Of a stretch of DNA of 64,000 nt, positions 1-64,000 are shown piece by piece. Where the stretch lies: NCBI GenBank assembly GCA_011816565.1, contig GCA_011816565.1_3614.1; one strand, written 5' to 3'. The translations under genes were made by a program, and so were the position numbers. Positions within the stretch are counted from its first letter, which is position 1, and each line of letters begins with the position of its first letter. This DNA is from a phage. Below the pieces are notes generated by a model. The model saw only the letters and a program-made list of their open reading frames with translations. It did no database searches and was not told the DNA's origin.

Positions 1-1755
1 CAACTTGGAGACAGAATAGGTGCGGTAGTTACAGAGACAACTCAGAAGTTTGAGGATGTCAATGGCAATATCACAGCGCTGGATAGGAAACTTGTTGCTG
101 CACAGAACAAGTTCACCAACGATCTGAACACTGAAAGTGGAAGATTGGCATCCCTGATTGAGACAACCAATAAAGCAACTACTGATCTTCTGAACAAAAA
201 GACAGAGGCTTTAGATGAGAAATTGGTTGCCGCCAAAGGTGAGCTGGTAGAGCAGATAGAGGGAGTTGAGAGCGGGTATTTAGCCGGAGATAAAACTCTG
301 GATGGTAAGATCAATACTCAGAGAACAGAACTTGACGCAAGCATCTTGAGCACTAACCAAGCCACTGTAGATCTTTTGAACAGGACATCTGAAACTCTGG
401 ATCAAAAGATTAGTCAGACAAACGCGACGGTATCTAAAAACTATACCACCCTTGACGGCAAGATAACTACCGCAAAAACTGACCTCAACACCTTGATTGC
501 CAATACCAACAAGGCCACCACTGACTTGCTGAATCAGAAAACATCTGCACTGTCAGAGCAGATAACTTCTGCACGTGGGGAGATTTCTACCAACAAGCAA
601 GCGATTGATGCTTTGGATGGAAAACTGACCTCCACAAAAACAGCGCTGGATGCTACAATTTCCGATACCAACAAAGCCACTGTGGACCTTATCAACGGCA
701 CAGCGTCAGCTATTCGTCAAGAACTTGCTGTTGCTAAGCAGGAGATCATTGATGATGTTGGGGATGTGTCTGAGATCAGGGCTGCAGTAGCTACAACATC
801 TAAGGCTGTAACCGACTTAGAGGGTAAAGTAAATGCTCAATGGGGCACAAAAATACAGGTAGACTCCGCAGGGAATAAATATGTTGCAGGTATTCAGTTG
901 GGGATGGAAGGGTCTGGAGGCCAAGTTCAATCCTACTTCATGGTTAGCGCAAACAATTTTGCGGTATACAACCCTGGCAATGGAACAGCAACCCTTGCTT
1001 TCGCAATCAAGAACAACCAAGCGTTCTTGAAAGACGCTTTTATAGAGAATGGCACGATCTCCTCTGCCAAGATCGCACAAGAAATTTCGTCAAACAACTA
1101 CGATGGCAACGGGTACCATAAATACGGTTGGTATATTAACAAGAACGGGCACGCCCAATTTATGGATGTGTGGGTGAAAGGCAACATCAACGCCAGTTCT
1201 GGTAACTTCACAGGGGCAGTTAACGCCACTAGTGGTACCTTCCGTGGGGATGTTTATGCCAATAATGGTAGCTTTAGAGGCACCATAGATGCAACCGGAG
1301 GTACCTTCCGTGGTCGTGTAGAAGCTTCTGTTATCCGCGCTAACCAGTTCGAAGGTGCAATTGTTGCACACAGGACTTACGGAGATTGTGCTCCAGTATA
1401 TAACTCCCAGCAAAGGGTTTGCCGTTGGAGGTGGAGATACGTAGATAACGTTTCAGGTCAGGGTAAGAACGTAACATTCTTCTTTAAACTGAATGGTACT
1501 CTTGCCAGCTCCCAACTGAATGCATGGATAGCTGGTCATCAGATCCTTGCTGGCAAGAAGTATTTTAACGACAACAACGGTATGTGTGCGGTAGGGATAA
1601 CAGGTCTGGGTGAACAAACTATAGATATTGTTATCGAGATCTACACACCGTGGTCAACGTCGAGCGTGACAGGTGTCACAATCTCCTGTCCCACTGTGAT
1701 CGTTAGTCGTTCTAACTCAAGCTTCCAGGGACCTTGGAACGAGTCTCACGACTAA
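1..1755 (+). CDS. tail fibre protein, 5' end outside window
   Basis: Frame 1 is open from nt 1 (no stop before the ATG at 145). Repetitive shaft-like units (TNKATTDLLN...LDGKI) and C-terminal G-x-F-x-G repeats (GNFTGAVNATSGTFRGDVYANNGSFRGT). Followed by an intrinsic terminator. Confidence 0.65.
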   Translation, partial: QLGDRIGAVVTETTQKFEDVNGNITALDRKLVAAQNKFTNDLNTESGRLASLIETTNKATTDLLNKKTEALDEKLVAAKGELVEQIEGVESGYLAGDKTLDGKINTQRTELDASILSTNQATVDLLNRTSETLDQKISQTNATVSKNYTTLDGKITTAKTDLNTLIANTNKATTDLLNQKTSALSEQITSARGEISTNKQAIDALDGKLTSTKTALDATISDTNKATVDLINGTASAIRQELAVAKQEIIDDVGDVSEIRAAVATTSKAVTDLEGKVNAQWGTKIQVDSAGNKYVAGIQLGMEGSGGQVQSYFMVSANNFAVYNPGNGTATLAFAIKNNQAFLKDAFIENGTISSAKIAQEISSNNYDGNGYHKYGWYINKNGHAQFMDVWVKGNINASSGNFTGAVNATSGTFRGDVYANNGSFRGTIDATGGTFRGRVEASVIRANQFEGAIVAHRTYGDCAPVYNSQQRVCRWRWRYVDNVSGQGKNVTFFFKLNGTLASSQLNAWIAGHQILAGKKYFNDNNGMCAVGITGLGEQTIDIVIEIYTPWSTSSVTGVTISCPTVIVSRSNSSFQGPWNESHD

Positions 1756-1764
1756 CCTTTAAAG

Positions 1765-1790
1765 CCCCGCTTCGGCGGGGTTTATTTTTA
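1765..1790 (+). terminator. rho-independent terminator
   Basis: Hairpin CCCCGC-TTCG-GCGGGG followed by TTTATTTTT directly after the stop at 1755. Confidence 0.6.
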
Positions 1791-1818
1791 TGCTCAGATT
1801 GACTATTGTTACAAAATT

Positions 1819-1827
1819 TGGTAAAAT
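1819..1827 (+). promoter_or_regulatory. extended -10 promoter-like motif TGGTAAAAT
   Basis: TGnTAAAAT about 35 nt upstream of the 1861 start; the same motif class recurs at 8150 and 45397. Confidence 0.3.
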
Positions 1828-1860
1828 ACCTTGTAGAGATTTTCATACCGGAGGAGTGAC

Positions 1861-3351
1861 GTGGCTAAGTATGGATTGACAGAGGCTGGTTTCGTTATAC
1901 CAACCCTAAATGACCTAATCGTTGAAACTAAGCAAAGCCTGATCCGTGCTTTTGGCGAAAACTTCAACGTACAGAGTAACTCCGTTGCAGATAAGCTGAC
2001 CACTATCTTCAACGAGCGAGAGTATCAACTTATTCTTATGGCAGCATCTGTATACGCATCACAGACGCTGTATGGGGCAGAAGGTATTTACCTGGATGAG
2101 CTTCTTGGAAGACAGGGTATTTACCGAAGAGGCCGTTCTAAATCATCAGGTACCTGCCAGTTGACAATCAACACAACTGTGCCGTACAATATGATTTATG
2201 ATTCCAAAACTTACACATTAGACAGTGGGAACTTTGTTCTTAGCAATGACGTGCAGGTAGCAGGGAATCTTATTGCTCACAGGATAAACGCTCCAGATCT
2301 AAGAATTGGGAAATACAACTTTCAAATTACCAACCAGACAGATGGAAGTATCAAAACAAAAAGTCTGGTTTTAACAGATAAGGCTCTGGACTCTTCTGAT
2401 CTGCCAAGCTTTTACGGAGAGATTAAGCAATTCATTGTCGATAATACAACTCTATTGAACGACGATCTGATTCAGATCGATATGTTGACAGGAACGTTGT
2501 GGATAGGGTACAATTCTAATCTTGATCAAGTTGGACTTAATAGCAGGGTAGATTTCAGAGTATCCCCGATTGTAGGGGAAAGAACTATCACCCTAGATGT
2601 TATAGCTAACGAGGCTGGTGAGCTGTCAAGAGAGGCAGAAACCGTGACAACAATGTCGCCTACCCCCAGTGGATTTATTAAGCTTACCAACCGAGAAAGA
2701 TTCAATGAGGGAAGGGATGTTGAAAAAGACTCAGAGTATCGCTTAAGAGCTTCCAGCACAAAACAGTTAACATCGAAGGCTACCCGTCCTGCAATCCTTA
2801 GCGCTGTAAGCGAGGTAAAAGGTGTTGAGAAAGTGAGAGTGTTCTCCAACAACACCGATAAAACTGATGCTAAAGGTATACCTCCTTACAAGTTCCAAGT
2901 GGTTGTGTTTGGTGGTGCAACGGAGGACATTTGCCAAGCACTTTACCAAACTATAGCCTGTACGAACAGGACTTATGGTAATATTTTCTACGATATCACT
3001 ACATCTGACGGTCAAACTGAAAGAATTTATTACTCCAGGGCAAATACCTACCGCCTAGATGTAAGAATTACCTATTCCGGTGCTGCGCTTTCCACAACCG
3101 AAAAAGATGCCATTGTAGAGGCTCTTTTACAGGTTGTTAACGGACTGGATGTTGCAGATACGTTGTACAATATCCAATTGGTCGGTGCTGCATCTGCTGC
3201 TGTGTCAATAGGCAGATTTAATAGACTGGTAATTCAAGTTAAACCAGTAGGAGCTTCTGATGAAGCTTACACTACAAACGATATTGTTGCGAACATGACC
3301 GAGGTGTTTGACCTCGACGAAAGTAATATAACTTTCCAACAAACTATTTAA
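1861..3351 (+). CDS. baseplate J-like (wedge) protein
   Basis: GTG start 5 nt after GGAGGAG. N-terminal pattern (LTEAGF..PTL.DL....K..L...FG.N.N...NSV; LYG.EG.YLD.L) resembles baseplate J/gp6-like proteins; position in tail module. Assignment by motif memory only. Confidence 0.45.
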   Translation: MAKYGLTEAGFVIPTLNDLIVETKQSLIRAFGENFNVQSNSVADKLTTIFNEREYQLILMAASVYASQTLYGAEGIYLDELLGRQGIYRRGRSKSSGTCQLTINTTVPYNMIYDSKTYTLDSGNFVLSNDVQVAGNLIAHRINAPDLRIGKYNFQITNQTDGSIKTKSLVLTDKALDSSDLPSFYGEIKQFIVDNTTLLNDDLIQIDMLTGTLWIGYNSNLDQVGLNSRVDFRVSPIVGERTITLDVIANEAGELSREAETVTTMSPTPSGFIKLTNRERFNEGRDVEKDSEYRLRASSTKQLTSKATRPAILSAVSEVKGVEKVRVFSNNTDKTDAKGIPPYKFQVVVFGGATEDICQALYQTIACTNRTYGNIFYDITTSDGQTERIYYSRANTYRLDVRITYSGAALSTTEKDAIVEALLQVVNGLDVADTLYNIQLVGAASAAVSIGRFNRLVIQVKPVGASDEAYTTNDIVANMTEVFDLDESNITFQQTI

Positions 3352-3362
3352 GGCGGCGAGAT

Positions 3363-4049
3363 ATGGCAGAGATTAAGTCGGATGTTAACCACATCCACAC
3401 TCTGCCAGATTTTGTTCAGGGAGGTCTTGACTACCTGCCTGGAGATTTTCTGGCTGAGAAGGTTAATTTAGTCACATTCTTAACCGTGTACCTTAAAAGG
3501 TTGGAGGATGTTGATAAGATGCTGGTAGGTTTGGCTGAAGGAAGATTGCTTAACAATGCCAGCGGAAGATACCTTGACGAAGTTGGTAATCAGCTTGGTA
3601 TTCTTAGGAATGGACTTTCAGATGCTGATTTTCGTGCCACACTAATTATTCAGCAGGCTGCAGCATCAAGGGGCGGGACTCGCGAAGATGTCATCTCCAC
3701 CTTGCGACAATTGTTCGGAAGAGACAATTTCGATACGTGGAAAGGAGACAACTTCAGGTTTGACATAAATATTAGAAAAACTTGCTTTGACATATTGCAG
3801 TCTATCGATCAGATCTTAGATATGCTACCATTACCTTGTCATTTGCGTCTTACAGAATCGCAAGGGCAAGCTTTTGGTTTTGAAGGGGACTCTACAGCTC
3901 TTGGCTTCGGATCAGTGTGGGAAGAAAGCCAATTCGGAGTTGGTGGGCTGGCTACTTTGCTATATGTTCCTGACGTAAGACCTGATTGGGACACCACAAC
4001 CATTTATTGTGAAAGTATTACAGTAAACGCAACTAGACAGGAGGGTTAA
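3363..4049 (+). CDS. putative baseplate/tail structural protein
   Basis: 228-aa ORF immediately after the J-like gene with RBS; no specific motif recognised. Confidence 0.4.
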   Translation: MAEIKSDVNHIHTLPDFVQGGLDYLPGDFLAEKVNLVTFLTVYLKRLEDVDKMLVGLAEGRLLNNASGRYLDEVGNQLGILRNGLSDADFRATLIIQQAAASRGGTREDVISTLRQLFGRDNFDTWKGDNFRFDINIRKTCFDILQSIDQILDMLPLPCHLRLTESQGQAFGFEGDSTALGFGSVWEESQFGVGGLATLLYVPDVRPDWDTTTIYCESITVNATRQEG

Positions 4050-6121
4050 TGGCAACAGCTGTTTTTAAACCTTACCGTGATTACTCTACAATGGCTGCAC
4101 AGTTTCATTACCGAACAGTTCAGGATACTGCCGTTCCTGGTAGGGATTATAATCATGTTGAGGGCGATATAACTATCCCAGTTGGGGCAACAAGTATTGA
4201 GATCCCCGTGGAAATTGTTGACAAATTACCCAACAGGTTGCCAAGAAGCTTCTTTATGGAGTTTTCATCAAAATCCCAAGGGGTAATGATTGGAACACAA
4301 AGGGCGAAATGTACAATAGTTTCAGATGAGAATCTTGACAGGATATCTTGGGATACTGTTGAGGAGAGAATGTTTCACCCAAGGTATTGGGTTACAACTA
4401 CTCAGCAGACTGAAAGTACCTGTATTGTTGCAGATAACAACTGTTGTATTAACCGTTTAGTGTCAAGAACATATGGAGGTATGGCTGGGTGTATTTGGGA
4501 AACAGTTGACAAGTATGACCATTTCGGCATTGGGTTTGATGATCACTATGAGATGAGAAACACCAAGCTCTGGTTCAGAATGTCAATAACCAACGCCAGC
4601 AACTTCTCCACTCCTGAAAAGATGATTATGACTGTAGACCTTGTTGATGGCACAATCATCTATGTTCCTTTAGCTCAATATGCTGTCAGCATCTCAGAGG
4701 ATAAGAATGTTGCAGAAATTCATATTGATTTTGAGGACTGCGTCGGGATGGACCAGAACAACAACATGATGGGTGTTGATCCTCGGCAGGTGAGAAGGAT
4801 TTTAATACCACTCATGCCTAAAGACTGGGTAAGTAACAGCACAGACCCGAGAACGGAAAATGTAGAGTGTGAGTTGCGCCTAGATCTGCTTCAGCCAGAC
4901 ACAGGCTGGAAAATGATGCAACTTAACAATATTCAGGTTAAAGAGCACGACGTTGGGATCTGCACCGCATATGACGATATGTGGAACGTATCTCCTTTAA
5001 GGGTGTTGAACAATATCAAGCGTCTGGGCTATACCGGAACCATAAACCATTATGTTGGTATGAGTCATTATTATGACTACACATGGTCAGGAACCCAATG
5101 GTCTATAAACAGAACAGGGGCGCTAAACGCTGCAGCTTATAAATGGCATGATGATTTTATGCACAATGCCAAACGACATAACTTCGACGTTATGCAATCT
5201 GTAAGTTTTGAGCTTTTCAGCGATGCCTGCCCGTTGGAATGGACCCAAAGAGACTGGAACGATAACTACGCTAAAACAGGGTATACACCCTGTAGCTACC
5301 TCCTGTCTCCAACCATTGAAGAGGGTATGAATTTCCTTACTGCAGTATTTAAGAATTTTGCATCAGCCGCTATGAGAAACAACCTGCCAGTGATTATGCA
5401 GGTTGGTGAACCGTGGTGGTGGTACAATACCGATACTCGTAGACCTTGTATTTATGATTACCCTACAAAGCAGGCGTTTTATGATGAGACAGGTGAGTAT
5501 GCATTAGATATTGGGACTATTGACGATCCTAAAACTGGCGGTGTTTACGACAAGTATGTAGCATTTTGTCGTGGTAAGCTTGGCGCTCGTATTGCGGCTA
5601 TTTCAAAGGCAATAAAGGCACACGCTGCATCAGCTCAGATGACAGCTTTGCTGTTTTTCCCAACCATTATGGAAACCGAGCTTACGCAAAAGCTGAACCT
5701 TGCTGACCAATATAAAAAGGAAGCAGGTGCTCTTGATTTCTTCTGCACCGAGTGCTACGATTGGGTGATGCAGGGAGGTATTGAAAAGGCAAAAGAGTCT
5801 GTAAACATACCTATCGTTAAGTTAGGTTGGCAACCGTCTGAAATACAATACCTTGCAGGGTTCGTTCCTAGTAAAGAGCTTGCTCCGGTATATGGATACG
5901 ACCCAACTAGGAATTACCAAGAATTTTTATGGAGATGTATTTGCGGAAACATGGCAACTATAGAGTATAGATACCCTGAGGTAAAACAGTATGTGTGGGC
6001 ATACCCGCAAGTAATGTCTGACAGCATCACTGTTACCGCTAGAGATTCTACCGTGCTTCATATGGGGCAGGTTGCTCTGAAAGGGTATGTAGAGGATGTT
6101 GTCCCGCCAGACTTCTCATAA
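4049..6121 (+). CDS. tail-associated protein, possible glycanase-like domain
   Basis: 690-aa ORF, start overlaps upstream stop (TAATG). Central region has TIM-barrel-hydrolase-like motifs (VIMQVGEPWWWYN). Enzymatic assignment is speculative. Confidence 0.45.
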   Translation: MATAVFKPYRDYSTMAAQFHYRTVQDTAVPGRDYNHVEGDITIPVGATSIEIPVEIVDKLPNRLPRSFFMEFSSKSQGVMIGTQRAKCTIVSDENLDRISWDTVEERMFHPRYWVTTTQQTESTCIVADNNCCINRLVSRTYGGMAGCIWETVDKYDHFGIGFDDHYEMRNTKLWFRMSITNASNFSTPEKMIMTVDLVDGTIIYVPLAQYAVSISEDKNVAEIHIDFEDCVGMDQNNNMMGVDPRQVRRILIPLMPKDWVSNSTDPRTENVECELRLDLLQPDTGWKMMQLNNIQVKEHDVGICTAYDDMWNVSPLRVLNNIKRLGYTGTINHYVGMSHYYDYTWSGTQWSINRTGALNAAAYKWHDDFMHNAKRHNFDVMQSVSFELFSDACPLEWTQRDWNDNYAKTGYTPCSYLLSPTIEEGMNFLTAVFKNFASAAMRNNLPVIMQVGEPWWWYNTDTRRPCIYDYPTKQAFYDETGEYALDIGTIDDPKTGGVYDKYVAFCRGKLGARIAAISKAIKAHAASAQMTALLFFPTIMETELTQKLNLADQYKKEAGALDFFCTECYDWVMQGGIEKAKESVNIPIVKLGWQPSEIQYLAGFVPSKELAPVYGYDPTRNYQEFLWRCICGNMATIEYRYPEVKQYVWAYPQVMSDSITVTARDSTVLHMGQVALKGYVEDVVPPDFS

Positions 6122-6133
6122 TCAGGAGATAAA

Positions 6134-7174
6134 ATGTCAAAACCTAGTTTTCCATTAGAGATTTGGGCAGAGGAGGATCAGGTTCTGCCTAACACCCACA
6201 GACAGAACAGGCTACGCCCGATTGATGATTTGTGGAGAAAAGGTTGGGATCTTGGTCAAAAGCCCTCATGTGAAGAACTTAACTATATTTTCAATATGCT
6301 CGGAACTTGGGCAAAATACATTGCTGACGAGCAGATCCCCGCTCAAGAAGGCCGTTATCTGGTACGTGATAATAACTTGAGTGATCTTTTGAACATTCCT
6401 GTTGCCCGTAGAAACCTTGGGATTATTACTAAGGAAGAGGCAGACGCCAGGTATGTAAAAGTTACAGGTGATACAATGACAGGCCCATTGGGTTTGCAAC
6501 GTATCAACTTTAAAGCTGCCGAGACAGATAAGGCTTGGATAGAGACAACTATTGGCCCGGATAAGACAACTCTCGACTTTGGGTTAAGTGATAATGCTGG
6601 GTCGTTTGATGATGGTGGTACATCTACGGTAGATGCGTTTCGTTGGAGATTCCAGCCAACTCAGCCGGATATTAATCCAGAGTTCACTTTGATGTACCTT
6701 AACGCGATCACGGCTAATCGTGCGCTGTTGAAAGTGGTAGGCAATGTTGAAGTTGTCGATAACATGAGGTGCAATAACCTTACTATCAGCAATACAGCAA
6801 CATTCACCAACTGTAATGTGGCCAGTCAGTTGACGGCTGGGTCAGTATATGTTAATGGTGGTGCAAGTTGTGACAGTATGGTTGTAAGAAGCCAGCACTG
6901 TGTTGTAGGTAACAGAAATGTGGTGCGCTCCGTGAATGGAGTGACGGCTAACGGTAACGGTGATGTAACGATCACTATCCCGCAGACAGGTGTGCAAGAC
7001 ATCAGAATCGGTGCAAGACTTGTGGACGGCGTTTCTGAATCTCCAATCCGCAACGGCTACGTTGTCACAGGCTGGCATTTCGGTGACAAAAAAGAGATGC
7101 GTGGTTCAACCTACTGGGCAGGACCTTTACAAAAACTTGTAAATGGTCAATGGATCACTGTTAATTATGCATAG
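6134..7174 (+). CDS. tail fibre protein (paralogue A)
   Basis: N-terminus (PSFPLEIWAEEDQVLPNT...KGWDLGQKPSCEELNYIFNMLGTWAKYI) and C-terminus (YWAGPLQKLVNGQWITVNYA) are conserved with ORF 8189-9232; centre divergent. Confidence 0.6.
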   Translation: MSKPSFPLEIWAEEDQVLPNTHRQNRLRPIDDLWRKGWDLGQKPSCEELNYIFNMLGTWAKYIADEQIPAQEGRYLVRDNNLSDLLNIPVARRNLGIITKEEADARYVKVTGDTMTGPLGLQRINFKAAETDKAWIETTIGPDKTTLDFGLSDNAGSFDDGGTSTVDAFRWRFQPTQPDINPEFTLMYLNAITANRALLKVVGNVEVVDNMRCNNLTISNTATFTNCNVASQLTAGSVYVNGGASCDSMVVRSQHCVVGNRNVVRSVNGVTANGNGDVTITIPQTGVQDIRIGARLVDGVSESPIRNGYVVTGWHFGDKKEMRGSTYWAGPLQKLVNGQWITVNYA

Positions 7175-7188
7175 ATCGGAGGACTAGC

Positions 7189-7773
7189 ATGAAAATACTT
7201 CAAGAGTTTAAACTTTACCAACCGGGATCTGGCGAATACCACTCCAACAAGGAAACCAAGGAGCTGACCCCTCAAGAGGTTGAGGATTACACCGCATACA
7301 CTGGGTATTTTTTACGTAATGATGATGGCGATTGGTATGTGCAGTCACGAACATTACGACAAGAAAATCCGGGTTGTATCTTCCTACTTGTTGACGAGAA
7401 GGGAATTCTTAAGACATCTACAGAAGAACCTGATGCCTTATGGCCTGCTCCAGGTCTTCGTGTGGTTATCGCCAAAAAAGAAGAGGTACCAGAAAACATT
7501 ATGCTTCACCACGACGCTTTGCGTTTAGTTGGTGATGAATTTGTCACAGATAATGAATTCTTTGTTCAACAGGCAGAGGGTGTCATAGAGACAGAACTTG
7601 CTTGGGCTACTGCTAGAATTGGTGCCTATCAAGACATGATTGACCTTGAATATGATCTTACTGATGACCAGAAACGTAACATCAGAGATTTGAAAATGTA
7701 CAGGGTAAAACTTCTTGAAATAGATACATCTAAAGCCCCTGACATTTTCTTCCCGGAGCGACCTACCCTCTAA
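7189..7773 (+). CDS. tail fibre assembly chaperone-like protein
   Basis: 194 aa directly downstream of fibre gene; C-terminal region (KMYRVKLLEIDTSKAPDIFFPERP) resembles tail fibre assembly proteins. Confidence 0.45.
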   Translation: MKILQEFKLYQPGSGEYHSNKETKELTPQEVEDYTAYTGYFLRNDDGDWYVQSRTLRQENPGCIFLLVDEKGILKTSTEEPDALWPAPGLRVVIAKKEEVPENIMLHHDALRLVGDEFVTDNEFFVQQAEGVIETELAWATARIGAYQDMIDLEYDLTDDQKRNIRDLKMYRVKLLEIDTSKAPDIFFPERPTL

Positions 7774-7784
7774 GAGGAGGTGTT

Positions 7785-8099
7785 GTGGAGTTGGATTTGG
7801 CGGCATTGTACGGTATCTGCATGGGTACCGTTGTCCCGATCTGTGTATGGGCTTTCAACCAGTGGCACACCAAATGGAAAGGCATTTCCAAGAGGTTGGA
7901 TGAACTGGAGAAAGACCTCATCTTAGTGAAAAACAGCATGGTTACAAAAGATAAACTTGATTCCGTTATCGAGACCCGGTTAAGCAAGCTAGAGGCCGAT
8001 ATTAACGACCTTAAGCAGGATGTCAGGACAGATGTCTCCGGTATCCGAGCTGATGTACAAAAGATTTTGCACATGCTCGTAGAGCATAGTAAAAGGTAA
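7785..8099 (+). CDS. small membrane/coiled-coil protein
   Basis: GTG start after GAGGAGG; N-terminal hydrophobic segment then heptad-like region; followed by terminator. Confidence 0.4.
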   Translation: MELDLAALYGICMGTVVPICVWAFNQWHTKWKGISKRLDELEKDLILVKNSMVTKDKLDSVIETRLSKLEADINDLKQDVRTDVSGIRADVQKILHMLVEHSKR

Positions 8100-8109
8100 A
8101 CAAAGGTCA

Positions 8110-8142
8110 GAACGGAAAGGACTCCGTTCTTGCATTTTGTTC
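8110..8142 (+). terminator. rho-independent terminator
   Basis: GAACGGA-AAGGAC-TCCGTTC hairpin followed by TTGCATTTTGTT. Confidence 0.5.
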
Positions 8143-8149
8143 TCTAAAG

Positions 8150-8158
8150 TGTTAAAAT
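8150..8158 (+). promoter_or_regulatory. extended -10 promoter-like motif TGTTAAAAT
   Basis: TGnTAAAAT about 30 nt upstream of the fibre gene at 8189, directly after a terminator. Confidence 0.3.
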
Positions 8159-8188
8159 AGTCCTAAGGAATTTTCTCAGGAGAACGCG

Positions 8189-9232
8189 ATGACTAAACCA
8201 GTTATCCCTCTTGATATTTGGGCCAATCAGGATGTTGTGCTTGAAAATACGGGAGAGTTGAATAAGTCTCAACCAAAAAAAGAAGAGAGATTGAAAGGTT
8301 GGGATATGACACAAAGAGTGGCATGTGAAGTTGTTAACTTTGAACTTCACATGCTTTCTGCGTGGTTAAAGCATCTAACAGAAGATGTTGTCCCAGGATG
8401 GGATAATAGATTCTTAAGGGTCACTAATAATCTAGCAGACGTTCCAGACAAAGCTGCTGCACGTCAAGTTCTCAATGTATACTCGCCTGAAGAAATGGAC
8501 GATCTGTATGTTGACAAGTCTGGAGACATAATGACCCAGACTCAAACTTTAGGCCTTCAAAGAATCGAGTTTGCATCCGCGTCAACAGACAATGCGGCAA
8601 TATATACCACCATAACCTCAGACAAGACGATGATGGATTTCTGGATTATGGACAACATCGGTGGTGCTGACGGCACAGATCTTGATGATCCTTCTCACCA
8701 AATAGACGGGTTCCGTTGGAGATTTCAGCCTTCTGGTGGGCAGCCTGTGTTTTCGGCTATGAAGCTCAATGCTATAACTGCCAACCGTGCAAGACTGGCT
8801 ATCCAAGGAAATCTTGAATGCAACGATGCAAAAAGTTCCTCTGCAAATGCCAATGCAGTTACTATACCAAGAGCCACTGTTAATGGACAACAATCCTGTG
8901 GAAGCGCTCAAATAGGTGGAAGAGTTGATTGTAACGATGAAACCGTCAGGGGCCAATATGCAACAGTTGGTGGAAGAAACGTGGTCCGCAGGGTAAATGG
9001 TAACGGCGCAGACAGTAGTGGTAACCTTACTATTCCTATGCCTAGCAGAGGGGTTGATGATGTAAGGATAGCAAACCGTTTCAAAACCACCTACAGAGAG
9101 TCAAGAGTCTACCCTGGACATGTGATGTGCTCTGGTAACTACGCTTATAAACACCCTTATCAAGGTGACTACTGGACAGGTGCTATCCAAAAACTTGTAA
9201 ATGGTCAATGGATCACTATATCTTATGCTTAA
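8189..9232 (+). CDS. tail fibre protein (paralogue B)
   Basis: Shares N- and C-terminal domains with 6134-7174 (PVIPLDIWANQDVVLENT...; GDYWTGAIQKLVNGQWITISYA); different central region. Confidence 0.6.
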   Translation: MTKPVIPLDIWANQDVVLENTGELNKSQPKKEERLKGWDMTQRVACEVVNFELHMLSAWLKHLTEDVVPGWDNRFLRVTNNLADVPDKAAARQVLNVYSPEEMDDLYVDKSGDIMTQTQTLGLQRIEFASASTDNAAIYTTITSDKTMMDFWIMDNIGGADGTDLDDPSHQIDGFRWRFQPSGGQPVFSAMKLNAITANRARLAIQGNLECNDAKSSSANANAVTIPRATVNGQQSCGSAQIGGRVDCNDETVRGQYATVGGRNVVRRVNGNGADSSGNLTIPMPSRGVDDVRIANRFKTTYRESRVYPGHVMCSGNYAYKHPYQGDYWTGAIQKLVNGQWITISYA

Positions 9233-9243
9233 AAAGAGGGTAA

Positions 9244-9510
9244 ATGAAACTAACTCAGTTTTTATGGGGACTGGTTGCGGCATCTGATGACCCTACGAAA
9301 GTGTCCCAATCTAAGCTATGGTCGAACATAGGCATGGCGGTGATGACTGGGGTGTTTATTCACATGGGGTATAATGATACGCTTCCTGAATGGTATGCGT
9401 GGATATACGCTCCTTCAGTAGCTTGCCCCCAGCTTATTAGCAAATTCATCTCGCTCCGGTGGGGTTGCCAGCACCCTGACCACGTTAAAAACGAAGAGCA
9501 AAAAGCTTAA
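9244..9510 (+). CDS. hypothetical small protein with hydrophobic segment
   Basis: 88-aa ORF with RBS (GAGGGTAAATG) directly after fibre B. Confidence 0.4.
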   Translation: MKLTQFLWGLVAASDDPTKVSQSKLWSNIGMAVMTGVFIHMGYNDTLPEWYAWIYAPSVACPQLISKFISLRWGCQHPDHVKNEEQKA

Positions 9511-9519
9511 GGAGAAATC

Positions 9520-11265
9520 ATGGCGCAAGACATGACAAGCTTTGAGCAGGCGGTAGATCAAGTAATTGTTGATTCTGAACGTTTGCACCTGATTGTCAAC
9601 GGTAACGCTGTGGATGAAGTTGTCGTAGAGGATGGGACCACCATCCCTACGGTACGAAAAGCCATGCTTGACACCCTTTATTTTAAAACGCCACCGATCC
9701 CTTGGGCGTATGGTGCATCCACAACAGTTTTTAACCAGCTGTATGAGTTTAAGGGGGACACAGGCCCTCAATGGTGGTACGCTCCCGCAGCATCAAAATC
9801 TAACCCGGTTAGAATGCCAGCAGACCCTTCACAATCTCCAAACTGGAGATTATATACCGACTCTGCAGTAATGGCAAAATACTACGCAAAACTTAACAGC
9901 CCTAGGTTCGAAGGTGACCCGCGAGTACCTACACCTCCAATGGACGATAAGTCAGAGTCCATAGCAAACACAGAGTTTGTTGTTGACTATGTTGATAGCA
10001 TATTTAAAGCCATGGAGGGGATGAAAGTTACTGTAGGGTCTTTGGTGGTAAAAGGTCTTACAGAACTTGCTAACACCATAGTTGGGGGCACACTTACCTT
10101 ACATGGGCCTGTTAATGGAGCAGACTCCACTGCACGCTTCAGGAACCTAATCCTCACGGCAAATACTTCTACACTTACTTTTGCGTGGAGCGATCCTAAG
10201 CATGCAGACTGGAGAAGCACAGAGCTGCAACCTCATGAAGTGTCCACCCGCAGGGTTATAGCTGACACTATAACTTCTGGGAAACCAGTGGCTAATAATA
10301 ACGATGTGCATTTTGATGGTCTAGGTAATAACTTTTTTGACTACGTGTACATTCGTGGTAATGCCATGAAGGCAGCAACCGAGCCAACATTGCAGGTCGA
10401 TGGGACTGCCAGGGTTAAGAACCTTGAGGTGACAGGCACCGTTACAGGGATAACCTACTCTGTCGATGGCACCATGATCTACCCTAGCTATATTGAAAGC
10501 ACGGGGGACGCATTAATAAATGGTGATTTAGAAGTTGGCGGATCTGTAGTTATTCGAGGTACAGCCTCTATCCAAAACATAGCTCTGAATACCCTAAGAG
10601 TCAATGAGCGTGCAACTTTTGAAGGGGAAGGGCTTACAGCCAACAAAGGTGTAATTACCGAGCTGACAACCACTACTTTAACTGCAACAACTGCAAACTC
10701 TGAAAACTGCAACGTTACCAGAAACTTGCAGGTAAATGGAGATGTTAGTTTAAACGCAGCAGGGACGGGCACCACCTACCTTCACAACCTTGAAATATCC
10801 GGCACAGTGACTGGGTGGCTGCCAGACTTCTCTAATGTCAACTTTGTTTGTAATGGCATTAACTCCAGTGGCAAGATAACCACCTCTCAAGAAATTGAGG
10901 CGGGTAAAACCATTACTGCCCCTACTTTCCACGCAGGAAAGGTAGATTTTGATTTAGAGGAGGTTGACGCGTCCAGTGGGACATGGACACCTAACGGGCA
11001 GGCCAGTATGTATGTTGTCCACGCGAAAGGGGATTTTACAATAGGACAATGGCCTGGTACATCAGCGGAAGATAAACCTTATCCATTCACTGCGGTTATC
11101 TATGTCATTCAGGATGCTGTAGGTCACAACGTGACTTTGCACGATAAGTATGCTATCCTGTCGGCAACGCCTGTTATTAATAACAAGGCTAATAGTGTTA
11201 CCTTGCTGCAATTAACATATTGTGGTGTTGGTGATATCGTAGACGTAGTAATTGCACAACGTTAA
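9520..11265 (+). CDS. tail fibre protein
   Basis: N-terminal region contains the widespread fibre anchor motif (SPRFEGDPRVPTPPMDDKSESIANTEFV) seen in T7 gp17-like fibres; beta-rich repetitive remainder. Confidence 0.6.
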   Translation: MAQDMTSFEQAVDQVIVDSERLHLIVNGNAVDEVVVEDGTTIPTVRKAMLDTLYFKTPPIPWAYGASTTVFNQLYEFKGDTGPQWWYAPAASKSNPVRMPADPSQSPNWRLYTDSAVMAKYYAKLNSPRFEGDPRVPTPPMDDKSESIANTEFVVDYVDSIFKAMEGMKVTVGSLVVKGLTELANTIVGGTLTLHGPVNGADSTARFRNLILTANTSTLTFAWSDPKHADWRSTELQPHEVSTRRVIADTITSGKPVANNNDVHFDGLGNNFFDYVYIRGNAMKAATEPTLQVDGTARVKNLEVTGTVTGITYSVDGTMIYPSYIESTGDALINGDLEVGGSVVIRGTASIQNIALNTLRVNERATFEGEGLTANKGVITELTTTTLTATTANSENCNVTRNLQVNGDVSLNAAGTGTTYLHNLEISGTVTGWLPDFSNVNFVCNGINSSGKITTSQEIEAGKTITAPTFHAGKVDFDLEEVDASSGTWTPNGQASMYVVHAKGDFTIGQWPGTSAEDKPYPFTAVIYVIQDAVGHNVTLHDKYAILSATPVINNKANSVTLLQLTYCGVGDIVDVVIAQR

Positions 11266-11278
11266 TATATATATATCT

Positions 11279-11310
11279 AACCGCTCCTGACGGGGCGGTT
11301 TTCTTATCTG
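11279..11310 (+). terminator. rho-independent terminator
   Basis: AACCGC...GCGGTT hairpin followed by TTCTTATCT after the stop at 11265. Confidence 0.45.
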
Positions 11311-11319
11311 GAGAACACA

Positions 11320-14300
11320 ATGCTTCCAATCCCTTTGCTAAAACTTGGTCGTCATTTCCTCGATAAGAGGGGTGGAATTAAGGAACTTGCTGTTCTGTCA
11401 TACCCAATAGACAACAGTGATGGTACAAGCAACACAGTATCCTATGTAAATAGCTTAGCTATACTTTTTGATGATGGTCAGCTTAATATTACTGGCTATA
11501 ATAGGTTCGGAGAGTGTCGGACTGGAGATCTTGATACAATAAACTATCCTAATGAGGCAGCTTGGAACGTAGACCATGTTTGGAGAGCTGACCGTGCATT
11601 TGTAATCCGCACATTCGATAATAAATTTTTCTATATTGGTTGCACAGCTGGTCTTATCGGATCGGAGGCAGCAGGTGGAAACGATGTTTGTGTCAGAGAG
11701 TGGACACCTTTGCCGGAACAGATCGTAACAGGGTTGCATTTGGACACCCATCCTGAGAGACTTGTTGAAGTAATGGGTGGCGTAAACAATACAGTGTGGG
11801 TAATTGCTGCACCAGAGGCTGATGGTATGCTTCACCTGTACGGCTCTGGCAATAATACTTACGGCTCTCTTCATGTTGACAAAAATCAGCATGCAACCCC
11901 TGTAAAGATTGGTGAGACATCGGAAAATCCTGAAACAGGTCCTTGGAAAAACCCAAGCATCAACTGCGAGGTGCATGACAACTCTGTTATTTTCGGTGGT
12001 CCTAGAGGTTTCTGGATTGCTGGATACGACTTTCTGAGAAATAACAGTAGAAACGACCTTGTTTGGCCTCCTGTGCAGATTACTCGTAACGATTTGAGGG
12101 GCATTCCTGCAGATGAGGAGTGGAAAGGGTTTATGTGCGGTCCTAACGGGGCAATAATTGCCACACAGAGGATGCACAAACCTGATGACCAACAGCTTGT
12201 TAATGTGTTTTATGGTCAGGATGTTTGGGGTGACGACACGTGGAGAAGCCTTAACATCACCTATACCCATGAAGTAATTATGGCTCGCGGGTACGGGACT
12301 AGTGGAATTTTCTTCAATAATGGTACAAAACAGTACCGTGGTTTCTCCAGAAACCTGTGTAACGATATTGGTGCTCAATCTGCTAATAATAGTCCTAGGG
12401 CCAATTTTATTCATTACAGAGCGCTGGCAACAGCTAAGTTTGTTGAACAGACAGAGCCAGTAAGCTGGACAGAAAGCGTTTATTTTCAAGGGATCCACAG
12501 GGAAGGTTTCTTAGGCACATTCTGTGTGGTAAATGGAAAGCTTTGGTGGTCAGGAATACCACGTGGTAGTTTTTCAGGATCTAATAACCTCTTTGGCGGC
12601 AGACTTAACAGCCAAGGGTTCACAGAGATTCCGGAGAATTGGTATAAAAATGTCCCGGTAGATAGCTGGGGTATCGAAGACATCTTTGATGTCAATGGTG
12701 TGAGCAATGTTAGCAACATTTACATCGGAGATACTGTCAAGATGAAATTGAAACCTCAGCCGGAGGGTGCTACGTTCATTATTGACAAGATTGAGTTGGT
12801 AAATGCTGCAGGCACTGTTGTTACAGATGCAAACTATCAGTTCTCCACTAACTGGAACCATGGTGGTGCTAACGAAGTTGTGGTCACCCAGTATAACCGT
12901 AACATCAACAGACGTGGTTTGTATTCTATCAAGATCACCTACCATGACAAGCATGGCACTGGAAGAACCTATACGACAAGGACTTTGAACTGGAACACTA
13001 TAGTTCCTGCGTATCCGTCCAACGGCAAGTGGCATACCGTTGGTAGAAACAAGCAGTTCCATGTTAACGATACTGTATACTTTGGGCTGAATGGGACCCA
13101 GCCTGCAGTAGAAGGGGATACATCGTATATGGTCAGACTCCACAGAATGGATGCTGGATCAGTCACTTATGATGTGACCCAAGAGATCTACGATCAAAGA
13201 CGCGCCACGTATGACAATATTGTAAAAACACAAGCCTTGTGGGAGTTCAATCCTAATGGCAAGGGTGGTAAAATGTTGCAGGTTAATGAGCAGAACGGAA
13301 CGTCGTTGACTGTTCACGAACACCCAGACCCTTGGCCTGATCCTGGAAAACCTCACCCGGGAGCTCGTACACTGAAAATTGTCAGCCATGATGCAGGATA
13401 TTTCGGAATACGCTGGGAAGCTACAGTAAGATATGTCGACGGGACAACAAACAACATAGGGATTACACTTGGCGGCACTAGTGAAGATAACTCGCTGAAA
13501 ATTGCCTACACGCCCAGAGGTATCTCTATTGATAATATGGATGTTGTTCGCAATGGCTACGGCGATGTGAATGTCAAAGTTACTCTTGGCGAACATCTTG
13601 GTGGGGAAAGGATCATCATGTATGCCTTTGATCATGATCCACGCACCAATGGAACTTATGCAAATCAGGCATGGAGTTACCTGATAAATGCACCTGAGCC
13701 GAATACTAAAGAGTTCTACTACGGTATGAAGCGAGATGTGTGCAAGAAAACAGGAACACATGACTGGATTGCTATCTGCGTTAAAGATGAGCGCACAGCT
13801 TGGGATGAGCCTGTTAACAGATGGTTCATAGGTATTCCTACCAGAAGTGATAAGTATGTCGCAGAATATATTGTATGCATGGGTGGTACCAACCTAAACA
13901 TGTGTTGGAACGAAGATGTAAACAAATACTCTGATTATGACTATATGAGGGATTACTCTTGTAATTTGTGGTTTAACCAAACTACAGGTTACCCTCCAAG
14001 ACAGGCAAGGGTAAATCCTGCAATCTTTACAGATACTCAGGTTTTCTTGACAAAACAGGCAAACGAGGTTCAGACCTTCAAGAATAACTATGACCCTAAC
14101 AAGTGGTTCTATAATTGTTACGGGGCATACTTTTGGGGGCCTGCTGAACTGCCTGACAGCGGTTCTTGCTTCGAGGCTGCAACCTACGGCAGCGACTATA
14201 TCATGGGACAGGTCAAGAAGTACAAGATGATCCCAGGGCCTGAAACTTTAGGTAACGCTGTTGACCCATACATAAATTTCGCAGCTTTGCATGCGAATAT

Positions 14301-16947
14301 GGATGGTGCAAGGTATCCGTTCGACGTTCCAGTTGCCAATGGGTACAAACGTGTTGTGATGATCATTAAGTGCGACCTGATAGGTAAACAAGTTCTTGCA
14401 GAAAACGGGACATCCACACATCCTTTTGAGATCGCTCTGCACTATCAGTTTGCTGACTCACCTTTTGCAGGGGATAAGAGAATATCTGATACAGACGCAC
14501 AGCGTTGTAAGAAAGTATTGTTGGGTGCAGGTTGGTGGTGGTACGAGTTTGATTTGACAGATAAGTTCACAGATGATACCAAAACTCTCACAGGTATCCG
14601 TCTGGACCTTGGTGAAAACATGCACAAAGCTGTTTGTGATGGCACCTACGGTGATCCTACAGTATACTTGAAGTATGTCTCTCTTGAGCATCCAGAGGAT
14701 GCTGTAATCGGTCCTAAACTGAAATTGTTCGGCTCATGGATTGCCAAGGATAGGATAGGAATGGGTAAGAAAGTGAGAGGATTCCTGATAGACGCAGGGA
14801 CAGAGGACATGCTGGTTAATGCAGTGTGGCCTACGCTAGAAGGCACCGCCTACAACAATGCAGCCAGGTCTATAAATTGGTTCAACATTCACAGAGCTAT
14901 GTGGACCACTAACTGCTACTTGTGGAGAGAGCTTAACGATCAGGCCTTTGGCTTTAGTGACGGCAGAAGGATGGCGATCATTTGCTGGACAACATTGCAA
15001 AGATGTTATGACCATGACTACGAGATTGGCGGTAGAGCATGGAAAGATATCAGAGATAGGGTTATATACAATTTTGCAGACGACAACGGTGGTGGAGCAT
15101 ATAACTTTGGCACAAGCCGACTCATCCATTTGAACGGATCCTCAGCCTACAAGAAAGAAGGTTACTCCGGGTCCATGATCGAGTGGGGTCTGGTGAAAGA
15201 TGCTCGTGTATTGATGGGCCAGCAACTTGCTGCTGCAATAGGGCCTAGTGCAGTGCAGTCTGCTAAACCAGCGTGGTTCGATATCCCATTATGGTCCTCT
15301 GGAACACCAGGAGCTGCTGCAATCAACCCTACCACTGGGGATCTGGAAATCTCCTGGGAAGACCTGAAGCAGGTCGGTGGCTGGGATAAGACCGGGTACC
15401 AGGTGCAGTGGTGGAGGGCTGACGGATCTTTAGCCGCTGATGAGTTTGTTAAGGACAATTTCTACACTATGTCTTCTGCAAAAGCACAGGAATTGTTCGG
15501 TCAGGCAACTCCGTCAACGATCACCATGTCTATGTGCTGTAAAGACAACAGGACTGGAGCTTTGGGGCCAAGGGTTGCTAAAGTTTTCTCAGGTATTAAA
15601 TGGAATCTACCTGTCCAAAGTATTTCATGGAAGCAAATAGGTGATAACAAGCTGCTGGTTACCCCTGCCTGTCAGTTCAACGCAACTCTTAACGTTGATC
15701 CTGCTGTTGCGGCAAACTCAGCTAAAGCTTCTGACTTCTCTGTGTCTAACACTGCTATGGCAGATGTGAGGAAGATTGACACGCTGAACGCCAGAATTAC
15801 CTGTAAAAACACTTATGGCACATTCCAAATCATCAACAACTTCACAGATGCTGATTCTAAGGTAGTGAGGACAGCAAGCCAGACTCTGAGTTTAGGAACT
15901 CTGGCCTATGCGGCCCTGATCACCGAGCAGTCGGCAACACTCCAAGGAGGTGGTGTAGGCAAGTCCATCGCAACACCTGTGTGGAAGCCAAATGAGTGGG
16001 TTGTGTTTGATTTGACTGTTGACTTCTCTAGCGATAATAACTGGACGTGGGTAAGGAATTGCTTACCTCAGTTGATGGGTGGTCCAAGCTCTGTCAGCGA
16101 TAGCCACGATTCTACTGACCCCAGCGTGTTCCAGGTTGGTAAAACTCACCCAGAGACTGGAGAAACGTTGCCTGACAGGAAGTATGCGTTGGTTTGCATC
16201 TCTTACGGGAAGGCAGATGTCACATTCTCAGGGACACACACTTATAACGGAACTTACAACTTCTCAAGGAAGTATAGTCTCAAAGCAGGGAACATTATAG
16301 ACGAGGTCGGTGTGCTGTATAATCCTGGCAACGGCATAGGGATTGTGGGCGGTAAACTGCAGATGCAGGAACCTTCTATCACCCCTTCCAACGTATCCGG
16401 GATTAGAAAGACTTGGGAAAGTAGTAATACCAACATTGCAACAGTGGATGCCACCACAGGGCTGGTAACATTTAAAGCTACTGGGAATGTCACCATAAAG
16501 TTTGTAGTTAGAGATGATGCAGGCCGCAAAACGTCTTCAACATCGTTTACTGTCAGACAGATGGCACCTCAGTGGTTTATTTGGGAAGGAAATCCTCTTG
16601 ACGGGGCTTACCCTAGACCTGCAGGAACGTCCAATATGAGGGTCTTTACCGGTCCGGTCATGAACAATCCGACCACAACCACCAACCCTACATTTTTTGG
16701 TGCTTACATACCTGAAATTATTGGCCTACCAAGGAACCAGATACAACTGCTTTTCGGAGCAGGTGTTGATGGTCTAGCCACTTTTGGGTACAGTGACAAC
16801 ATTGATGCAGCCAGAAGCTCGGGTTGGATTGGATTTAAGTTTCAGTGGAACCCTGGTGGTAGAACATTAGGTCTTGCAAGTATAGGTATTATGCTACCTG
16901 GTAACCAGCAATACCATCTCGAAGCTTATACAAACTTCCCTAGTTAA
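11320..16947 (+). CDS. large tail fibre/adhesin with RCC1-like repeats and C-terminal Ig-like domain
   Basis: 1875-aa ORF. N-terminal repeats resemble RCC1/beta-propeller blades (LHLYGSGNNTYGSLHV); C-terminal Big_2-like segment (ATVDATTGLVTFKATGNVTIKFVVRDDAGRKTSSTSFTV). Confidence 0.6.
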   Translation: MLPIPLLKLGRHFLDKRGGIKELAVLSYPIDNSDGTSNTVSYVNSLAILFDDGQLNITGYNRFGECRTGDLDTINYPNEAAWNVDHVWRADRAFVIRTFDNKFFYIGCTAGLIGSEAAGGNDVCVREWTPLPEQIVTGLHLDTHPERLVEVMGGVNNTVWVIAAPEADGMLHLYGSGNNTYGSLHVDKNQHATPVKIGETSENPETGPWKNPSINCEVHDNSVIFGGPRGFWIAGYDFLRNNSRNDLVWPPVQITRNDLRGIPADEEWKGFMCGPNGAIIATQRMHKPDDQQLVNVFYGQDVWGDDTWRSLNITYTHEVIMARGYGTSGIFFNNGTKQYRGFSRNLCNDIGAQSANNSPRANFIHYRALATAKFVEQTEPVSWTESVYFQGIHREGFLGTFCVVNGKLWWSGIPRGSFSGSNNLFGGRLNSQGFTEIPENWYKNVPVDSWGIEDIFDVNGVSNVSNIYIGDTVKMKLKPQPEGATFIIDKIELVNAAGTVVTDANYQFSTNWNHGGANEVVVTQYNRNINRRGLYSIKITYHDKHGTGRTYTTRTLNWNTIVPAYPSNGKWHTVGRNKQFHVNDTVYFGLNGTQPAVEGDTSYMVRLHRMDAGSVTYDVTQEIYDQRRATYDNIVKTQALWEFNPNGKGGKMLQVNEQNGTSLTVHEHPDPWPDPGKPHPGARTLKIVSHDAGYFGIRWEATVRYVDGTTNNIGITLGGTSEDNSLKIAYTPRGISIDNMDVVRNGYGDVNVKVTLGEHLGGERIIMYAFDHDPRTNGTYANQAWSYLINAPEPNTKEFYYGMKRDVCKKTGTHDWIAICVKDERTAWDEPVNRWFIGIPTRSDKYVAEYIVCMGGTNLNMCWNEDVNKYSDYDYMRDYSCNLWFNQTTGYPPRQARVNPAIFTDTQVFLTKQANEVQTFKNNYDPNKWFYNCYGAYFWGPAELPDSGSCFEAATYGSDYIMGQVKKYKMIPGPETLGNAVDPYINFAALHANMDGARYPFDVPVANGYKRVVMIIKCDLIGKQVLAENGTSTHPFEIALHYQFADSPFAGDKRISDTDAQRCKKVLLGAGWWWYEFDLTDKFTDDTKTLTGIRLDLGENMHKAVCDGTYGDPTVYLKYVSLEHPEDAVIGPKLKLFGSWIAKDRIGMGKKVRGFLIDAGTEDMLVNAVWPTLEGTAYNNAARSINWFNIHRAMWTTNCYLWRELNDQAFGFSDGRRMAIICWTTLQRCYDHDYEIGGRAWKDIRDRVIYNFADDNGGGAYNFGTSRLIHLNGSSAYKKEGYSGSMIEWGLVKDARVLMGQQLAAAIGPSAVQSAKPAWFDIPLWSSGTPGAAAINPTTGDLEISWEDLKQVGGWDKTGYQVQWWRADGSLAADEFVKDNFYTMSSAKAQELFGQATPSTITMSMCCKDNRTGALGPRVAKVFSGIKWNLPVQSISWKQIGDNKLLVTPACQFNATLNVDPAVAANSAKASDFSVSNTAMADVRKIDTLNARITCKNTYGTFQIINNFTDADSKVVRTASQTLSLGTLAYAALITEQSATLQGGGVGKSIATPVWKPNEWVVFDLTVDFSSDNNWTWVRNCLPQLMGGPSSVSDSHDSTDPSVFQVGKTHPETGETLPDRKYALVCISYGKADVTFSGTHTYNGTYNFSRKYSLKAGNIIDEVGVLYNPGNGIGIVGGKLQMQEPSITPSNVSGIRKTWESSNTNIATVDATTGLVTFKATGNVTIKFVVRDDAGRKTSSTSFTVRQMAPQWFIWEGNPLDGAYPRPAGTSNMRVFTGPVMNNPTTTTNPTFFGAYIPEIIGLPRNQIQLLFGAGVDGLATFGYSDNIDAARSSGWIGFKFQWNPGGRTLGLASIGIMLPGNQQYHLEAYTNFPS

Positions 16948-16964
16948 CAGGAGGCAAATAAAAA

Positions 16965-16990
16965 GGGGGCCAAACGGCCCCTTTCTTTTT
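16965..16990. terminator. bidirectional rho-independent terminator
   Basis: GGGGGCC-AAAC-GGCCCC hairpin flanked by A-run upstream and T-run downstream, between convergent gene blocks. Confidence 0.6.
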
Positions 16991-16994
16991 ATAA

Positions 16995-17195
16995 TTAGTA
17001 ATATTCCCAACACGACCCATCTTCAGACGGCTGGACACGCTTACCTTCATGATCGACATAGGTGTAACCACAGCCTTCACAAATAACAGGTGCTGCATAG
17101 CCTTCCTTCCACTGATCCTTAGTGATCAATCCTTTCAGATCTCCGCAGTCACGACCAAACAACTCTTCAGAACAGTCTTTACAAAAATCAGCCAT
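16995..17195 (-). CDS. small Cys-rich (zinc-ribbon-like) protein
   Basis: 66 aa with CxxC...CxxC pairs (CKDC...CEGCG); first gene of minus-strand block after the terminator. Confidence 0.45.
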   Translation of the reverse strand: MADFCKDCSEELFGRDCGDLKGLITKDQWKEGYAAPVICEGCGYTYVDHEGKRVQPSEDGSCWEYY

Positions 17196-17264
17196 CTCTA
17201 TCAGTCTCCATATTTAACCAATCTATATTACATATTGCCGAAGAAACAGTATTTCATTTCATCA

Positions 17265-17483
17265 TCACAGATCTCCAACAACTTCCCAAATACCCCAGTG
17301 AGCATCTATATCCTTGATAAAGTATCTTTCTCCACGGTTTGTCCACACACCTATCCCAACTTTACCATCTATCCCATTGTATACATCTGCCTCATACTCT
17401 TTGCCCGGTGTAAAGTGTACACCCATCATAAGGGCTATTATTCCATTAGGATTTTTAAATTTAACAAATTTTACTTTGCTCAT
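17265..17483 (-). CDS. hypothetical protein
   Basis: 72-aa ORF in minus-strand array, start abuts the next gene. Confidence 0.4.
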   Translation of the reverse strand: MSKVKFVKFKNPNGIIALMMGVHFTPGKEYEADVYNGIDGKVGIGVWTNRGERYFIKDIDAHWGIWEVVGDL

Positions 17484-17484
17484 A

Positions 17485-17814
17485 TTACTTAATCCTTGCA
17501 GTTACAGTAGCGCTATACCCCATGTAGTTATGAGACATAAAGAATGTAAGCCCTTTAAGTTCAGGATTCTTTCTAAGAAATCGTTTCAATTTTCGAATGC
17601 AATTAACACCATGATCATAGTTTGAGAAATTAAATTTAATACCCTGCTCCATCATAGTGCACACTTCTTCATGGGTATGCCATTGTCTATCGTGGTCACA
17701 AAACCAGTAACCAATACCTTCTTTTTCTTGGATATGCAATCCCCAAAATACTTTATGCATTGGATATTTTGGTTTTCTACCATGATAATGTAGTTTAATA
17801 TTCACATGTGCCAT
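17485..17814 (-). CDS. hypothetical protein
   Basis: 109-aa ORF; TTGACA-N17-TATTCT promoter-like sequence on the minus strand upstream. Confidence 0.45.
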   Translation of the reverse strand: MAHVNIKLHYHGRKPKYPMHKVFWGLHIQEKEGIGYWFCDHDRQWHTHEEVCTMMEQGIKFNFSNYDHGVNCIRKLKRFLRKNPELKGLTFFMSHNYMGYSATVTARIK

Positions 17815-17981
17815 TTTTTGTTACTCCGTTCTGTATCTGTGATAATGAGAATAGCAAACTGGGGTGTGTGCTGTCAACAACATTTTTAAGCGTTTTGGGG
17901 AAGTTTTTGAAAGGTGGGTGTAATCACAAGAGAGGGTGGAGTTATTGAAGGCACAGGCCTCTTTTGAGGCCTTAAAATCGA

Positions 17982-18362
17982 TTATGACACTTTGACGTAG
18001 CGCTCTGACAGAGCTGGAAAGCCAAAAGCAGTACCTATACTACCGTATGCTACCCACCATTGAAGTTCATCGTGACACCATTTTCCGATCAGGAAGGTGC
18101 TGGGGTAGCGGGTCAGTATTTTGGCATAAGCTTTAGGGTCTGCATCTTCTGGGATAATGATACTTGGAACATCTTTGTTATGGCCACAGCAGCAGTTTAG
18201 AGTTTTCAATCCTGCCGCCCATAGACTCATGATAGGCTTAGCCATGCACTTATCAAGGCACACACGTTTTTTGCCGTCACGGAGCTTTTTAGGCACATCA
18301 ACGATAACATTTTGATGCTTGGCACCTTTCACTTTCCAATTATAGGATTTACACTTGCACAT
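17982..18362 (-). CDS. hypothetical Cys-rich protein
   Basis: 126-aa ORF with clustered cysteines (CLDKC...CCCGHNK). Confidence 0.45.
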   Translation of the reverse strand: MCKCKSYNWKVKGAKHQNVIVDVPKKLRDGKKRVCLDKCMAKPIMSLWAAGLKTLNCCCGHNKDVPSIIIPEDADPKAYAKILTRYPSTFLIGKWCHDELQWWVAYGSIGTAFGFPALSERYVKVS

Positions 18363-18392
18363 TTAATCAGTCTCCATCTAGAAAGCAATACT

Positions 18393-18563
18393 TTACTTAA
18401 AATCTTTGTCACCTATTACGATTGCACGAATCCACTCATTGTGATGTTCAATGGCGGTAAGGTGTAACATAATGCAGTGATTGTCATTACCAAACACGGT
18501 GCGGTAAGCTTTAGCAGCACCATGATATAACTTCCACATCAGGTAATGATATCTTCTCCTCAT
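18393..18563 (-). CDS. hypothetical small protein (56 aa, not in ORF track)
   Basis: ATG overlaps the upstream stop (ATGA) suggesting translational coupling; below 60-aa cutoff. Confidence 0.3.
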   Translation of the reverse strand: MRRRYHYLMWKLYHGAAKAYRTVFGNDNHCIMLHLTAIEHHNEWIRAIVIGDKDFK

Positions 18564-19039
18564 GGCTCTTTCTCCGGTTCAGGATCTGGGTAATCTTCAA
18601 TAATAAAGGGCCATCCGTTCCGCTTAGCCTCAGACTTGTACTCAATCTCCTTCATTGCAAACTCTAACTGATTTTTAGCCGGAATACATGCCGGAGAATC
18701 ATCAACCCAGATATCTGGGTAGATATCAAACTGCGCCAGGTAGGCTGCCTTCTGAACACCGCCAGTATAAAACACACCAACATCGAGCTCCTTGCGCCAA
18801 TACTCAATGTCCACATTGTCTTGAGTAATGAATCGGAAAGTCACAAGGTATACTGTCCACCCCTCCTTCTTCAGGTCCCTGATCAGGCGGGAGAAGATGA
18901 AAGGGCTCGCATTAAACGTTCCATCAAAGTCAATGGCAATGATGTGTGTGCCGTGGCGAGTCTCGTATGGATTGCTTGTGGTAAGATTACTGTAGTTAAA
19001 AGGAACTTCTTCCCCGCAGTAGCTGTAGTCCATATTCAC
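18560..19039 (-). CDS. HAD-superfamily phosphatase-like protein
   Basis: HAD motif I (IIAIDFDGT) and aspartate-rich motif (IWVDDSP). Confidence 0.5.
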   Translation of the reverse strand: MNMDYSYCGEEVPFNYSNLTTSNPYETRHGTHIIAIDFDGTFNASPFIFSRLIRDLKKEGWTVYLVTFRFITQDNVDIEYWRKELDVGVFYTGGVQKAAYLAQFDIYPDIWVDDSPACIPAKNQLEFAMKEIEYKSEAKRNGWPFIIEDYPDPEPEKEP

Positions 19040-19311
19040 ACCTTCTCGTTGATAAATTTACGGGCGGTTTGGTGGGTTGTTTCTGCTGTCTTCAGAATGA
19101 TATTAATTTTATTGTCAAGATCATTCATCTCTGCAGTTAGTTCAGGAATCTCTCCGGCATGCATAGTGAAATCATACATAGACATGCCCAGAATCTCATT
19201 GATGCGACGGTTGCATTCTGCAGCACGCTGGTTCATTTTCCAAGCTAACACCAAAGCCTCCTGCGTAGCCTCTAGTGCAAAATCTAATACGTCTGCCTCT
19301 TCTTTCGTCAT
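19036..19311 (-). CDS. hypothetical protein
   Basis: 91-aa ORF overlapping downstream start by 4 nt. Confidence 0.45.
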   Translation of the reverse strand: MTKEEADVLDFALEATQEALVLAWKMNQRAAECNRRINEILGMSMYDFTMHAGEIPELTAEMNDLDNKINIILKTAETTHQTARKFINEKV

Positions 19312-19369
19312 CTCAGTCTCTCCTGTTGTATTGTTGGTAGGTGTATGAATACCTTATAACTCACCTTTT

Positions 19370-19936
19370 TTATTCAAACTGCAATAGTAAGTCCACCACC
19401 GCGCTAGGTCTGTCAACAAATTCTCCAGGTCCACATGCCCACAGAGGGTATCCGTCCACATACCGCCAAATCCAACCTGCAGTGTGGAGTTCGAGCAGGG
19501 CAGTACCGTCCTTACTGTCAACCACTCTTTCCCACAGTGTTGGGCAGCGAAGCTTGAGAATCGGATCACCTCCCTTATACCCGTCCATGTAGATACCCAT
19601 TGCAAAGTTCAGCATCATCTTTTTGTGCACTGATCTCTTACTGAGGGTGCTCATCACTTCCTCTTTGTGAATGTTTGTAAGCTTCTCTTTGGCTACCCGC
19701 AGATCATTGCAACCATTGTTCAGCAGATCTTCCAGACACTTGATCCGAAGGTCGTGAATGTCTTTGTCGTGTACAGTTGGCACGGGGTCGTAGCGGTATA
19801 GCACCGTTGATACAAGGTTGCTCGGGTGTGGGTCTGACAGCAACCCATAGCCCCAATACTCTTCTGTATCTGAAAGGACAAGACACCCAATGTCTCTGTC
19901 AAGCTTTCCTGTGTTGTAAGCCACATTGACCGCCAT
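19370..19936 (-). CDS. hypothetical protein
   Basis: 188-aa ORF in minus-strand array. Confidence 0.5.
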   Translation of the reverse strand: MAVNVAYNTGKLDRDIGCLVLSDTEEYWGYGLLSDPHPSNLVSTVLYRYDPVPTVHDKDIHDLRIKCLEDLLNNGCNDLRVAKEKLTNIHKEEVMSTLSKRSVHKKMMLNFAMGIYMDGYKGGDPILKLRCPTLWERVVDSKDGTALLELHTAGWIWRYVDGYPLWACGPGEFVDRPSAVVDLLLQFE

Positions 19937-19938
19937 GA

Positions 19939-20184
19939 CTATAGCTCCACTAGCAAAGTGCTTTCAAAGTGCCGTTCATGCAAACCGTTGTAAGGGACCA
20001 CTTCTACAACGCCATCACGGACATATGGGGCCATCATGGTGGTATAATCTCCAAACGGGTTGGTATTGTCACTAACCACAACCACCTTCTGCCCTTCCTT
20101 GGCAGAGTGCCAAATAGATCTGCACTTCATCAGGTGTTCGAGAGCTCCAGGTAAAATTTTGTTACGTTCTTTACGGGTCTTCAT
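19939..20184 (-). CDS. hypothetical protein
   Basis: 81-aa ORF tightly packed with neighbours. Confidence 0.4.
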   Translation of the reverse strand: MKTRKERNKILPGALEHLMKCRSIWHSAKEGQKVVVVSDNTNPFGDYTTMMAPYVRDGVVEVVPYNGLHERHFESTLLVEL

Positions 20185-20630
20185 AACAGATATAGCTCCT
20201 TATGAAAGTGGTCTTTTAATTTCTCACTGAGAAACTTCTTGATACCTTCCTCTAAAGTGTTTTCGATGTAGTCCAGCTTAACTGCTTCGATGGACATATC
20301 ATAGATCGCCAGCTCTAAGCTGTCAAGTCCCATCATAGCATGAACCATAAGATTTTCATCTTCAGATACATTCAGGGGACTTCCTATAACATCTGTAGGT
20401 AGGATAGTTTCCCAATTATTCTGGGGGGTAGTTCTCCCACCATCCACTTTACGGCGCAGTTCGAAGGTGTTCTTAGTGTAGAACACTTCATAAGAAACGA
20501 TACGACTATCGCTCTCATAATAAACGAAGTTCAGGTAGGAGCCTAGCCGCAGTCGGCAAACTTCTACCCCAAACCATTGTTTCTTATAAGAATTCAGGCT
20601 AATGCTGTCGCATTCACGCTTGCTCAACAC
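20181..20630 (-). CDS. hypothetical protein
   Basis: 149-aa ORF, 4-nt overlap with downstream gene. Confidence 0.5.
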   Translation of the reverse strand: MLSKRECDSISLNSYKKQWFGVEVCRLRLGSYLNFVYYESDSRIVSYEVFYTKNTFELRRKVDGGRTTPQNNWETILPTDVIGSPLNVSEDENLMVHAMMGLDSLELAIYDMSIEAVKLDYIENTLEEGIKKFLSEKLKDHFHKELYLL

Positions 20631-20646
20631 GGCTATCTCCTTTTTG

Positions 20647-20880
20647 TTAATCTTCGTAAATCAGGATTTCTGCTTTAGGTTTTCGTGCTTTCAAGTCCAG
20701 CTCTATCCAGTGCACCATAGCTGTTTCAAGAAAAACAGCTTGGATGCATCCGTCCTCAGCGTGCCCCACCAACATAACAAGATCTTCACCTTCGTCATCT
20801 GCATCACGAACATACAGAATCTCTCCAGATTCAAAGTCTTTCACAACCTGATTGCTGGATAATTTACGAATTTTTGCCAT
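20647..20880 (-). CDS. hypothetical small protein (paralogue set)
   Basis: 77 aa; loose pattern (F..GE[IV][VL]) shared with the two adjacent small ORFs. Confidence 0.4.
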   Translation of the reverse strand: MAKIRKLSSNQVVKDFESGEILYVRDADDEGEDLVMLVGHAEDGCIQAVFLETAMVHWIELDLKARKPKAEILIYED

Positions 20881-20881
20881 A

Positions 20882-21145
20882 TCAGAAACCCTCTAAAAAG
20901 CTCTTGTAGAAAATAATTTCAGTATCAACACCAGTCACGATCTTGTCGTTCCTGATTTCATCGGTAAGATAGGTGTCAAAACGCAGAACCTGTGTGGTAT
21001 TGTCGCACATCCACTCAGCTGTGACCATGGCGAAAATCTTAGCATCTTCATTATCTGGTGTAAATGTTACCACCTCACCACATTTAAATTTTTCGATAGG
21101 TTGCGTGTTAGCTTTCGGTTCTGCAATAGTGATTTTCGTGGTCAT
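20882..21145 (-). CDS. hypothetical small protein (paralogue set)
   Basis: 87 aa; similar size and pattern to neighbours. Confidence 0.4.
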   Translation of the reverse strand: MTTKITIAEPKANTQPIEKFKCGEVVTFTPDNEDAKIFAMVTAEWMCDNTTQVLRFDTYLTDEIRNDKIVTGVDTEIIFYKSFLEGF

Positions 21146-21411
21146 TACTCTTCCTCCATAGTTTCACCAAATACTTCGATACGAGCATCGAGCTCGGTTG
21201 CTTTCAGCTCCCCAACAAAATATTTTAGTTCTTTCTTGTCCAGATCGTAAGCCCACACACAAGAAGAACATGCAGATTTCACAATCAGCAGCGTAGATAC
21301 ACGACCTGACTCTGTGATCATGCTCACAATGGTTCCCACAGGGAACGTGTTGATAGCTTTTTTAACTGGGCGTTCAGCTTTAATTACTACCTCTGTTGCC
21401 ATAAATAACAT
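21145..21411 (-). CDS. hypothetical small protein (paralogue set)
   Basis: 88 aa; similar size and pattern to neighbours. Confidence 0.4.
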   Translation of the reverse strand: MLFMATEVVIKAERPVKKAINTFPVGTIVSMITESGRVSTLLIVKSACSSCVWAYDLDKKELKYFVGELKATELDARIEVFGETMEEE

Positions 21412-21417
21412 CCTCTC

Positions 21418-22899
21418 TTACTTAGCGTACTCGATTAATTCCACAGTTTTCCCAAAGCTAGGGATATAATTTTTATTATACCCTTCGGTGAGAACCCATA
21501 AAGTATCGTACTTTTTCCACTTGTTGTCAACAGCCTTTTGTTCAAAGTTATGCTCAAAGTATAGGTCGGTCAGGACGATGACATCTTTTGCATTCGGTAT
21601 GTTGGCATCCAGATACTCGAACACGCAAGCAGCTGTTGTGCCCCATGTTGAGTGTACCTCATAGTTGATCATCTCGTCTATGTTGCCGCGAGTGTATACT
21701 TTAACCTCTCCGACTTCAGTTGACCAACAGAACATTGTAACCTTAAACTCTTTATACAGATTGCACAATCCGGTGATTTCATTGAACATTTTCTTTAAAG
21801 TTCTTTGAGAGATCGAGCCAGAAACGTCTAAAGCTACCACAATATCTATGGTGTTTTCCGGATTACGACCAGGAACAATAACGTGCTGGTTCTTGTTTAT
21901 AGCCCCAACTTTTCGCATTGTGCTGGTCAAAGACCCAGATCGGCGACCAGGTTTTCTGTAGGTCAGTTCAGCCTTTCGTTTAGACAACATGCGTTGCTTG
22001 ATGATGTCTATATAATTAATTACAGGCTTACCTCTATTCTTGACAAACTCACGAACCGCCTCAGGGCAACGGCCTCCGGAAGCTTGCATTGCTGCCTCCA
22101 GCATGTCACCAGAGTCCTGCATGGCCTGATCTTTATCAGATTGACTGATTACAGGTTGTGGCTGATCATACCCCATAGCCTTTCCAAGATCATCACTGGT
22201 GCCACCGTTACCACTCATGTGATCATCGGTTTGTCGCTTATCTTCTTGAGAGTTCTCACCTTTACCGCTCTTACTTTTACCGTTATTCTGATCTCTTTGC
22301 TTATCAAGAACTGCATAAACGTTCTCAGCAATCCATCCATGAAACTTCATGTCGCAGTAGCAGCTGGCTAAGAAGCCAAAAGGCTTACCTTTCACGAACG
22401 TAGTGCTTTTCCCCTTCGAGAAGAAAACACAAGGAGGTTTGCTAAAGTCAACCACAAGGCCTGTGTTGATAACGTGATCACAAGCAATATTGAACAGTTC
22501 CGGCTCAAAGCTTTTACCACGGACCAGGTGATCACAGATAATATGCCCCACCTCATGCGACAGAAGAAAGGCCACCTCTTTCACAGATTTGGGGGAATAG
22601 AAAACCTCAGCCATCTCAAACTGCTTGTCAGTTAGAGAGGCCTTAAGAATAGCCTTGCGTTCATCAGCCAATCCCATAATGAACTCAGGGCTGTAATAGA
22701 TGCGTTTATGGTCGGTTGCCATGGTGGAGCACCATGTGTGGTTTTCTACGAACTGCAACCCTGACAGCAGTGTGCCATAAAACGGCAGCTTTTCAAGGAG
22801 ATACATACGTGCAGCCTGCAACATTCTCAGGGCATCATCTTTCTGTGAGGCAACGATTTCTGAACTTCTGCTATCCATTAAAACTCCAGAAGGGGCCAT
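21418..22899 (-). CDS. putative metallopeptidase (HExxH) / VWA domain protein
   Basis: N-terminal HEVGH motif; C-terminal MIDAS-like motif (VVALDVSGS); acidic/Gly-rich linker. Architecture typical of partners of MoxR AAA+ ATPases. Confidence 0.55.
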   Translation of the reverse strand: MAPSGVLMDSRSSEIVASQKDDALRMLQAARMYLLEKLPFYGTLLSGLQFVENHTWCSTMATDHKRIYYSPEFIMGLADERKAILKASLTDKQFEMAEVFYSPKSVKEVAFLLSHEVGHIICDHLVRGKSFEPELFNIACDHVINTGLVVDFSKPPCVFFSKGKSTTFVKGKPFGFLASCYCDMKFHGWIAENVYAVLDKQRDQNNGKSKSGKGENSQEDKRQTDDHMSGNGGTSDDLGKAMGYDQPQPVISQSDKDQAMQDSGDMLEAAMQASGGRCPEAVREFVKNRGKPVINYIDIIKQRMLSKRKAELTYRKPGRRSGSLTSTMRKVGAINKNQHVIVPGRNPENTIDIVVALDVSGSISQRTLKKMFNEITGLCNLYKEFKVTMFCWSTEVGEVKVYTRGNIDEMINYEVHSTWGTTAACVFEYLDANIPNAKDVIVLTDLYFEHNFEQKAVDNKWKKYDTLWVLTEGYNKNYIPSFGKTVELIEYAK

Positions 22900-22911
22900 T
22901 GGCCCCTGTCA

Positions 22912-23955
22912 TTATTTAACGTGTTTGAAAATACCTGCCAACTCAGTCATTGTCATGCGAGTGGTCTTCATAAGATCTGTCATGGCTTTTTCCATAATTG
23001 GAGATACTACCATAAAGTTTCCTTTAGTGAAACCTTTATTCCAGTCGGTCACCAACAGCGGTTTAAGTCCAGCTCCGAGACGTTCACCAGTTAAAGCACA
23101 GCATTTGCGAATATATGAACTCTTAAATTGGCTGAACGACAGATCAACTTTCATACCTGCATCGTAGAACGTTTGACAATAGAAAGTGTAAGCCTTAGCA
23201 ACCTCAACATCATCAGGCAGTGCAGGAACCTCTTCTGCAATCTCCTCTTCGACCTCCTGAGGCTCTTTTTCCTCTTCAGAGTTCTGTTCTTCAATTTCTT
23301 CTGTCACAGTTTCGTTTACGATATCTGAAATGTGTTTGTTGGCTGCACGATCAGCCATGAAATTTTTAAAGTCCTGCATTGGTGACATATCTTCTTCCTC
23401 TTCGTCAAAAAGTGCTAGTTTATCTTCTTCTGTCCCGTATTGCAAGATGAAATCTTCGAAAGTATAATCACCTTTCAATTTCTCCATACGCTCTTCGCTC
23501 AGGTGGAGCATCATCTGCTGGACAATTTTTCGATCAGTTTTGTCTTTTATCAATATTGCAGTCTTTTTATCTACCAGACAGTCCTTCAGAGCGTTGCACC
23601 TCAACCCTACCACACAACAATTATCAATTGCGTAAGGACCTTCATCATCTATCCGCTCCAGAGATGGATAGAAAGGATTTCCCAGTCCGTTTTCATCTGT
23701 GTGCATGTCGAAAGGTATAAGGGTGTAGTCGCATACCCCTTCCCCTAAAAGTTTTTTACCAAATAGTAGGTATTCTTCCCACGACAGGTCGAACTCTATA
23801 TCTCGTTTCCGTGCATTATTCTGTTTGCGTCTATATTTTTTGAGCAGGCGCTCTAACTCTTCTGGTGTATAATATTTTTCAAGATTCATGAGTTGTCTCT
23901 CGTGCTCTGTAAGTGAAGAAATCTTATCAATTGTCTCAACAGATGTCAACATCAA
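22912..23955 (-). CDS. tandem HNH-like nuclease-domain protein
   Basis: Two repeats of a C..YT/TG ... S-L-E-R-I-D-D ... DN motif separated by a highly acidic linker; motif resembles zinc-ribbon/HNH homing-endonuclease cores. Confidence 0.4.
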   Translation of the reverse strand: MMLTSVETIDKISSLTEHERQLMNLEKYYTPEELERLLKKYRRKQNNARKRDIEFDLSWEEYLLFGKKLLGEGVCDYTLIPFDMHTDENGLGNPFYPSLERIDDEGPYAIDNCCVVGLRCNALKDCLVDKKTAILIKDKTDRKIVQQMMLHLSEERMEKLKGDYTFEDFILQYGTEEDKLALFDEEEEDMSPMQDFKNFMADRAANKHISDIVNETVTEEIEEQNSEEEKEPQEVEEEIAEEVPALPDDVEVAKAYTFYCQTFYDAGMKVDLSFSQFKSSYIRKCCALTGERLGAGLKPLLVTDWNKGFTKGNFMVVSPIMEKAMTDLMKTTRMTMTELAGIFKHVK

Positions 23956-23962
23956 AAACGTG

Positions 23963-23991
23963 TTGACTTTACTCTAAATCTCCGATATAGT
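23963..23991 (+). promoter_or_regulatory. sigma70-like promoter (TTGACT-N17-TATAGT)
   Basis: Near-consensus -35/-10 with 17-nt spacer in the divergent intergenic region upstream of 24032. Confidence 0.5.
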
Positions 23992-24031
23992 GCACCCATT
24001 CGAAAGAAAACTAACATAGGAGCACTCACTC

Positions 24032-24931
24032 ATGGCAAATCTTAACAGTTTTAGTACGCGGTGGCAACAGGATATAACAACCAATCTTTCAGCTGGAGAC
24101 ATCCTTTCTGCAATTTACGAGGCTTTAGATGATAAAGCTACTTCAAAAGCGGTTTGTACCAACCCATTAATTCCTATAGTGATGAAGGTTATTGAGCGTA
24201 GATTGGTATCTGGGTCTGATAAGTGGACATATTTAGATAATGAAGGACACACCTATTCCAATGGGTACGTCGATATAAAAGTAGAATACGCGGTATCATA
24301 CCGCCGGAGCGGTTCTGTAACTTTCAACTTCTCTGGAGGTTTTCGATCTCTGGCTACCTCACCTTTTGTTTCCGCAGAGGAGAAGTATGAGCTGCCATTT
24401 CTTTGGATGATGGCTAACGCGACAGGAAAAACCCCCGTTAGCATCCGAGTAAAATACAACTACAACGGATCTAGTAAGATCTATGCCGAAAGTGTCTCAG
24501 CAAGTTTTTATTTTGTGATGGGGGATGGAATCCTCAAACATATAAAGATGTGCGATATGCATGATGTTATAAATGAAGTGACTGATAAGAATGTTCTAGT
24601 GAAAGACCTCAACAATTTTTATACACCCGGAGACTATTACGTCAGCCGTCCACTGTGCATCTTTAATGCCGCACACCCTTTAGGTGAGTATTTGATCGCC
24701 AATAGTGATATTGCCAATAACCGCTTCGAGGTAGCAAGAGTACAGAATGAGGTATTGACATCTTGCAAGAGCGGTGATAAGTTCACCGAAGAAGAGATGG
24801 GCGTTTTAGAAATGATGGGATATAAGTGTAGCCTTTGGGTAGATGAGGTGTTTAATGACGGCATCTATGGACAGGATATTTACCCGTTAAAGAAGTATAC
24901 TGATTCCAGTTTAATTTGCGCGGAGATTTGA
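24032..24931 (+). CDS. hypothetical protein
   Basis: 299-aa ORF with RBS (AGGAGCAC) downstream of promoter. Confidence 0.55.
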   Translation: MANLNSFSTRWQQDITTNLSAGDILSAIYEALDDKATSKAVCTNPLIPIVMKVIERRLVSGSDKWTYLDNEGHTYSNGYVDIKVEYAVSYRRSGSVTFNFSGGFRSLATSPFVSAEEKYELPFLWMMANATGKTPVSIRVKYNYNGSSKIYAESVSASFYFVMGDGILKHIKMCDMHDVINEVTDKNVLVKDLNNFYTPGDYYVSRPLCIFNAAHPLGEYLIANSDIANNRFEVARVQNEVLTSCKSGDKFTEEEMGVLEMMGYKCSLWVDEVFNDGIYGQDIYPLKKYTDSSLICAEI

Positions 24932-24933
24932 CT

Positions 24934-25206
24934 ATGATGAAGGCATGTGGTAGTGTATACTATGTGGGTGAAAATGTTCAGGCAGACAATGTGTGGAAAT
25001 CCATTAAGTCCACCACCGATGATGCCTTCTTGAGCGGGTTATGTTTCCCCAATCCAGGGGACATCCTTCCTCACCCTGGAGATTTTGTTGTTAACAAGAT
25101 GGACGGTTATACCGTGTGCCTGATGGTTGAAAAAATCTTTTTAGACACTAGACACAATCACCGTCTTGTGTTAAAATTTCAAGAATGTAAAATGACAATT
25201 GCCTAA
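24934..25206 (+). CDS. hypothetical protein
   Basis: Start moved to the in-frame ATG after the upstream stop (track ORF began at 24916). Confidence 0.4.
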   Translation: MMKACGSVYYVGENVQADNVWKSIKSTTDDAFLSGLCFPNPGDILPHPGDFVVNKMDGYTVCLMVEKIFLDTRHNHRLVLKFQECKMTIA

Positions 25207-25219
25207 GGAGGCCTTACCG

Positions 25220-25576
25220 ATGTCTAAAGCTACTTATCGTGCAGCTATTTACTGCAATGAACACCCCATCAATAATGATGGTCACTGCCTTTTTAAAGAA
25301 AATCAGTTGGGCTGTATTGTCCTACCTGATGAAGGGAAAGGTTATCTGATTGCATTGACAGGGTTCGAGCCTGAAGCTTTGGAAGCCAATCTGGACTATC
25401 TGGTAGAAGAGGGTGCTGCAGACCTGGTTTCCAATGGCCTCGCCATAAGCCTTGACGAGGTGGAGCGCTTCATGGGCAATTACCGTGTAGTGCGTGAGTT
25501 TACTATCGAGGTGGAAACTCCAGAGTGGGGTAGCACTGAAACTAACGCCGAAGAAAAAGAAGAGGAGGCAGAATAA
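25220..25576 (+). CDS. hypothetical protein with acidic C-terminus
   Basis: Start at internal ATG preceded by AAGGAGG (track ORF from 25199). Confidence 0.45.
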   Translation: MSKATYRAAIYCNEHPINNDGHCLFKENQLGCIVLPDEGKGYLIALTGFEPEALEANLDYLVEEGAADLVSNGLAISLDEVERFMGNYRVVREFTIEVETPEWGSTETNAEEKEEEAE

Positions 25577-25833
25577 TGAAAGTGCAGATCTTGACTAATG
25601 CCGAGAAGATGTTTATTGAAGATACACCTTTTGAAGCTGGTGAGCTACAGTTCGTTTATTTTGTTGACTTAGATAAGGTGTTCCCTGCACTGAATCTGGG
25701 TCTGGATGAAGTTCCTCATAAAGTTTTGTGCCAAGTTGTTCGTGCCTTAGCGGCAGATGGGGATTTCCACACCCTTGAAGATATCCAGACCTACGGGTAT
25801 CTTGAACTGCAACGAGAAGAAGAGGTGGACTGA
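25576..25833 (+). CDS. hypothetical acidic protein
   Basis: 85 aa; start overlaps upstream stop (TAATG). Confidence 0.45.
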   Translation: MKVQILTNAEKMFIEDTPFEAGELQFVYFVDLDKVFPALNLGLDEVPHKVLCQVVRALAADGDFHTLEDIQTYGYLELQREEEVD

Positions 25834-25835
25834 TA

Positions 25836-26216
25836 ATGGCCCGGTGGAAGACAACAGTTGACCTTCATGATCAGTGGTTAGGACGCATCGCTGAAGACGG
25901 GAAACTAGTAGAGTGGGACAATAAGCATGTTAGCGAGTTGGCAAGCATTGTGGCTGGCAAGTTACGCTCCAAGTTCCCTGAACAACTGGATCCTGATAGT
26001 TCAAAGTTCGATCCTGAGTTGGAGGATGTTGTATACTACTTCGATACCGTGGATGACTACGATGCGTGGTTTGCAGCACGGGAGCTTTACCCACAAGGCT
26101 CTGCTATGCGCCAGATGGAAGAAGATTATCCTCCGTGTGAGCAATTCAATAGTGCAATGACTTGCCTCTATGATTGGGCAGATAAGAACCTTGTCTGGAT
26201 TCGGACTGCATTTTAG
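25836..26216 (+). CDS. hypothetical acidic protein
   Basis: 126-aa ORF in operon-like array. Confidence 0.45.
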   Translation: MARWKTTVDLHDQWLGRIAEDGKLVEWDNKHVSELASIVAGKLRSKFPEQLDPDSSKFDPELEDVVYYFDTVDDYDAWFAARELYPQGSAMRQMEEDYPPCEQFNSAMTCLYDWADKNLVWIRTAF

Positions 26217-26260
26217 TGGGCAGGAATGGCGGCAAGGATGCTGCTTAAGGAGTAGTAGAG

Positions 26261-26530
26261 ATGTTATACCAGCAATATGAACTTCGTGCAGAAAAAGAGT
26301 TAAATTTTGACAAAGATATTCACAGATATTATTATGGGAAAGTTAGAGGGCAAGCAAGAAAGTGTACTCCAACACTCTTTTATGCCAGCAGACGACTAGC
26401 GCCAGAAGAGGCAACAGCAGAAAGGGTTGCGTACAACTGGAGAGTCACGTATGATATTGACAGATTCGATGTGATATCTGTTTTGGAAAACTTTGAAAAC
26501 ACTTACACACAAGTAGAGGACTTTTACTAA
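26261..26530 (+). CDS. hypothetical protein
   Basis: 89 aa; stop overlaps start of the AAA+ gene (TAATG). Confidence 0.45.
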   Translation: MLYQQYELRAEKELNFDKDIHRYYYGKVRGQARKCTPTLFYASRRLAPEEATAERVAYNWRVTYDIDRFDVISVLENFENTYTQVEDFY

Positions 26531-27714
26531 TGTCAAGAAACGTATTCGAAAGTGGTCAAATCACTGTCCGTGAGTTGCCAGCTATTATTCAGTTTGCCCA
26601 ACGTCATAGCCGATCTGTCCTAATTTTGGGACCAATGGGTGTGGGTAAAAGCCAGGTGATGAAGCAGATCGCTGATAATATGTTCGGTGAGCGAGATGAC
26701 AACCTTGTTGACGTGCGACTGTCAGATAAAGATCCTGCCGACTTATCTGGGCTACCTATCCCTGTAGAAGCGGATGGAACTACACGTACAGTGTTTGCAA
26801 TTCCAGAATTTTGGCCTGCGGATCCTGACTGGAGCGGAATTATCTTTCTGGATGAGCTCACTCATGCAGATAACTACCTGCAAAAGGTTGCAATGCAAAT
26901 TATGCTTGACCACAAGTGCGGCACCTATGCATTCCCTAAGGGTTCTGTTTTTGTGGCTGCGGGTAACCGTTCTACAGATGGTGCGGTTCTTTCGGCGCTC
27001 GAAGCCCCTCTGGCTAACCGTTTTATCATTGTAGAGGTTACAAGCAATGCAGAGGTGTTTATTGAGGACTACGCATTCCTTAATGGGGTGCACTCCTCTG
27101 TAATTGGATATCTGAAAAGAGTTCCATCAGCTATCGATAATTATGAGGCCATGGCTGAGATTAATTGTCCATCTTTTGCCACACCGCGATCTTGGGTTGC
27201 TGCATCTGATATCTTGCACGATTTTGACAGCGGTATTATTTCTGACGCTATGGCCCGTGTTCTTCTGCAAGGTGCTATTGGTCACACTGCAGCGGTAGAG
27301 ATCTGGACATACCACACCAAGAAACGCAATTTACCGGAAATCGGTCGGATTATGGCAGGTGGCTGCAAAGAATACGTAGGCCCTAAGCAGCCAGACATTT
27401 TGTGGATTCTTGGATCTGAAGGTTGTATCGCTATTCGTAATATGATGGAAAATGCAAGTATCTCCGACGAAGATCTTGTTAGCTGTGTGGCAAACTTCCT
27501 CGATTTCCTTTGGGAAAACTTCAAGGACGAGAACCGAGATTTTGTATTCTCAGTCTTTATGGCGATGATGAAACCTAATGCCTTAGGAAATGCCTTGCTT
27601 ATCGGTAAAGGTCGTGACAAGATTGTTGCTCAGCTGATCAAAGCATACCCAAACCTGATGAAGATTGTAAAAGAGTTTGGTGAAGAGTTTAGCGCCATTT
27701 TGGCTAAAGCTTAA
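26530..27714 (+). CDS. MoxR-like AAA+ ATPase
   Basis: Walker A (GPMGVGKS), Walker B (IIFLDELTHA), length and layout of the MoxR/AAA_5 class. Confidence 0.6.
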   Translation: MSRNVFESGQITVRELPAIIQFAQRHSRSVLILGPMGVGKSQVMKQIADNMFGERDDNLVDVRLSDKDPADLSGLPIPVEADGTTRTVFAIPEFWPADPDWSGIIFLDELTHADNYLQKVAMQIMLDHKCGTYAFPKGSVFVAAGNRSTDGAVLSALEAPLANRFIIVEVTSNAEVFIEDYAFLNGVHSSVIGYLKRVPSAIDNYEAMAEINCPSFATPRSWVAASDILHDFDSGIISDAMARVLLQGAIGHTAAVEIWTYHTKKRNLPEIGRIMAGGCKEYVGPKQPDILWILGSEGCIAIRNMMENASISDEDLVSCVANFLDFLWENFKDENRDFVFSVFMAMMKPNALGNALLIGKGRDKIVAQLIKAYPNLMKIVKEFGEEFSAILAKA

Positions 27715-27723
27715 GGAGGTTGT

Positions 27724-28104
27724 ATGGCTAAAGTAGGTAAGCGGGGAAACTACCTGGTGGTATTGACCGAGGAGCCGGAGAAGGAGTACGAATGCAGCTC
27801 CACTTGCGTGATCGATATCCGAGAAAAAGATGTAGATGAAATCTGGTTTAAAATATTGGACGCTTGCGATAGCAGTGATTATTTCTTCATCTATGTCAAC
27901 GATAAGGCTGGGTTCTTCCATGACGACGGAGAGTTGCCGTATGAAATCTATGAACTTGTAGAGGCTTGCCATCGTGGAGATGCGGAGTTGTTTGGCTTAC
28001 GGCTGAAAAGCGGTAAATTCTTCTATCAAGATGAGTGCATGAATCTTCATAACTTTGTAGAGGGAACTTGCAACGATGGAGAGATTTTGGCACACTACGA
28101 TTAA
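27724..28104 (+). CDS. hypothetical protein
   Basis: 126 aa with RBS (AAGGAGG); followed by terminator. Confidence 0.45.
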   Translation: MAKVGKRGNYLVVLTEEPEKEYECSSTCVIDIREKDVDEIWFKILDACDSSDYFFIYVNDKAGFFHDDGELPYEIYELVEACHRGDAELFGLRLKSGKFFYQDECMNLHNFVEGTCNDGEILAHYD

Positions 28105-28116
28105 TTTCTAATACCA

Positions 28117-28143
28117 CCCCGCTTCGGCGGGGATTTTCTATTT
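28117..28143 (+). terminator. rho-independent terminator
   Basis: CCCCGC-TTCG-GCGGGG hairpin (identical stem-loop to 1765-1780) followed by ATTTTCTATTT. Confidence 0.6.
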
Positions 28144-28152
28144 GGAGTTATT

Positions 28153-28653
28153 GTGAAAATTAAGATCTTTGCTATTATTTTGAGCGCATTTTTATCGCTG
28201 CCTGTTGTTGCAGCACCAAAACAAAAAGTATATCATACTTGCAAGCCCTCAGATACTAAGGAAAACATTTTGGCATGTAATATCTACAGGGAAGCTAGAG
28301 GGGATGGCACGATGGGTATGCTGGCATCTGGGTTTGCCACATTAAACAGGAAATCTCACCCTAAATACCCAGACACTATAAGAAAGATTGTCTACCAACC
28401 TAACCAGTTTTCGTGGACAAACCACGGCAAAACTTTTAAGGTGACAGAAAAAGATTCATGGGATCACGCTAAAAGTCTTGCAAAGATGCTTCTAAAGGTC
28501 TATAATAACAACCATGTTGCATACATGGCTATGGATATAACAGGTGGAGCAACACACTACCATACAACCAAAGTACGACCGAAATGGGCAAAAAAGATGC
28601 AGAGGACAGCTCAATTCGGGAGCCATATCTACTACAAGGAGCGCAATAAATGA
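28153..28653 (+). CDS. secreted SleB/CwlJ-like cell wall hydrolase
   Basis: GTG start; N-terminal signal peptide (MKIKIFAIILSAFLSLPVVAA); Hydrolase_2 family signature (NIYREARGDG...GM...NR...IVYQPNQF). Confidence 0.55.
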   Translation: MKIKIFAIILSAFLSLPVVAAPKQKVYHTCKPSDTKENILACNIYREARGDGTMGMLASGFATLNRKSHPKYPDTIRKIVYQPNQFSWTNHGKTFKVTEKDSWDHAKSLAKMLLKVYNNNHVAYMAMDITGGATHYHTTKVRPKWAKKMQRTAQFGSHIYYKERNK

Positions 28654-30632
28654 TTGTAAACAGTAATGAAACTAAAGCAGTGCTAACCGGAAATATGGAG
28701 GTCACCAGGGGCTCAATTTCTCTGAACAAAGAGACTTTTGGGCTAATCATTAAAGGGATTTACGAAGATAAGGTGCTGGCAAGCTGCCGTGAACCAATCT
28801 TCAACGCTGTAGACTCCCATGTTGAGTCTGGACGGGGTGATGTACCGATCATCATTCACTCTCCTACAGACCTTGAACCATACTTCTTTGTGCAGGACGT
28901 TGGATTGGGCATGTCAGAAGAGATGGTCCGCAACACGTTCATGAACCTTGGAGAGTCAACCAAGCGCAACAGTAACGCTCTGGTAGGTAATAAAGGTGTT
29001 GGTTCAAAGGCTCCGTTCAGCATGGTGGACACTTTCGATGTTATCAGTGTGCACAATGGTGTTGAAAGCACATATCTATTGTTCTTGGATCAGGGTATCC
29101 CAAACGTTACCAAGATCCGCGAGCGGAAGACTGAAGAGCACAACGGGGTAAAAGTTCAGTTTCATGTTAAGAAAGAGCATGTCCTGAAATATCGCACTGC
29201 TATTGCATCGTGCTTACGCTATGCGAAGTTTCCGTTCACCGTCACCGATCCCATGACCAGTAAGATGTTAGAAGGTGACAAGGTTGAGGCACAGTATCAT
29301 TACGAGAAGGATGGCTGGAAAATGACCATCCTGAAAGGTTATACCAGTTCTGATGAGAGCCGTGTTGTGATGGGTCACCAACCTTACCGCTCTAAGTTCC
29401 TGGAGACATTGACCGATTACCCTGCAATCTGCGTGGAAATTCCTATCGGGGATTGCAATATTAACCCTGGGCGTGAATGGACCATTGAGGGCCATGACGA
29501 CGGTGGATTCCAGGATCGCCTGGAGGCCTTTGTTAAAGAAGGTATACGTCTTCGCGGGGCAGAAGTTGTTGCAGAACTGGAGACGGCAAAAACCTCAGCA
29601 GAAGCACGTGAAATGATGAAGAATAGTGGGGTGTTCGGACACATCTTCGGCAAAAACTTTATGTGGAACCGTTGGGAAGAAACAGGGCTTGGCGACTTAG
29701 GCGATTGTGAAATTTTCGCTGGCGGCTTAAATAAAGGCCGCATAGGCTATGCTCGTTACGGAAAGTCGGAGTTCTTACGAGGTGTATACCTTGTATTTAA
29801 CGACGGAGACGGCAAATATAACCGAAATAAGTGTAACTACTTAAGCGAGATCACCGGACGCAACGTTTTCTATTGCCGTAACACGGATCTGGTGGAAGAG
29901 TTTAAAGAAGCGGCACACCACCCGTTCTTTGCAGATACGGTCAAATTGTTATCAGAGCTCCCTCGCCGACCTGCGAAGAAAGGTGAAACAAAAACTCATT
30001 ACGAGCCAGGTTATTGGGTTAAAAAGCTTGAGAAGGATGGTTACTTCCGTCGTGAACGTATTACTAAGGCAGAGTTCAAGAAGATTAAGCACTGCATTCC
30101 TTATGAGGGTGATATCCAACGTGGAAGTTGTTGGCTGGGACAGCTGAGTAACATCTACCAGCAAAATTATGACCGTGTGCGTGCGGCACTCCAGATTCCT
30201 GAAGGGGAAGACCTGTACCTGGTATCAGAATCCCGTCTGCTTTGGACTAATCCTGATTGCCAGTATGTTACAGAGAAAAATGTGGAACATTTGTTGAAAG
30301 AGGACGCCTGGAAATTCTTACTGACTCGCGCAGCAAATGAAACTTCATATGACAGCCTGTATAGACAATTAGGGAAAATTATCCCCATGCAGGATTTTGG
30401 AAATTATCGGCCACATTTCCACAAGTGGGAAGGTAACACCGCGTGGAAGCACAGTGAGCTAAATCATCGTGCCAAAATCTTAATCGCCAACCGGGTTAAG
30501 TGCGGGAAGGCCTATATTGCAAGATTGGAAAAGAAATATCCACTTTTGAAGCATGTGGGCTTGAAATATTGGGACACTCCTGCTATGATTGAATACCGTG
30601 AACTGATCGATACAAAGAATAACATCAAATAA
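28650..30632 (+). CDS. rIIA: rIIA-like protein (GHKL/Bergerat-fold ATPase domain)
   Basis: N-box (EPIFNAVDSH), D-x-G-x-G (DVGLGM) and G2 box (GNKGVGSKAPFSMVDTF) match the ATPase domain of T4 rIIA as recalled; followed by an rIIB-like gene. No TOPRIM, so not a topoisomerase subunit. Confidence 0.55.
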   Translation: MIVNSNETKAVLTGNMEVTRGSISLNKETFGLIIKGIYEDKVLASCREPIFNAVDSHVESGRGDVPIIIHSPTDLEPYFFVQDVGLGMSEEMVRNTFMNLGESTKRNSNALVGNKGVGSKAPFSMVDTFDVISVHNGVESTYLLFLDQGIPNVTKIRERKTEEHNGVKVQFHVKKEHVLKYRTAIASCLRYAKFPFTVTDPMTSKMLEGDKVEAQYHYEKDGWKMTILKGYTSSDESRVVMGHQPYRSKFLETLTDYPAICVEIPIGDCNINPGREWTIEGHDDGGFQDRLEAFVKEGIRLRGAEVVAELETAKTSAEAREMMKNSGVFGHIFGKNFMWNRWEETGLGDLGDCEIFAGGLNKGRIGYARYGKSEFLRGVYLVFNDGDGKYNRNKCNYLSEITGRNVFYCRNTDLVEEFKEAAHHPFFADTVKLLSELPRRPAKKGETKTHYEPGYWVKKLEKDGYFRRERITKAEFKKIKHCIPYEGDIQRGSCWLGQLSNIYQQNYDRVRAALQIPEGEDLYLVSESRLLWTNPDCQYVTEKNVEHLLKEDAWKFLLTRAANETSYDSLYRQLGKIIPMQDFGNYRPHFHKWEGNTAWKHSELNHRAKILIANRVKCGKAYIARLEKKYPLLKHVGLKYWDTPAMIEYRELIDTKNNIK

Positions 30633-30642
30633 GGAGACCAAG

Positions 30643-31848
30643 ATGATTTTCATCTACGAACATTTCAAAACTCGTAAAGAAGCACGTGACCGCCGTGCAG
30701 AACTTGAGAAGAAGGGTTTCACATGTGCCATTGAGAAAGGCGACACAACCTGGACACTGGCAGTTGGTGCCCCAGAGTTGTTCGATCCTGACCGTGACAG
30801 CGTCTGCTACACCCGTGAGGATTTTGAAACCCGTGAAGAGGCCCGTTTATTTAGATATGGGCTGGAAGATAACGGTAAGTACGCCATGATCTTAGACTTA
30901 GGCGAAGGTTCCGTTAAACGTTGGGGCGTGGTATACCCACTGTGTGTTGTTCACGGTGTGGGGTTTACTGGGGTAGCAATCAAGTCAGAAGAACCTTTAG
31001 TAGAAGTCAAAGATCCGGTGCTGGAAGTGGTGAGCAGTGTGTCTCAGCAACAGACTCGAAGCATCGAGCCTTTGGTAGTTATTTGCGGGGAACTCCTCCA
31101 GATCACCTGCAACGAAGGAATTTTTGAAATTCGCCGCAGCGAAAGTGAGGAAGTTTACCAGAAAGTCTTCGACCATATCTCTGTTCAGGAATATGATGAG
31201 GCAATTGGTGAAATCCTTGTCTGGCTGGAACGCAAGAGTGAGTTCACCACACTTGCAGACAACCTGATCATGAAAGATGGTAAGCTCTACTACTACGGTG
31301 TAGAGATGCGATCCACCATTGCAAAGAAAATTGAGAAAGATTATGCAGACGGAACGCTGGATGACCGCTATGTGAAATTCCTCGTTCGCCTGCTACGCAA
31401 TCCTTCTGCAAAATCTGTAAACATGCTCTACGATTTTATGCAGGCCAATGATATTCAGATTGCAGAAGATGGTCGAATCATTTGCTACAAAGGGGTTCAG
31501 TTTAACGGCAGCAAGTGGGTGGATTGGCACAGTGGTAAAGTCCCACAATACCAAGGTGCTTTTGTATCCATGCCTCGTAACTTTGTAGAGGATGATCCTG
31601 AAGCTGCGTGCTCCTATGGCTTACACTGCGCCAGCAAAGAGTATGCAAAGAGCTACGGCACTGTAATGACTGTCATGGTTGACCCTGCAGATGTAGTTAG
31701 TGTGCCATATCAACACAATAGCGCTAAGTGCCGTGCATGCCGCTATGAGATTGTGGTAGCTCCGGAAGCACGCAAAGATGGAGACCCTATTGAATATGTA
31801 GTTGATCGTGACGGTAACACTATCGACATTCTTTACGAGGAGGCGTAA
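30643..31848 (+). CDS. rIIB: rIIB-like protein
   Basis: 401 aa directly downstream of rIIA-like gene; segment FLVRLLRNPSAKSVNMLYDFMQANDIQIAEDG resembles the conserved rIIB core (from memory). Confidence 0.5.
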   Translation: MIFIYEHFKTRKEARDRRAELEKKGFTCAIEKGDTTWTLAVGAPELFDPDRDSVCYTREDFETREEARLFRYGLEDNGKYAMILDLGEGSVKRWGVVYPLCVVHGVGFTGVAIKSEEPLVEVKDPVLEVVSSVSQQQTRSIEPLVVICGELLQITCNEGIFEIRRSESEEVYQKVFDHISVQEYDEAIGEILVWLERKSEFTTLADNLIMKDGKLYYYGVEMRSTIAKKIEKDYADGTLDDRYVKFLVRLLRNPSAKSVNMLYDFMQANDIQIAEDGRIICYKGVQFNGSKWVDWHSGKVPQYQGAFVSMPRNFVEDDPEAACSYGLHCASKEYAKSYGTVMTVMVDPADVVSVPYQHNSAKCRACRYEIVVAPEARKDGDPIEYVVDRDGNTIDILYEEA

Positions 31849-33218
31849 TGGAAAAAGGGCAGTATGATGTAGGCACAGATGCTGCCCTCGTTGCAATCAT
31901 GAGCGGTGAGAATGTCTTCGTTTCAGGACCTGCAGGTTGTGGGAAGACGTATCTCATCAACATGATCCAGTCAATGTATGGAGACTCTTGCATAACGGTT
32001 GCCCCGACAGGGGTAGCCGCTTTAAACGTTAATGGAGCAACAGCACACCGAACCTTCGATCTTGCAGCAGGTGTGAGCATGGAGTCAGACTGGACCGCAA
32101 TAAGGGCAAAAACAGCAAAGCCTTTGAAAAGCAAGGCATTTACCATCCTAATTATCGATGAAATCTCTATGATCCGTGCTGATAAGTTTATAGAGATGGA
32201 TAGGAAACTTCGCTTCCTTCGAAAAAATGACAAACCTTTCGGAGGCATACAGGTCATATTGTTTGGCGATTTTTACCAGGCACCTCCTGTTGTCTCTTCT
32301 ATGGAGAAGGAGGCCTACTTCAACTTCTACCACACAGACCTATGTTGCTATACCGAATCTTGGAAAGAGCTGGACCTTCACAACATAGCCCTAATAGACC
32401 AGTTCCGACAGGAGTCTATTCGATTTGCCACAATGCTCAACTGTGTTCGTGAGGGTCGTCGCATAAAAGAGGTTGTAGCAGAACTTAATGCTCGCTGTTA
32501 CAAAGGCGGTGTACCAACAGACGCTCTCACAATTTGCGCCACCAACAAACAAGCAGAGGAAGTGAACAGAAGGTTCTATGATGCCATCAACGCCCCAGAG
32601 AAGGTATACACTGGTGAAATGAAGGGTAAGTTTCCCTCCACCCTGCCAGTTGAGCAGGAGATGAAGTTGAAAATTGGCATGAAAGTTATGATAACCGCCA
32701 ACGATGTTGACCCGACGCACAAAGTACCTTATTATGTTAACGGAACACGTGCCACAATTGTTAAATTTAAGAACAAGGCGGTGGTGGTAGAGCTTGAAGA
32801 TGGAACACAGGTTGACATAGAGCAGAGGTTGTGGGAAAATAACGAGTATAAGCCATCTCAGAGATACAACATTGCAGAAAGGAAGATGGAGAAGTTTATA
32901 GAGAGGGTAGTGATTGGGTCATACAGGCAACTCCCTCTGAAATCTGGGTATGCCGTAACATCTCATAAAAGTCAAGGACTTACGCTAGATTGTTACAACC
33001 TGGACCTTGGAAAGAACGGAGCTTTCTCTCCTGGGATGACGTATGTTGCTTTGAGTCGGGTTAAGACAATACAAGGAATAAACTTGTTGCGTCCACTAAG
33101 AGAAGTTGACATTATTGTTGACCCGCGAGTCGTAGAGTTTTACAATACAACATTCCCTGACTTAGACAAAATTGTCAGGAAAGATTTTGAAACCAGAGCC
33201 GAAGAGGGGGACGTATGA
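31848..33218 (+). CDS. dda: Dda-like SF1B DNA helicase
   Basis: Walker A (GPAGCGKT), motif Ia (APTGVAA), Walker B (ILIIDEISM), GDFYQAPPV, motif V/VI (YAVTSHKSQGLT; YVALSRVK). Confidence 0.65.
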   Translation: MEKGQYDVGTDAALVAIMSGENVFVSGPAGCGKTYLINMIQSMYGDSCITVAPTGVAALNVNGATAHRTFDLAAGVSMESDWTAIRAKTAKPLKSKAFTILIIDEISMIRADKFIEMDRKLRFLRKNDKPFGGIQVILFGDFYQAPPVVSSMEKEAYFNFYHTDLCCYTESWKELDLHNIALIDQFRQESIRFATMLNCVREGRRIKEVVAELNARCYKGGVPTDALTICATNKQAEEVNRRFYDAINAPEKVYTGEMKGKFPSTLPVEQEMKLKIGMKVMITANDVDPTHKVPYYVNGTRATIVKFKNKAVVVELEDGTQVDIEQRLWENNEYKPSQRYNIAERKMEKFIERVVIGSYRQLPLKSGYAVTSHKSQGLTLDCYNLDLGKNGAFSPGMTYVALSRVKTIQGINLLRPLREVDIIVDPRVVEFYNTTFPDLDKIVRKDFETRAEEGDV

Positions 33219-33556
33219 GTTTGTGGAGAAATATAGTTAACTACGTGTGTGGCAATCCAACTCCTGAAGAGAAGGATGTTGTGATTCACGATTTTACTAA
33301 AAGATCCCGTGAAAAAGATCTACTGTTAACAAAGGTGACTGATAAAGACCCTGCAGTAGGGGACTGGGCAGGTTTTGCGTTTACATCGGACAAATACACC
33401 TTTAACAAAGGTGACTACCTTGTTGTGGATTTTAACGAAGACATTGAGGGTGCTGAACCTTACTATCAGACCCTTATTGTTGCAGGGTGTGTTAATCTAT
33501 CTGCAGGCATGCACAGTTTGATTCTTTTTGAGCTTGACTCTGAAGACCTTGAGTAG
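33215..33556 (+). CDS. hypothetical protein
   Basis: 113-aa ORF overlapping the helicase stop by 4 nt. Confidence 0.45.
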   Translation: MSLWRNIVNYVCGNPTPEEKDVVIHDFTKRSREKDLLLTKVTDKDPAVGDWAGFAFTSDKYTFNKGDYLVVDFNEDIEGAEPYYQTLIVAGCVNLSAGMHSLILFELDSEDLE

Positions 33557-33617
33557 TAAGATGTGAGTATAAAGGGGAGGCCTCCTCCCCACAAAAAACT
33601 AAGGAGAGCACCAAACG

Positions 33618-34943
33618 ATGAGCAAAACCAAATTAGAACTTACCTGGATAGGTAAAAACGAGCGCAAAAAGTTAGAGCCACACATTTTGTTAGAAGATTC
33701 TAGCAAATCTTACCACAGCCAGAAAGTGACCGAAAACGATATTTTTGATAATAAACTGATTTTTGGAGATAACTTATTAGCATTGAAGGCGCTAGAGCAA
33801 GAGTATGCAGGCAAAGTGAAGTGTGTTTACATAGACCCACCATTCAATACCGGGAGGGCTTTTGAGCATTACGATGATAGCCTGGAGCATTCCATTTGGC
33901 TGGGCTTAATGAGGGATAGGTTAGAAATAATTCGTAATCTTCTAAGTGATGATGGGGTAATATTCGTTCACTTAGATGATTGCGAAATGGCGTATTTAAA
34001 AGTTTTGATGGACGAGATTTTTGGTCGTGCAAATCAGTTAAATACCATATCGATGACCACAAATTCCCCTTCGGGATTTAAGGCAACAGGAGCCACAGTT
34101 TTCTCCACAGCAAACTTTTTGCTTGTATATGCAAAAGATCGCACCCAGAAACCGCTTAACAAAATCTATATACCTAAAGGGTATGATACAGGATATAACA
34201 AATACCTATTAAACCCGGATGACCATTATAAAAATTGGACGTGGTGCGGTATTGCCGATGCGTTTGCAAAGGCCAATGGCTATAAAGATGCAAAAGAAGC
34301 CAAGAAAAAACTGCCTGATACATTCGATGATGAATTAGCACAATTCGCAATTGATAATGCAGAACGTGTATTTCAATCTGTTGCAATTGGTGGTGGTGCT
34401 AAAATAAAGAGAAAAGAAACTATCGAGAAGTCAAAGAAAGATAGGGATAAGGTTTATGTACATCCAAATGAGGATGTTGAAGGATTTTATATCGCAAATG
34501 GTAGGCAAATGGTCTTTTACTCCAATAGGCTTTTGGAAATTGACGGTGAGATGCAACCTGCGGAACTAATAACTGATGTTTGGACAGACATTAGTTGGAA
34601 TGGAATAGCAAATGAAGGCGGCGTTAGTTTCAAAAATGGGAAAAAACCAGAAGCGCTTTTGAAGCGGATTTTCGAAATGTGCACGCGAGAAGGCGATTTG
34701 GTATTGGATTCATTCGGTGGTTCGGGAACTACTGCTGCTGTAGCTCACAAGATGAAAAGACGTTGGATCTCAATCGAGCTAGGTGATCATTGTCATACCC
34801 ATATTATTCCGCGCTTGGAAAAAGTGATCGATGGTGAAGATCAAGGGGGTATTTCTAAGTCTGTAAACTGGCAAGGTGGTGGTGGCTTCCGCTATTACAA
34901 ACTTACTCCGACCTTAATTACGAAAGATAAGTCTGATCAATAA
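33618..34943 (+). CDS. DNA methyltransferase (N6-adenine/N4-cytosine class, type III Mod-like)
   Basis: Catalytic motif IV (VYIDPPFNTG) precedes SAM-binding motif I (DSFGGSGTT); strong RBS (AAGGAGAG). Confidence 0.65.
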   Translation: MSKTKLELTWIGKNERKKLEPHILLEDSSKSYHSQKVTENDIFDNKLIFGDNLLALKALEQEYAGKVKCVYIDPPFNTGRAFEHYDDSLEHSIWLGLMRDRLEIIRNLLSDDGVIFVHLDDCEMAYLKVLMDEIFGRANQLNTISMTTNSPSGFKATGATVFSTANFLLVYAKDRTQKPLNKIYIPKGYDTGYNKYLLNPDDHYKNWTWCGIADAFAKANGYKDAKEAKKKLPDTFDDELAQFAIDNAERVFQSVAIGGGAKIKRKETIEKSKKDRDKVYVHPNEDVEGFYIANGRQMVFYSNRLLEIDGEMQPAELITDVWTDISWNGIANEGGVSFKNGKKPEALLKRIFEMCTREGDLVLDSFGGSGTTAAVAHKMKRRWISIELGDHCHTHIIPRLEKVIDGEDQGGISKSVNWQGGGGFRYYKLTPTLITKDKSDQ

Positions 34944-34956
34944 AGAGTACAATCAA

Positions 34957-35262
34957 ATGATGAAACGTTATAAACCATACACTTTTGAAATCGATTTCGA
35001 ACTAGACGATATGTTCACTGTGGAAGCTCAGGCAGTTGTCCAGTTGCCAGACCCAGAGTGCCGTGATTCTGATGTTGACTATTATGGATTTAGACAGATC
35101 ACTGATGTGCATGTTTACCACAACGGTGAAGAGGTGGACTTCCACAAACTGCCAAACGATATGCGCCACTCAATTTACAAACGTGCAGCCCGTGAACTAG
35201 AGTCCTATCTTGATGCAGCGACGACAGCAGCTGCATTTGCCGAAGAAGTGGGAGGTTTCTGA
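34957..35262 (+). CDS. hypothetical protein
   Basis: 101-aa ORF after the methyltransferase. Confidence 0.45.
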   Translation: MMKRYKPYTFEIDFELDDMFTVEAQAVVQLPDPECRDSDVDYYGFRQITDVHVYHNGEEVDFHKLPNDMRHSIYKRAARELESYLDAATTAAAFAEEVGGF

Positions 35263-35657
35263 TGATTACAGATGTGAAGATTGTCCAATACCACTTAACC
35301 AAGTTGGAAGATGCTGAGAAAGAGCTTGCAGAAGTTCTGAATAGTGGATATACTTTGCTATCATGCGCCTGCTCAGACACCTACGCTGTGTGGACACTTA
35401 TCAGGAAGGAAGAGCCTGCAGGGATCTTGGTGCCAAACCCTAAGATTATTAGTGAGGTGGATGACTACCCCCAGGACGGCCTGCCAGAAGGCTGGGAAGT
35501 ATGGGAAGGTGGTGAAAACCCTGCACCAGGTAAGTGGGTAAAATACAAACTACGTAGTGGTGCACAGTACGCTGACTACTCTGATGACCTAGACTGGAGT
35601 CATTCTTCACCAGGATCATCTGCAAGTTCATATGATATCGTTGCTTTTCAGGAATAA
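35262..35657 (+). CDS. hypothetical protein
   Basis: 131 aa; start overlaps upstream stop. Confidence 0.45.
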   Translation: MITDVKIVQYHLTKLEDAEKELAEVLNSGYTLLSCACSDTYAVWTLIRKEEPAGILVPNPKIISEVDDYPQDGLPEGWEVWEGGENPAPGKWVKYKLRSGAQYADYSDDLDWSHSSPGSSASSYDIVAFQE

Positions 35658-35669
35658 GGAGAGGGTATT

Positions 35670-36152
35670 ATGTCAGATTTTATGTGGAAAGTAGGTTACG
35701 CAGCTCCTGAAATGTGTGAGGCTTGCTTTGTGAAAATAGGCCGCGAGGATATCGACAAAGTGATCCTTAAGTTTCGTGATGTGGCTGTGATCGGCAACCG
35801 AGTGCTTAAGCACTTAAAGAATCTGAAGCTCACCAAAAAGAAATTCTTCGGACTTTTCGAAGAGAAAGTTGATGCTTGGACCCATTGCATTCAGGAAGCT
35901 AAATCTCACTACAGTGCTATCGTTACCCCAGAACGGGTAGCCAAGATGGAAGGACTCATCAACAGCACAGAGTTTGAGTGTCTGAAAGCTGCACTCGATA
36001 GTTATCCGAAATGCCTCAAGCACTTGGACAAGTATGTAGAAAAGGATGGGGAAATGTATCTCACCCTGGACGCATATTATGAGATGCAAGAAATTTTAAA
36101 TTTAGATTTGACATTGGTATCCACCGAGTATACAATAGGTATCCGGGTTTAA
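35670..36152 (+). CDS. hypothetical protein
   Basis: 160 aa with RBS (AAGGAGAGGG); followed by terminator. Confidence 0.5.
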   Translation: MSDFMWKVGYAAPEMCEACFVKIGREDIDKVILKFRDVAVIGNRVLKHLKNLKLTKKKFFGLFEEKVDAWTHCIQEAKSHYSAIVTPERVAKMEGLINSTEFECLKAALDSYPKCLKHLDKYVEKDGEMYLTLDAYYEMQEILNLDLTLVSTEYTIGIRV

Positions 36153-36158
36153 CACTAG

Positions 36159-36186
36159 GCCCTGCCCGAAAGGGTGGGGCTTTTTG
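36159..36186 (+). terminator. rho-independent terminator
   Basis: GCCCTGCCC-GAAA-GGGTGGGGC hairpin plus TTTTT; identical hairpin recurs at 47697. Confidence 0.55.
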
Positions 36187-36203
36187 CATTAGGAGACAGC
36201 AAA

Positions 36204-36968
36204 TTGAAATTTATCTACAAAGAACACTACCACAAAGGTGTTGTGTGGAGTCTATTTGACGGGTCTGGTGGTGCAGTCATTGACTGGGCAAAAGCTGGGT
36301 ACCTGTGCCTGTGCTTTAATGCAGAAGGCGCTGATCACGGCAGTTATGCAGAGGTGATCACCGATCATCCCAACATTCACTATGTGGACTATTGGATTGA
36401 CCCGTGGTTCCCTCAGGAAACTTTTTGCATGTATCCGGCTCCAGATTTTATTCTTGCATTTCCTCCGTGCACGCATTTAGCGGTATCAGGTGCTGCACAT
36501 TTTAAGAAAAAGCTGGCTAAGGATCCTTTGATCCAAATTAATGCTGTAAAGGATGCTCGGGTTGCGGAAGAGCTGGGAGAGATTTACGATTGCCCGTGGC
36601 ATGTAGAGAATCCTGTTGGTGTTATGTCCACACTGTGGCGCAAACCTGATTACCGTTTTCATCCTTCTGACTATGGCGGGTATTTACCGGAGGATGATGT
36701 AAACCCCTGGTTTCCTGAATTTATAGCTCCACGTGATGCCTATCCAAAAATAACTTGCGGCTGGATAGGTAATGGATTTATAATCCCGGCCACAAAACCT
36801 GTCCAGCAAATAGTTGACGCGGTTAGCGGGTATTCCATGCAACACGCCAAGCTGGGTGGAAAGAGTGCAAGAACGAAGATGATCCGAAGCCTCACACCAC
36901 GTGGCTGGGCAAAAGCCGTATTCTTAGCAAACGAGCCTGCAGTAAGGAGCAGAATTAATGGGAAGTAA
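36204..36968 (+). CDS. C5-cytosine methyltransferase-like protein (start uncertain)
   Basis: Motif I-like (LFDGSGG), Pro-Cys motif IV-like (FPPCTHLA, T in place of the usual Q) and ENV-like motif VI (HVENPVGV). Track start 36174 (GTG) lies inside the terminator hairpin; TTG at 36204 follows AGGAGA. No ATG available. Confidence 0.4.
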   Translation: MKFIYKEHYHKGVVWSLFDGSGGAVIDWAKAGYLCLCFNAEGADHGSYAEVITDHPNIHYVDYWIDPWFPQETFCMYPAPDFILAFPPCTHLAVSGAAHFKKKLAKDPLIQINAVKDARVAEELGEIYDCPWHVENPVGVMSTLWRKPDYRFHPSDYGGYLPEDDVNPWFPEFIAPRDAYPKITCGWIGNGFIIPATKPVQQIVDAVSGYSMQHAKLGGKSARTKMIRSLTPRGWAKAVFLANEPAVRSRINGK

Positions 36969-39036
36969 ATTTATGGCATCTGCATACAACCGTTTCGGTG
37001 AGCCAAACCCGAAAGCAACTAAGTATAAAAGTGGGGGAAGTGTGAAACGAGACTATCGTGATGAAAAAGAAGTTGAAACTGTAGAGACTGTTTTAGAAAA
37101 TACTAAAATTGTCCCTGTCCCACAACAAAATATCGGTCTGATGGCTGCACAATATTTTGGTGTGCGATCAGCATTGTCCCAAGAAGACGGTGTGACAGTC
37201 ACTGCAACATATTTCCCATATTACGACCGCTACGGAAATCTGTCTGGTTTCAAAAAGCGTGACTGGACTATTCCTAAAGAGCAAAGGGGCCATTTCTCCG
37301 TTGTTGGCATCGTAAAGGCCAACTCCCAGATGTTTGGTCAAAAGCTGTGTGCATCTTCCAACAACCGTAAGCAGATTAACGTTTGTGAGGGAGAAGGTGA
37401 TGTTATTGCAGCATGGCAGGCTGCATATCAGATACAAGTAAAAGGGATTCTCACCAACGCTAAAGCCCCGGCAAAGGTGAAGCAGTGGGCTAAAGAGGTC
37501 CAGGACGGGATCGACGCAGTTATCAACGGTGGTGATCTGGCAGGAAAACCCTGCCTGCCTTTTGTTGGAATTAACTGTGGATGTGCAAACGCAGTAGATA
37601 CTTTTGCAAACAATGAGAAGTTTATCCGTAGCTATGGAACAGTTGTGCTGGCAATGGATAACGATGCAGCTAACGAGGTAGAGAAGCAAAAACACGTCAT
37701 TAAAGGTGTTGAGGCCACGCACAATATCGCAGCATTTTTGATGGCTGATAACGTTTACCACGTAGAATACCCTGGTGAAGTAAATGACCCTGACGGTGTA
37801 AAAGATATCCGAGACATGCTGAAGGCTAAAAAGCTGGAAGATATTGTCAACATGTTCCGGCACCCTGTTAAATATGTGCCTGATGCTGTGTCGGATTTAG
37901 AAGACTTCTCTATCGAGTCTTTGCGGAAAAAGACTTCCAACGGGGTAGATATCAGTGCAGAGTTCCCAAAACTGCAAAAAATGCTAAAAGGCTTGCACAA
38001 AGGGACACTTGTAATGCTTACAGGTCCATCAGGCGGCGGTAAAACAACCGTGGCTAAAAAACTGGAACACTGTATTGCAAGATACCTAATGGACCCGACA
38101 TGCCCGAAGGCCGATGACTATGAAGAGGATGATCGTCTATGCATGATTCATCTTGAGGAGGACCCAGAGGAAGCAATTAACTCCTTGTATGCAAACCAGT
38201 TAGGGTTTGATGTTAAAGAGTTTGTTGAAGATCCTAGCCAGTTTTTAACTGATCAAGAACACGCAGAGATTCACCAATCATGGGCAAAAGCTGGAAAAAT
38301 CAAAGTGTTCAAACATTTCGGGTCTATTCCAGTGGACGAGTTGATTACCAAGCTTAAGCAAATGGTTTGCCTGTACCATTGTCGTTATATTGTGCTGGAT
38401 CACCTGTCCATGGTAATTTCAGGGCTTAATGTTAAGGATGAGCGAAAAGAACTGGACATGGCTATGACCCAACTGGCTGCGTTTTGTAAGCAGTTTAACG
38501 TGTTTATCTTGGTGATCGCTCACCTCAAACGTACAGAGATTGTGCCCCCTAAGGACAAGGATGGTAACCCATTACCTTTCTGGTATCCTGTGCGAAAAGA
38601 GAATTTGCGAGGATCGGCTGGGCTTGAACAGTTGAGTTGGGTAGTCATAGGTGTCGAGGCCGAAGAAATGGTGGATCGTTCTCGTGGGCGTGTCCGTCTG
38701 GTAGGTCTTAAAAACCGTCCAGCAAAAACTTTAGGTATTGCTGACACTTTAGTTATGGACCCACATACAGGTAAGTTCCATGATGCCAGTAATTGGTACT
38801 GGGACAAAGAAATGCAAATGTTTACAGATGGAGAAGGTGGGGAGGTTGTTTGGAGACCTCAGGCTATGTTTGAGGATCAGGAGCATGCAGTTGTAGAAAC
38901 ACCTATGGGCAAGGTTGTGGCTGATAAGGTTGTAACTCCTACTGTTAAGCCTGTTGACACGCAGGAAGACCTCCAGTACGATGATCCGTCCTCTGACCAG
39001 GTTCCTGGTTTTGAGGATGATGAAACGCCTTTTTAA
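36958..39036 (+). CDS. DNA primase-helicase (TOPRIM + DnaB-like)
   Basis: TOPRIM motifs (VCEGEGDVIAAW; VVLAMDNDAANE), Walker A (GPSGGGKTT) and DnaB-like helicase motifs (RYIVLDHLSMV). Confidence 0.65.
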   Translation: MGSKFMASAYNRFGEPNPKATKYKSGGSVKRDYRDEKEVETVETVLENTKIVPVPQQNIGLMAAQYFGVRSALSQEDGVTVTATYFPYYDRYGNLSGFKKRDWTIPKEQRGHFSVVGIVKANSQMFGQKLCASSNNRKQINVCEGEGDVIAAWQAAYQIQVKGILTNAKAPAKVKQWAKEVQDGIDAVINGGDLAGKPCLPFVGINCGCANAVDTFANNEKFIRSYGTVVLAMDNDAANEVEKQKHVIKGVEATHNIAAFLMADNVYHVEYPGEVNDPDGVKDIRDMLKAKKLEDIVNMFRHPVKYVPDAVSDLEDFSIESLRKKTSNGVDISAEFPKLQKMLKGLHKGTLVMLTGPSGGGKTTVAKKLEHCIARYLMDPTCPKADDYEEDDRLCMIHLEEDPEEAINSLYANQLGFDVKEFVEDPSQFLTDQEHAEIHQSWAKAGKIKVFKHFGSIPVDELITKLKQMVCLYHCRYIVLDHLSMVISGLNVKDERKELDMAMTQLAAFCKQFNVFILVIAHLKRTEIVPPKDKDGNPLPFWYPVRKENLRGSAGLEQLSWVVIGVEAEEMVDRSRGRVRLVGLKNRPAKTLGIADTLVMDPHTGKFHDASNWYWDKEMQMFTDGEGGEVVWRPQAMFEDQEHAVVETPMGKVVADKVVTPTVKPVDTQEDLQYDDPSSDQVPGFEDDETPF

Positions 39037-39094
39037 TGTTTAACAAAGAGTGGGAGGGGTAGTACAACCGCCTCCCCTTTAAGGAGAACACTTT

Positions 39095-39829
39095 ATGAAC
39101 GAGTTCAGAGATCACTGTGTAGCCAATCACTTGTGGTCAGAAATATTGGAGTATGACGGTCAAAATCTTTTTTGGAAGATAGACATTCTGGCAGGCAGCG
39201 GTGTAGGATATGTTAAAACTTCAGCAGGCTCCAGAGCTGACAAGGGGCAAGATGCTGATGGCAGGCCTGTGGTTAGTCTAGGAAAGCATTGCACTAAAGG
39301 TGCCCACGTTATAATCTGGGAAATGTTTAACGGTCCTGTACCAGAAGGGTATGAGGTTGACCACATCAAGGAGATAAGGGAAACAGGTGGTGTGGCTGAC
39401 AACAGTATTCAAAATTTGCAACTACTCGAACCTACAGATAACAAAAAGAAAAGTTGCAAGATACCTCGTAGCAACAACAAATCTGGCAGGGTCGGGGTGC
39501 ACTATTCTGAAGAAAGAGAGGCGTGGGTAGCTCAAGGCACAGACTCTGTAGGTGAAAGGGTCTGGCTAGGCCAGTACAGAACTTTTGAAGAGGCAGAGTG
39601 GGCAAGAAAGTTCTTCGAAGATAATGGTTTTTCGCACAAGAGTGGAAGAGCCGTGCAGTATAATAACACCAGCGGTTGCTCAGGGGTGAATTGGGATAAA
39701 ACCCATGAAAGATGGGTAGCCAGAATTTATGTAGATGGTAAAAGGAAATGCCTTGGGTATTTCAAGAACAGGGACGATGCAATAGCTGCAAGAAAGAATG
39801 CTGAGAAGACACAGGAGGAGACAGTATGA
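39095..39829 (+). CDS. HNH homing endonuclease with AP2-type DNA-binding domains
   Basis: HNH core (YEVDHIKEIRETGGVADNSIQNLQLL) and two AP2-like repeats (SGRVGVHYSEEREAWVAQ; SGVNWDKTHERWVARIYVDGKRKCLGYF); free-standing between primase-helicase and polymerase; stop overlaps polymerase start. Confidence 0.65.
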   Translation: MNEFRDHCVANHLWSEILEYDGQNLFWKIDILAGSGVGYVKTSAGSRADKGQDADGRPVVSLGKHCTKGAHVIIWEMFNGPVPEGYEVDHIKEIRETGGVADNSIQNLQLLEPTDNKKKSCKIPRSNNKSGRVGVHYSEEREAWVAQGTDSVGERVWLGQYRTFEEAEWARKFFEDNGFSHKSGRAVQYNNTSGCSGVNWDKTHERWVARIYVDGKRKCLGYFKNRDDAIAARKNAEKTQEETV

Positions 39830-42603
39830 GTAATTGGTGCTTCGATCTGGAGGCCTCCGGGCTCTTGGAAGACCCAGATCTTTATTATCACTGCGGTCTG
39901 TTTAAAGAGCTGAATAAGAACCGTTTTATGCTGTTCCTTCCTCTAAATGACCGCACACACTACTCCGAGGAGGATATAGAGAAGGCTAAGAACTTTATTC
40001 TGGCAAAGAAAACTCTTTATAAAGATTTTGAAGTTCGCATAGCAGATTTTTCGGAGTTGGAAGGTTGGCTTACAGGAAATTCCGACTGGTCACCAACAGC
40101 TTTGAACTGCCATAACTGCTACAGTTATGACTTTATGCTGATGGAGAGATTATCCGGTATTCATTTTGATATGTTCCGTGATCCTAAATGTATGGGGACT
40201 ATCAACGACCACCAGGTTAACCTGTTCGATACGTTGGCGATGAGCCGAATCTTGTGGCCTGATCGCCCTTTACCAAAAGGTTGTCCGGACTCTGTATTCA
40301 ACCCGGTTACTAAGAAAATGCAGCCTGTTGGTCCTCACGGCCTTATGGCATGGGGCTACGCCCTTGGTAACCAGAAAGTTCAAATTGATGACTGGCGCGA
40401 TCTTCCGTTGTGGAAGTATGTGGATCGTGTATTTGAGGACGTTATCATCCAGGAGCTGCTCTGGAAAGAACTGGTAGCGGAATCAAAAGGTGTATTCTAC
40501 GGCAAATCTGACATGCAGAACTTTATGTACGATCCTGCCAAAGAGAAGCCGAAAGGGTTCAAGAAGATCACCTGGAAGAACGCATTACGCCGAGGCATGC
40601 TGCAGCACTTCCTGATGGAGCTGCAGGCCCGTCAGGGTGTGTATTTCGACATAGACGGGGCTATTGCTTTACGTGACCGTTGCGATGCGTGGATGAAAGA
40701 AATAGCTGATCGTGTTGAACCACAACTACCTTTAAAAGAGCTGTCAATGTCTCAGCGGCCTAAGTTCCCTGAAAAGCCGTTTAACCAGGATGGGACAATC
40801 TCCAATAATGGTTGGAAATGGTTAAAAGACAAGCTTGGCTACCCTGTGGACATGAGTGCTTTAGAATTCAAAGCTCCTCCTAAGCGAGCATTTACCTCCA
40901 CAGGAGATGTCAGTAAGATGGGGATAAAATGGTGTGAAGAGATGGGCTGTAAAGACCCAGACAAGATGGCTGATTTCTTGAGAGGTTATATTAAGGGCAC
41001 CTCCACACCACAACCTTTACCTAAAGAGCTGATGGATCAGGCAATAAGCGATCTGCAGCAGAAGCGAATGCCTGACTGCAAGATACCTATGAAAATCAGC
41101 AATCAGGACGATATTAAGCGATACCTGATCAGTGCTGGTTGGCTTCCGACAATGTGGAGAACTAAGGATGTAACTAAAGACAGCAAGAAGAAAGCTCTAC
41201 CTGATGCAGATGTTGATGCACGAGTATATGCATATATGGACGAGCTTTTAGAGTCAGAGTATTGTGACCTGATTATCAACTTCTGGAACAAAACTGATGC
41301 TAAGTTCCAGACAACCGTGCACAAGTTCCGAAGCTTTCCTAACTCCGAAAGGATTAAAAAGGAAGTATTCGGGAAAATACGTAGAAAAGCTAGGGCACTT
41401 ATTACTTCTCCGCAACTGAAAGATACGTTTGGACACCTATGCCCGAATCTTGAAAAATTGAACGGAGAGATGGCTAAAGATATCGTCTTGTGGTTATCAT
41501 TGCGAAACCGCAGATCGGTCCTTGATCCAATCAAGGAGGATAAGGTTGATACTGGTCTTCTTAATCACCCACGTTTGAAGATTGACCATAAGCTTCCTGC
41601 TAAAAGTTCTGGATTAACAAACACTTCCCGACAGAAACACAGTATTTGTGCAAACATGCCTAAACCATCTCCTAAAGTGGTTATGGGTAAAGAGATGCGT
41701 AGTCTGTGGGGTGTTCCTCCAGGATACTTTGAGATCGGTATTGACGGGTCCAACTTAGAGCAGCTTATCGGGGCTTGGGGTGCCTTTGAGTTCGACAACG
41801 GCCTGTATTACGATGTTGTAAGTAACGGGGACGCACACCAAAACAATGCTGAGGCATATACAAAAGTAGCAGGTAGAGAGGTGTCTCGTAACGACGGTAA
41901 ACCTATCACGTATGGGGTTATGTATGGGGCACAAAAAGATAAAGTTGCAGATATGCTGGACATCTCTCCAGAGTTGGGACAAAGGGTAATCGATGCACTC
42001 TGGGATGCCAACCCTGGTCTTAAGGGGCGTAAAGAAGATCTGGAGAAATTCTGGGAAGCAACGGGTAAGAAGTTTATCTACTCTTTTGATGGTCATGCTA
42101 TCTGGACCCGATCTAAACACTCTTTACTTAATGCATACCAACAAAATGGCGGCGCATCGTTGTGTGACTTAGTTGGGATACTCATGCACCATCAAATGGT
42201 GAAGCGTGGGTGGTACGATGAAGGTGTTCGTCGTATTATCTATTACCATGACGAATATCAGCTTCAAGTCCCTGACACACCGAAGTATAAGACTGTGTAC
42301 ACCTTCGACACAATCGAAGAACTGGAAGCATTTAAGGCAGAGCAGGAGGCCAAACTTCATGTGTTCGACGGTCATAAGTACAAAAAGGCACGCAAGGATG
42401 AGGACGGAAACGAAGTGGTTGACAGAGACGGAAACACGGTGTACGATCCTATCCTGAACGATGACGGAAAGCTTGAACTTATCTGGAGCCCTGTGGGTGA
42501 AATGGTGGTGCATTGCTTCTGGCAAGCTTCTAAAATGATGGGCGTCCCGTTCCAGATCACAGGTGAATACTTGTGTGGTCGTAATTGGGGTGATTGTCAC
42601 TAA
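39826..42603 (+). CDS. family A DNA polymerase with 3'-5' exonuclease domain
   Basis: Exo I motif (CFDLEASG), motif A-like (IGIDGSNLEQ), motif B-like (KPITYGVMYGAQ), motif C (YYHDEYQL). Confidence 0.7.
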   Translation: MSNWCFDLEASGLLEDPDLYYHCGLFKELNKNRFMLFLPLNDRTHYSEEDIEKAKNFILAKKTLYKDFEVRIADFSELEGWLTGNSDWSPTALNCHNCYSYDFMLMERLSGIHFDMFRDPKCMGTINDHQVNLFDTLAMSRILWPDRPLPKGCPDSVFNPVTKKMQPVGPHGLMAWGYALGNQKVQIDDWRDLPLWKYVDRVFEDVIIQELLWKELVAESKGVFYGKSDMQNFMYDPAKEKPKGFKKITWKNALRRGMLQHFLMELQARQGVYFDIDGAIALRDRCDAWMKEIADRVEPQLPLKELSMSQRPKFPEKPFNQDGTISNNGWKWLKDKLGYPVDMSALEFKAPPKRAFTSTGDVSKMGIKWCEEMGCKDPDKMADFLRGYIKGTSTPQPLPKELMDQAISDLQQKRMPDCKIPMKISNQDDIKRYLISAGWLPTMWRTKDVTKDSKKKALPDADVDARVYAYMDELLESEYCDLIINFWNKTDAKFQTTVHKFRSFPNSERIKKEVFGKIRRKARALITSPQLKDTFGHLCPNLEKLNGEMAKDIVLWLSLRNRRSVLDPIKEDKVDTGLLNHPRLKIDHKLPAKSSGLTNTSRQKHSICANMPKPSPKVVMGKEMRSLWGVPPGYFEIGIDGSNLEQLIGAWGAFEFDNGLYYDVVSNGDAHQNNAEAYTKVAGREVSRNDGKPITYGVMYGAQKDKVADMLDISPELGQRVIDALWDANPGLKGRKEDLEKFWEATGKKFIYSFDGHAIWTRSKHSLLNAYQQNGGASLCDLVGILMHHQMVKRGWYDEGVRRIIYYHDEYQLQVPDTPKYKTVYTFDTIEELEAFKAEQEAKLHVFDGHKYKKARKDEDGNEVVDRDGNTVYDPILNDDGKLELIWSPVGEMVVHCFWQASKMMGVPFQITGEYLCGRNWGDCH

Positions 42604-42652
42604 TGTAAACTATCAACACATGGAAGTGTTGTTGAGCAAAGAGGAGACTTTT

Positions 42653-42970
42653 ATGGTAGTAGAACCAACAAAAACATTTACATCCATGACTATCCCTGTT
42701 ATTATGCAGGTGGAGTGTGTTCAGGTATCTCAAGTGTGGCCTGGCACTAAAATCCCGACAGGGCCTGATTTCTTTCAGGTTGGGAAAGTGTACAATGTCT
42801 GGAAGGCACCAGATTGTTACCCTTTCATTAAAGAGAAGGCACCAAATTGCTACCCCTTCATTAAAGATGACCGTGGGATGCTGTGGTATCTTGGAAATGA
42901 TTTGACACTGCACCTTGGGAATGCTATTATTGCAGTATTCAGACTTAACAAGAAGGAGACCGATCAATGA
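42653..42970 (+). CDS. hypothetical protein with internal 11-aa tandem repeat
   Basis: Start at ATG after GAGGAG (track ORF from 42563 overlaps polymerase); contains APDCYPFIKEK/APNCYPFIKDD encoded by a 33-bp tandem duplication. Confidence 0.45.
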   Translation: MVVEPTKTFTSMTIPVIMQVECVQVSQVWPGTKIPTGPDFFQVGKVYNVWKAPDCYPFIKEKAPNCYPFIKDDRGMLWYLGNDLTLHLGNAIIAVFRLNKKETDQ

Positions 42971-43194
42971 CAACTTTGGTTAAAGCTACTTTTGTAGAAG
43001 AAAAGATGACAGACCTGTCATTCTTTAAAGAAGGAAAGACCTACGAGGTTTATTACGATAAAGCTCGTGCAAACAAGATGATTAAAGACGAGGAAGGGAT
43101 TGCCTGGTTTATCTCCCATCTGGCAAACGGTGAGTATCATATCTACGGAACCACCCTGCTTGCCAAGTTTGTAGCTGTTGAAGAGGACCTATGA
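42967..43194 (+). CDS. hypothetical small protein
   Basis: 75 aa; overlaps upstream stop. Confidence 0.4.
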   Translation: MTTLVKATFVEEKMTDLSFFKEGKTYEVYYDKARANKMIKDEEGIAWFISHLANGEYHIYGTTLLAKFVAVEEDL

Positions 43195-43385
43195 AAGTAA
43201 AGTATCTGGCTGAGGGTATGAGTAGGTATTTCACCCTTGGTGAAGAATATTGGCCCTTTACAAGCAACGGTGATGTCTACGTGAAAGATAATTTCGGCAC
43301 TCCGTGGTTTCTGCACTCTAATGGGCTGGGATACTCCATTTACTGCGGTGCAGTGAACAACACAACCCTTGCAGAGTTCGTTTAG
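43191..43385 (+). CDS. hypothetical small protein
   Basis: 64 aa; overlaps upstream stop. Confidence 0.4.
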   Translation: MKVKYLAEGMSRYFTLGEEYWPFTSNGDVYVKDNFGTPWFLHSNGLGYSIYCGAVNNTTLAEFV

Positions 43386-43395
43386 AGGAGGTAGA

Positions 43396-43767
43396 ATGTT
43401 AGTAAAAGGTACCCACACAGTCAAGCAACGTATTGAAGTTGAGATTGATGATTGTGAGCTGAAGCATATTCTACGGTCATGTTCTAACGTTTTGCTCCTT
43501 AGTATTCTCCAGGAGCGAGCGGAGAACGAGTTCTTAAATGCACTGGCAGGCCGTCCTGGTGACTTCTGTGTGCGTAAGCGTGGTGACAACAAGTCATGGC
43601 TGTGGGAAATCGATGCCGACTGGGATTACCACAAAAATGAGGGTATAGATGAGCCTATTCGTGAATTGACAGACAAAGAGGTTCAGATGTACAATGAAGT
43701 TTGTCATTGGGCAACACGCCAACAAATTTACCTCGACCCTGTGTGGCTGATTGAAAACAGTCATTGA
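43396..43767 (+). CDS. hypothetical protein
   Basis: Start at ATG following GAGGAGG (track ORF from 43369). Confidence 0.45.
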   Translation: MLVKGTHTVKQRIEVEIDDCELKHILRSCSNVLLLSILQERAENEFLNALAGRPGDFCVRKRGDNKSWLWEIDADWDYHKNEGIDEPIRELTDKEVQMYNEVCHWATRQQIYLDPVWLIENSH

Positions 43768-43792
43768 CAAGAAGTAAGATTAGATATAAGAT
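43764..43792 (+). promoter_or_regulatory. sigma70-like promoter (TTGACA-N17-TAAGAT)
   Basis: Consensus -35 with 17-nt spacer upstream of 43844. Confidence 0.45.
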
Positions 43793-43843
43793 GCTTCACA
43801 AAAACAGAGCGTTGATTTTTAAATAACTAAGGAGACTGCTAAG

Positions 43844-44098
43844 ATGAAAATTACTTTGAAGTCAGAATGCGTTGCAAATGACCGAGCTTTTAAAGATTGC
43901 ACAGTCGGTGCAATTTATGAAGCAGAGTTTTGTGAGAACCCTCTGGTAAAAGCCCTCCTGGAAGAAGGGGCCCCTTTATCACAAGAAGAGATCGATGAGC
44001 TGGAAAACTCAGCACAGTGCCTTACCTTTAAAGATGATGAAGGAGACTCTGTCTGGTGCACTGTTAATGAGGTAGTTTTTGTAAAACCTGAACATTAA
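43844..44098 (+). CDS. hypothetical small protein (tandem paralogue 1)
   Basis: 84 aa; shares motifs with 44162-44422 (AF[KR]DCT...Y; D.V.CT..E). Confidence 0.5.
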   Translation: MKITLKSECVANDRAFKDCTVGAIYEAEFCENPLVKALLEEGAPLSQEEIDELENSAQCLTFKDDEGDSVWCTVNEVVFVKPEH

Positions 44099-44101
44099 TA
44101 C

Positions 44102-44130
44102 TTGACAACAGTGATGGGGCCTAATATAAT
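44102..44130 (+). promoter_or_regulatory. sigma70 consensus promoter (TTGACA-N17-TATAAT)
   Basis: Perfect -35 and -10 hexamers with 17-nt spacer upstream of 44162. Confidence 0.6.
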
Positions 44131-44161
44131 GGCCCTATCAAAACGAAAGGGGACCACAGCA

Positions 44162-44422
44162 ATGACCAAACAATATCAACGAATTAAAGCCAAGGTTAAG
44201 CCAGACTATCTGGAGAAAGACTCTGCTTTTCGGGACTGCACAGCCGACAAAGTTTACACAGGGGCTGTCCTGTTGAACGATAAACTTGAAGTAGATGTGC
44301 TGGGTAAAGAGGCCGTTATCGAGGATGACAACGGTGACTGTGTTTTCTGCACCACACGGGAGCTAGAAGTCTTAGAATACTTCGGTGAAATCTTCAACTC
44401 CTTAGACGACGAGGAAGCGTGA
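44162..44422 (+). CDS. hypothetical small protein (tandem paralogue 2)
   Basis: Start at ATG after AAAGGGGA, downstream of the consensus promoter (track ORF from 44102 begins inside the promoter). Confidence 0.5.
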   Translation: MTKQYQRIKAKVKPDYLEKDSAFRDCTADKVYTGAVLLNDKLEVDVLGKEAVIEDDNGDCVFCTTRELEVLEYFGEIFNSLDDEEA

Positions 44423-44811
44423 TGAAAAATATTTGGGATATTGATATCTTTGAAGCCTCTAAGCTTGACGGTGCTGATGGAGTTATTATGGTGTCTGATG
44501 GCAAGGCAACACTAACTTCCGGAGATATCATTTATGCCTTGGACGAGCTGGCGCTTCTGAAATCTACCGGTAACACTTTAGAGGAGCGTCTTCAAGGCTT
44601 CGCCTTCAAAGAAGGCACAAATACCGCCATGATGTGCACCACACGGACAGTCCAGGTTGGTAACGGTGTCTATATGATCATTGCTGTGTGTCCTAAATTC
44701 AGCAACGTCAACAAAGATGATGCTGACGCTGTCAACGATGTGGTTGTTCTCTTCGTGGGTGACGCTATGGCAGACCTGATGAATGCAGGAGAAGCGGCAA
44801 ATGAAGACTGA
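44419..44811 (+). CDS. hypothetical protein
   Basis: 130 aa; overlaps upstream stop. Confidence 0.45.
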   Translation: MMKNIWDIDIFEASKLDGADGVIMVSDGKATLTSGDIIYALDELALLKSTGNTLEERLQGFAFKEGTNTAMMCTTRTVQVGNGVYMIIAVCPKFSNVNKDDADAVNDVVVLFVGDAMADLMNAGEAANED

Positions 44812-45103
44812 AAACATTACCCCAGCAGGGTTCTTAAAAGTATACCGTGAACTGCTATATACTACAGAGGACAGTGTTCTAGAGTATCCAGAATATCTTT
44901 TGCTGTATAAGTATCTACAGGAAGCTGGTGAAAATCTGCCAGTTAGTGCAGAAGGTGGTCCGAACTGGATATACAGCGCATGGAGAAAGGTTGACATTCT
45001 CCCAGATCCAGGTAAAGATATGGTAGTTTGGCAGCTTATCAACAACGTCGGGATTCCAATCTTTGATGAAGCTGTTAAAATCTATTTTGAACTTGACGAT
45101 TAA
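44801..45103 (+). CDS. hypothetical protein
   Basis: Start at ATG after GGAGAAG (track ORF from 44783). Confidence 0.4.
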   Translation: MKTENITPAGFLKVYRELLYTTEDSVLEYPEYLLLYKYLQEAGENLPVSAEGGPNWIYSAWRKVDILPDPGKDMVVWQLINNVGIPIFDEAVKIYFELDD

Positions 45104-45120
45104 TATCAGGAGACCTTAAG

Positions 45121-45366
45121 ATGGCTGAAGTAGTTGCTCGCGCAGGACAGAAAGTACGTTGTGTGGAAGTAGGTTTTGGTGGCAAAGGGTGTCAAAACTT
45201 GACTCAAGGTAAGGAATACGCTGTTATTTCTGGTGGTGGCGACGAGAGTATTGTGTTCGAGGGCCACATCCTGGATGCTGAAAACTTTGAAATCTTTGAC
45301 GACGATGGAGATCCGATCACCTGCCTGCTGGACGGGAATTGGGGAACTTTCGAAGTGATTGGCTAA
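45121..45366 (+). CDS. hypothetical small protein
   Basis: 81 aa with RBS (AGGAGACC). Confidence 0.45.
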   Translation: MAEVVARAGQKVRCVEVGFGGKGCQNLTQGKEYAVISGGGDESIVFEGHILDAENFEIFDDDGDPITCLLDGNWGTFEVIG

Positions 45367-45396
45367 CAAATACCTATTGTAATTTACAGAAGGGGA

Positions 45397-45405
45397 TGCT
45401 AAAAT
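45397..45405 (+). promoter_or_regulatory. extended -10 promoter-like motif TGCTAAAAT
   Basis: Third copy of TGnTAAAATA, upstream of 45450. Confidence 0.3.
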
Positions 45406-45449
45406 AGTGTCTCCTTCTATGTTGTTCAAATAAAATCGGAGATTCCATA

Positions 45450-45815
45450 ATGGAACAAATGAACGATCAAGCGTCGGTTGCGATGAACGAGCAAGAACAA
45501 CCTCAAGAATTTTTCTTAGGGTTAAGTAAAGATCAAGTGTCTCTTCTGCTAGTGCTTTCTTCTTTCATGGGAAGACTTCAGGAGCTCACACAACAGCCAG
45601 AGGCTGAACAATTATTCCAAGCTTTGCGTGAAGAAGAAAAATATCGTCGTTTGGACTATGCCTTAGGTTGGGTAGCTCAACAACGAGATATGCTGATGGC
45701 CCTCTCTGGGACCACAAGTTTTGCAATGGGCCTGCTGGCTCAAGTTCAGGACAAATTAATTCAAGCAGGGTTTGCACACACGGCAAACACTAACGAAGAA
45801 CAAGGAGACAAATAA
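45450..45815 (+). CDS. hypothetical protein
   Basis: 121 aa with RBS (CGGAGA). Confidence 0.45.
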   Translation: MEQMNDQASVAMNEQEQPQEFFLGLSKDQVSLLLVLSSFMGRLQELTQQPEAEQLFQALREEEKYRRLDYALGWVAQQRDMLMALSGTTSFAMGLLAQVQDKLIQAGFAHTANTNEEQGDK

Positions 45816-47086
45816 TGAGCGTTATTCAACAATTTGCTAACCCGATGAATCCGCGTGAAACTGTTTTACTGGCTCACGGCATGATTAAACGTGTCAGCAT
45901 CAAACCTATCAAAGGTGCTGATCCTACAACAGGTATTAAAACCACTGTGTGGCAAGGTAAGAAAATTGAGTCCAGCCACACCATCTCTTTACTGATTTCT
46001 GAACTGGATTCCTCTGATAACCTGCTTCAAGGTGGTGAAGAAGTCTGGATCAGTATGGGTGATAAACTGCTTAAACCGGGTCATCAAGACTCTGTCTCTG
46101 TTAAAATTGATGACAAGTGGGAAACCGTAACGCCAGGATGGATCGTAAATATCCCTTTGAAGGCAAACGAGCATAACGGTAAGACCTATTACAAAGGCTC
46201 ACTGGCTAAGATGGTTAAGCTGGGTGCAGGAGAGGCTCCAGCAGCGACTCAGCAGCAAAAACAGCAACAAGGTGCACAATCACAAGGCCAGAAGCAGAAA
46301 CCTCAGCAGAATGCCAATCAGGACGTTTTACGCATCTATGGTGATGTGACTCAGATTGTTGGCAACGTGGTTACTGTTAATGACCACAAGATTGGCGAAG
46401 GTGCTATGGTTGTCACTGATGAGCAGCTTAAAGACCTGGTGGTAGGTGGTCGTGTTGCAGCCATTGTTGACAAAGACACCGGAAACATTATCAGTGGTTT
46501 CAAAGCCTACCCACCTAAGGCAGAGAACGGCACTCAAGGCTCTGGTGGCAAGCGTAAATCCTCTTACGACCCTATTGGTGTGGAGACGGGGCATAGCATC
46601 AATGCGTTGCAGATCATCCTGGATCGCGGGTTTAAGGTGGACGACCCACTAGGCGTGGCTAAAACACTGCACGTAGTCACCATTGAGCTTAAGAAAGAGT
46701 ATGCTCAAGCCACCAACCGAACTGAAGATGAGGTAGGTGCCAGTGTCGGTAATGCGGTGTTGAACGCTTGTCGCCGTATTGACAAGAAAACGAAAGTTGA
46801 TGATTTTGCAGTGGCAATTACTGCAGAAGCAAAAGATGTCTTGACTAATCTGGCTGAGCCGTTGTACGATTGGATCAAGAACGGTGCTGAGTCCACTGAC
46901 CATCAAGAACCTCAAGCTGCCAAACAGGAAGCCGCTCCACAGCAAAACACTGTAGACGCTCCTCCTGTAAATGATGCGGAAGATGACCCAATGGATCAGA
47001 ATCCAGCACAGTATGACTTCTGTGATGACATACCTTTCGCTCCGGTGGGTTTGCAATATGGCAAAAGTAGAATCCACGCATTGTAA
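45815..47086 (+). CDS. hypothetical protein with SSB-like acidic C-terminal DDIPF motif
   Basis: Two domains joined by a Gln-rich linker; C-terminal acidic tail ...[19 protein letters not shown] followed by 16 extra residues that overlap the start of the downstream nuclease gene. Confidence 0.45.
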
Positions 47087-47681
47087 GAGGTGCATCAAGT
47101 GCGGAGAGGTGAAAAACCTCTCCGAGTTCTACAAACACCCAAAGATGTCTGACGGTCATCTTAATAAGTGCAAAGAGTGTTGTAAGAAGGCCAGTAGGGA
47201 GGCTGACCAGTTTTCCCACGACTCTTCAGAAAAAGGTGTAATACGCGTGTTGTACAAGGCTCAAAAGTGCAACAGCAAGCAAAGAGGTCACCCTCCTCCG
47301 ACTTACACCAAAAAAGAGTTTAAGGAGTGGCTATACCTGAACGGTTACAAAGAGTTGTATGACCAGTGGGTAGCCAGCGGATACGACAAAAGGAAAAAGC
47401 CCTCTTGTGACAGGATAGATGATTTCAAAGGGTACTCTTTTGATAATATCCGTTTAACGACCTGGGGAGAAAATAAAGACAAGCAGACGGAGGATATTCT
47501 GTTGCATAGAAGCACCAGCGGTAGACGGTGTAAAAATGTAAGGAGGTTGGACATGAATGGCAACGTTCTTAAAGAATGGGTATCCCACAATTCTTGTAGA
47601 AGAGAAACCGGAATATGTGTTGATTACTACATTCATGAAAAAATTCCAGCTCCCGATGGATACCTCTATGAATACTTTTAG
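47058..47681 (+). CDS. zinc-ribbon / HNH-like endonuclease (possible homing endonuclease)
   Basis: Start at in-frame ATG (track ORF from 46971). N-terminal Cys pairs (CKRCIKCGE...KCKECC); HNH_3-like core with Arg in place of His ([24 protein letters not shown]). Confidence 0.4.
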
Positions 47682-47696
47682 CACCTAACTGACATA

Positions 47697-47726
47697 GCCC
47701 TGCCCGAAAGGGTGGGGCATTTTTGT
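47697..47726 (+). terminator. rho-independent terminator
   Basis: Same hairpin as 36159 (GCCCTGCCC-GAAA-GGGTGGGGC) followed by ATTTTTG. Confidence 0.55.
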
Positions 47727-47743
47727 ATAAGGAGATCTGAAAA

Positions 47744-48160
47744 ATGACATTAGAAGATATCATTGTTAAACCTGAGAACTATGACCAATACAACCTGTCA
47801 ACTCAATCTGTAGACCTTGGATGCGCCACGGTCAGTGCGTGGCTGGTTAACGGAAAAGAGCTGGACAAGTGCTTAGAAGCTCACATGTCTATTAACAAGT
47901 TTCTGGATGAAAATACTCACTGGCTTGAGGGTGCAGGAGTATATGCTTCATGGTTGGAGAGTATGGGATTCGACTACCAATCTGAAGAAGGGTGGTGGAG
48001 CTATTTAGCTATCTGTCCAGAGACGCTACAATGCTTCATGAAATACTCTGAAGATTTAGAGTACCGGGCGGTGGTTGATAGTGCTATTGCCCGTTATAGC
48101 CGTAAACCTTTTTCCCACGACATTAAAACTGTGGAAGAGTTTGTTGAAGTTTTCTGTTGA
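47744..48160 (+). CDS. hypothetical protein
   Basis: 138 aa with RBS (AAGGAGA). Confidence 0.5.
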   Translation: MTLEDIIVKPENYDQYNLSTQSVDLGCATVSAWLVNGKELDKCLEAHMSINKFLDENTHWLEGAGVYASWLESMGFDYQSEEGWWSYLAICPETLQCFMKYSEDLEYRAVVDSAIARYSRKPFSHDIKTVEEFVEVFC

Positions 48161-48256
48161 CACAGGTTGAAAGGTGTGCAATTATAACTTCATATGACTG
48201 GAGGACGTGATGAACGAAGAAAACTGGGATGTATAACTAACAGGAGGCCACTGCCC

Positions 48257-48454
48257 ATGATTTATCGAATCCGTGTAAGAGAAGATGCACCAGGCTGTTA
48301 CTTTGACTGGCGTGGGTGGTGGTTTCTCCACCCAATGGATGGACTCACAGATAGAATGCTGGATGCTGCCCTTTATACAGATACCGACATAGAGTATAAT
48401 CTCTATCTGAAGGACGGTATAGATAACGGCCTGTTTGAAGCAATTCCTGTGTAA
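48257..48454 (+). CDS. hypothetical small protein
   Basis: Start at ATG after AGGAGG (track ORF from 48194). Confidence 0.4.
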   Translation: MIYRIRVREDAPGCYFDWRGWWFLHPMDGLTDRMLDAALYTDTDIEYNLYLKDGIDNGLFEAIPV

Positions 48455-48522
48455 GAGACTGTGATAGCCATGTTTTATGATCTTCCTGTAGCACCACCAC
48501 CTGTTGAACCCGGAGAACTAAG

Positions 48523-48948
48523 ATGATCTATGAAATGCCAAAACTGATTCGTGACGATGCCCAAAACGCTCACACCATTATTATGGGCAAACGCATGGAT
48601 ATTATTTGTCATAAAGATTTCTGGGAAGGAAGTTACTTCACAGAGTATTTTGGTAAACTGGACAATGGTCTGCTGATCCAGTTCTACACCGATGCGGAAA
48701 ACAACATTCACTGGGAGTTCGAAACTGAAGATATCCATAAACTTTTCACCTTCCTCGGTATTAAGGTTGAGGCCAAGTTTGAAGAAGGTGAGTGCGACGA
48801 TTGTGGATTCTATGAGGTAACAGATTTCTATCTTCCAAGTGGTGAGAACCTTTACTATGAAAGCCACTTCGGCAACTCCAATATGCCACAGTGCTGGACT
48901 GAGTTTTTTGAAATTGCGGAAGAGGAGCTGGCATACCGTGATTATTGA
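48523..48948 (+). CDS. hypothetical protein (upstream partner of macro-domain gene)
   Basis: 141 aa; stop overlaps the GTG start of the macro-domain ORF. Confidence 0.5.
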   Translation: MIYEMPKLIRDDAQNAHTIIMGKRMDIICHKDFWEGSYFTEYFGKLDNGLLIQFYTDAENNIHWEFETEDIHKLFTFLGIKVEAKFEEGECDDCGFYEVTDFYLPSGENLYYESHFGNSNMPQCWTEFFEIAEEELAYRDY

Positions 48949-49396
48949 TACTGTAGGTGGAGATCTAATCTCCATTTTCAAGAAAGGGTCGGGCCACATG
49001 ATCCACGGTTGTAACTGCTTTCACACAATGGGTGCAGGCATAGCGAAAGACATTGCCCGTGAGTTCCCTCAAGCACTGGCAGCCGACAAAGAGACTGCTT
49101 ATGGTAATCTAGACAAGCTGGGTATGTTTTCTTGTTGGGAGCATTTTGCCAAGAACAGGGTCGTATATGGAATCAACCTGTATACCCAGTTCTACCCAGG
49201 GCCAAATGCTGAATACTTCTCAATCATGAAAGGTTTTGAGCGAGTCAACGAGGTATTCAAAGGTGTGTCATTGCCGTTCTACATTCCTAAAATCGGATGC
49301 GGTATTGGCGGTCTAAAGTGGGAACATGTAGAAGATGTAATTAATCTTGCAACCACAGATATTGATGTGGTTGTAGTAGAGTACAAAAAGTGTTGA
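48938..49396 (+). CDS. TARG1/OARD1-like macro-domain protein
   Basis: GTG start overlapping upstream stop. Signature segments (GDLISIF...HGCNCFHTMGAGIAKDI and PKIGCGIGGLKWEHV) match the TARG1-type macro domain pattern (...C..MGAGIA... and P.IGCGL..L.WE.V). Confidence 0.55.
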   Translation: MIIDTVGGDLISIFKKGSGHMIHGCNCFHTMGAGIAKDIAREFPQALAADKETAYGNLDKLGMFSCWEHFAKNRVVYGINLYTQFYPGPNAEYFSIMKGFERVNEVFKGVSLPFYIPKIGCGIGGLKWEHVEDVINLATTDIDVVVVEYKKC

Positions 49397-49421
49397 CGAC
49401 CATCTTCTGAGGGGATATAGT
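49393..49421 (+). promoter_or_regulatory. sigma70-like promoter (TTGACG-N17-TATAGT)
   Basis: Located after the macro-domain gene, upstream of small ORFs. Confidence 0.4.
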
Positions 49422-49450
49422 CTCCACAACAACTAAGAGAGGAGAGCACT

Positions 49451-49621
49451 GTGGAGACTAAAATCTTAATTCTTGCTGTGGTAGATACAACCGAAGGAGC
49501 TATATTCGAATCTGCAGGAGGGTATTTCTACCTACCATACGGAAAAAGAACTTCCGAGCCAAGTAAAGATTCAATCCTCAAAGTGTTCCCGTGTGTTTTC
49601 TGGCTGGAGATTTTGGTATAA
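49451..49621 (+). CDS. hypothetical small protein (56 aa, GTG start; not in ORF track)
   Basis: RBS GAGAGGAGAG then GTG; below the ORF-track cutoff. Confidence 0.25.
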   Translation: METKILILAVVDTTEGAIFESAGGYFYLPYGKRTSEPSKDSILKVFPCVFWLEILV

Positions 49622-49647
49622 GATTGCAGAGGATTTGTGAGAGAATT

Positions 49648-49842
49648 ATGAGAAACAAGAAAGAGCTTTACTCTGGTGAGTGGATCAACGATCAACAGGT
49701 GGGAGAGGTAACCTGCTTCCGATGTTTTACCAGGTACAATCTTAAAACTGCACCAAAAAGTGTTCCAAAGACTGATGGTTATTACATAAAAGAGCCTTAT
49801 TGCCCAAAATGTAAATGCCGATTATACTGGAGTAACCTGTAA
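49648..49842 (+). CDS. small zinc-ribbon protein
   Basis: Start at ATG (track ORF from 49591); CxxC...CxxC (CFRC...CPKCKC). Confidence 0.4.
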   Translation: MRNKKELYSGEWINDQQVGEVTCFRCFTRYNLKTAPKSVPKTDGYYIKEPYCPKCKCRLYWSNL

Positions 49843-49846
49843 AAGA

Positions 49847-49874
49847 TTGACATCTGAAAACTTCAGTGTATAAT
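49847..49874 (+). promoter_or_regulatory. sigma70-like promoter (TTGACA-N16-TATAAT)
   Basis: Consensus hexamers upstream of 49906. Confidence 0.5.
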
Positions 49875-49905
49875 ATATGCATAAACTAACAGAGAGTGAT
49901 GTATT

Positions 49906-50097
49906 ATGGTAATTTTTAACCGGGATGGTATCATAGTTAGACAGCACCCGTTCCTTGAATACTATCAAATTGAGCAATGGTGCTACGGGGATTGCAGTCA
50001 CTCCTATGGGCAAAGTTGGGGATATCGCACAGTTTTTGAATCAACAGACCTTGACAAAGTAAGACAGAAAGTTTTAGAACTTATTAACAACAAGTGA
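49906..50097 (+). CDS. hypothetical small protein
   Basis: 63-aa ORF downstream of promoter. Confidence 0.4.
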   Translation: MVIFNRDGIIVRQHPFLEYYQIEQWCYGDCSHSYGQSWGYRTVFESTDLDKVRQKVLELINNK

Positions 50098-50106
50098 GTA
50101 TGATAT

Positions 50107-50439
50107 ATGGTAACATTAGAAAGACGTAAAGCTATCGCCGCCACACTGGCAGACATCTTTTGGGATTGCAACTTAAAAGATACTCGAAATTGTGGCGCAT
50201 CTGTAGATGTATTATTCCCACGGCCCACCATTGTTGCAATGGGAAACCTGTTAAACGTAGTGTACGGAGCATGGGACAAAGAAGGTGGATTCTATATCTG
50301 GCAACCTGACTACGGAGCCTGGAAAGAGGTAAGGGGTGCGGATTACTTTGGGCCTACAGTTGCTAAGATGGATGGCTGGGAAATTTATGTTGGAAACGAC
50401 ATGAAGCTGAAAGGCGAGATTGTTTACTGGTTACCTTAA
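50107..50439 (+). CDS. hypothetical protein
   Basis: 110-aa ORF. Confidence 0.45.
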   Translation: MVTLERRKAIAATLADIFWDCNLKDTRNCGASVDVLFPRPTIVAMGNLLNVVYGAWDKEGGFYIWQPDYGAWKEVRGADYFGPTVAKMDGWEIYVGNDMKLKGEIVYWLP

Positions 50440-50459
50440 GAAAGCGCAGGAGATAAAGT

Positions 50460-50705
50460 ATGAGCAAAGGGTGGACATTTGTAGACGGCGTTAAAAACAT
50501 GCCTCTTGGAAAGTATATCGTAGCCATGGCTGATGAGGATGGCAATGTAGATTTCGGAGCTTGCGAGGTTGTTCTTGCAGGATCTGGTAACTATGTGGAC
50601 AAAACCGGGATAATTAACGGTCAGTTCTACTTTGATCACAACCCTGTTGTAGCGTATATGGCTATGCCAGAGTTCAAGTTCCCAAAGGAGGGTGCAGATG
50701 TTTAA
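50460..50705 (+). CDS. hypothetical small protein
   Basis: 81 aa with RBS (GGAGA). Confidence 0.45.
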   Translation: MSKGWTFVDGVKNMPLGKYIVAMADEDGNVDFGACEVVLAGSGNYVDKTGIINGQFYFDHNPVVAYMAMPEFKFPKEGADV

Positions 50706-50895
50706 GCTTAAATCTGCATGGAACATCGCTGTGGGGGACGAGATCCGTATCCCAGGTGGAAAGACCATTATGAAGATATCTCGTATTGAGTACGAAGGTG
50801 ACCGTGTATTCCACATCTTCGCAGAAGGTGGTCGAGAAATTTATATACAGGCAGGTTCTCACATCTATATCCGTAAGAAAGGGGACGACAAATGA
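50692..50895 (+). CDS. hypothetical small protein
   Basis: 67 aa; overlaps neighbours. Confidence 0.4.
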   Translation: MQMFKLKSAWNIAVGDEIRIPGGKTIMKISRIEYEGDRVFHIFAEGGREIYIQAGSHIYIRKKGDDK

Positions 50896-51224
50896 CAGAG
50901 ATCATCGTTTCAACTGCAGGGTATGTATTCCTGACAATCATTGCGCTGGCTATTCTGGTGGCGGTGTATGGATTTGTTATCCTGCCTATTCTTGAGACAT
51001 TTAGTTTGTGTCGGTGTTGGAGAAAAGCTTACGGACCACAACCGTGGAAAGACTGGTTCCATTTGGTGCGTATAGCGTTCTCTTATGCCTATGACCACTC
51101 TAGCAGTGCATGCGTAACCGGGTACCATGCCTACAACTGGAACTGGGAAGGGCTGGGGAGATGGACTGTTACAAAAACTATACCCTTACGGTTGTACAAA
51201 GGAAAGAACACACTGGGAGCCTGA
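50892..51224 (+). CDS. predicted membrane protein
   Basis: 110 aa with N-terminal hydrophobic segments (YVFLTIIALAILVAVYGFVILPIL). Confidence 0.45.
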   Translation: MTEIIVSTAGYVFLTIIALAILVAVYGFVILPILETFSLCRCWRKAYGPQPWKDWFHLVRIAFSYAYDHSSSACVTGYHAYNWNWEGLGRWTVTKTIPLRLYKGKNTLGA

Positions 51225-51253
51225 TATTTTAAGTTATCAGGTTGCCAGAGATC

Positions 51254-51712
51254 AGGAGGATTTCTAAAATGGATTTCCTCCTTTTGATATTTTACCTGCC
51301 AGGATATTTTAAAATCCTTAGAAAATCAGAAAATGGATCGAAAACTAAAATGGATTTTTCAGAGTAGGCGCGACAAGCTGAATCACTCATCCTACCGTTT
51401 GCACCATATTCCAGACCACCATTATAGATTTCCCGCACATGCTTACATCTCGCTACTAGAACTTCCTCCACTTACCCTTGACCTTTTATAGCAATAATCC
51501 AACCACTATCTTGAAGTTGCGGTGCAGCTTTCCAGGTACTCGATCTGTTTTTCGTTTCAAAGATTGAATTTTCTGAAAATTTTTCTCGATAAATTTCTCA
51601 GTACTCGATCTGTTTTTCGTTTTCTGAATCGGATTTTCTGGAAATCGCTCCGGCTCTTGGCCTAAAATTTTTGGGGACGAAATCGATTTTTCGTTTTCAG
51701 AAATGGATTTTT
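51254..51712. repeat. AT-rich iteron-like direct repeat region
   Basis: Three copies of (GTAC)TCGAT(CTG)TTTTTCGTTTTC at about 51536, 51601 and 51681, each with TTTTCTG(A/G)AAAT; at least four copies of (C/A)AAAATGGAT; hairpin AGGAGGA...TCCTCCT at 51254-51282. Confidence 0.55.
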
Positions 51713-51830
51713 AAAATTTCTATACGGGAATATTTTATGGGATACTGTTTTATAGGAAATTGTTACGGAGGGTAATTAGCGTGCTAATTAAATTTATTAA
51801 ATGCGAGGAGTTCTCATTTAGAATTTTGAA

Positions 51831-52034
51831 TGATAATCATTCTCGTTTGCAGAATAACGGGCAGGCCCGGTGATTGTCTCCCGGCCCCTACTGCCCCGGC
51901 TTGTTATTATAGTAACACACAGGACAAAGAAAGCAAGAAGTTTTTGCATAAATTTTTAGACGATAATGATAATCGTTCTCATTTCATGCAGCGCCCATCC
52001 CCGGTGGTTGTCTCCCCCGTCACCGGTGCCTGCC
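51831..52034. repeat. GC-rich structured repeat (two tandem units)
   Basis: Units at about 51831-51890 and 51967-52020 share TGATAATC(A/G)TTCTC...CCGGTG(A/G)TTGTCTCCC; 5' GGCAGGCCCGGTG and 3' CACCGGTGCCTGCC are complementary. A shorter inverted copy lies at 60983-61025. Confidence 0.5.
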
Positions 52035-52058
52035 GTCCTTTCGATAGGTATATTTTGC

Positions 52059-52198
52059 CACCTGGCGGGGCCGCTGTCAACACTTTTCAAAAAAAAATTC
52101 TAACCTGATGCGCTGACCGCTGCAACCTGGCGGGGCCAGCCTGGCAGGGCCTAACTGACCAGGTAGGAGAGAATGAAGGCTTGCAAACCTGGTGGGCC
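52059..52198. repeat. direct repeats of ACCTGGCGGGGCC
   Basis: CACCTGGCGGGGCC (52059), CAACCTGGCGGGGCC (52123), AACCTGGTGGGCC (52186); a fourth variant lies inside the next small ORF. Confidence 0.45.
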
Positions 52199-52239
52199 TA
52201 TGCTATAGGATAGGTAACAATTGAAGAGGAGGTACAAAA

Positions 52240-52416
52240 ATGGAAGGTAATATGATCCCCCTGGAAAATGTAGCTATTAATGACGCTGAGGCTATCGCCC
52301 TGGTTGAAAAGGCTATGGCGGGAGCGTTGGAACATAAAGAAGAGTACGAAAAAATGATGGTTAACCTGGCAGGGGCGGCGGCTGGAGAATTCCGCCCAAA
52401 AAATAATTTTAACTAA
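52240..52416 (+). CDS. hypothetical small protein (58 aa; not in ORF track)
   Basis: ATG 7 nt after GAAGAGGAGG; stop overlaps the next track ORF start. Confidence 0.35.
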   Translation: MEGNMIPLENVAINDAEAIALVEKAMAGALEHKEEYEKMMVNLAGAAAGEFRPKNNFN

Positions 52417-52502
52417 TGGTTGACAGCTCGGACAGTTCTTGTTATTCTTATCCTCGCAAGGTGAACAACACCACACTAATTAACAGAGAGGATAAAAAAA
52501 TC

Positions 52503-52700
52503 ATGAACGCCTACGGAATCAAAGTACGTCGCAACGCTCGCCAGGTGGTCACCGATCAAATGGTTTGCCAGGTGGACGTAACCATCAACAACGGGCAAGG
52601 CCTTTATAAATTCCGTCGCGGTCAGAGCTATACCCGGCACCAACTTAATCGTTGCGCCCTGACAAAAGGTCAGATCAATCACTGGTTTAATAAAAAATAA
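52503..52700 (+). CDS. hypothetical small basic protein
   Basis: Start at ATG after GAGAGGATAAAAAAATC; the track ORF start at 52416 lies in a TTGACA-N17-TATTCT promoter-like sequence. Confidence 0.4.
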   Translation: MNAYGIKVRRNARQVVTDQMVCQVDVTINNGQGLYKFRRGQSYTRHQLNRCALTKGQINHWFNKK

Positions 52701-52703
52701 GTA

Positions 52704-52732
52704 TTGACATATAGTCCGACACCAAATACACT
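52704..52732 (+). promoter_or_regulatory. sigma70-like promoter (TTGACA-N17-TACACT)
   Basis: Upstream of 52765. Confidence 0.45.
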
Positions 52733-52764
52733 AAAAGCACAAAAGACACTAAGAGGATAAAATC

Positions 52765-53163
52765 ATGAAAACCACTACCTTTAATTTTGATAATGCAGAC
52801 TTTTCTTTTTCTGATGTCAAGAACTGCCGCCGTGATCGTGGATTTTACAAGGCTTATAATCTGGTGGGCCTGGACGATGACAATAATTTGCACGAAGTAG
52901 CTGAGATCCGGTATTATGCCGCCGCCAGCGGGAACACTTACTACTGCGTTTTTTGGATACACGACAACAAGAACAATAAGTACGGCTATACTGGCGGCAA
53001 GGCGAGCGGTCACGGTTATGATAAAGCTAACGCAGCACTTGAGAGCGCATTAAATGCTATGGGGATCACTGCCAACGGCTGGATCTACGAAGAAGAGTTT
53101 TTGTCAGCACTTGCTGACCACCTAGGCTATAAAAAGCACATTGTAACATGTGCCCACGAATAA
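52765..53163 (+). CDS. hypothetical protein
   Basis: 132 aa with RBS (AAGAGGATAAAATC). Confidence 0.5.
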   Translation: MKTTTFNFDNADFSFSDVKNCRRDRGFYKAYNLVGLDDDNNLHEVAEIRYYAAASGNTYYCVFWIHDNKNNKYGYTGGKASGHGYDKANAALESALNAMGITANGWIYEEEFLSALADHLGYKKHIVTCAHE

Positions 53164-53212
53164 AAAAAAAATTATTGACACGCTGCAAAATTCAAGTAAA
53201 CTAGACACAAAA

Positions 53213-53231
53213 GGCGGGAATGTTTCCCGCC
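53213..53231 (+). other. 5' leader hairpin GGCGGGAA-TGTT-TCCCGCC
   Basis: GC-rich inverted repeat between promoter and RBS of 53251; near-identical hairpin at 55764 and related ones at 53897 and 56479. Confidence 0.5.
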
Positions 53232-53250
53232 AGCACAAAGGAAAAAGATC

Positions 53251-53655
53251 ATGAATAAGAACGTACGCCGCATCATGAACGAGTTGGCAAACGATGAAAA
53301 AATTATTGACATGCATTTGATCAACATTTGCCGCCGTTGTGTAACATATAACAACCGCGCCGCAAAAGCGCGTGAGATGAACGCAAAAGGCACCTTAAAG
53401 CCATTCCAGGTGGTGGTAAAGGCCATTAAAGATGTAACTAATACGGCAAACCAGGTACAGGGGAACACCAACGAGAGTACCAATATTGATCCGGCTTACA
53501 TCATGAAACGGATCCGGACCTGCAAGAACAAAGAGCAAGTGTATAATATCATAGACTGGTTGGATTCTATGGGCGATGTGGTTTACAATAGGTTTTCTGC
53601 AGCTATCGAGATCCAGCTTGACAGGTTGGACGGTAAAGTACTGAAAACTTACTAA
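53251..53655 (+). CDS. hypothetical protein
   Basis: 134 aa with leader hairpin and RBS. Confidence 0.5.
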   Translation: MNKNVRRIMNELANDEKIIDMHLINICRRCVTYNNRAAKAREMNAKGTLKPFQVVVKAIKDVTNTANQVQGNTNESTNIDPAYIMKRIRTCKNKEQVYNIIDWLDSMGDVVYNRFSAAIEIQLDRLDGKVLKTY

Positions 53656-53703
53656 GTTTATTTTTAGATGGCCTTGACTTCAGGGCCATCAATAAAGTAA
53701 ACT
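53656..53703. repeat. 48-bp intergenic hairpin repeat, copy 1
   Basis: GTTTATTTTTAGATGGCCTTGACTTCAGGGCCATCAATAAAGTAAACT; stem GATGGCC/GGCCATC with TTGAC in the loop. Confidence 0.55.
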
Positions 53704-53856
53704 AATCTCAACTAAGCGAAAAAATGGGGCTTTAAGATGAGCACTACACGCCAATACACAAAGGTAACTATTATCGTTTGCGTTGTCGGTTACATCCTGG
53801 CGCAAATGTTAATGAGTAGCGCTAACAGTTTTGCAAAATTTTTCTTAAATTTTTAA

Positions 53857-53884
53857 TTGACAAACTAACTTAGATCGATATACT
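53857..53884 (+). promoter_or_regulatory. sigma70-like promoter (TTGACA-N16-TATACT)
   Basis: Upstream of 53936, followed by leader hairpin GGGAA-AAC-TTCCC. Confidence 0.45.
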
Positions 53885-53935
53885 TAAACACGTAAACGGG
53901 AAAACTTCCCAGAGCACACAAAAGGAGAAAACACC

Positions 53936-54277
53936 ATGACTACTATGACCGCCGCAGAAAAAGCTATGCAGATCGCCGCGCTGAAAAAACAGATCGCAGA
54001 CCTTGAGAACAAGATCGATAACTTTGAAATCGACGAGGACAAGTACGACGAAAACTATGATGAATGGTTAGACGAGATCTACGGCGAAATTATGATCGGA
54101 AACATTTCTTTTCTTCCGTCGCGTATCCTCAAGGAGCTAGATCCTATCGCTTACCGCTGCGGATTTAGCGACTACATCGACAGCCTGGATATTGAGGAAG
54201 ATGAAGAATACCAGGAACTACAGACAGAGTTAGAAGAAGCAAAAGAAGAGCTTGCGGAGCTGGAAGAAAACGAGTAA
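53936..54277 (+). CDS. highly acidic small protein
   Basis: 113 aa, very rich in D/E (DNFEIDEDKYDENYDEWLDEIYGE...LDIEEDEEYQELQTELEEAKEELAELEENE), coiled-coil-like N-terminus. Confidence 0.5.
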   Translation: MTTMTAAEKAMQIAALKKQIADLENKIDNFEIDEDKYDENYDEWLDEIYGEIMIGNISFLPSRILKELDPIAYRCGFSDYIDSLDIEEDEEYQELQTELEEAKEELAELEENE

Positions 54278-54278
54278 G

Positions 54279-54325
54279 ATTATTTTTAGATGGCCTTGAC
54301 TCCAGGGCCATCAATAAAGTAAACT
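54279..54325. repeat. 48-bp intergenic hairpin repeat, copy 2
   Basis: TTATTTTTAGATGGCCTTGACTCCAGGGCCATCAATAAAGTAAACT directly after the stop at 54277. Confidence 0.55.
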
Positions 54326-54366
54326 TTATACTGTTAACACTGAACTAATTCAGAGGAGTTAAAACC

Positions 54367-54612
54367 ATGGCAGCACTAATCACCAAATATTATGCCCCTA
54401 CCAACACCAAAAGCGCCCGTATCATGGTAAAAGGTTTCGGACGTAAAAAGGTTTACACCTGGGATTATGCCTTAGACACGGAAGACAACTACACCAACGC
54501 AATGACCGATTTTATTAATGATCTGAACACGCGGATCTTGACAAATTATAAAATTACCGATATTGCCTATATAGGGGAAGGCGGGATCTGTTTTGTCGGT
54601 ATCGTCAAATAA
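54367..54612 (+). CDS. hypothetical small protein
   Basis: 81 aa with RBS (GGAG); followed by a degenerate copy of the hairpin repeat (54613-54660). Confidence 0.45.
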   Translation: MAALITKYYAPTNTKSARIMVKGFGRKKVYTWDYALDTEDNYTNAMTDFINDLNTRILTNYKITDIAYIGEGGICFVGIVK

Positions 54613-54687
54613 GCTGTTTTTTCGGTGGTCCTGGTAGCAGGGCCATCTATAAAGATAGTTTATCAACACAATGAAAGGAGAAAGTAC

Positions 54688-55041
54688 ATGATCAGCGGGG
54701 CAAGTTTTATTATTGGCGCTATTGCTACGGCTTTAATTGTAAACAAGATCCAATCTAAAAACGAAAAAGAGAGCAACGCGCTCACAGAATACCCATTTTG
54801 GGTATTCAACGACAATGAAGACTACATTATCAAGTACAAGAATGAGAAGGGCGACCAGGTAACACCGCGACCGATCCCAGCTTACAAGATGCAAGAAACA
54901 CTATACCGCCTAAAGGCTGGAGGCGCAAAAATCGTAGACTTTTGGGGATATGATTGCAAGGATCAGGAGGTTATAAAGCGCCGTATCCGGGCTATTCAGG
55001 CCAATATTGAAGTTAGCAAGGGGGGAATATATGAAGATTAA
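54688..55041 (+). CDS. predicted membrane-anchored protein
   Basis: Start at ATG after AAAGGAGAAAG (track ORF from 54625); N-terminal TM segment (ISGASFIIGAIATALIV). Confidence 0.45.
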   Translation: MISGASFIIGAIATALIVNKIQSKNEKESNALTEYPFWVFNDNEDYIIKYKNEKGDQVTPRPIPAYKMQETLYRLKAGGAKIVDFWGYDCKDQEVIKRRIRAIQANIEVSKGGIYED

Positions 55042-55228
55042 TTTTGAGAAGATTGTAAAGCGATCTCATGATTCCAAAGAGCTGCCGGAACGACGCCAGC
55101 GCAACAATAAACTGAATAAGCCAAAAAGATTTGGGAAGATCTGGCGGAATCATTATGATCGTAAATTGCCGGGCCTACTTTTGGAACGTGAACGACAGGC
55201 GGAACGATACCGCCACAAAGGCAAATAA
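55031..55228 (+). CDS. hypothetical small basic protein
   Basis: Start at ATG after AAGGGGGG (track ORF from 55007); Lys/Arg-rich. Confidence 0.4.
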   Translation: MKINFEKIVKRSHDSKELPERRQRNNKLNKPKRFGKIWRNHYDRKLPGLLLERERQAERYRHKGK

Positions 55229-55236
55229 CAACCAAC

Positions 55237-55264
55237 GCCCCGCCATTGTGCGGGGCTTTTTTAT
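55237..55264 (+). terminator. rho-independent terminator
   Basis: GCCCCGC-CATTGT-GCGGGGC hairpin followed by TTTTTTAT. Confidence 0.6.
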
Positions 55265-55410
55265 TTCTATCCTACGAATATCGCCCCTGGTTGGCCCTGT
55301 AAACGCCATAAAAGCCCCTACCTATGCAATCCCCTTTCTTAACCTGAAAACAGCGTCTAGGGCCGTTTTATGGCGTTAAAAATGTTATTGACAGTGATTT
55401 TATTTAAAGC

Positions 55411-55439
55411 TTGACACCTTGGAATAGTCCGGATATACT
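55411..55439 (+). promoter_or_regulatory. sigma70-like promoter (TTGACA-N17-TATACT)
   Basis: Second of two TTGACA hexamers upstream of 55475. Confidence 0.45.
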
Positions 55440-55474
55440 GACCACATCAAAGCAAGAAGGAAGGAGTAAACGCC

Positions 55475-55735
55475 ATGCGTAAATTGAAAAATTTTGATAA
55501 GGTAGATGTAGTACTGAATAATTTTTACTACTGCAATAATAAAGCCGTTTGGTGGCGTGATAGTTCCACCGATAAAGTTAAGGCGCGCTTTCTCCAAGGG
55601 CACTGGCAAAGCCGTCCAGTGATTAAAATCTTGGGGCAATTGGTAGCGTTTAAAAATTGCCGCCGTGTTGACGACGTTGAAGAGATCTTGAACATTTTGC
55701 GCCACAATAATTTAAAAAATAGTGTTGACAAGTAA
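55475..55735 (+). CDS. hypothetical small protein
   Basis: 86 aa with RBS (GGAAGGAG). Confidence 0.45.
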   Translation: MRKLKNFDKVDVVLNNFYYCNNKAVWWRDSSTDKVKARFLQGHWQSRPVIKILGQLVAFKNCRRVDDVEEILNILRHNNLKNSVDK

Positions 55736-55752
55736 ATCTCAATAAGTATAAT
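55725..55752 (+). promoter_or_regulatory. sigma70 consensus promoter (TTGACA-N16-TATAAT)
   Basis: Followed by leader hairpin GGCGGGAAAACTTCCCGCC (55764-55781) and RBS of 55810. Confidence 0.55.
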
Positions 55753-55809
55753 TAAAAACACAGGCGGGAAAACTTCCCGCCACTAACAAAGAAAACAGGA
55801 GAAAATATC

Positions 55810-56433
55810 ATGACCACCGTTAACATTACCACAGGTTGCAATTTATCTTTCGACGTGCTGACCGACGAACAAAAAGAAAAAGCTATTGAAATGGTCCGCG
55901 AAAGAGAAGAACACAGCGGAGAGGATTTTTTCGCAGAAAGTGTAATTGAATATTATAAAGAGCAAGTTTTTCCAGAGTACGGCCTTGAAGATACCGATGT
56001 ACATTGGTCCGGCTTTTGGTGCCAGGGTGACGGCGCGTCAATCAGTGCTGAAAACGTGGATTTAGAAAAATTCTTGCGTAAAGTAAAGGCCCTGACCAAG
56101 TTCCGATCAATTCGTCACTTGTTTGGCACAATGCATGATGGCGAGTTATCAGCCAGTATTGAACGCGACAAGTACAGCCATTACAGCCATGAAAACACTG
56201 TAAGCGGATACATTGATACCACCTGGCTAGATCTGACCGCCAAACAAGAAAACAAAGTGGAAGACCTGGAAGAGCTGATCACCGAGACGGTACGGGAGCT
56301 ATCCCGCAAGGTTTACGTAGACCTGGAGGAGGCCTATCTAGAACAGTTCACTACCGAAAACCTGATCGGCCTTATTGAGGCCAATGATTGGCGGTTTGAT
56401 GTGGATGAATATGGAGAGATGAGTTTTTCATAA
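55810..56433 (+). CDS. hypothetical acidic protein
   Basis: 207 aa; promoter, leader hairpin and RBS (AGGAGAAAA) upstream. Confidence 0.55.
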   Translation: MTTVNITTGCNLSFDVLTDEQKEKAIEMVREREEHSGEDFFAESVIEYYKEQVFPEYGLEDTDVHWSGFWCQGDGASISAENVDLEKFLRKVKALTKFRSIRHLFGTMHDGELSASIERDKYSHYSHENTVSGYIDTTWLDLTAKQENKVEDLEELITETVRELSRKVYVDLEEAYLEQFTTENLIGLIEANDWRFDVDEYGEMSFS

Positions 56434-56522
56434 ATAAAGTGTTGCAATAATCTAAAAACTTGCTATATTAAAACTCAAGGGGGCAAGACGTTTGCCCCAC
56501 ACAAAACAAAGAGGAAAACATT

Positions 56523-56903
56523 ATGAAAAACACTACTAAAGCTATTGACACCGTTATGTTTAACCTGGTTACCTTTCGCGAGGATATGAAAGATCTTCCA
56601 CGTGAAACAGTGTGCGATCACATTGAAAACTATCGCAAACTAATCAAAGAGTTGCCTTTAAAACGTGACCAGTATGCGGCTAACGCTATGCTCAACGCCA
56701 TGATCAAAAAGATGATTCAGTGTGATTTAACCCTGGCCTATGATTATGCAGGTGGTCGTTTTGCAGTATACAATCAGCCCGTGCCTGGTATGGGCACCAC
56801 CAAAGAATTGCACGCGCTCAATCTAAAACAAGACGTGTGGGATAGTATGCCCCGCGTGGTGGTGTGGGCAGAAAGCGGAAAGATTTACGGCGATAATTTT
56901 TAA
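56523..56903 (+). CDS. hypothetical protein
   Basis: 126 aa; TTGCAA-N17-TATATT promoter-like sequence and leader hairpin GGGGCAA-GACG-TTGCCCC upstream. Confidence 0.5.
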   Translation: MKNTTKAIDTVMFNLVTFREDMKDLPRETVCDHIENYRKLIKELPLKRDQYAANAMLNAMIKKMIQCDLTLAYDYAGGRFAVYNQPVPGMGTTKELHALNLKQDVWDSMPRVVVWAESGKIYGDNF

Positions 56904-56967
56904 TCAGGTAACAGGCGGCATATTTGCCGCCTTATTGTTAAACAGAACTGCAAAAGAGGTACATAGA

Positions 56968-57339
56968 ATGGAATTTATTATTTTGGCCGTATTAGTTTCC
57001 TTGTTTAACGCCTGGATCGCTGGCAAGATGGGTAGATCCGCCTTTTTATGGTTTATTATATCTATTTTCCTGGGGGTGGTTGCAACTATTGTACTTGTTA
57101 TCCTTGCAATTGTTGACAAAGGCGATAATAGAAAGGGTAAAGTATTTTCCGACCTGTATGACGCGCAAACATTTGTCAACGCCTATTATAGTGATCTTCC
57201 AGTCTCCCTACGCTGCAGCCTTGCACAACAGGTTTTCGATGAAGCTAAAACCAGAGATCACGCCCATGAGATTTGTTTAACTGAGGCGGATCGCCTATTT
57301 GAGAGGAATAGAAAATATGTGGGCCAGCCGTTTAAATAA
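56968..57339 (+). CDS. predicted membrane protein
   Basis: Start at ATG after AAAGAGG (track ORF from 56935); two hydrophobic helices (FIILAVLVSLFNAWIAG; LWFIISIFLGVVATIVLVILAIV). Confidence 0.45.
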   Translation: MEFIILAVLVSLFNAWIAGKMGRSAFLWFIISIFLGVVATIVLVILAIVDKGDNRKGKVFSDLYDAQTFVNAYYSDLPVSLRCSLAQQVFDEAKTRDHAHEICLTEADRLFERNRKYVGQPFK

Positions 57340-57562
57340 TACCACGTTAATTAATCCCTTTGATGAAGATTTGAAGCCAGCCGCCTGGCGTGATGGATTC
57401 AATAACGAACGCTTTATTTTCAGGCCTGATCTTAAGGAATTTTATAACAATGGATCGAACAACGACAGAGATAATTTTTCTTGTGATGTGCGTGGTGATG
57501 GTACTCCTGGGGGCCATTGTAAACCACGTCACTACTACCAGGATGAAAGGGGGAGACGATGA
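57317..57562 (+). CDS. hypothetical small protein
   Basis: Start at internal ATG after GAGAGGAATAG (track ORF from 57299). Confidence 0.35.
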   Translation: MWASRLNNTTLINPFDEDLKPAAWRDGFNNERFIFRPDLKEFYNNGSNNDRDNFSCDVRGDGTPGGHCKPRHYYQDERGRR

Positions 57563-57678
57563 CAACCAAGGATAAGCCCCGCACCGATAAGGTGCGCCGG
57601 GTTATGGTATGGCTTGAGATCATCGCCTTTGAAATATTGTTAGGCGTAGGGATGTATTTTATCGCTGTAAGTAACTGA
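57559..57678 (+). CDS. hypothetical small membrane peptide (39 aa; not in ORF track)
   Basis: ATG overlaps upstream stop (ATGA); hydrophobic C-terminal half; followed by terminator. Confidence 0.25.
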   Translation: MTTKDKPRTDKVRRVMVWLEIIAFEILLGVGMYFIAVSN

Positions 57679-57682
57679 TAAC

Positions 57683-57713
57683 GGCCCCCGATCCCTGGGG
57701 GCCTAACTTTTTC
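57683..57713 (+). terminator. rho-independent terminator
   Basis: GGCCCCC-GATCCCT-GGGGGCC hairpin followed by TAACTTTTT. Confidence 0.55.
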
Positions 57714-57818
57714 AAAAAATTTTTCTTCCGGGGTGTTGCAATCCGGTCCGAAATATGGATAATAATAATCAACGGGGAGCTAATCCCCACCAACACAAAA
57801 ACAGAAAGGAGAAACAAA

Positions 57819-58019
57819 ATGAGCAACAATATCCGCGTTATTAACTTCAAAAAAGAAGAAAAAATTGCCGTGCTGATTGACGGTCAAGAAATCTTCAAGG
57901 GCTATTATGAAGATCATCAAACTGCGATTAGTATCACTCGCGTGATCGGTTACCATAATTTCTACCCCCAAGGCGCTGAGGCAGCAGTTAAACGAATCAA
58001 AGAGATTGTAGGCCTGTAA
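57819..58019 (+). CDS. hypothetical small protein
   Basis: 66 aa; TTGCAA...ATATGGATAATAA promoter-like sequence and RBS (AAAGGAGAAAC) upstream. Confidence 0.45.
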   Translation: MSNNIRVINFKKEEKIAVLIDGQEIFKGYYEDHQTAISITRVIGYHNFYPQGAEAAVKRIKEIVGL

Positions 58020-58068
58020 ATTTATTTTTAGATGGCCTTGACGCCAGGGCCATCAGTAAAGTAAATTT
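58019..58068. repeat. 48-bp intergenic hairpin repeat, copy 3
   Basis: TTTATTTTTAGATGGCCTTGACGCCAGGGCCATCAGTAAAGTAAATT directly after the stop at 58019. Confidence 0.55.
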
Positions 58069-58111
58069 TAATCGTGGTAAAATAACACGCAGTTAACAAG
58101 GAGTGATAAAC

Positions 58112-58411
58112 ATGTTTATCCTGGCTAATAATCTTTATTTCTTTGATGGTCAGATCGTAGACGGTGTGGAAGTGGAGATCACTGGGTGCCCTGGTGGTCA
58201 GGCTATGACTTTTCGGAATAATGCCTTTGATGATTCTCATATCGTTATGAGAATGGAAGTTACAAAGCTGGACGACAAGAAAACGCTCATTGACTATTCC
58301 GTGAAAGATCATCCAGACTACCACATGATCTATGGTGATTTGTGCATTGTTGACCGTGACAAGGTGGGCGGCATTGTGATCGCTATTGTGAACGATGTTT
58401 TCTCTGTATAG
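58112..58411 (+). CDS. hypothetical protein
   Basis: Start at ATG (track ORF begins at an upstream GTG, 58103) after AAGGAG. Confidence 0.45.
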   Translation: MFILANNLYFFDGQIVDGVEVEITGCPGGQAMTFRNNAFDDSHIVMRMEVTKLDDKKTLIDYSVKDHPDYHMIYGDLCIVDRDKVGGIVIAIVNDVFSV

Positions 58412-58471
58412 TTCCGGCAAATGATGCAAAATAAGGCCCCTAGCAGGGCCTGCAGCGATATAATCACATAA

Positions 58472-58503
58472 AGGCTATGCGGTTGCATGGCCTTTATTAT
58501 TTT
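58472..58503 (+). terminator. rho-independent terminator
   Basis: AAGGCTATGC-GGTT-GCATGGCCTT hairpin followed by TATTATTTT. Confidence 0.5.
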
Positions 58504-58636
58504 GGCGTTACAGCGGCCTCCAAGGCACTTAAAAATTTTTTAAAGAAGTACTTGCATCAAGCCCTACAATATGGATAATAAGAGTTGTCGAGGGGGGTTA
58601 TGCCTCCAATCATTAACAGAAACAGGAGTTAAAACC

Positions 58637-58921
58637 ATGGCTATTGTTACCGCTGGCGATGTAGTAAAAATGGAAGCGAAGTATTTAAAAGCTGGTATGC
58701 ATATCATCCGCAATGATCTTGAACTGGTCCTCACTATGGTTGATTATAACCCTGGTCAAGATTATCCAAGCATCGACTACTTTTTTGAGTATGTTGATGA
58801 AGAGTTGAAAGAGGATGAGGCCTATTGCGGTGAGTTCTGCAACTTCTTTTGTCCTGATGAGGTTGTAAAGGTTATCTATCAACCTGGCGTACCTTTCCCG
58901 CTACACGCTATCAATAAATAA
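58637..58921 (+). CDS. hypothetical protein
   Basis: Start at ATG after ACAGGAGTTAAAACC (track ORF from 58571); conserved leader as in neighbouring genes. Confidence 0.45.
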   Translation: MAIVTAGDVVKMEAKYLKAGMHIIRNDLELVLTMVDYNPGQDYPSIDYFFEYVDEELKEDEAYCGEFCNFFCPDEVVKVIYQPGVPFPLHAINK

Positions 58922-58976
58922 ACCGGGCGGGGCCGAAAAGGCCCCCAATTATGAAAATAAAGAGAGGCAAATCATC

Positions 58977-59210
58977 ATGATGGAACAAATTAAACGCGCC
59001 GAGGCTATTAATGGCAACGTGATCTATTTTGTCAGCAAAAACGAAAAAGGCGTACCATATGCGGCAGTAATAGTACAACCTGACGGCGATTATTGGTTTA
59101 CTGTGTACGGCGCTTATTCTTTTGGGCGTCCAGTGCATGATAAAATTTTGAAAGTAGCGAACCCTACCGGGAAGAATATCACAGCAGAAAAATTTTTTGA
59201 AAATAGTTGA
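58977..59210 (+). CDS. hypothetical small protein
   Basis: 77 aa with RBS (AAGAGAGG). Confidence 0.45.
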   Translation: MMEQIKRAEAINGNVIYFVSKNEKGVPYAAVIVQPDGDYWFTVYGAYSFGRPVHDKILKVANPTGKNITAEKFFENS

Positions 59211-59234
59211 CATGACCATATAAGACTGTAATAT
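59207..59234 (+). promoter_or_regulatory. sigma70-like promoter (TTGACA-N16-TAATAT)
   Basis: Overlaps the 3' end of 58977-59210; upstream of the 59286 small ORF. Confidence 0.45.
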
Positions 59235-59285
59235 ATAAATCAAAGGGGGCAACGAACCCCACCAACTACAAAGAGGATAAAAATC

Positions 59286-59465
59286 ATGGCTATTATTGCA
59301 AAGACTGAGATCGTAGGCTTAGATTCTATTCTCCTCGCATATGAGGAAGCTATAGAAATGTATGTGGTTTCCTATGGTGAGTATATCCGTGAATATAAAT
59401 CTATTGATCTGGCTTTTGAATGTTATATCCGCCAGGTTAATAAAGCGTACGATGATTATCGTTAA
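59286..59465 (+). CDS. hypothetical small protein (59 aa; not in ORF track)
   Basis: ATG after AAAGAGGATAAAAATC, same leader style as neighbours. Confidence 0.35.
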   Translation: MAIIAKTEIVGLDSILLAYEEAIEMYVVSYGEYIREYKSIDLAFECYIRQVNKAYDDYR

Positions 59466-59552
59466 AATAGTTTGACAACAGCCATCTTACAAAGCATAAT
59501 ACATAAGGCGGTGGAATGGTCCGCCACCTGGAACAAAGAAGAGGTAAACACC

Positions 59553-59798
59553 ATGAAAAGCAATAAAGGTTATAACGGTTACAAAAACAAAACTCATTGG
59601 AATGTAAGCCTTTGGATTAATAACGATGAGTCATTGTACCGGTTGGCCCAAGACTTTATTAACGCCAATGCTAATCGTAATGATGCGGCGCGGGATATGA
59701 TGCTTTTTCTGGAGCTAACCGGACAAGATAAGACCCCGGACGGCTTCAAGTACAGCACTACGGCGATCCGTGCCGCGATGGTTGGAATGAAACACTAA
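59553..59798 (+). CDS. hypothetical small protein
   Basis: Start at ATG after AAGAAGAGG (track ORF from 59472 begins at the TTG of a TTGACA promoter hexamer). Confidence 0.45.
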   Translation: MKSNKGYNGYKNKTHWNVSLWINNDESLYRLAQDFINANANRNDAARDMMLFLELTGQDKTPDGFKYSTTAIRAAMVGMKH

Positions 59799-59875
59799 AA
59801 GCACATAGCCGCCTTACCCTGGGGCTGTGGTAGCGGCCCCATGAATAAGGTTACTAACAGAAGAGAATAAACACC

Positions 59876-59980
59876 ATGAAACAGAAATTAATCGATGCAG
59901 TGATCTTGGTTATTGTCCTGGGTATCGGCCTGATTGCAACCATGGCTAATGTGATCTTGTCTTCCAACGGTATCGGGTGA
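59876..59980 (+). CDS. hypothetical hydrophobic peptide (34 aa; not in ORF track)
   Basis: ATG after AGAAGAGAATAAACACC; mostly hydrophobic (AVILVIVLGIGLIATMANVILS). Confidence 0.25.
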   Translation: MKQKLIDAVILVIVLGIGLIATMANVILSSNGIG

Positions 59981-59989
59981 GGTTGGCAA

Positions 59990-60205
59990 ATGATCACTAA
60001 CAAAACAGGCAAAACAGAATTTTTACGCAACTTACAGATCGGCAAGCCTGAGATCTGGCATTGCACTAAAACACCACGGGACGAAATGAAAGACTTCACC
60101 GCCACGCTACAACGGGTAAAGATATCTATCACGCAGAAAAAGGCCTTACTAGTGGTGGAAGGGGAGATCCCCCAAACCGTTGTTATAGTTGAGCGTACAG
60201 CATAG
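59990..60205 (+). CDS. hypothetical small protein
   Basis: 71 aa with RBS (GAGG); preferred over the antisense ORF 59854-60246. Confidence 0.4.
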   Translation: MITNKTGKTEFLRNLQIGKPEIWHCTKTPRDEMKDFTATLQRVKISITQKKALLVVEGEIPQTVVIVERTA

Positions 60206-60296
60206 TTTAATTTATACCGATACCCGAAAATTAACCGACAAAGCATAAACAGGCGGTTACCGCCGCCTTAAACGTAGCAGAAAGAGGATGGACACA

Positions 60297-60581
60297 ATGA
60301 AAAAGATGATCGCAGTGGTTGCCCTGGTTGTTGGACTTAATGCGCCTGTAATGGCTAAAGAGCTGGCAAAAGAGGTTAATCTAACGGATATTCATGCCGT
60401 CAATCAAATCGGGGTTACTTATCGCTTATGCCTTGCCGCTAAAACTTTTAAGGACGGCACAACAGAGTACTACGGATTCGAGGGTATCCGGTGCGGTGAG
60501 CTTGCTCGCGACCTTAAGGAAGATCCAGACCTGGAGGATCTGCCCATAACCGTGAACGGGAAAACTTACGTGAACCGTTAA
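60297..60581 (+). CDS. small secreted protein (signal peptide)
   Basis: Start at ATG after GAAAGAGG (track ORF from 60288); N-terminal signal peptide (MKKMIAVVALVVGLNAPVMA). Confidence 0.45.
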   Translation: MKKMIAVVALVVGLNAPVMAKELAKEVNLTDIHAVNQIGVTYRLCLAAKTFKDGTTEYYGFEGIRCGELARDLKEDPDLEDLPITVNGKTYVNR

Positions 60582-60583
60582 CC

Positions 60584-60718
60584 ATGAGAAAGATAATTAT
60601 CACCTTGGGGATTGTGGTGGCAATATTGGCGCTCTTTCCCCTTATGGTTAGATATGTACTGATCGGTATTGTCCTGGCAGTCAGTGATCTATTGGAAACG
60701 GTTGGCACCTTGTTTTAA
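60584..60718 (+). CDS. hypothetical membrane peptide (44 aa; not in ORF track)
   Basis: ATG 3 nt after upstream stop; predicted single/double TM (IIITLGIVVAILALFPL...LIGIVLAV). Confidence 0.25.
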   Translation: MRKIIITLGIVVAILALFPLMVRYVLIGIVLAVSDLLETVGTLF

Positions 60719-60730
60719 AGAGCGGTAAAA

Positions 60731-60922
60731 ATGAATATCGAACAAGTCAGAAAGGTATTGGCGGTACTGCGTTATCATAATCATAGAAAGGTCATAGACG
60801 ATCCTGATTATGTCGATTCAAGCCTGGAAGGGGATACACTACAAGCCATAAGCAACATGCAAGAATTGCTAAAGCGCATGACAGAGAAAAACCGACCGGA
60901 CTACATAGGCGAAAAAATATAA
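60731..60922 (+). CDS. hypothetical small protein
   Basis: 63 aa; followed by terminator. Confidence 0.4.
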   Translation: MNIEQVRKVLAVLRYHNHRKVIDDPDYVDSSLEGDTLQAISNMQELLKRMTEKNRPDYIGEKI

Positions 60923-60936
60923 TATTTATAAACTAC

Positions 60937-60968
60937 AAAACAGGGCTTGCAATGGTCCTGTTTTTTGT
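60937..60968 (+). terminator. rho-independent terminator
   Basis: AAAACAGGGC-TTGCAATG-GTCCTGTTTT hairpin followed by a T-run. Confidence 0.5.
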
Positions 60969-60982
60969 TATACTTGTTTCAC

Positions 60983-61025
60983 GGCAGGCACCTGGCGACG
61001 GGGGGAGACAATCACCGGGCCTGCC
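60983..61025. repeat. GC-rich element, inverted copy
   Basis: GGCAGGCACCTGGCGACGGGGGGAGACAATCACCGGGCCTGCC; its reverse complement joins the 5' part of the 51860 unit and the 3' part of the 52001 unit. Confidence 0.5.
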
Positions 61026-61050
61026 TGTCATATAAGAACTATAAAAACCG

Positions 61051-61079
61051 TTGACATCTGCCATGGGGTGGGGTAACAT
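61051..61079 (+). promoter_or_regulatory. sigma70-like promoter (TTGACA-N17-TAACAT)
   Basis: Upstream of 61134. Confidence 0.4.
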
Positions 61080-61133
61080 TTATCTTGAAGGGGCAAAAGT
61101 ACCCACACAACAACCAGAAGAGAGGAAAACACT

Positions 61134-61406
61134 GTGTCAAGCTGGATTAATCAAGAAGTAGAATCACGTTTTAATGCTATCTGGGATCTCATCGAAAAAG
61201 AGGACGGAACATCAAGCCCCTACCTCAACAATTTGGAATTCCATTTTGTGGAAGCGATGAACGCAGAACATGATCACGAAGGTGGCGCGGATGATTTCGC
61301 TAAAGGTTATGGCTTTAACAATGCCAACGAAATGATCGAGGCGGTCGTACTCCAGGCTGAGGAAGATTATCAATTAAAAACGCTTGAATTCTGCCGCCAT
61401 AAGTAA
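61134..61406 (+). CDS. hypothetical acidic protein
   Basis: GTG start after AGAGAGGAAAACAC; 90 aa. Confidence 0.45.
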   Translation: MSSWINQEVESRFNAIWDLIEKEDGTSSPYLNNLEFHFVEAMNAEHDHEGGADDFAKGYGFNNANEMIEAVVLQAEEDYQLKTLEFCRHK

Positions 61407-61466
61407 TAAGATAATGACACGGGCCAAAAGGCCCACTAATCAGAACCGCATAAAGAGGTAAACATC

Positions 61467-61730
61467 ATGAAACGTCTTGATCAGCTCAAACTAGTTCAGT
61501 ACATGGCCTACAAAGTTCTTGAAGTCCAAAAAGGTAGCAAAAAAGAGGTTTGCGAGAAAGCATATAAGATCTTTACCCGTAAAAAAGATGATTGGATGTT
61601 ACGCCAGACCAAAAAAGCCGATATCCTGGGGTACCTGGAAGAAGAGATCCGACTTGAAGAGCAAGAAGAGATCCGCCGCAGTGAAGCAGATTATCAGGCA
61701 GCTTGGGAAAACTGGATGAATAACAAATAA
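61467..61730 (+). CDS. hypothetical protein
   Basis: 87 aa with RBS (AAAGAGG); preferred over the overlapping frame 61519-61719. Confidence 0.45.
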   Translation: MKRLDQLKLVQYMAYKVLEVQKGSKKEVCEKAYKIFTRKKDDWMLRQTKKADILGYLEEEIRLEEQEEIRRSEADYQAAWENWMNNK

Positions 61731-61797
61731 TACAACAAGTTACATGGTCAGGGGGTAATAAAGCCCCTTGATCACATAAAAATTATGCTATCCCTGG

Positions 61798-61826
61798 TTG
61801 ACAGGGATCGGCAGTTTTGCTATATT
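61798..61826 (+). promoter_or_regulatory. sigma70-like promoter (TTGACA-N17-TATATT) with palindrome over -35
   Basis: CCCTG-GTTGAC-AGGG palindrome spans the -35 hexamer. Confidence 0.5.
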
Positions 61827-61875
61827 CTTTTTTGAAGGGAAGTTGTAAGAAAATTAACTAAGAGGTAAAAACACC

Positions 61876-62295
61876 ATGAACATCAAATCTAATAATCCGG
61901 CATATAGCTTTGATAACGCTTTTTGTCACGGTCCGGCGGCGAAAGGATTCGAAATCGATGGTAAACTAATTATTGTCAATGTTGACGGGGAAGAGGTTGC
62001 AGTATATCCGGTGGCAGACGTAAAAAGCCGTTTACAATGCCGCATTGATGTTACCGCCTATCAGCTTGATCCGGTCCGCATAGTTGCCCTGGTCCTGGAA
62101 GAAGAAATTAAAGCCATGCACCATAGCAACAGGTTTATTGGTGACGCTCAGGACAATATGAAGGTGTGCCGCCATAAAGTTAATGAAGTGCTTAAAGAAT
62201 ACGGCTTTAAAGATCTGATGATCAAACGTGAGGAAAAATTCCGCTACCGTAACGACCTGGCAAATCGGATTTTTGAAATATACGAATCATTATAA
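61876..62295 (+). CDS. hypothetical protein
   Basis: 139 aa with RBS (AAGAGG); last gene of the small-gene array; followed by terminator. Confidence 0.5.
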   Translation: MNIKSNNPAYSFDNAFCHGPAAKGFEIDGKLIIVNVDGEEVAVYPVADVKSRLQCRIDVTAYQLDPVRIVALVLEEEIKAMHHSNRFIGDAQDNMKVCRHKVNEVLKEYGFKDLMIKREEKFRYRNDLANRIFEIYESL

Positions 62296-62313
62296 TTTTT
62301 AACTGAATTATCA

Positions 62314-62338
62314 AGGGGCCTTAGCCCCTTTCTTTTTG
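62314..62338 (+). terminator. rho-independent terminator
   Basis: AGGGGC-CTTA-GCCCCT hairpin followed by TTCTTTTTG. Confidence 0.6.
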
Positions 62339-62947
62339 TCTGCTCTTCCCCCTACCATAAACGGCCCTACCTGACAAGTGGAATAATTGACGAGCCATCA
62401 ATCCCGCACACTGTACAAATATACATGTAAAATAGTTATTGCATAACCTTTCATTGTGTGGTAGCAGGGCTATTTTTACCCGTTTTCCCTTCCAAAATTG
62501 CACGTAATGCCGCTATTGCACAAATTTTAACCTGATGCAGATCTTCAATATCTTGTCAACAAGTAAAAATTCTTATAAGTCATACACTTACACAAACTAA
62601 AAAGCGTGTTCTACGCGAAAAATCGAGTATAACTATAGCCGCCAGATCTCAGAATTCACGTACGCACGCCATTCTATAGCCTGCAAAGTATTTATTCCAA
62701 CCACAGAATAACGGAATAGCCAATACCTGCATAAAATAATTATTCGTGTAAACTGCATAACATAAATCAGCTCAGGTGTCAACATTTTTCGTAAACAGTC
62801 CGAAATTATCACGATGAGTTATCATAAACAGAGAAATCTTTAGTCGTCTAATGTTTACTGTACATTACTATACTGACTGGAATCATTAGATGACTAAGAG
62901 AAAGATAAGAAATAATTAATAATGTGATTATTTTACCTGTAACAATA

Positions 62948-63172
62948 AGGCAACTATGCAAACGAATGGCATGGCGCGACGGAGTCGCGACATAATATAA
63001 AAGCAGTAACCATCACCCCCGTGATAGTTTGTCTGCAAACTATTAATCAGATCATAGTTGCCTTGTATTTAGTTAATCATGACATAACAAGCAAGGCAAC
63101 TATAGATCTGCTAATAGTTGCCCTGCTTTTATATTATGTCATAGGAACGCCCGAAGGGGTGACCTAGTCACC
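62948..63172. repeat. palindrome/inverted-repeat cluster in AT-rich non-coding region
   Basis: ATAGTTTG-TCTG-CAAACTAT palindrome (63024-63043); AAGGCAACTAT/ATAGTTGCC in both orientations (62948, 63054, 63093, 63112); inverted pair CGCGACATAATATAAAAGCAG (62986) / CTGCTTTTATATTATGTC (63123); GGTGACCTAGTCACC palindrome (63158); ATGCAAACGAATGGCATGGC direct repeat (62956, 63230). Confidence 0.55.
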
Positions 63173-64000
63173 TGGCATAGCCAGCGAAAGATTATTAACT
63201 TGTCGATTGTTATCTTGTTAATTGTTTTCATGCAAACGAATGGCATGGCTTATCATCTATGCGTGAACAGTGAGGCATGCAATAGTAACAATTGTTATTG
63301 TATCCAGTGTGTTGAGTATGCCCAGTGTGTCACTATTATGTCATATTATGTCACAGTATGTCAGACAAGTTTTTCTCCTCTTTGTCAAGTGCTGCATGAA
63401 AAATTTACAAGCTTGTATGGTAGCATTTTTGCGGCCCTGTTTACATTCAGTAGTGTATGTATAATCCTTGTTGTGTGGGCGTTTAGACGTCTAGACGGTT
63501 GGAAGTCCACAGGTCAATATCTAATCTATCGGCTGCTAACTATATCCCACACAAATAGTAAGAAATATGATTGTTATATGCGTAAACTGTAACTCATGTT
63601 ATCAATCCCTGTATGGATCGCCAGTGGTGCGCATAATGGGTATTATGTTAAATTGCCAGTAATGATAACTATTCTCACAATGATAGGTATTCTCATTCAC
63701 TCCCACAAGATAGGTTGCAAATGTTGTGCCACTGTGTGAACGGCCTCACCTATTAATTTGCCTCACTGCCTCGATATTTGAGAATTGTTATAAGAATGAG
63801 AAGTATTCCCATTTCGTCCGCCTGGCAGCACTCCAGTCGCTACCGGCTCCTGACAGGGAGGCACTCCTGTTGGTCAGGTCAAAATCGGGGTAGAACTGGG
63901 CCTGTTCAGATATTTCTGGCTGACGCTTCAGGTCTGTGTGGGAAAAGACAACCTCCCCGACGGGGCAGGGGGGTGTCTGCTGGAAAATTGCAGGTCAATT

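Follow-up and report, generated by a model that had tools for sequence, protein, structure and literature searches.

Short tail fibers of related phages

The closest described system is Escherichia phage rV5 itself, which shows no difference from the locus discussed here (PMC3606486, PMC8594841). The paralogy of its gp33 and gp30 proteins, the presence of both in the virion, the promoter and the idea that the two recognize "two LPS chemotypes" have all been published (Kropinski 2013, PMC3606486; Maffei 2021, PMC8594841). In phage phi92, six trimers of fiber III (gp147) sit on the C-domain of wedge protein gp145 and point downward, and a role in irreversible adsorption has been proposed for them (PMC13450770). 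The phiTE short tail fiber (gp236; 9CUY/9MJN) is bound to wedge 1 by an N-terminal globular joint, and phiTE is flagellotropic and LPS-independent (PMC11972413). Phage Mu encodes GpS/GpU and the alternative pair S'/U' (5YVQ, 9KI1, 8JU3); inversion of the G segment places one fiber type on each particle, and TFA, the Caudo_TAP chaperone of Mu, stays on the mature fiber tip. A looser parallel is offered by T4 gp12: by the accepted model, trimers of this protein on the baseplate attach to the LPS core and make adsorption irreversible. It differs in being folded by gp57A rather than a Caudo_TAP protein and in lying folded under the baseplate before triggering.

Gene content of the locus

The stretch of DNA analyzed (64,000 nt, the window) belongs to a Vequintavirus and is 99.4% identical to Escherichia phage V5/rV5 (the figure for positions 6000–9600). 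The V5 annotation of the locus reads "short tail fiber (x2)" and "tail fiber chaperone," and gp33, gp32, gp31, gp30, and gp29 are each 100% identical in amino acid sequence to their rV5 counterparts. The locus comprises both short tail fiber genes of an rV5-like E. coli phage and their assembly chaperone, and the observation made on it is real but ordinary. Its layout (Table 1) is as the initial annotation had drawn it from the sequence: two fiber genes of like orientation, the first followed by a fiber-assembly chaperone gene, a small ORF and a terminator, and the second preceded by its own promoter-like motif and followed by a small gene. The small ORF, which the annotation took for a membrane protein, has a single hydrophobic N-terminal segment, and the terminator corresponds to a terminator-like hairpin with a U-rich tail. 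An AGGAG ribosome-binding site precedes each fiber ORF. What goes beyond the two published accounts is the replacement of a phiTE_239 family gene, the evidence that the 3′ ends evolve in concert, the estimates of selection, and a covarying intergenic hairpin.

Table 1. Features of the short tail fiber locus (positions in the window)
Feature	Position	Strand	Basis
Short tail fiber paralog A (rV5 gp33), 346 aa	6134–7174	+	100% to rV5 gp33; PHROG 4465
30-nt tract, 3′ end of paralog A	7130–7159	+	Identical to 9188–9217
Tail fiber assembly chaperone (rV5 gp32), 194 aa	7189–7773	+	Caudo_TAP PF02413; PHROG 136
Conserved 104-aa protein (rV5 gp31)	7785–8099	+	PHROG 5345 (unknown function)
Intergenic hairpin with U-rich tail	8109–8130 (extended stem 8099–8141)	+	Terminator-like scan; RNA fold
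Late-promoter-like motif TGTTAAAAT (published rV5 P030)	8150–8158	+	Pattern search
Short tail fiber paralog B (rV5 gp30), 347 aa	8189–9232	+	100% to rV5 gp30; PHROG 4465
30-nt tract, 3′ end of paralog B	9188–9217	+	Partner of 7130–7159
Conserved 88-aa protein (rV5 gp29), annotated "membrane protein"	9244–9510	+	PHROG 1322

The two fibers are collinear paralogs

The gp33 and gp30 proteins align over their full lengths (BLASTP, 42% identity in 356 columns, E 2e-92). Identity is 43% in residues 1–60, 40% in residues 61–326 and 75% in the last 20 amino acids; among long blocks, conservation is highest in the center (52% over 111–200 and 52% over 251–290), and the weakest stretches are 201–250 (26%) and 291–326 (25%). 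A single profile, PHROG 4465, spans both proteins (E 1.9e-171 for gp33, residues 1–346 vs 1–342 of 342; E 1.4e-165 for gp30, residues 1–347 vs 1–342 of 342), and AlphaFold2 monomer models, which are of low confidence (pLDDT 63 and 61), agree in the order of their secondary-structure elements over most of their length. The initial annotation had proposed constant N- and C-terminal modules around a central module exchanged with other phages. That the last 20 residues are nearly identical is correct, PL(E/D)IWA...KGWD motifs are indeed common to the two N-termini, and tips have been exchanged between genera (those of BIS47 and TH18 are unrelated); but the N-terminal 60 residues are no more conserved than the center, which aligns without a break, and such exchange as is seen among relatives affects the C-terminal tip and not the center. 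The proposal is almost certainly wrong, and a central-module swap in this genome is ruled out by the end-to-end alignment; homology of the central regions, which the annotation had itself named as telling against its model, is what that alignment finds. The "duplicated receptor-binding cassette" stands insofar as tail fiber genes of a receptor-binding type are duplicated, but they are collinear homologs with no foreign central module.

As judged from their sequences, both proteins are full-length members of the Mu GpS / phi92 gp147 / phiTE short-tail-fiber family, in which residues 1–90 of gp33 form the predicted baseplate (wedge) docking domain and residues ∼279–346 the predicted Mu GpS-like distal tip. 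The family profile matches the N-terminus of the phiTE fiber (9cuy, residues 1–90) with E 3e-35, and phmmer finds 9cuy_c with gp33 (E 1.4e-19, residues 1–108) and gp30 (E 1.4e-9, residues 1–83); the modeled part of the phiTE fiber comprises residues 3–92. Residues P4, P7, W11, A12, L18, N25, P29, G37, D39, E47, N50, and W59, which are invariant in the N-termini of the family, are present in both gp33 and gp30. At the other end, profile positions 279–345 match Mu GpS 438–503 (5yvq_A, E 3.2e-14), and the shaft (75–191) matches Mu S 150–261. By itself gp33 also finds 5yvq_A (phmmer 6.2e-6; Foldseek of the model 4.6e-7). The gp30 sequence has no Mu GpS match by phmmer and its AlphaFold2 model no significant PDB match by Foldseek, so its assignment to this tip type is taken from the alignment with gp33 and from the family profile. 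HHpred similarity to T4 gp12 has been reported (Kropinski 2013, PMC3606486); no gp12 chain is among the PDB matches (phmmer E <= 1, profile E <= 0.01), and we treat T4 gp12 as a functional analogy rather than a family member.

Among the relatives, phi92 gp147 is 28% identical to gp33 over the full length, has the same tip motif (GVSES...GHV.TGW.FG.KKELRG...PLQ..INGxW.TV), and lies in the same gene order of wedge, fiber, Caudo_TAP chaperone (gp148), and gp31-like protein (gp149); however, phi92 has one fiber copy, with neither a second fiber gene nor a phiTE_239-like gene at this place, and its gp29 homolog (gp144) precedes the wedge genes. The phiTE fiber is clearly homologous over its N-terminal 90–108 residues and has the C-terminal motif PIQKKVNGVWVTI in common with the window fibers, but its 554 residues include Ig-like domains as well as a long coiled coil, and it is present in single copy. 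The Mu fibers have a homologous C-terminal tip and part of the shaft, whereas the N-terminal docking domain of the window fibers is of the phiTE/phi92 type. Like Mu, the window phage would encode two alternative fiber specificities and uses a Caudo_TAP chaperone, but its fiber genes are both complete, in the same orientation and separately signaled, and one chaperone gene presumably serves both where Mu has U and U'. Inverted repeats in positions 6000–9600 are short and imperfect (<=21 nt, <=86% complementary) and none flanks the fiber genes, nor is a recombinase annotated among the genes neighboring the locus. With both genes on the + strand, an invertible switch of the Mu/P1 type (G/C segment) was rejected.

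Chaperone, neighboring genes, and intergenic signals

The gp32 protein matches Caudo_TAP PF02413 well above the cut-off (45.7 bits vs 22.1; 9e-12), residues 121–192 corresponding to profile positions 60–130, and PHROG 136 (2.2e-36); across relatives its N-terminal half is variable and its C-terminal half conserved. The gene lies directly downstream of gp33. Directly downstream of gp30 is the 88-codon gp29 ORF, whose product has no Pfam match and whose sole PHROG match is 1322, "membrane protein" (2.7e-32). Since gp32 is the only chaperone gene of the locus, it is presumed to serve both gp33 and gp30. In gp31 the hydropathy peak at residues 5–23 is the sole hydrophobic N-terminal segment and precedes a charged stretch that is probably helical or a coiled coil; the Pfam matches are weak, sub-threshold and to coiled-coil families only. 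Homologs of gp31 come after the chaperone gene in SalP219, BIS47, TH18, and phi92 (gp149). Homologs of gp29 are found in SalP219, TH18, BIS47, and phi92 (gp144), and in gp29 no segment exceeds the threshold of a 19-residue hydropathy scan.

The hairpin downstream of gp31 (extended stem −17.5 kcal/mol, z = −3.63) is a putative terminator-like or RNA-stabilizing stem that would close a gp33-gp32-gp31 unit. In EPFV3 and lineage L008 the stem has compensatory changes, with the TTGCATTTT tail invariant; the hairpin is absent from the published rV5 terminator list. The promoter-like motif lies 31 nt upstream of gp30, and an identical 37-mer is the putative late promoter P030 of Table S4 in Kropinski 2013 (PMC3606486). 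The promoter pattern occurs 10 times in the window, always on the + strand, where 4.6 occurrences are expected, and TG(C/T)TAAAATA is kept in all two-fiber lineages.

The 3′ ends evolve in concert

No identical run between the two fiber genes is longer than the 30-nt tract that encodes QKLVNGQWIT, an exact match in two copies where zero is expected by chance; the next longest run is 12 nt. Degenerate codons in the tract are identical in 9 of 10 cases, where the background is 35% (binomial P = 5e-4), and the tract has a dS of 0.34 compared with >1.8 elsewhere in the two genes. The B copy has the tract in the window, rV5, EmilHeitz, V18, and LL12, and lacks it in JEP1, EI-SP-GF, and EPFV3, and both fiber copies of L008 carry their own shared synonymous variants. 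In the metagenomic lineage L007 both paralogs have the same tip (85% identity vs 46% elsewhere), so that the homogenized tract is 30 nt in V5-like phages and the whole ∼60-residue tip in L007. The 3′ ends of gp33 and gp30 thus evolve in concert, exchanging sequence by gene conversion, and the L007 tips indicate that the duplication can persist without different tips.

An extreme C-terminus kept identical by conversion, together with a single chaperone gene, is also what might be seen if gp33 and gp30 co-assembled into heterotrimers, with the common C-terminal strand as an element for both trimerization and chaperone recognition. We consider this highly improbable. At 42% identity and with several shaft indels a regular trimeric β-structure of mixed chains is unlikely, the two genes have separate promoter-like signals, and the C-terminal motif is found across the family in single-fiber phages (phiTE, Mu, phi92, SalP219), so the motif does not imply chain mixing.

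Both copies are maintained

The dN/dS ratio is 0.02–0.03 for gp33 and about 0.06 for gp30, whose dN is ∼2 times that of gp33; by these estimates purifying selection on both genes is strong. Of the eight other V5-like loci fetched, seven have both reading frames intact, as do the window and two divergent lineages. In the deposited V18 genome a single nucleotide is deleted near codon 25 of the gp33 homolog. If real, this frameshift would mean that a phage can live with gp30 alone, and it could be set beside the faster evolution of gp30 as a sign that one of the two genes is redundant or decaying, and dispensable for infection. Such redundancy is very unlikely, given the low dN/dS values and intact ORFs and given that gp30, gp32, and gp33 were all detected in the proteome of rV5 phage (Kropinski 2013, PMC3606486); the frameshift in V18 may reflect an error in sequencing. 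The same proteome and selection data contradict the possibility, raised with the initial annotation, that one copy is not expressed or assembled.

Ancestral and additional copies

The gp33 gene immediately follows the wedge and gp34 genes, with the chaperone gene next in line; it is in synteny with the single-fiber relatives SalP219, BIS47, TH18, L015, and L016, and on this positional basis is the ortholog of the single short tail fiber gene of related genera. Its tip is of a type common to phi92 and Seunavirus, with a tip motif that matches phi92 and SalP219, and it is 44–46% identical to outgroup fibers where gp30 is 38–39% identical. The gp30 gene is an additional, faster-evolving copy seen in V5-like phages. 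Among the matches listed from 50,697 phage records, a record with two fiber matches is always a V5-like one. The gp30 slot is occupied by a 152–157-aa membrane-protein gene of the phiTE_239 family in all seven single-fiber Vequintavirinae loci examined; the 157-aa gene of this family is found in 108 records, with no V5-like phage among the organisms and matches listed. The Pfam name Phage_phiTE_239 and the matches in Pectobacterium and Certrevirus phages indicate that phiTE-type phages are likewise predicted to keep this gene. In neighbor-joining trees (made without bootstrap) the gp33 and gp30 clades are sisters in the full-length and central partitions, and gp30 falls outside the other fibers in the N-terminal partition, so that it may have been acquired from an unsampled lineage.

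Proposed roles of the two fibers

We regard as rather likely, taken as a whole, an explanation in which the phage carries two paralogous short fibers served by one chaperone, the diverged tip of gp30 being directed at a second LPS-core variant. By analogy with the family, each protein would form a homotrimer that docks by its first ∼90 residues on the baseplate, at the C-terminal domain of its outer wedge protein; gp32 would help the C-terminal tip to fold and, as in Mu, probably remain on it; and binding of the tip to the LPS core would make adsorption irreversible. The diverged tip loop of gp30 (∼291–326) would most likely let the virion accept a second LPS-core variant and so may widen the host range. 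It is the strong difference in these residues (25% identity) that makes dual receptor specificity plausible, as a hypothesis. In the close relative LL12, waaC, waaF, and waaG are needed and the first outer-core glucose is genetically required, a dependence established with whole LL12 rather than with either fiber. Dual specificity is weakened by the L007 tips and by the report of one LPS-core requirement without allelic variation, for which a single shared secondary receptor was proposed (Maffei 2021, PMC8594841). A further point against the two-paralog explanation is that the phi92 baseplate has no more than six sites for the gp147 fiber (PMC13450770).

Alternatively, gp33 and gp30 might recognize the same LPS-core receptor and be specialized for position, attaching at different baseplate places or to different partners, or simply providing more fibers; the N-terminus and shaft, rather than the tip, would then be what is kept distinct. 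The two N-terminal types are indeed each maintained (gp33 is 67–83% identical, segment by segment, to the L007 A copy over the first ∼105 residues, and gp30 57–77% to the L007 B copy) while being only ∼30–50% alike, the gp30 clade is the outlier of the N-terminal tree, the L007 tips are homogenized, and one secondary receptor has been inferred for all of these phages (Maffei 2021, PMC8594841). On the other hand, both paralogs keep every family-invariant N-terminal residue, which suggests the same kind of docking site, the phi92 and phiTE maps have one site type per wedge, and the tip loops are strongly different (25% identity) in the window and L008 lineages. We judge positional specialization to be unlikely, although it deserves more weight than the other alternatives to the two-receptor explanation.

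Implications

A more specific and rather doubtful proposal, to which we give somewhat less weight than to positional specialization, is that gp30 replaced the phiTE_239 gene conserved in the subfamily, that a single baseplate carries both fibers (as a mixed set or each at its own sites), and that one virion-retained chaperone is used, with recurrent 3′-end conversion selected for compatibility of both tips with that chaperone. If this is true, the extra fiber could change its specificity, by drift or by a reset, and still assemble. The additions made here are modest and consist of an evolutionary account that identifies the ancestral copy, the gene displaced by the extra one, and the concerted change of the 3′ ends; this account leads to testable predictions about dependence on the shared chaperone and the need for different tips. 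Cocktails for therapy and biocontrol directed at pathogenic E. coli often include V5-like phages, whose broad host range has been attributed to the multi-fiber baseplate; knowing which short fiber commits the particle, and on which LPS core types, could guide the engineering of host range.

Organization of the locus and relationship of the two fibers

Positions 6000–9600 of the window share 99.4% identity with Escherichia phage V5/rV5, and more than 110 Vequintavirus genomes match this stretch at 90% identity or above. The rV5 annotation lists gp33 (tail fiber), gp32 (tail fiber assembly), gp31, gp30 (tail fiber), and gp29 (membrane protein), each 100% identical to its counterpart in the window, and the BASEL phage annotation names "short tail fiber protein (x2)" and "tail fiber chaperone" here. 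Also about 99% identical to the locus are 16–21 GenBank "Campylobacter phage" records (host Campylobacter jejuni, MG0656xx), which are probably mislabelled or derived from contaminating coliphages.

The initial annotation correctly recognized a duplicated pair of tail fiber genes with a chaperone; both ORFs are present at the coordinates given there, and each is preceded by an AGGAG ribosome-binding site. The two proteins align by BLASTP over 356 columns with 42% identity (E 2e-92), in agreement with the 42.3% reported for these short-tail-fiber-like proteins (Kropinski et al. 2013, PMC3606486), and a single PHROG profile spans both from end to end. The accompanying picture of conserved ends flanking a swapped center does not hold, as residues 61–326 are 40% identical, about equal to the N-terminus, and the one segment set apart is the final ∼20 residues. 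The AlphaFold2 monomer models of gp33 and gp30 are of low confidence (pLDDT 63 and 61, pTM 0.33 and 0.29, respectively) and so were used only for the order of helices and strands, which is the same along most of the chain. A Mu-like invertible switch was rejected, since the fiber genes have the same orientation and flanking inverted repeats are absent.

Coordinates of features in the window and in related loci, and gp33/gp30 identity by segment (global alignment)
Feature	Position	Strand	Remark
gp34	4049–6121		690 aa
gp33	6134–7174	+	first fiber
30-nt run in gp33	7130–7159		identical in gp30
gp32	7189–7773		chaperone
gp31	7785–8099		104 aa
gp30	8189–9232	+	second fiber
30-nt run in gp30	9188–9217		identical in gp33
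gp29	9244–9510		88 aa
TGNTAAAAT matches	1819, 8150, 13266, 25169, 34397, 45073, 45397, 46099, 58075, 59138	+	pattern search
152–157-aa gene	L003:6997–7470, L004:6847–7320, L006:7020–7493, L015:7958–8431, L016:7892–8350		inside tail fiber cluster of the single-fiber Vequintavirinae examined
ORF behind second fiber gene	L007:7076–7432		118 aa
gp33/gp30	residues 1–60		43%
gp33/gp30	residues 61–110		32%
gp33/gp30	residues 111–200		52%
gp33/gp30	residues 201–250		26%
gp33/gp30	residues 251–290		52%
gp33/gp30	residues 291–326		25%
gp33/gp30	residues 327–346		75%

Fiber family, chaperone, and neighboring genes

A profile built from 36 family members was searched against the PDB. It hits the first 90 residues of the phiTE short tail fiber (9CUY; E 3e-35), which in the phiTE map make up a globular joint attached to wedge protein 1 (PMC11972413), and in Mu GpS (5YVQ; E 3e-14) it hits the distal tip together with part of the shaft. 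Foldseek also finds 5YVQ chain A with the gp33 model and returns nothing significant in the PDB for the gp30 model; a Pfam search gives no above-threshold domain in gp33, gp30, gp31, or gp29. Phage phi92 differs in having a single homolog, gp147, called "fibre III" (PMC13450770). The last 58 residues of gp33 are 57–59% identical to the ends of tail fibers from unrelated small phages of Salmonella and Escherichia, including Salmonella phages SE13, yarpen, and UPF_BP2 (genomes of ∼52 kb); thus, this tip type moves between phage groups.

The chaperone between the fiber genes is genuine, as Pfam identifies gp32 as a Caudo_TAP protein. Its C-terminal Caudo_TAP half is conserved and its N-terminal half is variable; in Mu the variable N-terminal part of the chaperone binds the fiber tip, and the chaperone stays on the mature fiber. 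The published proteome of phage rV5 lists gp32 alongside gp30 and gp33 as detected (Kropinski et al. 2013, PMC3606486), which is consistent with this behavior.

The small membrane protein predicted after the chaperone corresponds to gp31, which begins with GTG in the window and has one hydrophobic segment at its N-terminus and a charged, probably helical region, and the small gene predicted after the second fiber is the annotated membrane protein gp29. Both are conserved with the fiber locus from V5-like phages to phi92 (gp149 and gp144, respectively). In L007, a divergent two-fiber contig, only the first ∼80 residues of the ORF in the gp29 position match gp29. The idea that gp31, gp29, and the 157-aa protein discussed below form a lysis or spanin-like set was rejected, having no support beyond their membrane and coiled-coil character; the rV5 lysis genes have been placed elsewhere (gp89 and gp129; Kropinski et al. 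2013, PMC3606486).

Upstream of gp33, gp34 carries Calx-beta and N4-type non-contractile tail sheath N-terminal/TIM-barrel domains (PF23844, PF23845; E 2e-80), and in BASEL this gene is annotated as a lateral tail fiber bearing glycosidase and deacetylase domains. According to a 2026 preprint, NGR-polysaccharide binding in Vequintavirus belongs to a fiber with a poly-GlcNAc deacetylase domain, and gp34 may be that fiber. A gp34 homolog is present at this place in TH18 and absent in SalP219 and BIS47.

Signals between gp31 and gp30

The hairpin with a U-rich tail that had been read as a terminator is real (−17.5 kcal/mol, z = −3.6), and EPFV3 and L008, a more distant two-fiber phage, carry paired changes in the stem. 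The hairpin may terminate transcription or stabilize the transcript, and it has no entry in the published rV5 terminator list. The promoter-like motif attributed to the second fiber gene is likewise present, with TGTTAAAAT lying 31 nt upstream of gp30; an alignment of four lineages shows no variation in the TTGCATTTT tail or in TG(C/T)TAAAATA. The exact 37-mer around 8150–8158 appears in Table S4 of Kropinski et al. (2013, PMC3606486) as putative late promoter P030. The pattern TGNTAAAAT has 10 matches in the window, all on the + strand, where 4.6 would be expected on both strands together, and these fit the published rV5 late-promoter motif TggTAaAAtA.

Origin of the second fiber gene

The single-fiber relatives compared, Seunavirus SalP219, Mydovirus BIS47, unclassified TH18, and two metagenomic contigs, share one gene order: wedge genes, fiber, chaperone, a gp31-like protein (104–112 aa), a 152–157-aa polytopic membrane protein, a short gp29-like protein, and a gp28-like fiber. 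The 152–157-aa protein has about four hydrophobic segments and belongs to PHROG 7451 (unknown function), with a precomputed Pfam assignment of Phage_phiTE_239; a Pfam search of the SalP219 157-aa protein did not recover PF26221, which precomputed annotations give for its homologs. Its gene overlaps the preceding one by 4 nt in the loci whose coordinates were read. In V5-like phages gp30 fills this slot, behind an 89-nt spacer that holds the hairpin and promoter motif. Homologs of the 157-aa protein occur in 108 phage records, with no V5-like phage among the organisms and rows listed, and tblastn found no such gene in the window (best E 0.96).

Among the matches listed, only V5-like records have two fiber matches, and gp33 occupies the ancestral position, is closer to the outgroup fibers (44–46% identical vs 38–39% for gp30), and retains a tip motif common to phi92 and SalP219. 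In neighbor-joining trees (no bootstrap) of the full-length proteins and of the central part, the gp33 and gp30 clades are sisters; in the tree of the N-terminal part, gp30 is an outlier. From these observations we conclude that gp30 arose by duplication within the V5-like lineage and then diverged faster, although it could conceivably have been captured from a relative outside our sampling. In most comparisons between paralogs and between lineages, dS is saturated.

Concerted evolution of the 3′ ends and selection

A stretch of 30 nt matches perfectly between the two genes, whose background nucleotide identity is 51%; the second-longest identical run is 12 nt. Over the final 20 codons, nine of ten degenerate codons are identical (35% background; P = 5e-4), and dS is 0.34 vs >1.8 elsewhere. 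In L008 the two copies also agree with each other, both departing from the window pair by three shared synonymous changes (CTG, GTC, and CAG for CTT, GTA, and CAA), which is the mark of gene conversion and not of independent constraint. Besides the window, the tract is present in both copies in four of the V5-like genomes fetched and in gp33 only in three. In L007, a 135-kb metagenomic contig, the entire tip is homogenized between the paralogs: identity is 85% from residue 285 onward vs 46% for residues 1–270 (Fisher P = 7.5e-9), the two tips are nearer each other than the gp33-type tip is to that of rV5 gp33, and the second copy is nevertheless clearly gp30-type in its N-terminal part. A second conversion tract at residues 31–50 (same codon in 7/7) was rejected, the count being 4/9 in L008. 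Among close V5-like genomes, dS in gp30 from residue 286 to the end is 0.7–0.9 vs 0.06–0.28 in the rest of the gene, a several-fold excess suggesting that V5-like phages have exchanged this end in mosaic fashion.

Neither gene is decaying. Among V5-like genomes dN/dS is 0.02–0.03 for gp33 and ∼0.06 for gp30, and the alleles examined have 10 and 22 variable positions, respectively, with about twice as many amino acid changes in gp30. Identity to L008 is 87% for gp33 and 78% for gp30, and to L007 it is 73% and 48%. In phage V18 (KY683736) the gp33 homolog lacks one nucleotide (GG to G) near codon 25 (V18 locus ∼395, window ∼6183), and as a result its deposited annotation begins 54 codons late; either the sequence is in error here or a viable phage has naturally lost one of its short tail fibers.

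Function of the fiber pair

The comparisons above demonstrate family membership, gene order, selection, and conversion. By homology with the family, each fiber would form a trimer, residues 1–90 would dock on the wedge, gp32 would fold the tip, and the tip would bind the LPS core. In the window, tip residues 291–326 are only 25% identical, and the gp33 motif TGW.FG.KKE.RG is replaced by CSGNYAYKHPYQGD in gp30. The dual receptor specificity suggested in the initial annotation is weakened because the L007 lineage keeps two fibers with the same tip, and because phage-level genetics give one LPS requirement: a common need for the LPS core was reported, with no notable allelic variation found (Maffei et al. 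2021, PMC8594841), and LL12, a close relative, requires the core through the first outer-core glucose. The lasting difference between the fibers might instead be one of position on the baseplate and reside in their N-terminal and shaft regions, but this seems rather unlikely. We regard as probable the overall account of a duplicated, LPS-core-binding short tail fiber, with dual specificity as a likely but unproven benefit.

The fiber pair, the interpretation first placed on it, and the biology of this locus in rV5 and related phages have all appeared in the literature (the 2013 and 2021 reports cited above). What is new is small, namely that the 3′ ends evolve in concert and that a phiTE_239-family gene has been displaced, and is worth one line in a comparative study.

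Follow-up and report, generated by a model that had tools for sequence, protein, structure and literature searches.

A MoxR-type AAA+ ATPase and a zincin/VWA protein are encoded on opposite strands, with 3.6 kb between the two genes, in the window analysed here, a 64,000-nucleotide stretch of DNA from a Vequintavirus (an rV5-like E. coli phage). The question raised by this locus is whether the two genes belong together and in what process they would act. A preliminary description had placed ORFs at 21418-22899 on the minus strand (493 aa) and at 26530-27714 on the plus strand (394 aa), and both were found to be present. The pair is already known, being labelled "MoxR ATPase" and "metallopeptidase" in GenBank and treated in the literature, and the MoxR-VWA pair type was recognised in jumbo phages by computational analysis in 2021 (PMC7824862). 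The ATPase and partner ORFs are homologous to gp24 and gp25 of coliphage N4, respectively, and they are most likely two halves of a single conserved module. It is proposed, with a probability of about 45%, that this module is an early-expressed, ATP-driven remodelling/protease machine acting in counter-defence.

Domains of the ATPase and its partner

The two genes were found to contain the following features.

21418..22878, minus strand: zincin/VWA partner gene, 486 aa (longest ORF to 22899, 493 aa), homolog of N4 gp25 and bas54_0055
22543-22557, minus strand: HEVGH, zinc-binding/catalytic motif, extending to HExxHxxxxH with H124 (493-aa numbering)
22195..22266, minus strand: low-complexity linker from zincin to VWA domain, predicted to be disordered, aa 212-235 of the 493-aa ORF
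21421..21852, minus strand: VWA domain with complete MIDAS (D358-x-S360-G-S362, T421, D445)
21814-21828, minus strand: MIDAS motif DVSGS, D358-x-S360-G-S362 of the partner
26530..27714, plus strand: MoxR-type (CbbQ/NorQ-like) AAA+ ATPase gene, 394 aa, homolog of N4 gp24 and identical to bas54_0063
26629-26652, plus strand: Walker A of the ATPase, GPMGVGKS
26839-26856, plus strand: Walker B of the ATPase, IIFLDE

The minus-strand ORF was found to contain the DUF2201_N 'putative metallopeptidase' domain (E 8e-29, 101.5 bits, Pfam gathering cutoff 23.2) followed by the DUF2201 'VWA-like' domain (E 3e-11, 43.9 bits, cutoff 26.4), with PF13203 and PF09967 both above threshold and in N-to-C order. 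The start of the partner is most likely the ATG at 22878, 21 nt inside the longest ORF, since a GGAG Shine-Dalgarno sequence precedes it and the resulting length of 486 aa matches the homologs and three independent annotations (navn, Murica and Bas54). The residues H115, E116, H119, H124 and D141 were invariant in an alignment of 40 sequences (27% mean identity), and among 206 DUF2201 family representatives HExxH was conserved in 201 (98%), HExxHxxxxH in 198 and DxSGS in 99%. The linker varied in length among the 40 aligned homologs and had an AF2 pLDDT below 50 at residues 212-235, followed by a VWA fold with the complete MIDAS set (DxSxS, T and D). The partner thereby appears to retain putatively active zincin and MIDAS sites. 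No DUF2201 member with biochemical characterisation was found reported in the literature.

The partner carries an HNH endonuclease label in RefSeq/PHROG, taken from phrog_1314, which is contradicted by the DUF2201 domains; no HNH family was found in Pfam or NCBIfam searches. Against the defence-protein models of PADLOC-DB, the partner gave no matches and the ATPase P-loop-level matches only (E >0.002).

The ATPase on its own was found to give sub-threshold AAA matches in Pfam (AAA_5 16.7 bits, cutoff 22); this cutoff is operational, and the phage clade is divergent. However, its full-length homologs (E ~1e-44, 31-36% identity) bear PF07726 and PF07728, and homologous ATPases at two loci (L002 and L166) exceed the AAA_3 and AAA_5 cutoffs. 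The best PDB match of the ATPase profile was Midasin. The AF2 model (pLDDT 84) contained the helix-2-insert and pre-sensor-1 hairpins at residues 75-90 and 129-134, and the top 12 Foldseek matches in the PDB were CbbQ2 (6l1q) and NorQ (9qh4-9qhg), including NorQ bound to the VWA domain of NorD. The assignment of ORF 26530-27714 as a CbbQ/NorQ-like MoxR AAA+ ATPase is confirmed, because full-length homologs carry AAA_3/AAA_5 and the fold is nearest to CbbQ2/NorQ. The residues G37, G39, K40, S41, D108, E109, N146, R147, R164 and R220 were invariant among 33 sequences, and the protein would form a hexameric-type ring with putative ATP hydrolysis. The domain identities and the conserved catalytic residues of both proteins are established, and the motif assignments made earlier (HExxH metallopeptidase with VWA/MIDAS, and MoxR AAA+) were borne out by profile, alignment and structure.

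Pairing and the divergent layout

That such proteins normally work as a pair, as had been stated earlier, agrees well with gene order. In IMG/VR, 68 of 69 evaluable viral loci encode the partner downstream of and co-directional with the ATPase, as do 73 of 75 evaluable bacterial loci, and the same order was present in N4, an N4-like contig and jumbo phages. The pairing by synteny is established, and a functional pairing of the ATPase and partner is supported by this near-universal adjacency of their genes elsewhere. The split divergent layout was confined to Vequintavirinae sensu stricto, of which the opposite-strand arrangement is a derived feature; it was rightly called unusual, because elsewhere the pair is nearly always adjacent and co-directional. 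Vequintavirus, Seunavirus and Mydovirus were found to retain both genes with all catalytic residues intact (43-100% identity).

The two genes flank a divergence point at ~23.89-24.03 kb with back-to-back sigma-70-like sites, and the following features were found around it.

22891..22907, minus strand: hairpin AGGGGCC-AAT-GGCCCCT (7 bp, GC-rich), lying after the upstream gene and before the partner's Shine-Dalgarno sequence, putative terminator/attenuator
22912..23889, minus strand: 'anti-sigma factor'-like gene, leftward promoter-proximal, 325 aa (longest ORF to 23955), listed for context
23921..23949, minus strand: sigma-70-like promoter candidate, leftward, TTGACA-17-TAAGAT with TG, consensus match only
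23963..23991, plus strand: sigma-70-like promoter candidate, rightward, TTGACT-17-TATAGT, consensus match only
26307..26335, plus strand: strong sigma-70-like site, possible internal promoter, TTGACA-17-TATTAT, 11/12 matches, consensus match only
28117..28132, plus strand: intrinsic-terminator-like hairpin CCCCGC-TTCG-GCGGGG with T-rich tail, ending the rightward unit of the ATPase

The -35 boxes of the rightward and leftward candidates were found to form an inverted repeat. Across five Vequintavirus genomes the leftward -35 box was conserved, and in the rightward candidate the two hexamers were invariant with a variable spacer. Neither gene is promoter-proximal, the partner being the second gene of the leftward unit, behind the terminator-like GC hairpin, and the ATPase the seventh gene of the rightward unit. 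The hairpin at 22891..22907 is palindromic and was flagged in the plus-strand scan, and the annotation of phage Murica has terminators at the places equivalent to both hairpins. The product of 22912..23889 belongs to phrog_3118, with weaker matches to Srd and sigma-70-decoy families, and the annotations of Bas54 and Murica agree with the PHROG alignment on its short start. The internal site lies within an 89-aa ORF, 195 nt 5' of the ATPase start. The idea of a shared promoter region is right in a loose sense: the pair belongs to two divergent, presumably early units that include intervening genes, the hairpin and the internal promoter-like site. The promoters being consensus matches, and the terminator-like hairpin standing between the leftward one and the partner gene, count against the proposed counter-defence machine.

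The seven ORFs between the pair were mostly acidic (pI 4.2-5.4, one 6.2), as had been remarked; their acidity is not distinctive, because most ORFs outside the interval are acidic too, and they are lineage-specific and lie outside the module.

The module itself was found among sigma-70-like promoters and early/replication genes (rIIA/rIIB and helicase) and is therefore not part of a virion gene set; in other phages the neighbours included thymidylate synthase and dCTP deaminase. The pair occurs widely, in over 600 phage genomes and on numerous bacterial chromosomes, as core genes of all N4-like phages and also in jumbo phages and cyanophages. Such breadth is atypical for a factor directed at a single defence system and points to a broader activity.

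Bas54 genetics and the proposed function

All 394 residues of the ATPase match Bas54_0063 (100% identity), and the partner is 98% identical to bas54_0055 (476/486), so that a 2025 transposon-sequencing preprint on Bas54 (bioRxiv 10.1101/2025.11.20.689424) bears on the pair. On K-12, insertions were obtained in 60/64 and 81/86 TA sites of the ATPase and partner genes, respectively, both being non-essential (bioRxiv 10.1101/2025.11.20.689424). A chaperone-protease for virion assembly or maturation had been put forward by Iyer et al. 2021 for the jumbo-phage version (PMC7824862), with the tail-building MoxR-VWA pair of Acidianus two-tailed virus (ATV) as the precedent cited (PMC7824862, PMC7159879). 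For a Vequintavirus this reading is highly improbable and largely refuted by the published non-essentiality: saturating insertion in both genes caused no K-12 fitness defect, Bas54 encodes its own prohead protease, and the module lies in early/replication regions, not structural modules, in all lineages examined.

The requirement of the identical ATPase against DS-28 is established in the literature. Bas54_0063 was reported to be dispensable on K-12 but needed against DS-28, the ATPase knockout was sensitive to cloned DS-28, and among the systems tested the requirement was specific to it (bioRxiv 10.1101/2025.11.20.689424). On the clinical strain CFE311 the ATPase showed a log2FC of -7.23 (q = 0) and the partner, in the supplement, of -2.20 (q = 0.009), with the seven genes between them unchanged (bioRxiv 10.1101/2025.11.20.689424). 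The role, which the preliminary description had called unknown, is no longer wholly so, and counter-defence, one of three roles listed there, has gained genetic support for the identical ATPase of Bas54.

The depletion of the partner was ~30-fold weaker than that of the ATPase; it goes unmentioned in the text of the preprint, which links only the ATPase to DS-28. The second anti-DS-28 factor reported is the small gene bas54_0140 (bioRxiv 10.1101/2025.11.20.689424). The weaker depletion, this second factor and the origin of the key genetics in a preprint count against a counter-defence pair. It is conceivable, and judged unlikely, that the pair has become uncoupled in rV5-like phages, with the ATPase acting against DS-28 alone or with another partner such as bas54_0140 and the peptidase/VWA protein having a separate or minor role. 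The unequal effects on CFE311, the report of the ATPase and bas54_0140 rather than the partner against cloned DS-28, the loss of co-transcription and the hairpin 5' of the partner gene would all fit such uncoupling. However, both genes are kept with intact catalytic residues in three genera, the partner was significantly depleted where the seven intervening genes were not, and characterised MoxR ATPases typically work with a VWA partner (PMC13036017, PMC7159879).

A general host-takeover or proteostasis device that would remodel or degrade proteins of host or phage in the replication phase, with the DS-28 phenotype arising indirectly (for example by removal of a trigger or faster takeover), is quite doubtful. 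The very broad distribution (33,454 cluster representatives), the housekeeping contexts of the chromosomal versions (one adjoins HtpG, Hsp15 and thioredoxin) and the 27 Bas54 genes conditionally important on CFE311, a DNA helicase included (bioRxiv 10.1101/2025.11.20.689424), argue for it, whereas disruption of either gene costs no fitness on K-12 and the requirement reported was the specific one for DS-28.

For the counter-defence machine, the following course is envisaged. A rearrangement in the Vequintavirinae would have separated the two genes, one to each side of a divergence point among early genes, and host RNA polymerase could still turn them on together there. The two proteins would be expected to interact physically, with the partner's VWA domain seated on the ring of the ATPase in the manner of NorD on NorQ; the template is the cryo-EM structure of NorQD, in which a VWA finger lies inside the ATPase pore (PMC13036017). 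The MIDAS metal site may then seize an acidic residue of the target protein, ATP hydrolysis would exert a pull or twist on partner and target, and the exposed chain would be cleaved by the zincin domain. The target would most likely be a host protein, the best current candidate being a component or product of DS-28, and the module would then serve in counter-defence. Proteolysis by the partner, the identity of the target and the early timing are what we infer.

A metal-insertion or enzyme-activation chaperone of the NorQD, CbbQO or CobST type, which would serve a metalloenzyme of phage or host and in which HExxH would bind or deliver a metal rather than act as a protease, appears improbable. 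Among solved structures, the ATPase is most closely related to CbbQ and NorQ, the VWA domains of BchD and NorD are among the fold matches of the partner, and nucleotide-metabolism enzymes adjoin the module in many phages. Against this, the HExxH glutamate, which is a catalytic base and not a metal ligand, is invariant. Across the loci examined, no gene for a specific client enzyme was conserved beside the module, and the module, although dispensable on K-12, becomes conditionally needed in a defence-carrying host.

The counter-defence reading may be widened, in a version considered unlikely, to MoxR-DUF2201 as a modular two-component AAA+ protease and a broad counter-immunity weapon of phages of many families, with the bacterial copies as housekeeping ancestors. 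Host immune proteins would be caught by the MIDAS at acidic residues or tails, unfolded by the ATPase ring and destroyed by the tethered zincin domain. If so, N4-like, rV5-like and jumbo phages and cyanophages would all use the weapon, and DS-28 would be its first identified victim.

Comparison with known systems

The nearest system is bas54_0063 (MoxR ATPase) and bas54_0055 (putative metallopeptidase) of Bas54 (Escherichia phage MaxBurger), with the same gene order and lengths and essentially no difference, the window being another Vequintavirus isolate. In N4, gp24 (AAA+ ATPase; 27% identity, E 3e-28) and gp25 (vWFA; 21% identity, E 2e-19) are full-length homologs of the ATPase and partner. 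They are core genes of the Schitoviridae with the domain architecture of the rV5 pair, and rIIA, rIIB and helicase lie downstream in N4 and in the window genome alike. The N4 genes are adjacent and co-directional, unlike the rV5 split, and the rV5 proteins are longer, with clade-specific zincin insertions and a longer linker.

The group 2.2 jumbo phages were described to contain a MoxR-vWA pair with an N-terminal metallopeptidase, the same architecture (Iyer et al. 2021, PMC7824862). In tblastn, both proteins matched jumbo phages, Rak2-like ones among them, with the genes adjacent there and split here, and the virion-assembly role proposed for them misfits the Vequintavirus genetics. NorQ/NorD and CbbQ/CbbO share the logic of a VWA/MIDAS partner and give the best structural matches of the ATPase (Foldseek TM-score of the AF2 model 0.46 by query length and 0.64-0.67 by target length). 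However, NorD and CbbO have no zincin domain, their task being to insert a metal or to activate Rubisco, and the phage ATPase contains an extra C-terminal helical domain of ~120 aa beyond the ~260 aa of NorQ/CbbQ.

ATV likewise encodes a MoxR ATPase and a VWA protein (PMC7824862, PMC7159879). Likened here by description, that pair, from an archaeal virus, is without a peptidase domain and acts structurally, in the tail. It is reportedly the pair named p618/p892 by Scheele et al. in 2011. The cellular operons of AAA_5/AAA_3 and DUF2201 in Campylobacterota and Gammaproteobacteria contain this gene pair, likewise with the ATPase first (ATPase 33-38% identity); they are chromosomal, not prophage, and their proteins are shorter, ~335-347 aa and 378-414 aa.

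The two proteins and their public labels

The MoxR-type AAA+ protein (the ATPase; 26530-27714, plus strand, 394 aa) and the zincin (HExxH) and VWA/MIDAS protein (the partner; 21418-22899, minus strand) were both present as open reading frames (ORFs) at the coordinates of the preliminary description, and its motif assignments were upheld by Pfam and alignments, and for the ATPase also by AF2 and Foldseek. In Pfam, the partner scored above threshold for both DUF2201_N (putative metallopeptidase; E 8e-29) and DUF2201 (VWA-like; E 3e-11). The ATPase alone gave sub-threshold Pfam AAA hits and P-loop-only matches to PDB sequences, whereas its full-length homologs (31-36% identity) carry AAA_3 and AAA_5, the two scanned being above both cutoffs. 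PDB sequences searched with either protein as a single query returned only P-loop matches or nothing, so profiles and predicted structures were needed. Informative hits were absent from NCBIfam and PADLOC searches of both proteins, and no report was found in the literature on DUF2201 with MoxR or on COG3864.

The best solved relative of an ATPase profile of 33 sequences was Midasin, and all AAA+ catalytic positions were invariant in the alignment. Helix-2 insert and pre-sensor-1 hairpins, as is usual in the MoxR/dynein/midasin clade, were present in the AF2 model (pLDDT 84). When the PDB was searched with Foldseek, the twelve best matches were CbbQ2 and NorQ, among them NorQ in complex with the NorD VWA domain. 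On this combined evidence the MoxR assignment is sound.

An alignment of 40 partner homologs (mean identity 27%) contained only 13 invariant columns, of which 12 were proposed active-site residues and adjacent glycines. The zincin half accounted for H115, E116, H119, H124 and D141 (numbering of the 493-aa ORF), and the VWA half for D358, S360, G361, S362, G420, T421 and D445, a complete MIDAS. Among 206 representatives of the wider DUF2201 family, HExxH was retained in 98% and DxSGS in 99%; the family comprises 33,454 representatives of 50%-identity clusters (E ≤ 1e-3). The nearly invariant R319-R320, in a lower-confidence stretch immediately before the VWA domain, might speculatively be a ring-contact or processing site. 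The true start of the partner is very probably ATG 22878 and not 22899, given a GGAG ribosome-binding site, homologs starting there and a length of 486 aa in three independent annotations.

The 7.2 kb surrounding the pair matched, at 97-98% identity, E. coli myophages of the genus Vequintavirus (rV5-like), navn, rV5 and Murica among them, in whose records the ATPase is labelled 'MoxR ATPase' and the partner 'metallopeptidase' or 'VWA-like domain protein'. The partner is named 'HNH endonuclease' in RefSeq versions and in PHROG (phrog_1314); this label was rejected, no HNH domain being detectable in a protein that consists of DUF2201_N and DUF2201. It was likewise rejected for the anti-sigma-like neighbour (22912-23955, phrog_3118), which contained no detectable HNH domain and no Pfam hit, and the mislabel was also noted at N4 gp25 (4165-5307 of the N4 locus). 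The label 'DNA repair ATPase' in public records was rejected as annotation spill-over, as was 'ATPase' or 'MoxR ATPase' for an 89-aa ORF (26261-26530; several records, phrog_13164), which contained no ATPase motif and no Pfam hit. Sixteen unannotated 'Campylobacter phage' GenBank records (MG0656xx, host Campylobacter jejuni) match 21000-28200 of the window, six of them, among the matches listed, at 97-98% identity; their host label looks doubtful because the region is otherwise one of rV5-like phages of E. coli.

Pairing and the split arrangement

The pairing of the two genes was borne out by synteny in two sets of 80 loci. In the IMG/VR loci retrieved with the ATPase alignment, the partner was found downstream of the ATPase on the same strand in 68 (within 400 nt in 65, with gaps of 548-610 nt in three), 11 were cut by the contig end and one was truly without a partner. 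The bacterial loci, mostly Campylobacterota chromosomes, were adjacent in 64 cases, with genes inserted between the pair in nine, incomplete in five and without a partner in two; the cellular copies are ordinary chromosomal operons. By tblastn against sequenced phages, the partner was found in 672 records and the ATPase in 813, including N4-like podophages, Rak2-like and other jumbo phages, and cyanophages. Among more distant phage relatives, the DUF2201 gene came directly behind the ATPase gene or was separated from it by four small genes.

The preliminary description had called the arrangement unusual, and rightly: among the IMG/VR loci examined, the pair was found on opposite strands, 3.6 kb apart, in rV5-type loci only. 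The same split was present in a Klebsiella Vequintavirinae phage and in Seunavirus GAP31, where the divergence point is likewise occupied by the anti-sigma-like gene. The phi92-like phage A5-4 has the ATPase, a homing endonuclease and the partner in that order on one strand, and this order together with the rV5-type split indicates that the split is derived in Vequintavirinae sensu stricto. The A5-4 gene, an HNH homing endonuclease (4868-5362 of its locus), was found inserted exactly between the ATPase and DUF2201 genes, so the junction tolerates insertions. GC skew divided the window into a minus-strand block at ~16 to 24 kb and plus-strand blocks on both sides.

Predicted signals around the pair (consensus or sequence matches)
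23949-23921, minus strand: sigma-70-like site, leftward, TTGACA-17-TAAGAT
23963-23991, plus strand: sigma-70-like site, rightward, TTGACT-17-TATAGT
22.89-22.91 kb: 7-bp GC hairpin before the partner gene, annotated 'terminator' in Murica
26307-26335: promoter-like site, 11/12 matches, 195 nt upstream of the ATPase, inside the 89-aa ORF
28117-28132: terminator-like hairpin past the gene following the ATPase

The promoter region that the pair had been said to share stands in part. The two sigma-70-like sites lie back-to-back at the divergence point, their -35 boxes forming an inverted repeat, and in five genomes compared both -35 boxes and the rightward -10 box were invariant, the spacer and one leftward -10 position being variable. 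However, the partner gene is second in its own unit, behind the hairpin, and the ATPase gene is seventh in its own, with the internal site upstream. At its longest, the ORF of the anti-sigma-like gene overlaps the predicted leftward promoter; the real start of this gene is probably ATG 23889 (325 aa), in agreement with how Bas54 (phage MaxBurger) and Murica are annotated and with a PHROG alignment that starts at residue 25. The 89-aa ORF overlaps the ATPase start (ATGA); in Bas54 its ortholog is non-essential and shows no effect on CFE311, a clinical isolate (bioRxiv 10.1101/2025.11.20.689424).

The small ORFs between the pair were mostly acidic as described (pI 4.2-5.4, one 6.2), but so were most flanking ORFs, and they had no homolog near the pair in any other lineage compared. 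A third conserved gene, as substrate or adaptor, was sought among 16 flanking small ORFs; none had a homolog near the pair in the comparison loci L002-L091, where only a SleB-like hydrolase and rIIA/rIIB recurred, and the acidic ORFs were therefore ruled out as module parts. Judged from sequence, they are lineage-specific early genes. In the Sulfurimonas indica operon, the MoxR gene start is overlapped by a 420-aa gene (4685-5947 of its locus) that matches DUF2336 weakly; this gene, for which the phage loci offer no equivalent, may be a third component of the cellular version.

Conditional requirement and possible role

The Harms laboratory transposon-sequencing preprint (bioRxiv 10.1101/2025.11.20.689424) studied Bas54, in which the ATPase (bas54_0063) is identical at 394/394 residues, the partner (bas54_0055) at 476/486, and the gene order is the same. 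Both genes are non-essential on E. coli K-12 (insertions in 60/64 and 81/86 TA sites), and the ATPase gene is depleted on CFE311 (log2FC -7.23, adjusted p = 0). A clean ATPase knockout was found to be sensitive to DS-28, a predicted two-gene defence system cloned from CFE311, as was a knockout of the unrelated small gene bas54_0140 (same preprint). A supplementary table, under a header that names the CFE311 library, also shows significant depletion of the partner (log2FC -2.20, p = 0.0009, adjusted p = 0.009), which is absent from the main text, and no change in the seven genes between the pair (-0.08 to +0.79). CRISPRi-ART, two other phage transposon-mutagenesis preprints and an antisense-oligomer study do not mention the module.

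Of the roles proposed in the preliminary description, these data argue strongly against essential virion maturation in this lineage and strongly favour a conditional, host-directed one. A virion-assembly role, proposed by Iyer et al. for the jumbo-phage pair without experiments (PMC7824862), is very improbable, both genes being dispensable on K-12.

The pair may instead be a counter-defence remodeller or protease, the likeliest of the models considered, to which we give a probability of 0.45. The VWA domain would probably dock onto the ATPase ring, as in NorQD, where the VWA finger enters the ATPase pore and the partner linker is twisted by ATP hydrolysis (PMC13036017); the MIDAS site would grip the target protein by an acidic residue, leaving its cleavage to the tethered zincin domain. 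The model is held at this level because the partner phenotype is much weaker than that of the ATPase, bas54_0140 is needed too and the module is conserved very widely, all of which speak against a simple anti-DS-28 reading. An uncoupled pair is unlikely; a general takeover or proteostasis role with an indirect DS-28 phenotype is somewhat less likely; and a metal-insertion chaperone is improbable. The earlier interpretation is largely supported.

Another conditionally required early gene of the region is the DNA helicase downstream of rIIB (~31850-33220), ortholog of bas54_0068, which is non-essential on K-12 and strongly depleted on CFE311 (log2FC -6.32, q = 0; bioRxiv 10.1101/2025.11.20.689424). 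Elsewhere, 62300-64000 was found to be gene-poor, with low GC (0.40), GC skew near zero and no tRNAs, and its direct and inverted repeats cluster at 62940-63360.

Repeats in 62300-64000
63038 and 63098: 34-nt repeat
62956 and 63230: exact 20-nt repeat
62989 and 63123: 18-nt perfect inverted repeat

By coordinate offset this stretch corresponds to an intergenic region of about 2 kb in Bas54 that showed no transposon insertions (HIDEN-SEQ preprint), which makes it a candidate replication origin or essential regulatory region.

Comparison with known systems

The pair falls in a family that counts tens of thousands of uncharacterised bacterial members, none with a known biochemical activity, and it is one of few gene sets common to very different phage families, being core in N4-like phages and present in >600 sequenced phages. 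The need for an identical ATPase against a defence system is the first functional clue for the pair. Taken with the pairing and motifs, it gives what was an old 'conserved hypothetical' a precise hypothesis that can be tested, that of an ATP-driven counter-defence protease.

In contrast to the CbbQ2 and NorQ structures, the ATPase contained an additional C-terminal helical region of ~120 residues. The pair is homologous over its full length to gp24 (E 3e-28) and gp25 (E 2e-19) of coliphage N4, which are listed, with no assigned function, in the core of roughly 14 genes that all N4-like phages share (PMC7650795; PMC2784036); rIIA, rIIB and the helicase lie downstream in N4 as in the window. The module is already known: many records carry its annotation, its class was described in 2021 and a first function followed in 2025. 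For this window there is nothing new beyond public annotation and the preprint. Added here are the explicit link between its rV5, N4 and jumbo-phage versions, quantitative synteny evidence for a derived split layout, corrected gene starts, and the co-depletion of the partner in published supplementary data, undiscussed in that paper's text.

Follow-up and report, generated by a model that had tools for sequence, protein, structure and literature searches.

The SleB-like hydrolase encoded immediately upstream of rIIA and rIIB in this phage is, with a probability of roughly 0.8, an accessory, low-dose muralytic enzyme of the periplasm that adds to lysis by holin and endolysin, and the rII genes stand beside it by inherited gene order. 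The window, that is the whole stretch of 64,000 nucleotides that was analysed, derives from a Vequintavirus, an rV5-like E. coli phage, and is 99.7% identical to phages DrSchubert and RudolfGeigy. All three ORFs were found on the + strand where the preliminary description had placed them (Table 1). They are the Vequintavirus orthologues of rV5 genes 2, 1 and 238, listed in the rV5 genome paper (2013, Table S3) as cell wall hydrolase PF07486, rIIA and rIIB, respectively. Orthologues of the hydrolase include rV5 gp2, DrSchubert bas50_0066, MaxBurger bas54_0065 and navn_192, with further ones in Pectobacterium phage (CB7_83) and Cronobacter phage CR3 (gp087), and deposited annotations name rIIA in rV5, DrSchubert and navn. 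That the genes are dispensable had been reported before, as had the genes themselves, their names and the signal peptide, so there is little discovery value here. The useful outcome is a negative one: labels such as 'lysis inhibitor', and the 'endolysin' of PHROG 938 and of many GenBank entries, tempt one to see a lysis module in the locus, and this is opposed by comparative genomics and by published transposon data.

Table 1. Positions, in window coordinates, of the features of the hydrolase-rIIA-rIIB locus.
Feature	Position	Strand	Basis or remark
Terminator-like hairpin CCCCGC-TTCG-GCGGGG, followed by ATTTTCTATTT	28117-28132	+	Terminator scan, RNA fold
Shine-Dalgarno GGAG	28144-28147	+	Five bases before the hydrolase GTG start; read from sequence
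Hydrolase ORF	28153-28653	+	GTG start, 166 aa
Signal peptide, aa 1-20, MKIKIFAIILSAFLSLPVVA	28153-28212	+	Signal peptidase I predicted to cleave after VVA
Mature Hydrolase_2 catalytic domain and stop codon, aa 21-166	28213-28653	+	PF07486, SleB structures, AlphaFold2, Foldseek
rIIA homologue, 660 aa	28650-30632	+	PHROG 612, HATPase_c_3, BLASTP to T4
GHKL ATPase-like domain of rIIA, N-terminal, aa 50-147	28797-29090	+	Pfam HATPase_c_3, E=1.8e-8
rIIB homologue, 401 aa	30643-31848	+	PHROG 609, BLASTP to T4
Clade-specific N-terminal extension of rIIB, aa 1-94, two related repeats	30643-30924	+	Alignment, repeat BLASTP
Conserved C-terminal rIIB domain, aa 132-375	31036-31767	+	PHROG 609, E=1.3e-61

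The identities proposed earlier (a Hydrolase_2 enzyme, an rIIA with a GHKL domain and an rIIB) are upheld by Pfam, PHROG and BLASTP to T4, and the matches of the three ORFs to their families are far above chance. The hydrolase matches Pfam Hydrolase_2 (PF07486) over profile positions 2-100 of 100 with E=2.1e-19 and 70.4 bits (gathering score 27), and PHROG 938, labelled 'endolysin', with E=1.7e-27; the motif REARGDG...NR...IVYQPNQF, which had been quoted for it, is indeed present in the ORF. The phmmer comparison with SleB structures 4f55 and 4fet gave E=2.5e-6 and 1.8e-5, and in Foldseek the AlphaFold2 model (pLDDT 88.2) found these two SleB catalytic domains as the sole significant matches in the PDB, with probability 1.00 and target-normalised TM of 0.72-0.79. 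The catalytic groove of B. subtilis SleB consists of E203, R222, Y278 and H301 (PMC13556211), and the phage enzyme has catalytic Glu47 with groove residues Arg66, Tyr136 and His158, the spacing from E to R being 19 residues in both proteins. Y45, E47, R66, Q85, F86, S87, D128, T130, G132, W145 and Y161 are invariant across the aligned hydrolases, H158 is nearly so, and Y136 aligns with the SleB tyrosine; Cys30 and Cys42 form a conserved pair. No other Pfam domain was found in the hydrolase, and its 126-aa neighbour matched no Pfam family. Since the protein is single-domain and has such a neighbour, it belongs, as judged from sequence, to the SleB domain family and is not a SleB orthologue; SleB proper was rejected as an identity, as both the N-terminal PG_binding_1 domain and the YpeB (PepSY) partner are missing. 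SleB proper requires muramic-delta-lactam, which E. coli murein does not contain, so that substrate and chemistry of the phage enzyme are extrapolated, and lytic transglycosylase activity on E. coli murein is predicted by analogy. The CB7 homologue (~45% identical) was reported to be toxic when expressed in E. coli, as 'data not shown' (2020; PMC7344957).

The N-terminus of the hydrolase, MKIKIFAIILSAFLSLPVVA followed by AP, can be divided into MKIK, IFAIILSAFLSLPVV and VVA/AP, with a positive n-region and a 15-residue hydrophobic core. Kyte-Doolittle values are 2.0-2.3 over 19 residues, the best 10-residue hydropathy is 2.95, the V-V-A site obeys the -3/-1 rule and there is no lipobox cysteine. 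We called the signal peptide by rule and by the same features being kept in five divergent lineages: n/h/c architecture with an AXA-type site is found, despite the divergence, also in Seunavirus, Certrevirus, Justusliebigvirus, Phapecoctavirus and T5-like homologues. By a crude heuristic, about 72 of the 80 IMG/VR homologues carry an N-terminal hydrophobic, export-like segment, and many IMG/VR Hydrolase_2 homologues have SAR-like N-termini rich in Gly, Ala, Ser and Thr. A SAR endolysin was considered for the phage protein and rejected, because Ile, Phe and Leu abound in its hydrophobic core and a VVA/A site is present, in place of a weakly hydrophobic Gly/Ala/Ser-rich TM domain that lacks a cleavage site. 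The sequence thus has all the hallmarks of the cleavable Sec-type signal proposed in the preliminary description, and the protein would be exported and cleaved at the predicted site. A signal peptide for this hydrolase family was published in 2020 (PMC7344957).

Several features point to a low dose of the enzyme. The terminator scan revealed a hairpin with six of six G-C pairs in the stem and a 4-nt loop, which follows the 126-aa gene whose stop codon is at 28102-28104 and precedes the ribosome-binding site of the hydrolase. The RNA fold of 28095-28165 has -19.9 kcal/mol (z=-2.86), and in the minimum-free-energy structure the GGAG and the GUG start of the hydrolase are also paired, in an outer stem. 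Seunavirus SPLA5a has a hairpin plus T-run in the matching position, and the start codon of hydrolase homologues is GTG or TTG in four of five lineages. Because of the GTG start, the strong hairpin with its T-run and the possibly sequestered ribosome-binding site, expression of the hydrolase is probably weak. The gene lies in a non-late transcription unit together with DNA-replication genes; in rV5 the unit 10-1-238-164 is distinct from late genes 27-66, and gp2 was not among the rV5 virion proteins found by mass spectrometry. Stephanstirmvirinae homologues have their own sigma-70-type promoters upstream.

A separate enzyme serves as the endolysin in these phages. It is a lambda-R-like lysozyme, known as Gp89 in rV5 and also as LysECP26; the latter has been purified and is lytic, and in PMBT16 the 'lysozyme R' gene adjoins DNA ligase. 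The most direct data come from Bas54 (MaxBurger), whose equivalent locus is 97.4% identical to that of the window. In a transposon-sequencing preprint on this ~97%-identical relative under laboratory conditions, with which a strong conditional role stays compatible, the 24 TA sites of the lambda-R-type endolysin bas54_0202 yielded 0 reads, as did the two spanins, while SleB-like bas54_0065 was disrupted at 32 of 36 TA sites and classed as Non-essential, as were rIIA (90/101) and rIIB (56/59). Since the endolysin and the spanins are free of insertions and bas54_0065 is so heavily disrupted, the SleB-like gene neither substitutes for the endolysin nor is required for plaques, and we rejected endolysin as its functional class.

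One of the readings offered in the preliminary description was that of a holin-independent endolysin; the secreted enzyme would then be the real endolysin of the phage, exported by Sec and lysing the cell without a holin. Its homologues are labelled as endolysins by PHROG 938 and in many database records, it carries a signal peptide, a homologue is toxic upon expression, the gene annotated as 'putative holin' in Bas54 is non-essential, and homologues with SAR-like N-termini on many smaller IMG/VR contigs may be the sole lysin there. Against the transposon contrast, the purified and active canonical endolysin of rV5-like phages and the non-late position of the hydrolase gene, however, this reading is very improbable and already largely refuted. 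Phages often have a second muralytic enzyme for entry, so that a virion-associated lysin for wall penetration could be considered. We regard this as scarcely credible: a cleavable Sec signal would carry the protein into the periplasm of the cell that makes it, whereas virions are assembled elsewhere, it is missing from the rV5 virion mass spectrometry, the gene lies outside the structural block, and genes for a baseplate spike/tail lysozyme and for a tail-cluster 'cell wall hydrolase protein' (bas54_0023, bas54_0030) are present in Vequintaviruses anyway.

The downstream pair, which might have been unrelated to T4 rIIA and rIIB, consists of true homologues according to PHROG 612/609 and BLASTP. 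rIIA matches PHROG 612 RIIA over its full length (aa 1-658, E=1.3e-124) and T4 rIIA with 28% identity over 198 aa (E=3e-21). rIIB, which starts 10 bases past the rIIA stop, is 37% identical to T4 rIIB across 204 aa (E=1e-39), and its N-terminal repeats match each other in BLASTP with E=1e-4. The rIIB N-terminus also shows a weak match to SPOR-like domains, a peptidoglycan-binding family. Since this match is absent in Seunavirus rIIB, and since rIIB has no export signal and an N-terminal tail with 17 Lys/Arg residues, its sequence makes it implausible that the protein gets to peptidoglycan. In T4, rIIA and rIIB are protectors against RexAB-type abortive infection and not components of RI/T lysis inhibition. 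Such protection has been shown for T4 and Bas37 (HIDEN-SEQ preprint), and by analogy Vequintavirus rIIA and rIIB presumably protect against Rex-type abortive infection too.

What is the meaning of the adjacency then? The stop codon of the hydrolase gene shares an ATGA (28650-28653) with the start codon of rIIA, and Seunavirus-type phages keep the order hydrolase-rIIA-rIIB-helicase at ~40-50% protein identity. This could suggest that the three genes form a linked module for lysis timing, lysis inhibition or membrane/wall integrity, as had been proposed, with mutual modulation in either direction, and the SPOR-like match in rIIB would fit too, except for the objections given above. However, only 4 of the 80 hydrolase loci in IMG/VR, and 9 of its 54 rIIA loci, have hydrolase and rII side by side, every one in the Vequintavirus/Seunavirus clade, and among the phage records with rIIA (2,643) or Hydrolase_2 (1,337), adjacency in the sampled listings was seen only in Vequintavirus rows. 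Certrevirus, Stephanstirmvirinae, phi92-like, T5-like and PAK_P3-like phages have the exported hydrolase with no rII next to it, and no hydrolase was found beside the T4 rII locus. In Certreviruses, where rII is absent altogether, an overlapping 2-TMD membrane protein fills the next slot, which hints that in some lineages the hydrolase may cooperate with partners that act on membranes. As evidence for a module the ATGA overlap is unspecific, since rIIB and the unrelated helicase are likewise joined by overlapping stop and start codons; together with the order retained between Vequintavirus and Seunavirus it is compatible with co-regulation. A functional lysis module is thus quite improbable: the separate endolysin, the clade-specific synteny, the unspecific overlap and the anti-RexAB role of T4 rII leave that inference unsupported, the trio is non-essential in Bas54, and the adjacency is a clade-inherited gene order. 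A different possibility is a conditional, early role apart from lysis, for example murein remodelling for certain hosts or growth states or the countering of envelope-linked defence, which would make the hydrolase one of the accessory 'arms-race' genes of this block. Its non-late unit, the sigma-70 promoters of its relatives and its retention in over 1,300 phage genomes, among them lineages that have another enzyme as endolysin (T5.083, phi92-like, phAPEC8-like), speak for this, as does the finding that the flanking MoxR ATPase, anti-DS-28 factor and helicase are conditionally essential in the clinical isolate CFE311. In the same isolate, however, insertions in hydrolase, rIIA and rIIB were not significantly depleted (hydrolase log2FC -0.88, p=0.50), no known defence or host trait is linked to the hydrolase, and the argument is purely inferential, so we consider such a role unlikely.

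The accessory periplasmic enzyme that we favour could work as follows. The gene would encode a single-domain SleB/CwlJ-family preprotein with a cleavable Sec signal peptide, and export with cleavage at VVA/AP would release a 146-residue mature enzyme folding in the periplasm, where a Cys30-Cys42 disulfide probably stabilises it. Glycan strands would be cut via the conserved Glu47 groove, presumably by the lytic-transglycosylase chemistry attributed to SleB. Being weakly made, the enzyme most likely weakens or remodels periplasmic peptidoglycan as an accessory factor, which would add to, but could not replace, the essential holin-dependent lambda-R-type endolysin and spanins encoded elsewhere; a physiological benefit of this kind is what we infer for it. 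The rIIA and rIIB genes are genuine orthologues of T4 rIIA and rIIB; they can be dispensed with on E. coli K-12 and are presumably anti-Rex.

More widely, a Sec-exported SleB-type enzyme is kept beside a separate endolysin in many phages, T5 included, and its role is a modest question. Exported SleB-like enzymes in non-late regions of rV5-, phi92-, phAPEC8- and T5-like phages with a separate essential endolysin might form a distinct class that remodels periplasmic murein early in infection and acts conditionally, apart from terminal lysis (e.g. in particular host states or in evasion of envelope-linked defence), and that in the rV5/Seunavirus clade could be co-regulated with rIIA/rIIB via a hairpin-gated, translationally coupled transcript. 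This proposal is speculative and on balance rather unlikely.

Among known systems, rV5 gp2 and the other Vequintavirus orthologues (166 aa, PF07486, upstream of rIIA, ~98-99% protein identity) show no material difference from the enzyme described here, while Certrevirus orthologues are ~45% identical and are followed by the 2-TMD protein instead of rIIA/rIIB. The catalytic domain of Bacillus SleB (4F55, 4FET), a germination-specific cortex-lytic enzyme, shares the fold and the Glu, Arg, Tyr and His groove at 19-24% sequence identity; the phage enzyme differs in lacking the N-terminal peptidoglycan-binding domain and YpeB, and in having a phage-clade-specific cysteine pair ahead of the catalytic Glu. 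fOg44 Lys44, P1 Lyz and phage 21 R21 are Sec-exported or SAR endolysins, muralytic and exported without a holin. They resemble the hydrolase in their activity and in the host Sec route (both predicted for the hydrolase), but in contrast to SAR endolysins its N-terminus is strongly hydrophobic and of the cleavable type with an AXA site, and the essential lysin of its phage is another enzyme. In T4, as here, rIIA and rIIB are adjacent, co-oriented and non-essential on a K-12 host. The rIIA proteins share the homologous GHKL-like N-terminal domain, although ours is 65 aa shorter and past the first ~200 aa the likeness is at the profile level only; the rIIB proteins have the conserved C-terminal domain in common, while the ~95-aa N-terminal tandem-repeat extension is absent from T4, as seen in the alignment with Seunavirus and T4 rIIB. 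T5.083, the 'cell wall hydrolase SleB' homologue of the T5 family, likewise combines Hydrolase_2 with an export signal (signal peptide MKAALLLVAALTFSFSSQA/S), and its gene too lies in a non-structural part of the genome of a large virulent phage, with ~40% identity over the catalytic domain, a different Cys pattern and no rII nearby; the T5 endolysin is a different enzyme, an L-alanyl-D-glutamate peptidase (PMC7344957).

The three open reading frames read in the preliminary description as a SleB/CwlJ-family hydrolase followed by an rIIA-like and an rIIB-like gene are real, all lie on the plus strand and have the identities proposed for them. Profile searches place the hydrolase in Pfam Hydrolase_2 (PF07486; 70.4 bits where the gathering score is 27, E=2.1e-19) and in PHROG 938, labelled 'endolysin' (E=1.7e-27). 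In the next protein the PHROG 612 RIIA match is full-length (E=1.3e-124) and a GHKL-type HATPase_c_3 domain is present; the last protein hits PHROG 609 RIIB (E=1.3e-61). BLASTP comparison with T4 found homology for both genes of the pair, the N-terminal 198 residues of rIIA being 28% identical (E=3e-21) and the C-terminal 204 of rIIB 37% identical (E=1e-39). Both are genuine rII orthologues, with a presumed role in protection from Rex-type abortive infection.

Coordinates of the trio and of associated features (window positions unless another record is named)
Feature	Coordinates	Strand	Remarks
MoxR-like ATPase	26530-27714		flanks the trio
Predicted outer stem	28096-28155		AU/GU-rich
Hairpin	28117-28132		6 bp, all G-C; UUCG loop; T-run; between upstream gene and hydrolase GGAG/GTG
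Promoter scan match	28151-28178		within hydrolase ORF
Hydrolase	28153-28653	+	166 aa; GTG start
Antisense ORF	28529-28750		73 aa; two hydrophobic stretches
rIIA	28650-30632	+	660 aa
rIIB	30643-31848	+	401 aa
rIIB N-terminal extension	30643-30924		aa 1-94; two related repeats, ~45 aa each
PIF1/Dda-like helicase	31848-33218		flanks the trio
Small ORF	50892-51224	+	110 aa; two adjacent hydrophobic segments
PMBT16 (PP554575.1) hydrolase	25114-25562		annotated as two short hypothetical CDSs
Certrevirus CR3 membrane protein	4977-5165		62 aa; two strong transmembrane segments
Justusliebigvirus promoter/terminator locus (L008)	3794-4500		Stephanstirmvirinae
Phapecoctavirus promoter/terminator locus (L009)	1-4482		Stephanstirmvirinae

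The observation is thus correct but not new, since deposited annotations already read 'putative cell wall hydrolase (SleB)', 'membrane integrity protector rIIA' and 'rIIB', the 2013 rV5 type genome lists gene 2 as a cell wall hydrolase (166 aa, PF07486), gene 1 as rIIA (660 aa) and gene 238 as rIIB (401 aa), and the Certrevirus CB7 paper (2020, PMC7344957) describes the SleB-like protein as conserved across all Vequintavirinae genera, with a signal peptide and toxicity on expression in E. coli. All the essentials of the locus are therefore in public annotation and literature. Over the 4.3-kb region, identity is 99.7% with Escherichia phages DrSchubert and RudolfGeigy and 97-99% with some 100 further Vequintavirus (rV5-like) genomes. 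At least 16 unannotated 'Campylobacter phage' records (MG065644-MG065690; C7, C9, A112b, A147 and others), labelled as Campylobacter jejuni phages, also share 97-99% identity with E. coli Vequintaviruses over this locus and are probably mislabelled or contaminant genomes. The two small CDSs that replace the hydrolase in the PMBT16 annotation suggested a frameshifted pseudogene, but the reading frame is unbroken, and the split merely arose in annotation because the GTG start was missed. In the Seunavirus phage SPLA5a a truncated 'endolysin' is annotated without a signal peptide; here too the ORF is intact and a non-ATG start was overlooked, the starts missed in the two phages being GTG or TTG.

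The hydrolase N-terminus, MKIKIFAIILSAFLSLPVVA followed by AP, shows the three-part layout of a signal peptidase I signal peptide and contains no lipobox cysteine. Homologues from Seunavirus, Certrevirus, Justusliebigvirus, Phapecoctavirus and T5-like phages differ widely in N-terminal sequence, yet the signal-peptide architecture is kept in all five lineages, ending in VLA, ALA, VVA, VMA or SQA, which is the pattern that selection for export would produce. The mature domain aligns with the catalytic domains of B. cereus and B. anthracis SleB, and these are also the sole significant PDB matches (target-normalised TM 0.72-0.79) of its AlphaFold2 model (pLDDT 88.2). Glu47, Arg66, Tyr136 and His158 match E203, R222, Y278 and H301 in the catalytic groove of SleB (PMC13556211); Glu47 and Arg66 are invariant among the relatives and His158 nearly so. 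Diversity was sampled from phage and IMG/VR collections, as a homologous-protein search gave only 10 relatives; a literature search for T5.083 found no papers.

Could this enzyme be the endolysin of the phage, acting without a holin? The lysin of rV5 is Gp89, of the Phage_lysozyme family, and LysECP26, 98% identical to it, lyses Gram-negative cells with a permeabilised outer membrane when used as purified protein. The lysin gene adjoins DNA ligase and lies ~68 kb from rIIA, beyond the window. The HIDEN-SEQ preprint (10.1101/2025.11.20.689424) gives gene essentiality by transposon sequencing for phage Bas54 (MaxBurger), whose trio locus shares 97.4% identity and its gene order with the window. 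The endolysin bas54_0202 has 0 reads over 24 TA sites and the i-spanin and o-spanin also 0 reads, while the SleB-like bas54_0065 carries insertions in 32 of its 36 TA sites (mean 916 reads) and is Non-essential, as are rIIA (90/101 sites) and rIIB (56/59); in clinical isolate CFE311 no member of the trio is significantly depleted. On these data the secreted enzyme neither replaces the endolysin nor is needed for plaque formation.

A holin-like partner beside the hydrolase was sought and rejected, the upstream 126-aa protein and rIIA having no hydrophobic segment. The only such segment in rIIB (aa 95-113) is borderline and not conserved in Seunavirus, and the antisense ORF was dismissed because it lies opposite coding sequence. 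No good candidate for a ~78-aa holin with two transmembrane segments was found on the window's coding strand, where the 110-aa ORF is the only small one with two adjacent hydrophobic segments. The annotated 'putative holin' of Bas54 tolerates insertions (mean 430 reads), in contrast to the endolysin and both spanins, which are essential, so the real holin of rV5-like phages appears to be a gene other than the annotated one; orthologues of bas54_0115 and bas54_0202 lie beyond the window. In Certreviruses the 62-aa protein, a proposed class II holin (PMC7344957), overlaps the stop of the SleB-like gene and sits in the slot held by rIIA/rIIB in Vequintaviruses.

The proposed link between the hydrolase and the rII pair fares no better. 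The stop codon of the hydrolase and the start codon of rIIA overlap (ATGA), but so do rIIB and the unrelated helicase, an arrangement typical of tightly packed phage genes. A Hydrolase_2 homologue is present in 1,337 phage records and an rIIA homologue in 2,643. In IMG/VR the rII genes are nearby at only 4 of the best 80 hydrolase loci, and a Hydrolase_2 ORF lies within 6 kb of rIIA at only 9 of 54 rIIA loci, all nine in a clade with rIIA at least 39% identical to that of the window. Seunavirus keeps the order hydrolase-rIIA-rIIB-helicase; the Certrevirus CR3, a Cronobacter phage, has the hydrolase, the 62-aa protein, a small protein and then the helicase, with no rII; in Justusliebigvirus and Phapecoctavirus the exported hydrolase is followed by small soluble proteins and glycosyltransferases, and in T5-like and PAK_P3-like phages it is found in other contexts. 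These comparisons argue against a lysis or lysis-inhibition module: hydrolase and helicase keep their order as a conserved backbone, and the space between them may or may not be filled by the rII pair. Nor is the 126-aa upstream gene a conserved partner or immunity protein, as its homologues are found only at the two Vequintavirus IMG/VR loci and at none of the other hydrolase loci. Overall, the observation is confirmed and its interpretation supported in part: the identities given in the preliminary description are right, while comparative genomics and the Bas54 data argue against its module and endolysin ideas.

The minimum-free-energy fold around the hairpin (-19.9 kcal/mol, z=-2.86) includes a predicted outer stem pairing the stop region of the upstream gene with the hydrolase GGAG and GUG start, which could gate translation of a toxic product or couple it to termination on the upstream ORF. 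Seunavirus has a different hairpin and a T-run at the equivalent place, and in Stephanstirmvirinae a terminator is followed by the homologue's own sigma-70-type promoter (TTGCAA-17-TACAAT or TATACT) and a TTG start; GTG or TTG starts are used in four of the five lineages. The Phapecoctavirus record also has TelA-like and TerD/YceD-like (tellurite-resistance family) genes upstream. There is no convincing sigma-70 match between the upstream gene and the GTG in the window, and an Rfam scan of the whole window gave no match. In the rV5 paper, genes 10-1-238-164 are assigned to a transcription unit separate from late genes 27-66, and gp2 is absent from the list of virion proteins found by mass spectrometry. 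We infer low-level, non-late expression, which would fit a product toxic when overproduced.

Most plausibly, then, the hydrolase is an accessory, single-domain SleB-family enzyme, Sec-exported and freed of its signal peptide, which would be made in small amounts ahead of the late phase and cut glycan strands of E. coli murein; the benefit would lie in pre-weakening or remodelling the sacculus, as a supplement to the spanins and the holin-dependent endolysin. Of the alternatives, the strongest would be a role outside lysis that matters only under some conditions, host-state-specific or defence-related, as suggested by wide conservation alongside separate endolysins and by neighbours in an accessory gene block. 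The Bas54 orthologues of the flanking genes, bas54_0063 (MoxR, log2FC -7.23) and bas54_0068 (helicase, -6.32), are strongly depleted in CFE311; according to the preprint (10.1101/2025.11.20.689424) the MoxR ATPase counters the defence 'DS-28', and its available part makes no mention of the helicase's conditional requirement.

Vequintavirus rIIB, in contrast to T4 rIIB, has an N-terminal extension, whose two repeats are related (E=1e-4, BLASTP). Repeat 1 alone, with a predicted beta-alpha-beta-beta fold, matches Pfam SPOR (24.1 bits, gathering score 21) over profile positions 12-49 of 76 only; repeat 2 and the Seunavirus rIIB N-terminus give no such match, rIIB carries no export signal, and its single-sequence AlphaFold2 model is unusable (pLDDT 37.2). 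We therefore rejected a real peptidoglycan-binding SPOR domain and regard the likeness as an unconfirmed resemblance. T4 rIIA and rIIB also differ in having no adjoining hydrolase. The Cys30/Cys42 pair just N-terminal of the catalytic Glu, conserved in Vequintavirinae and Stephanstirmvirinae, may form a periplasmic disulfide and is absent from Bacillus SleB, which in turn has a peptidoglycan-binding domain that the phage enzyme lacks; the hydrolase is a member of the domain family and not a SleB orthologue.
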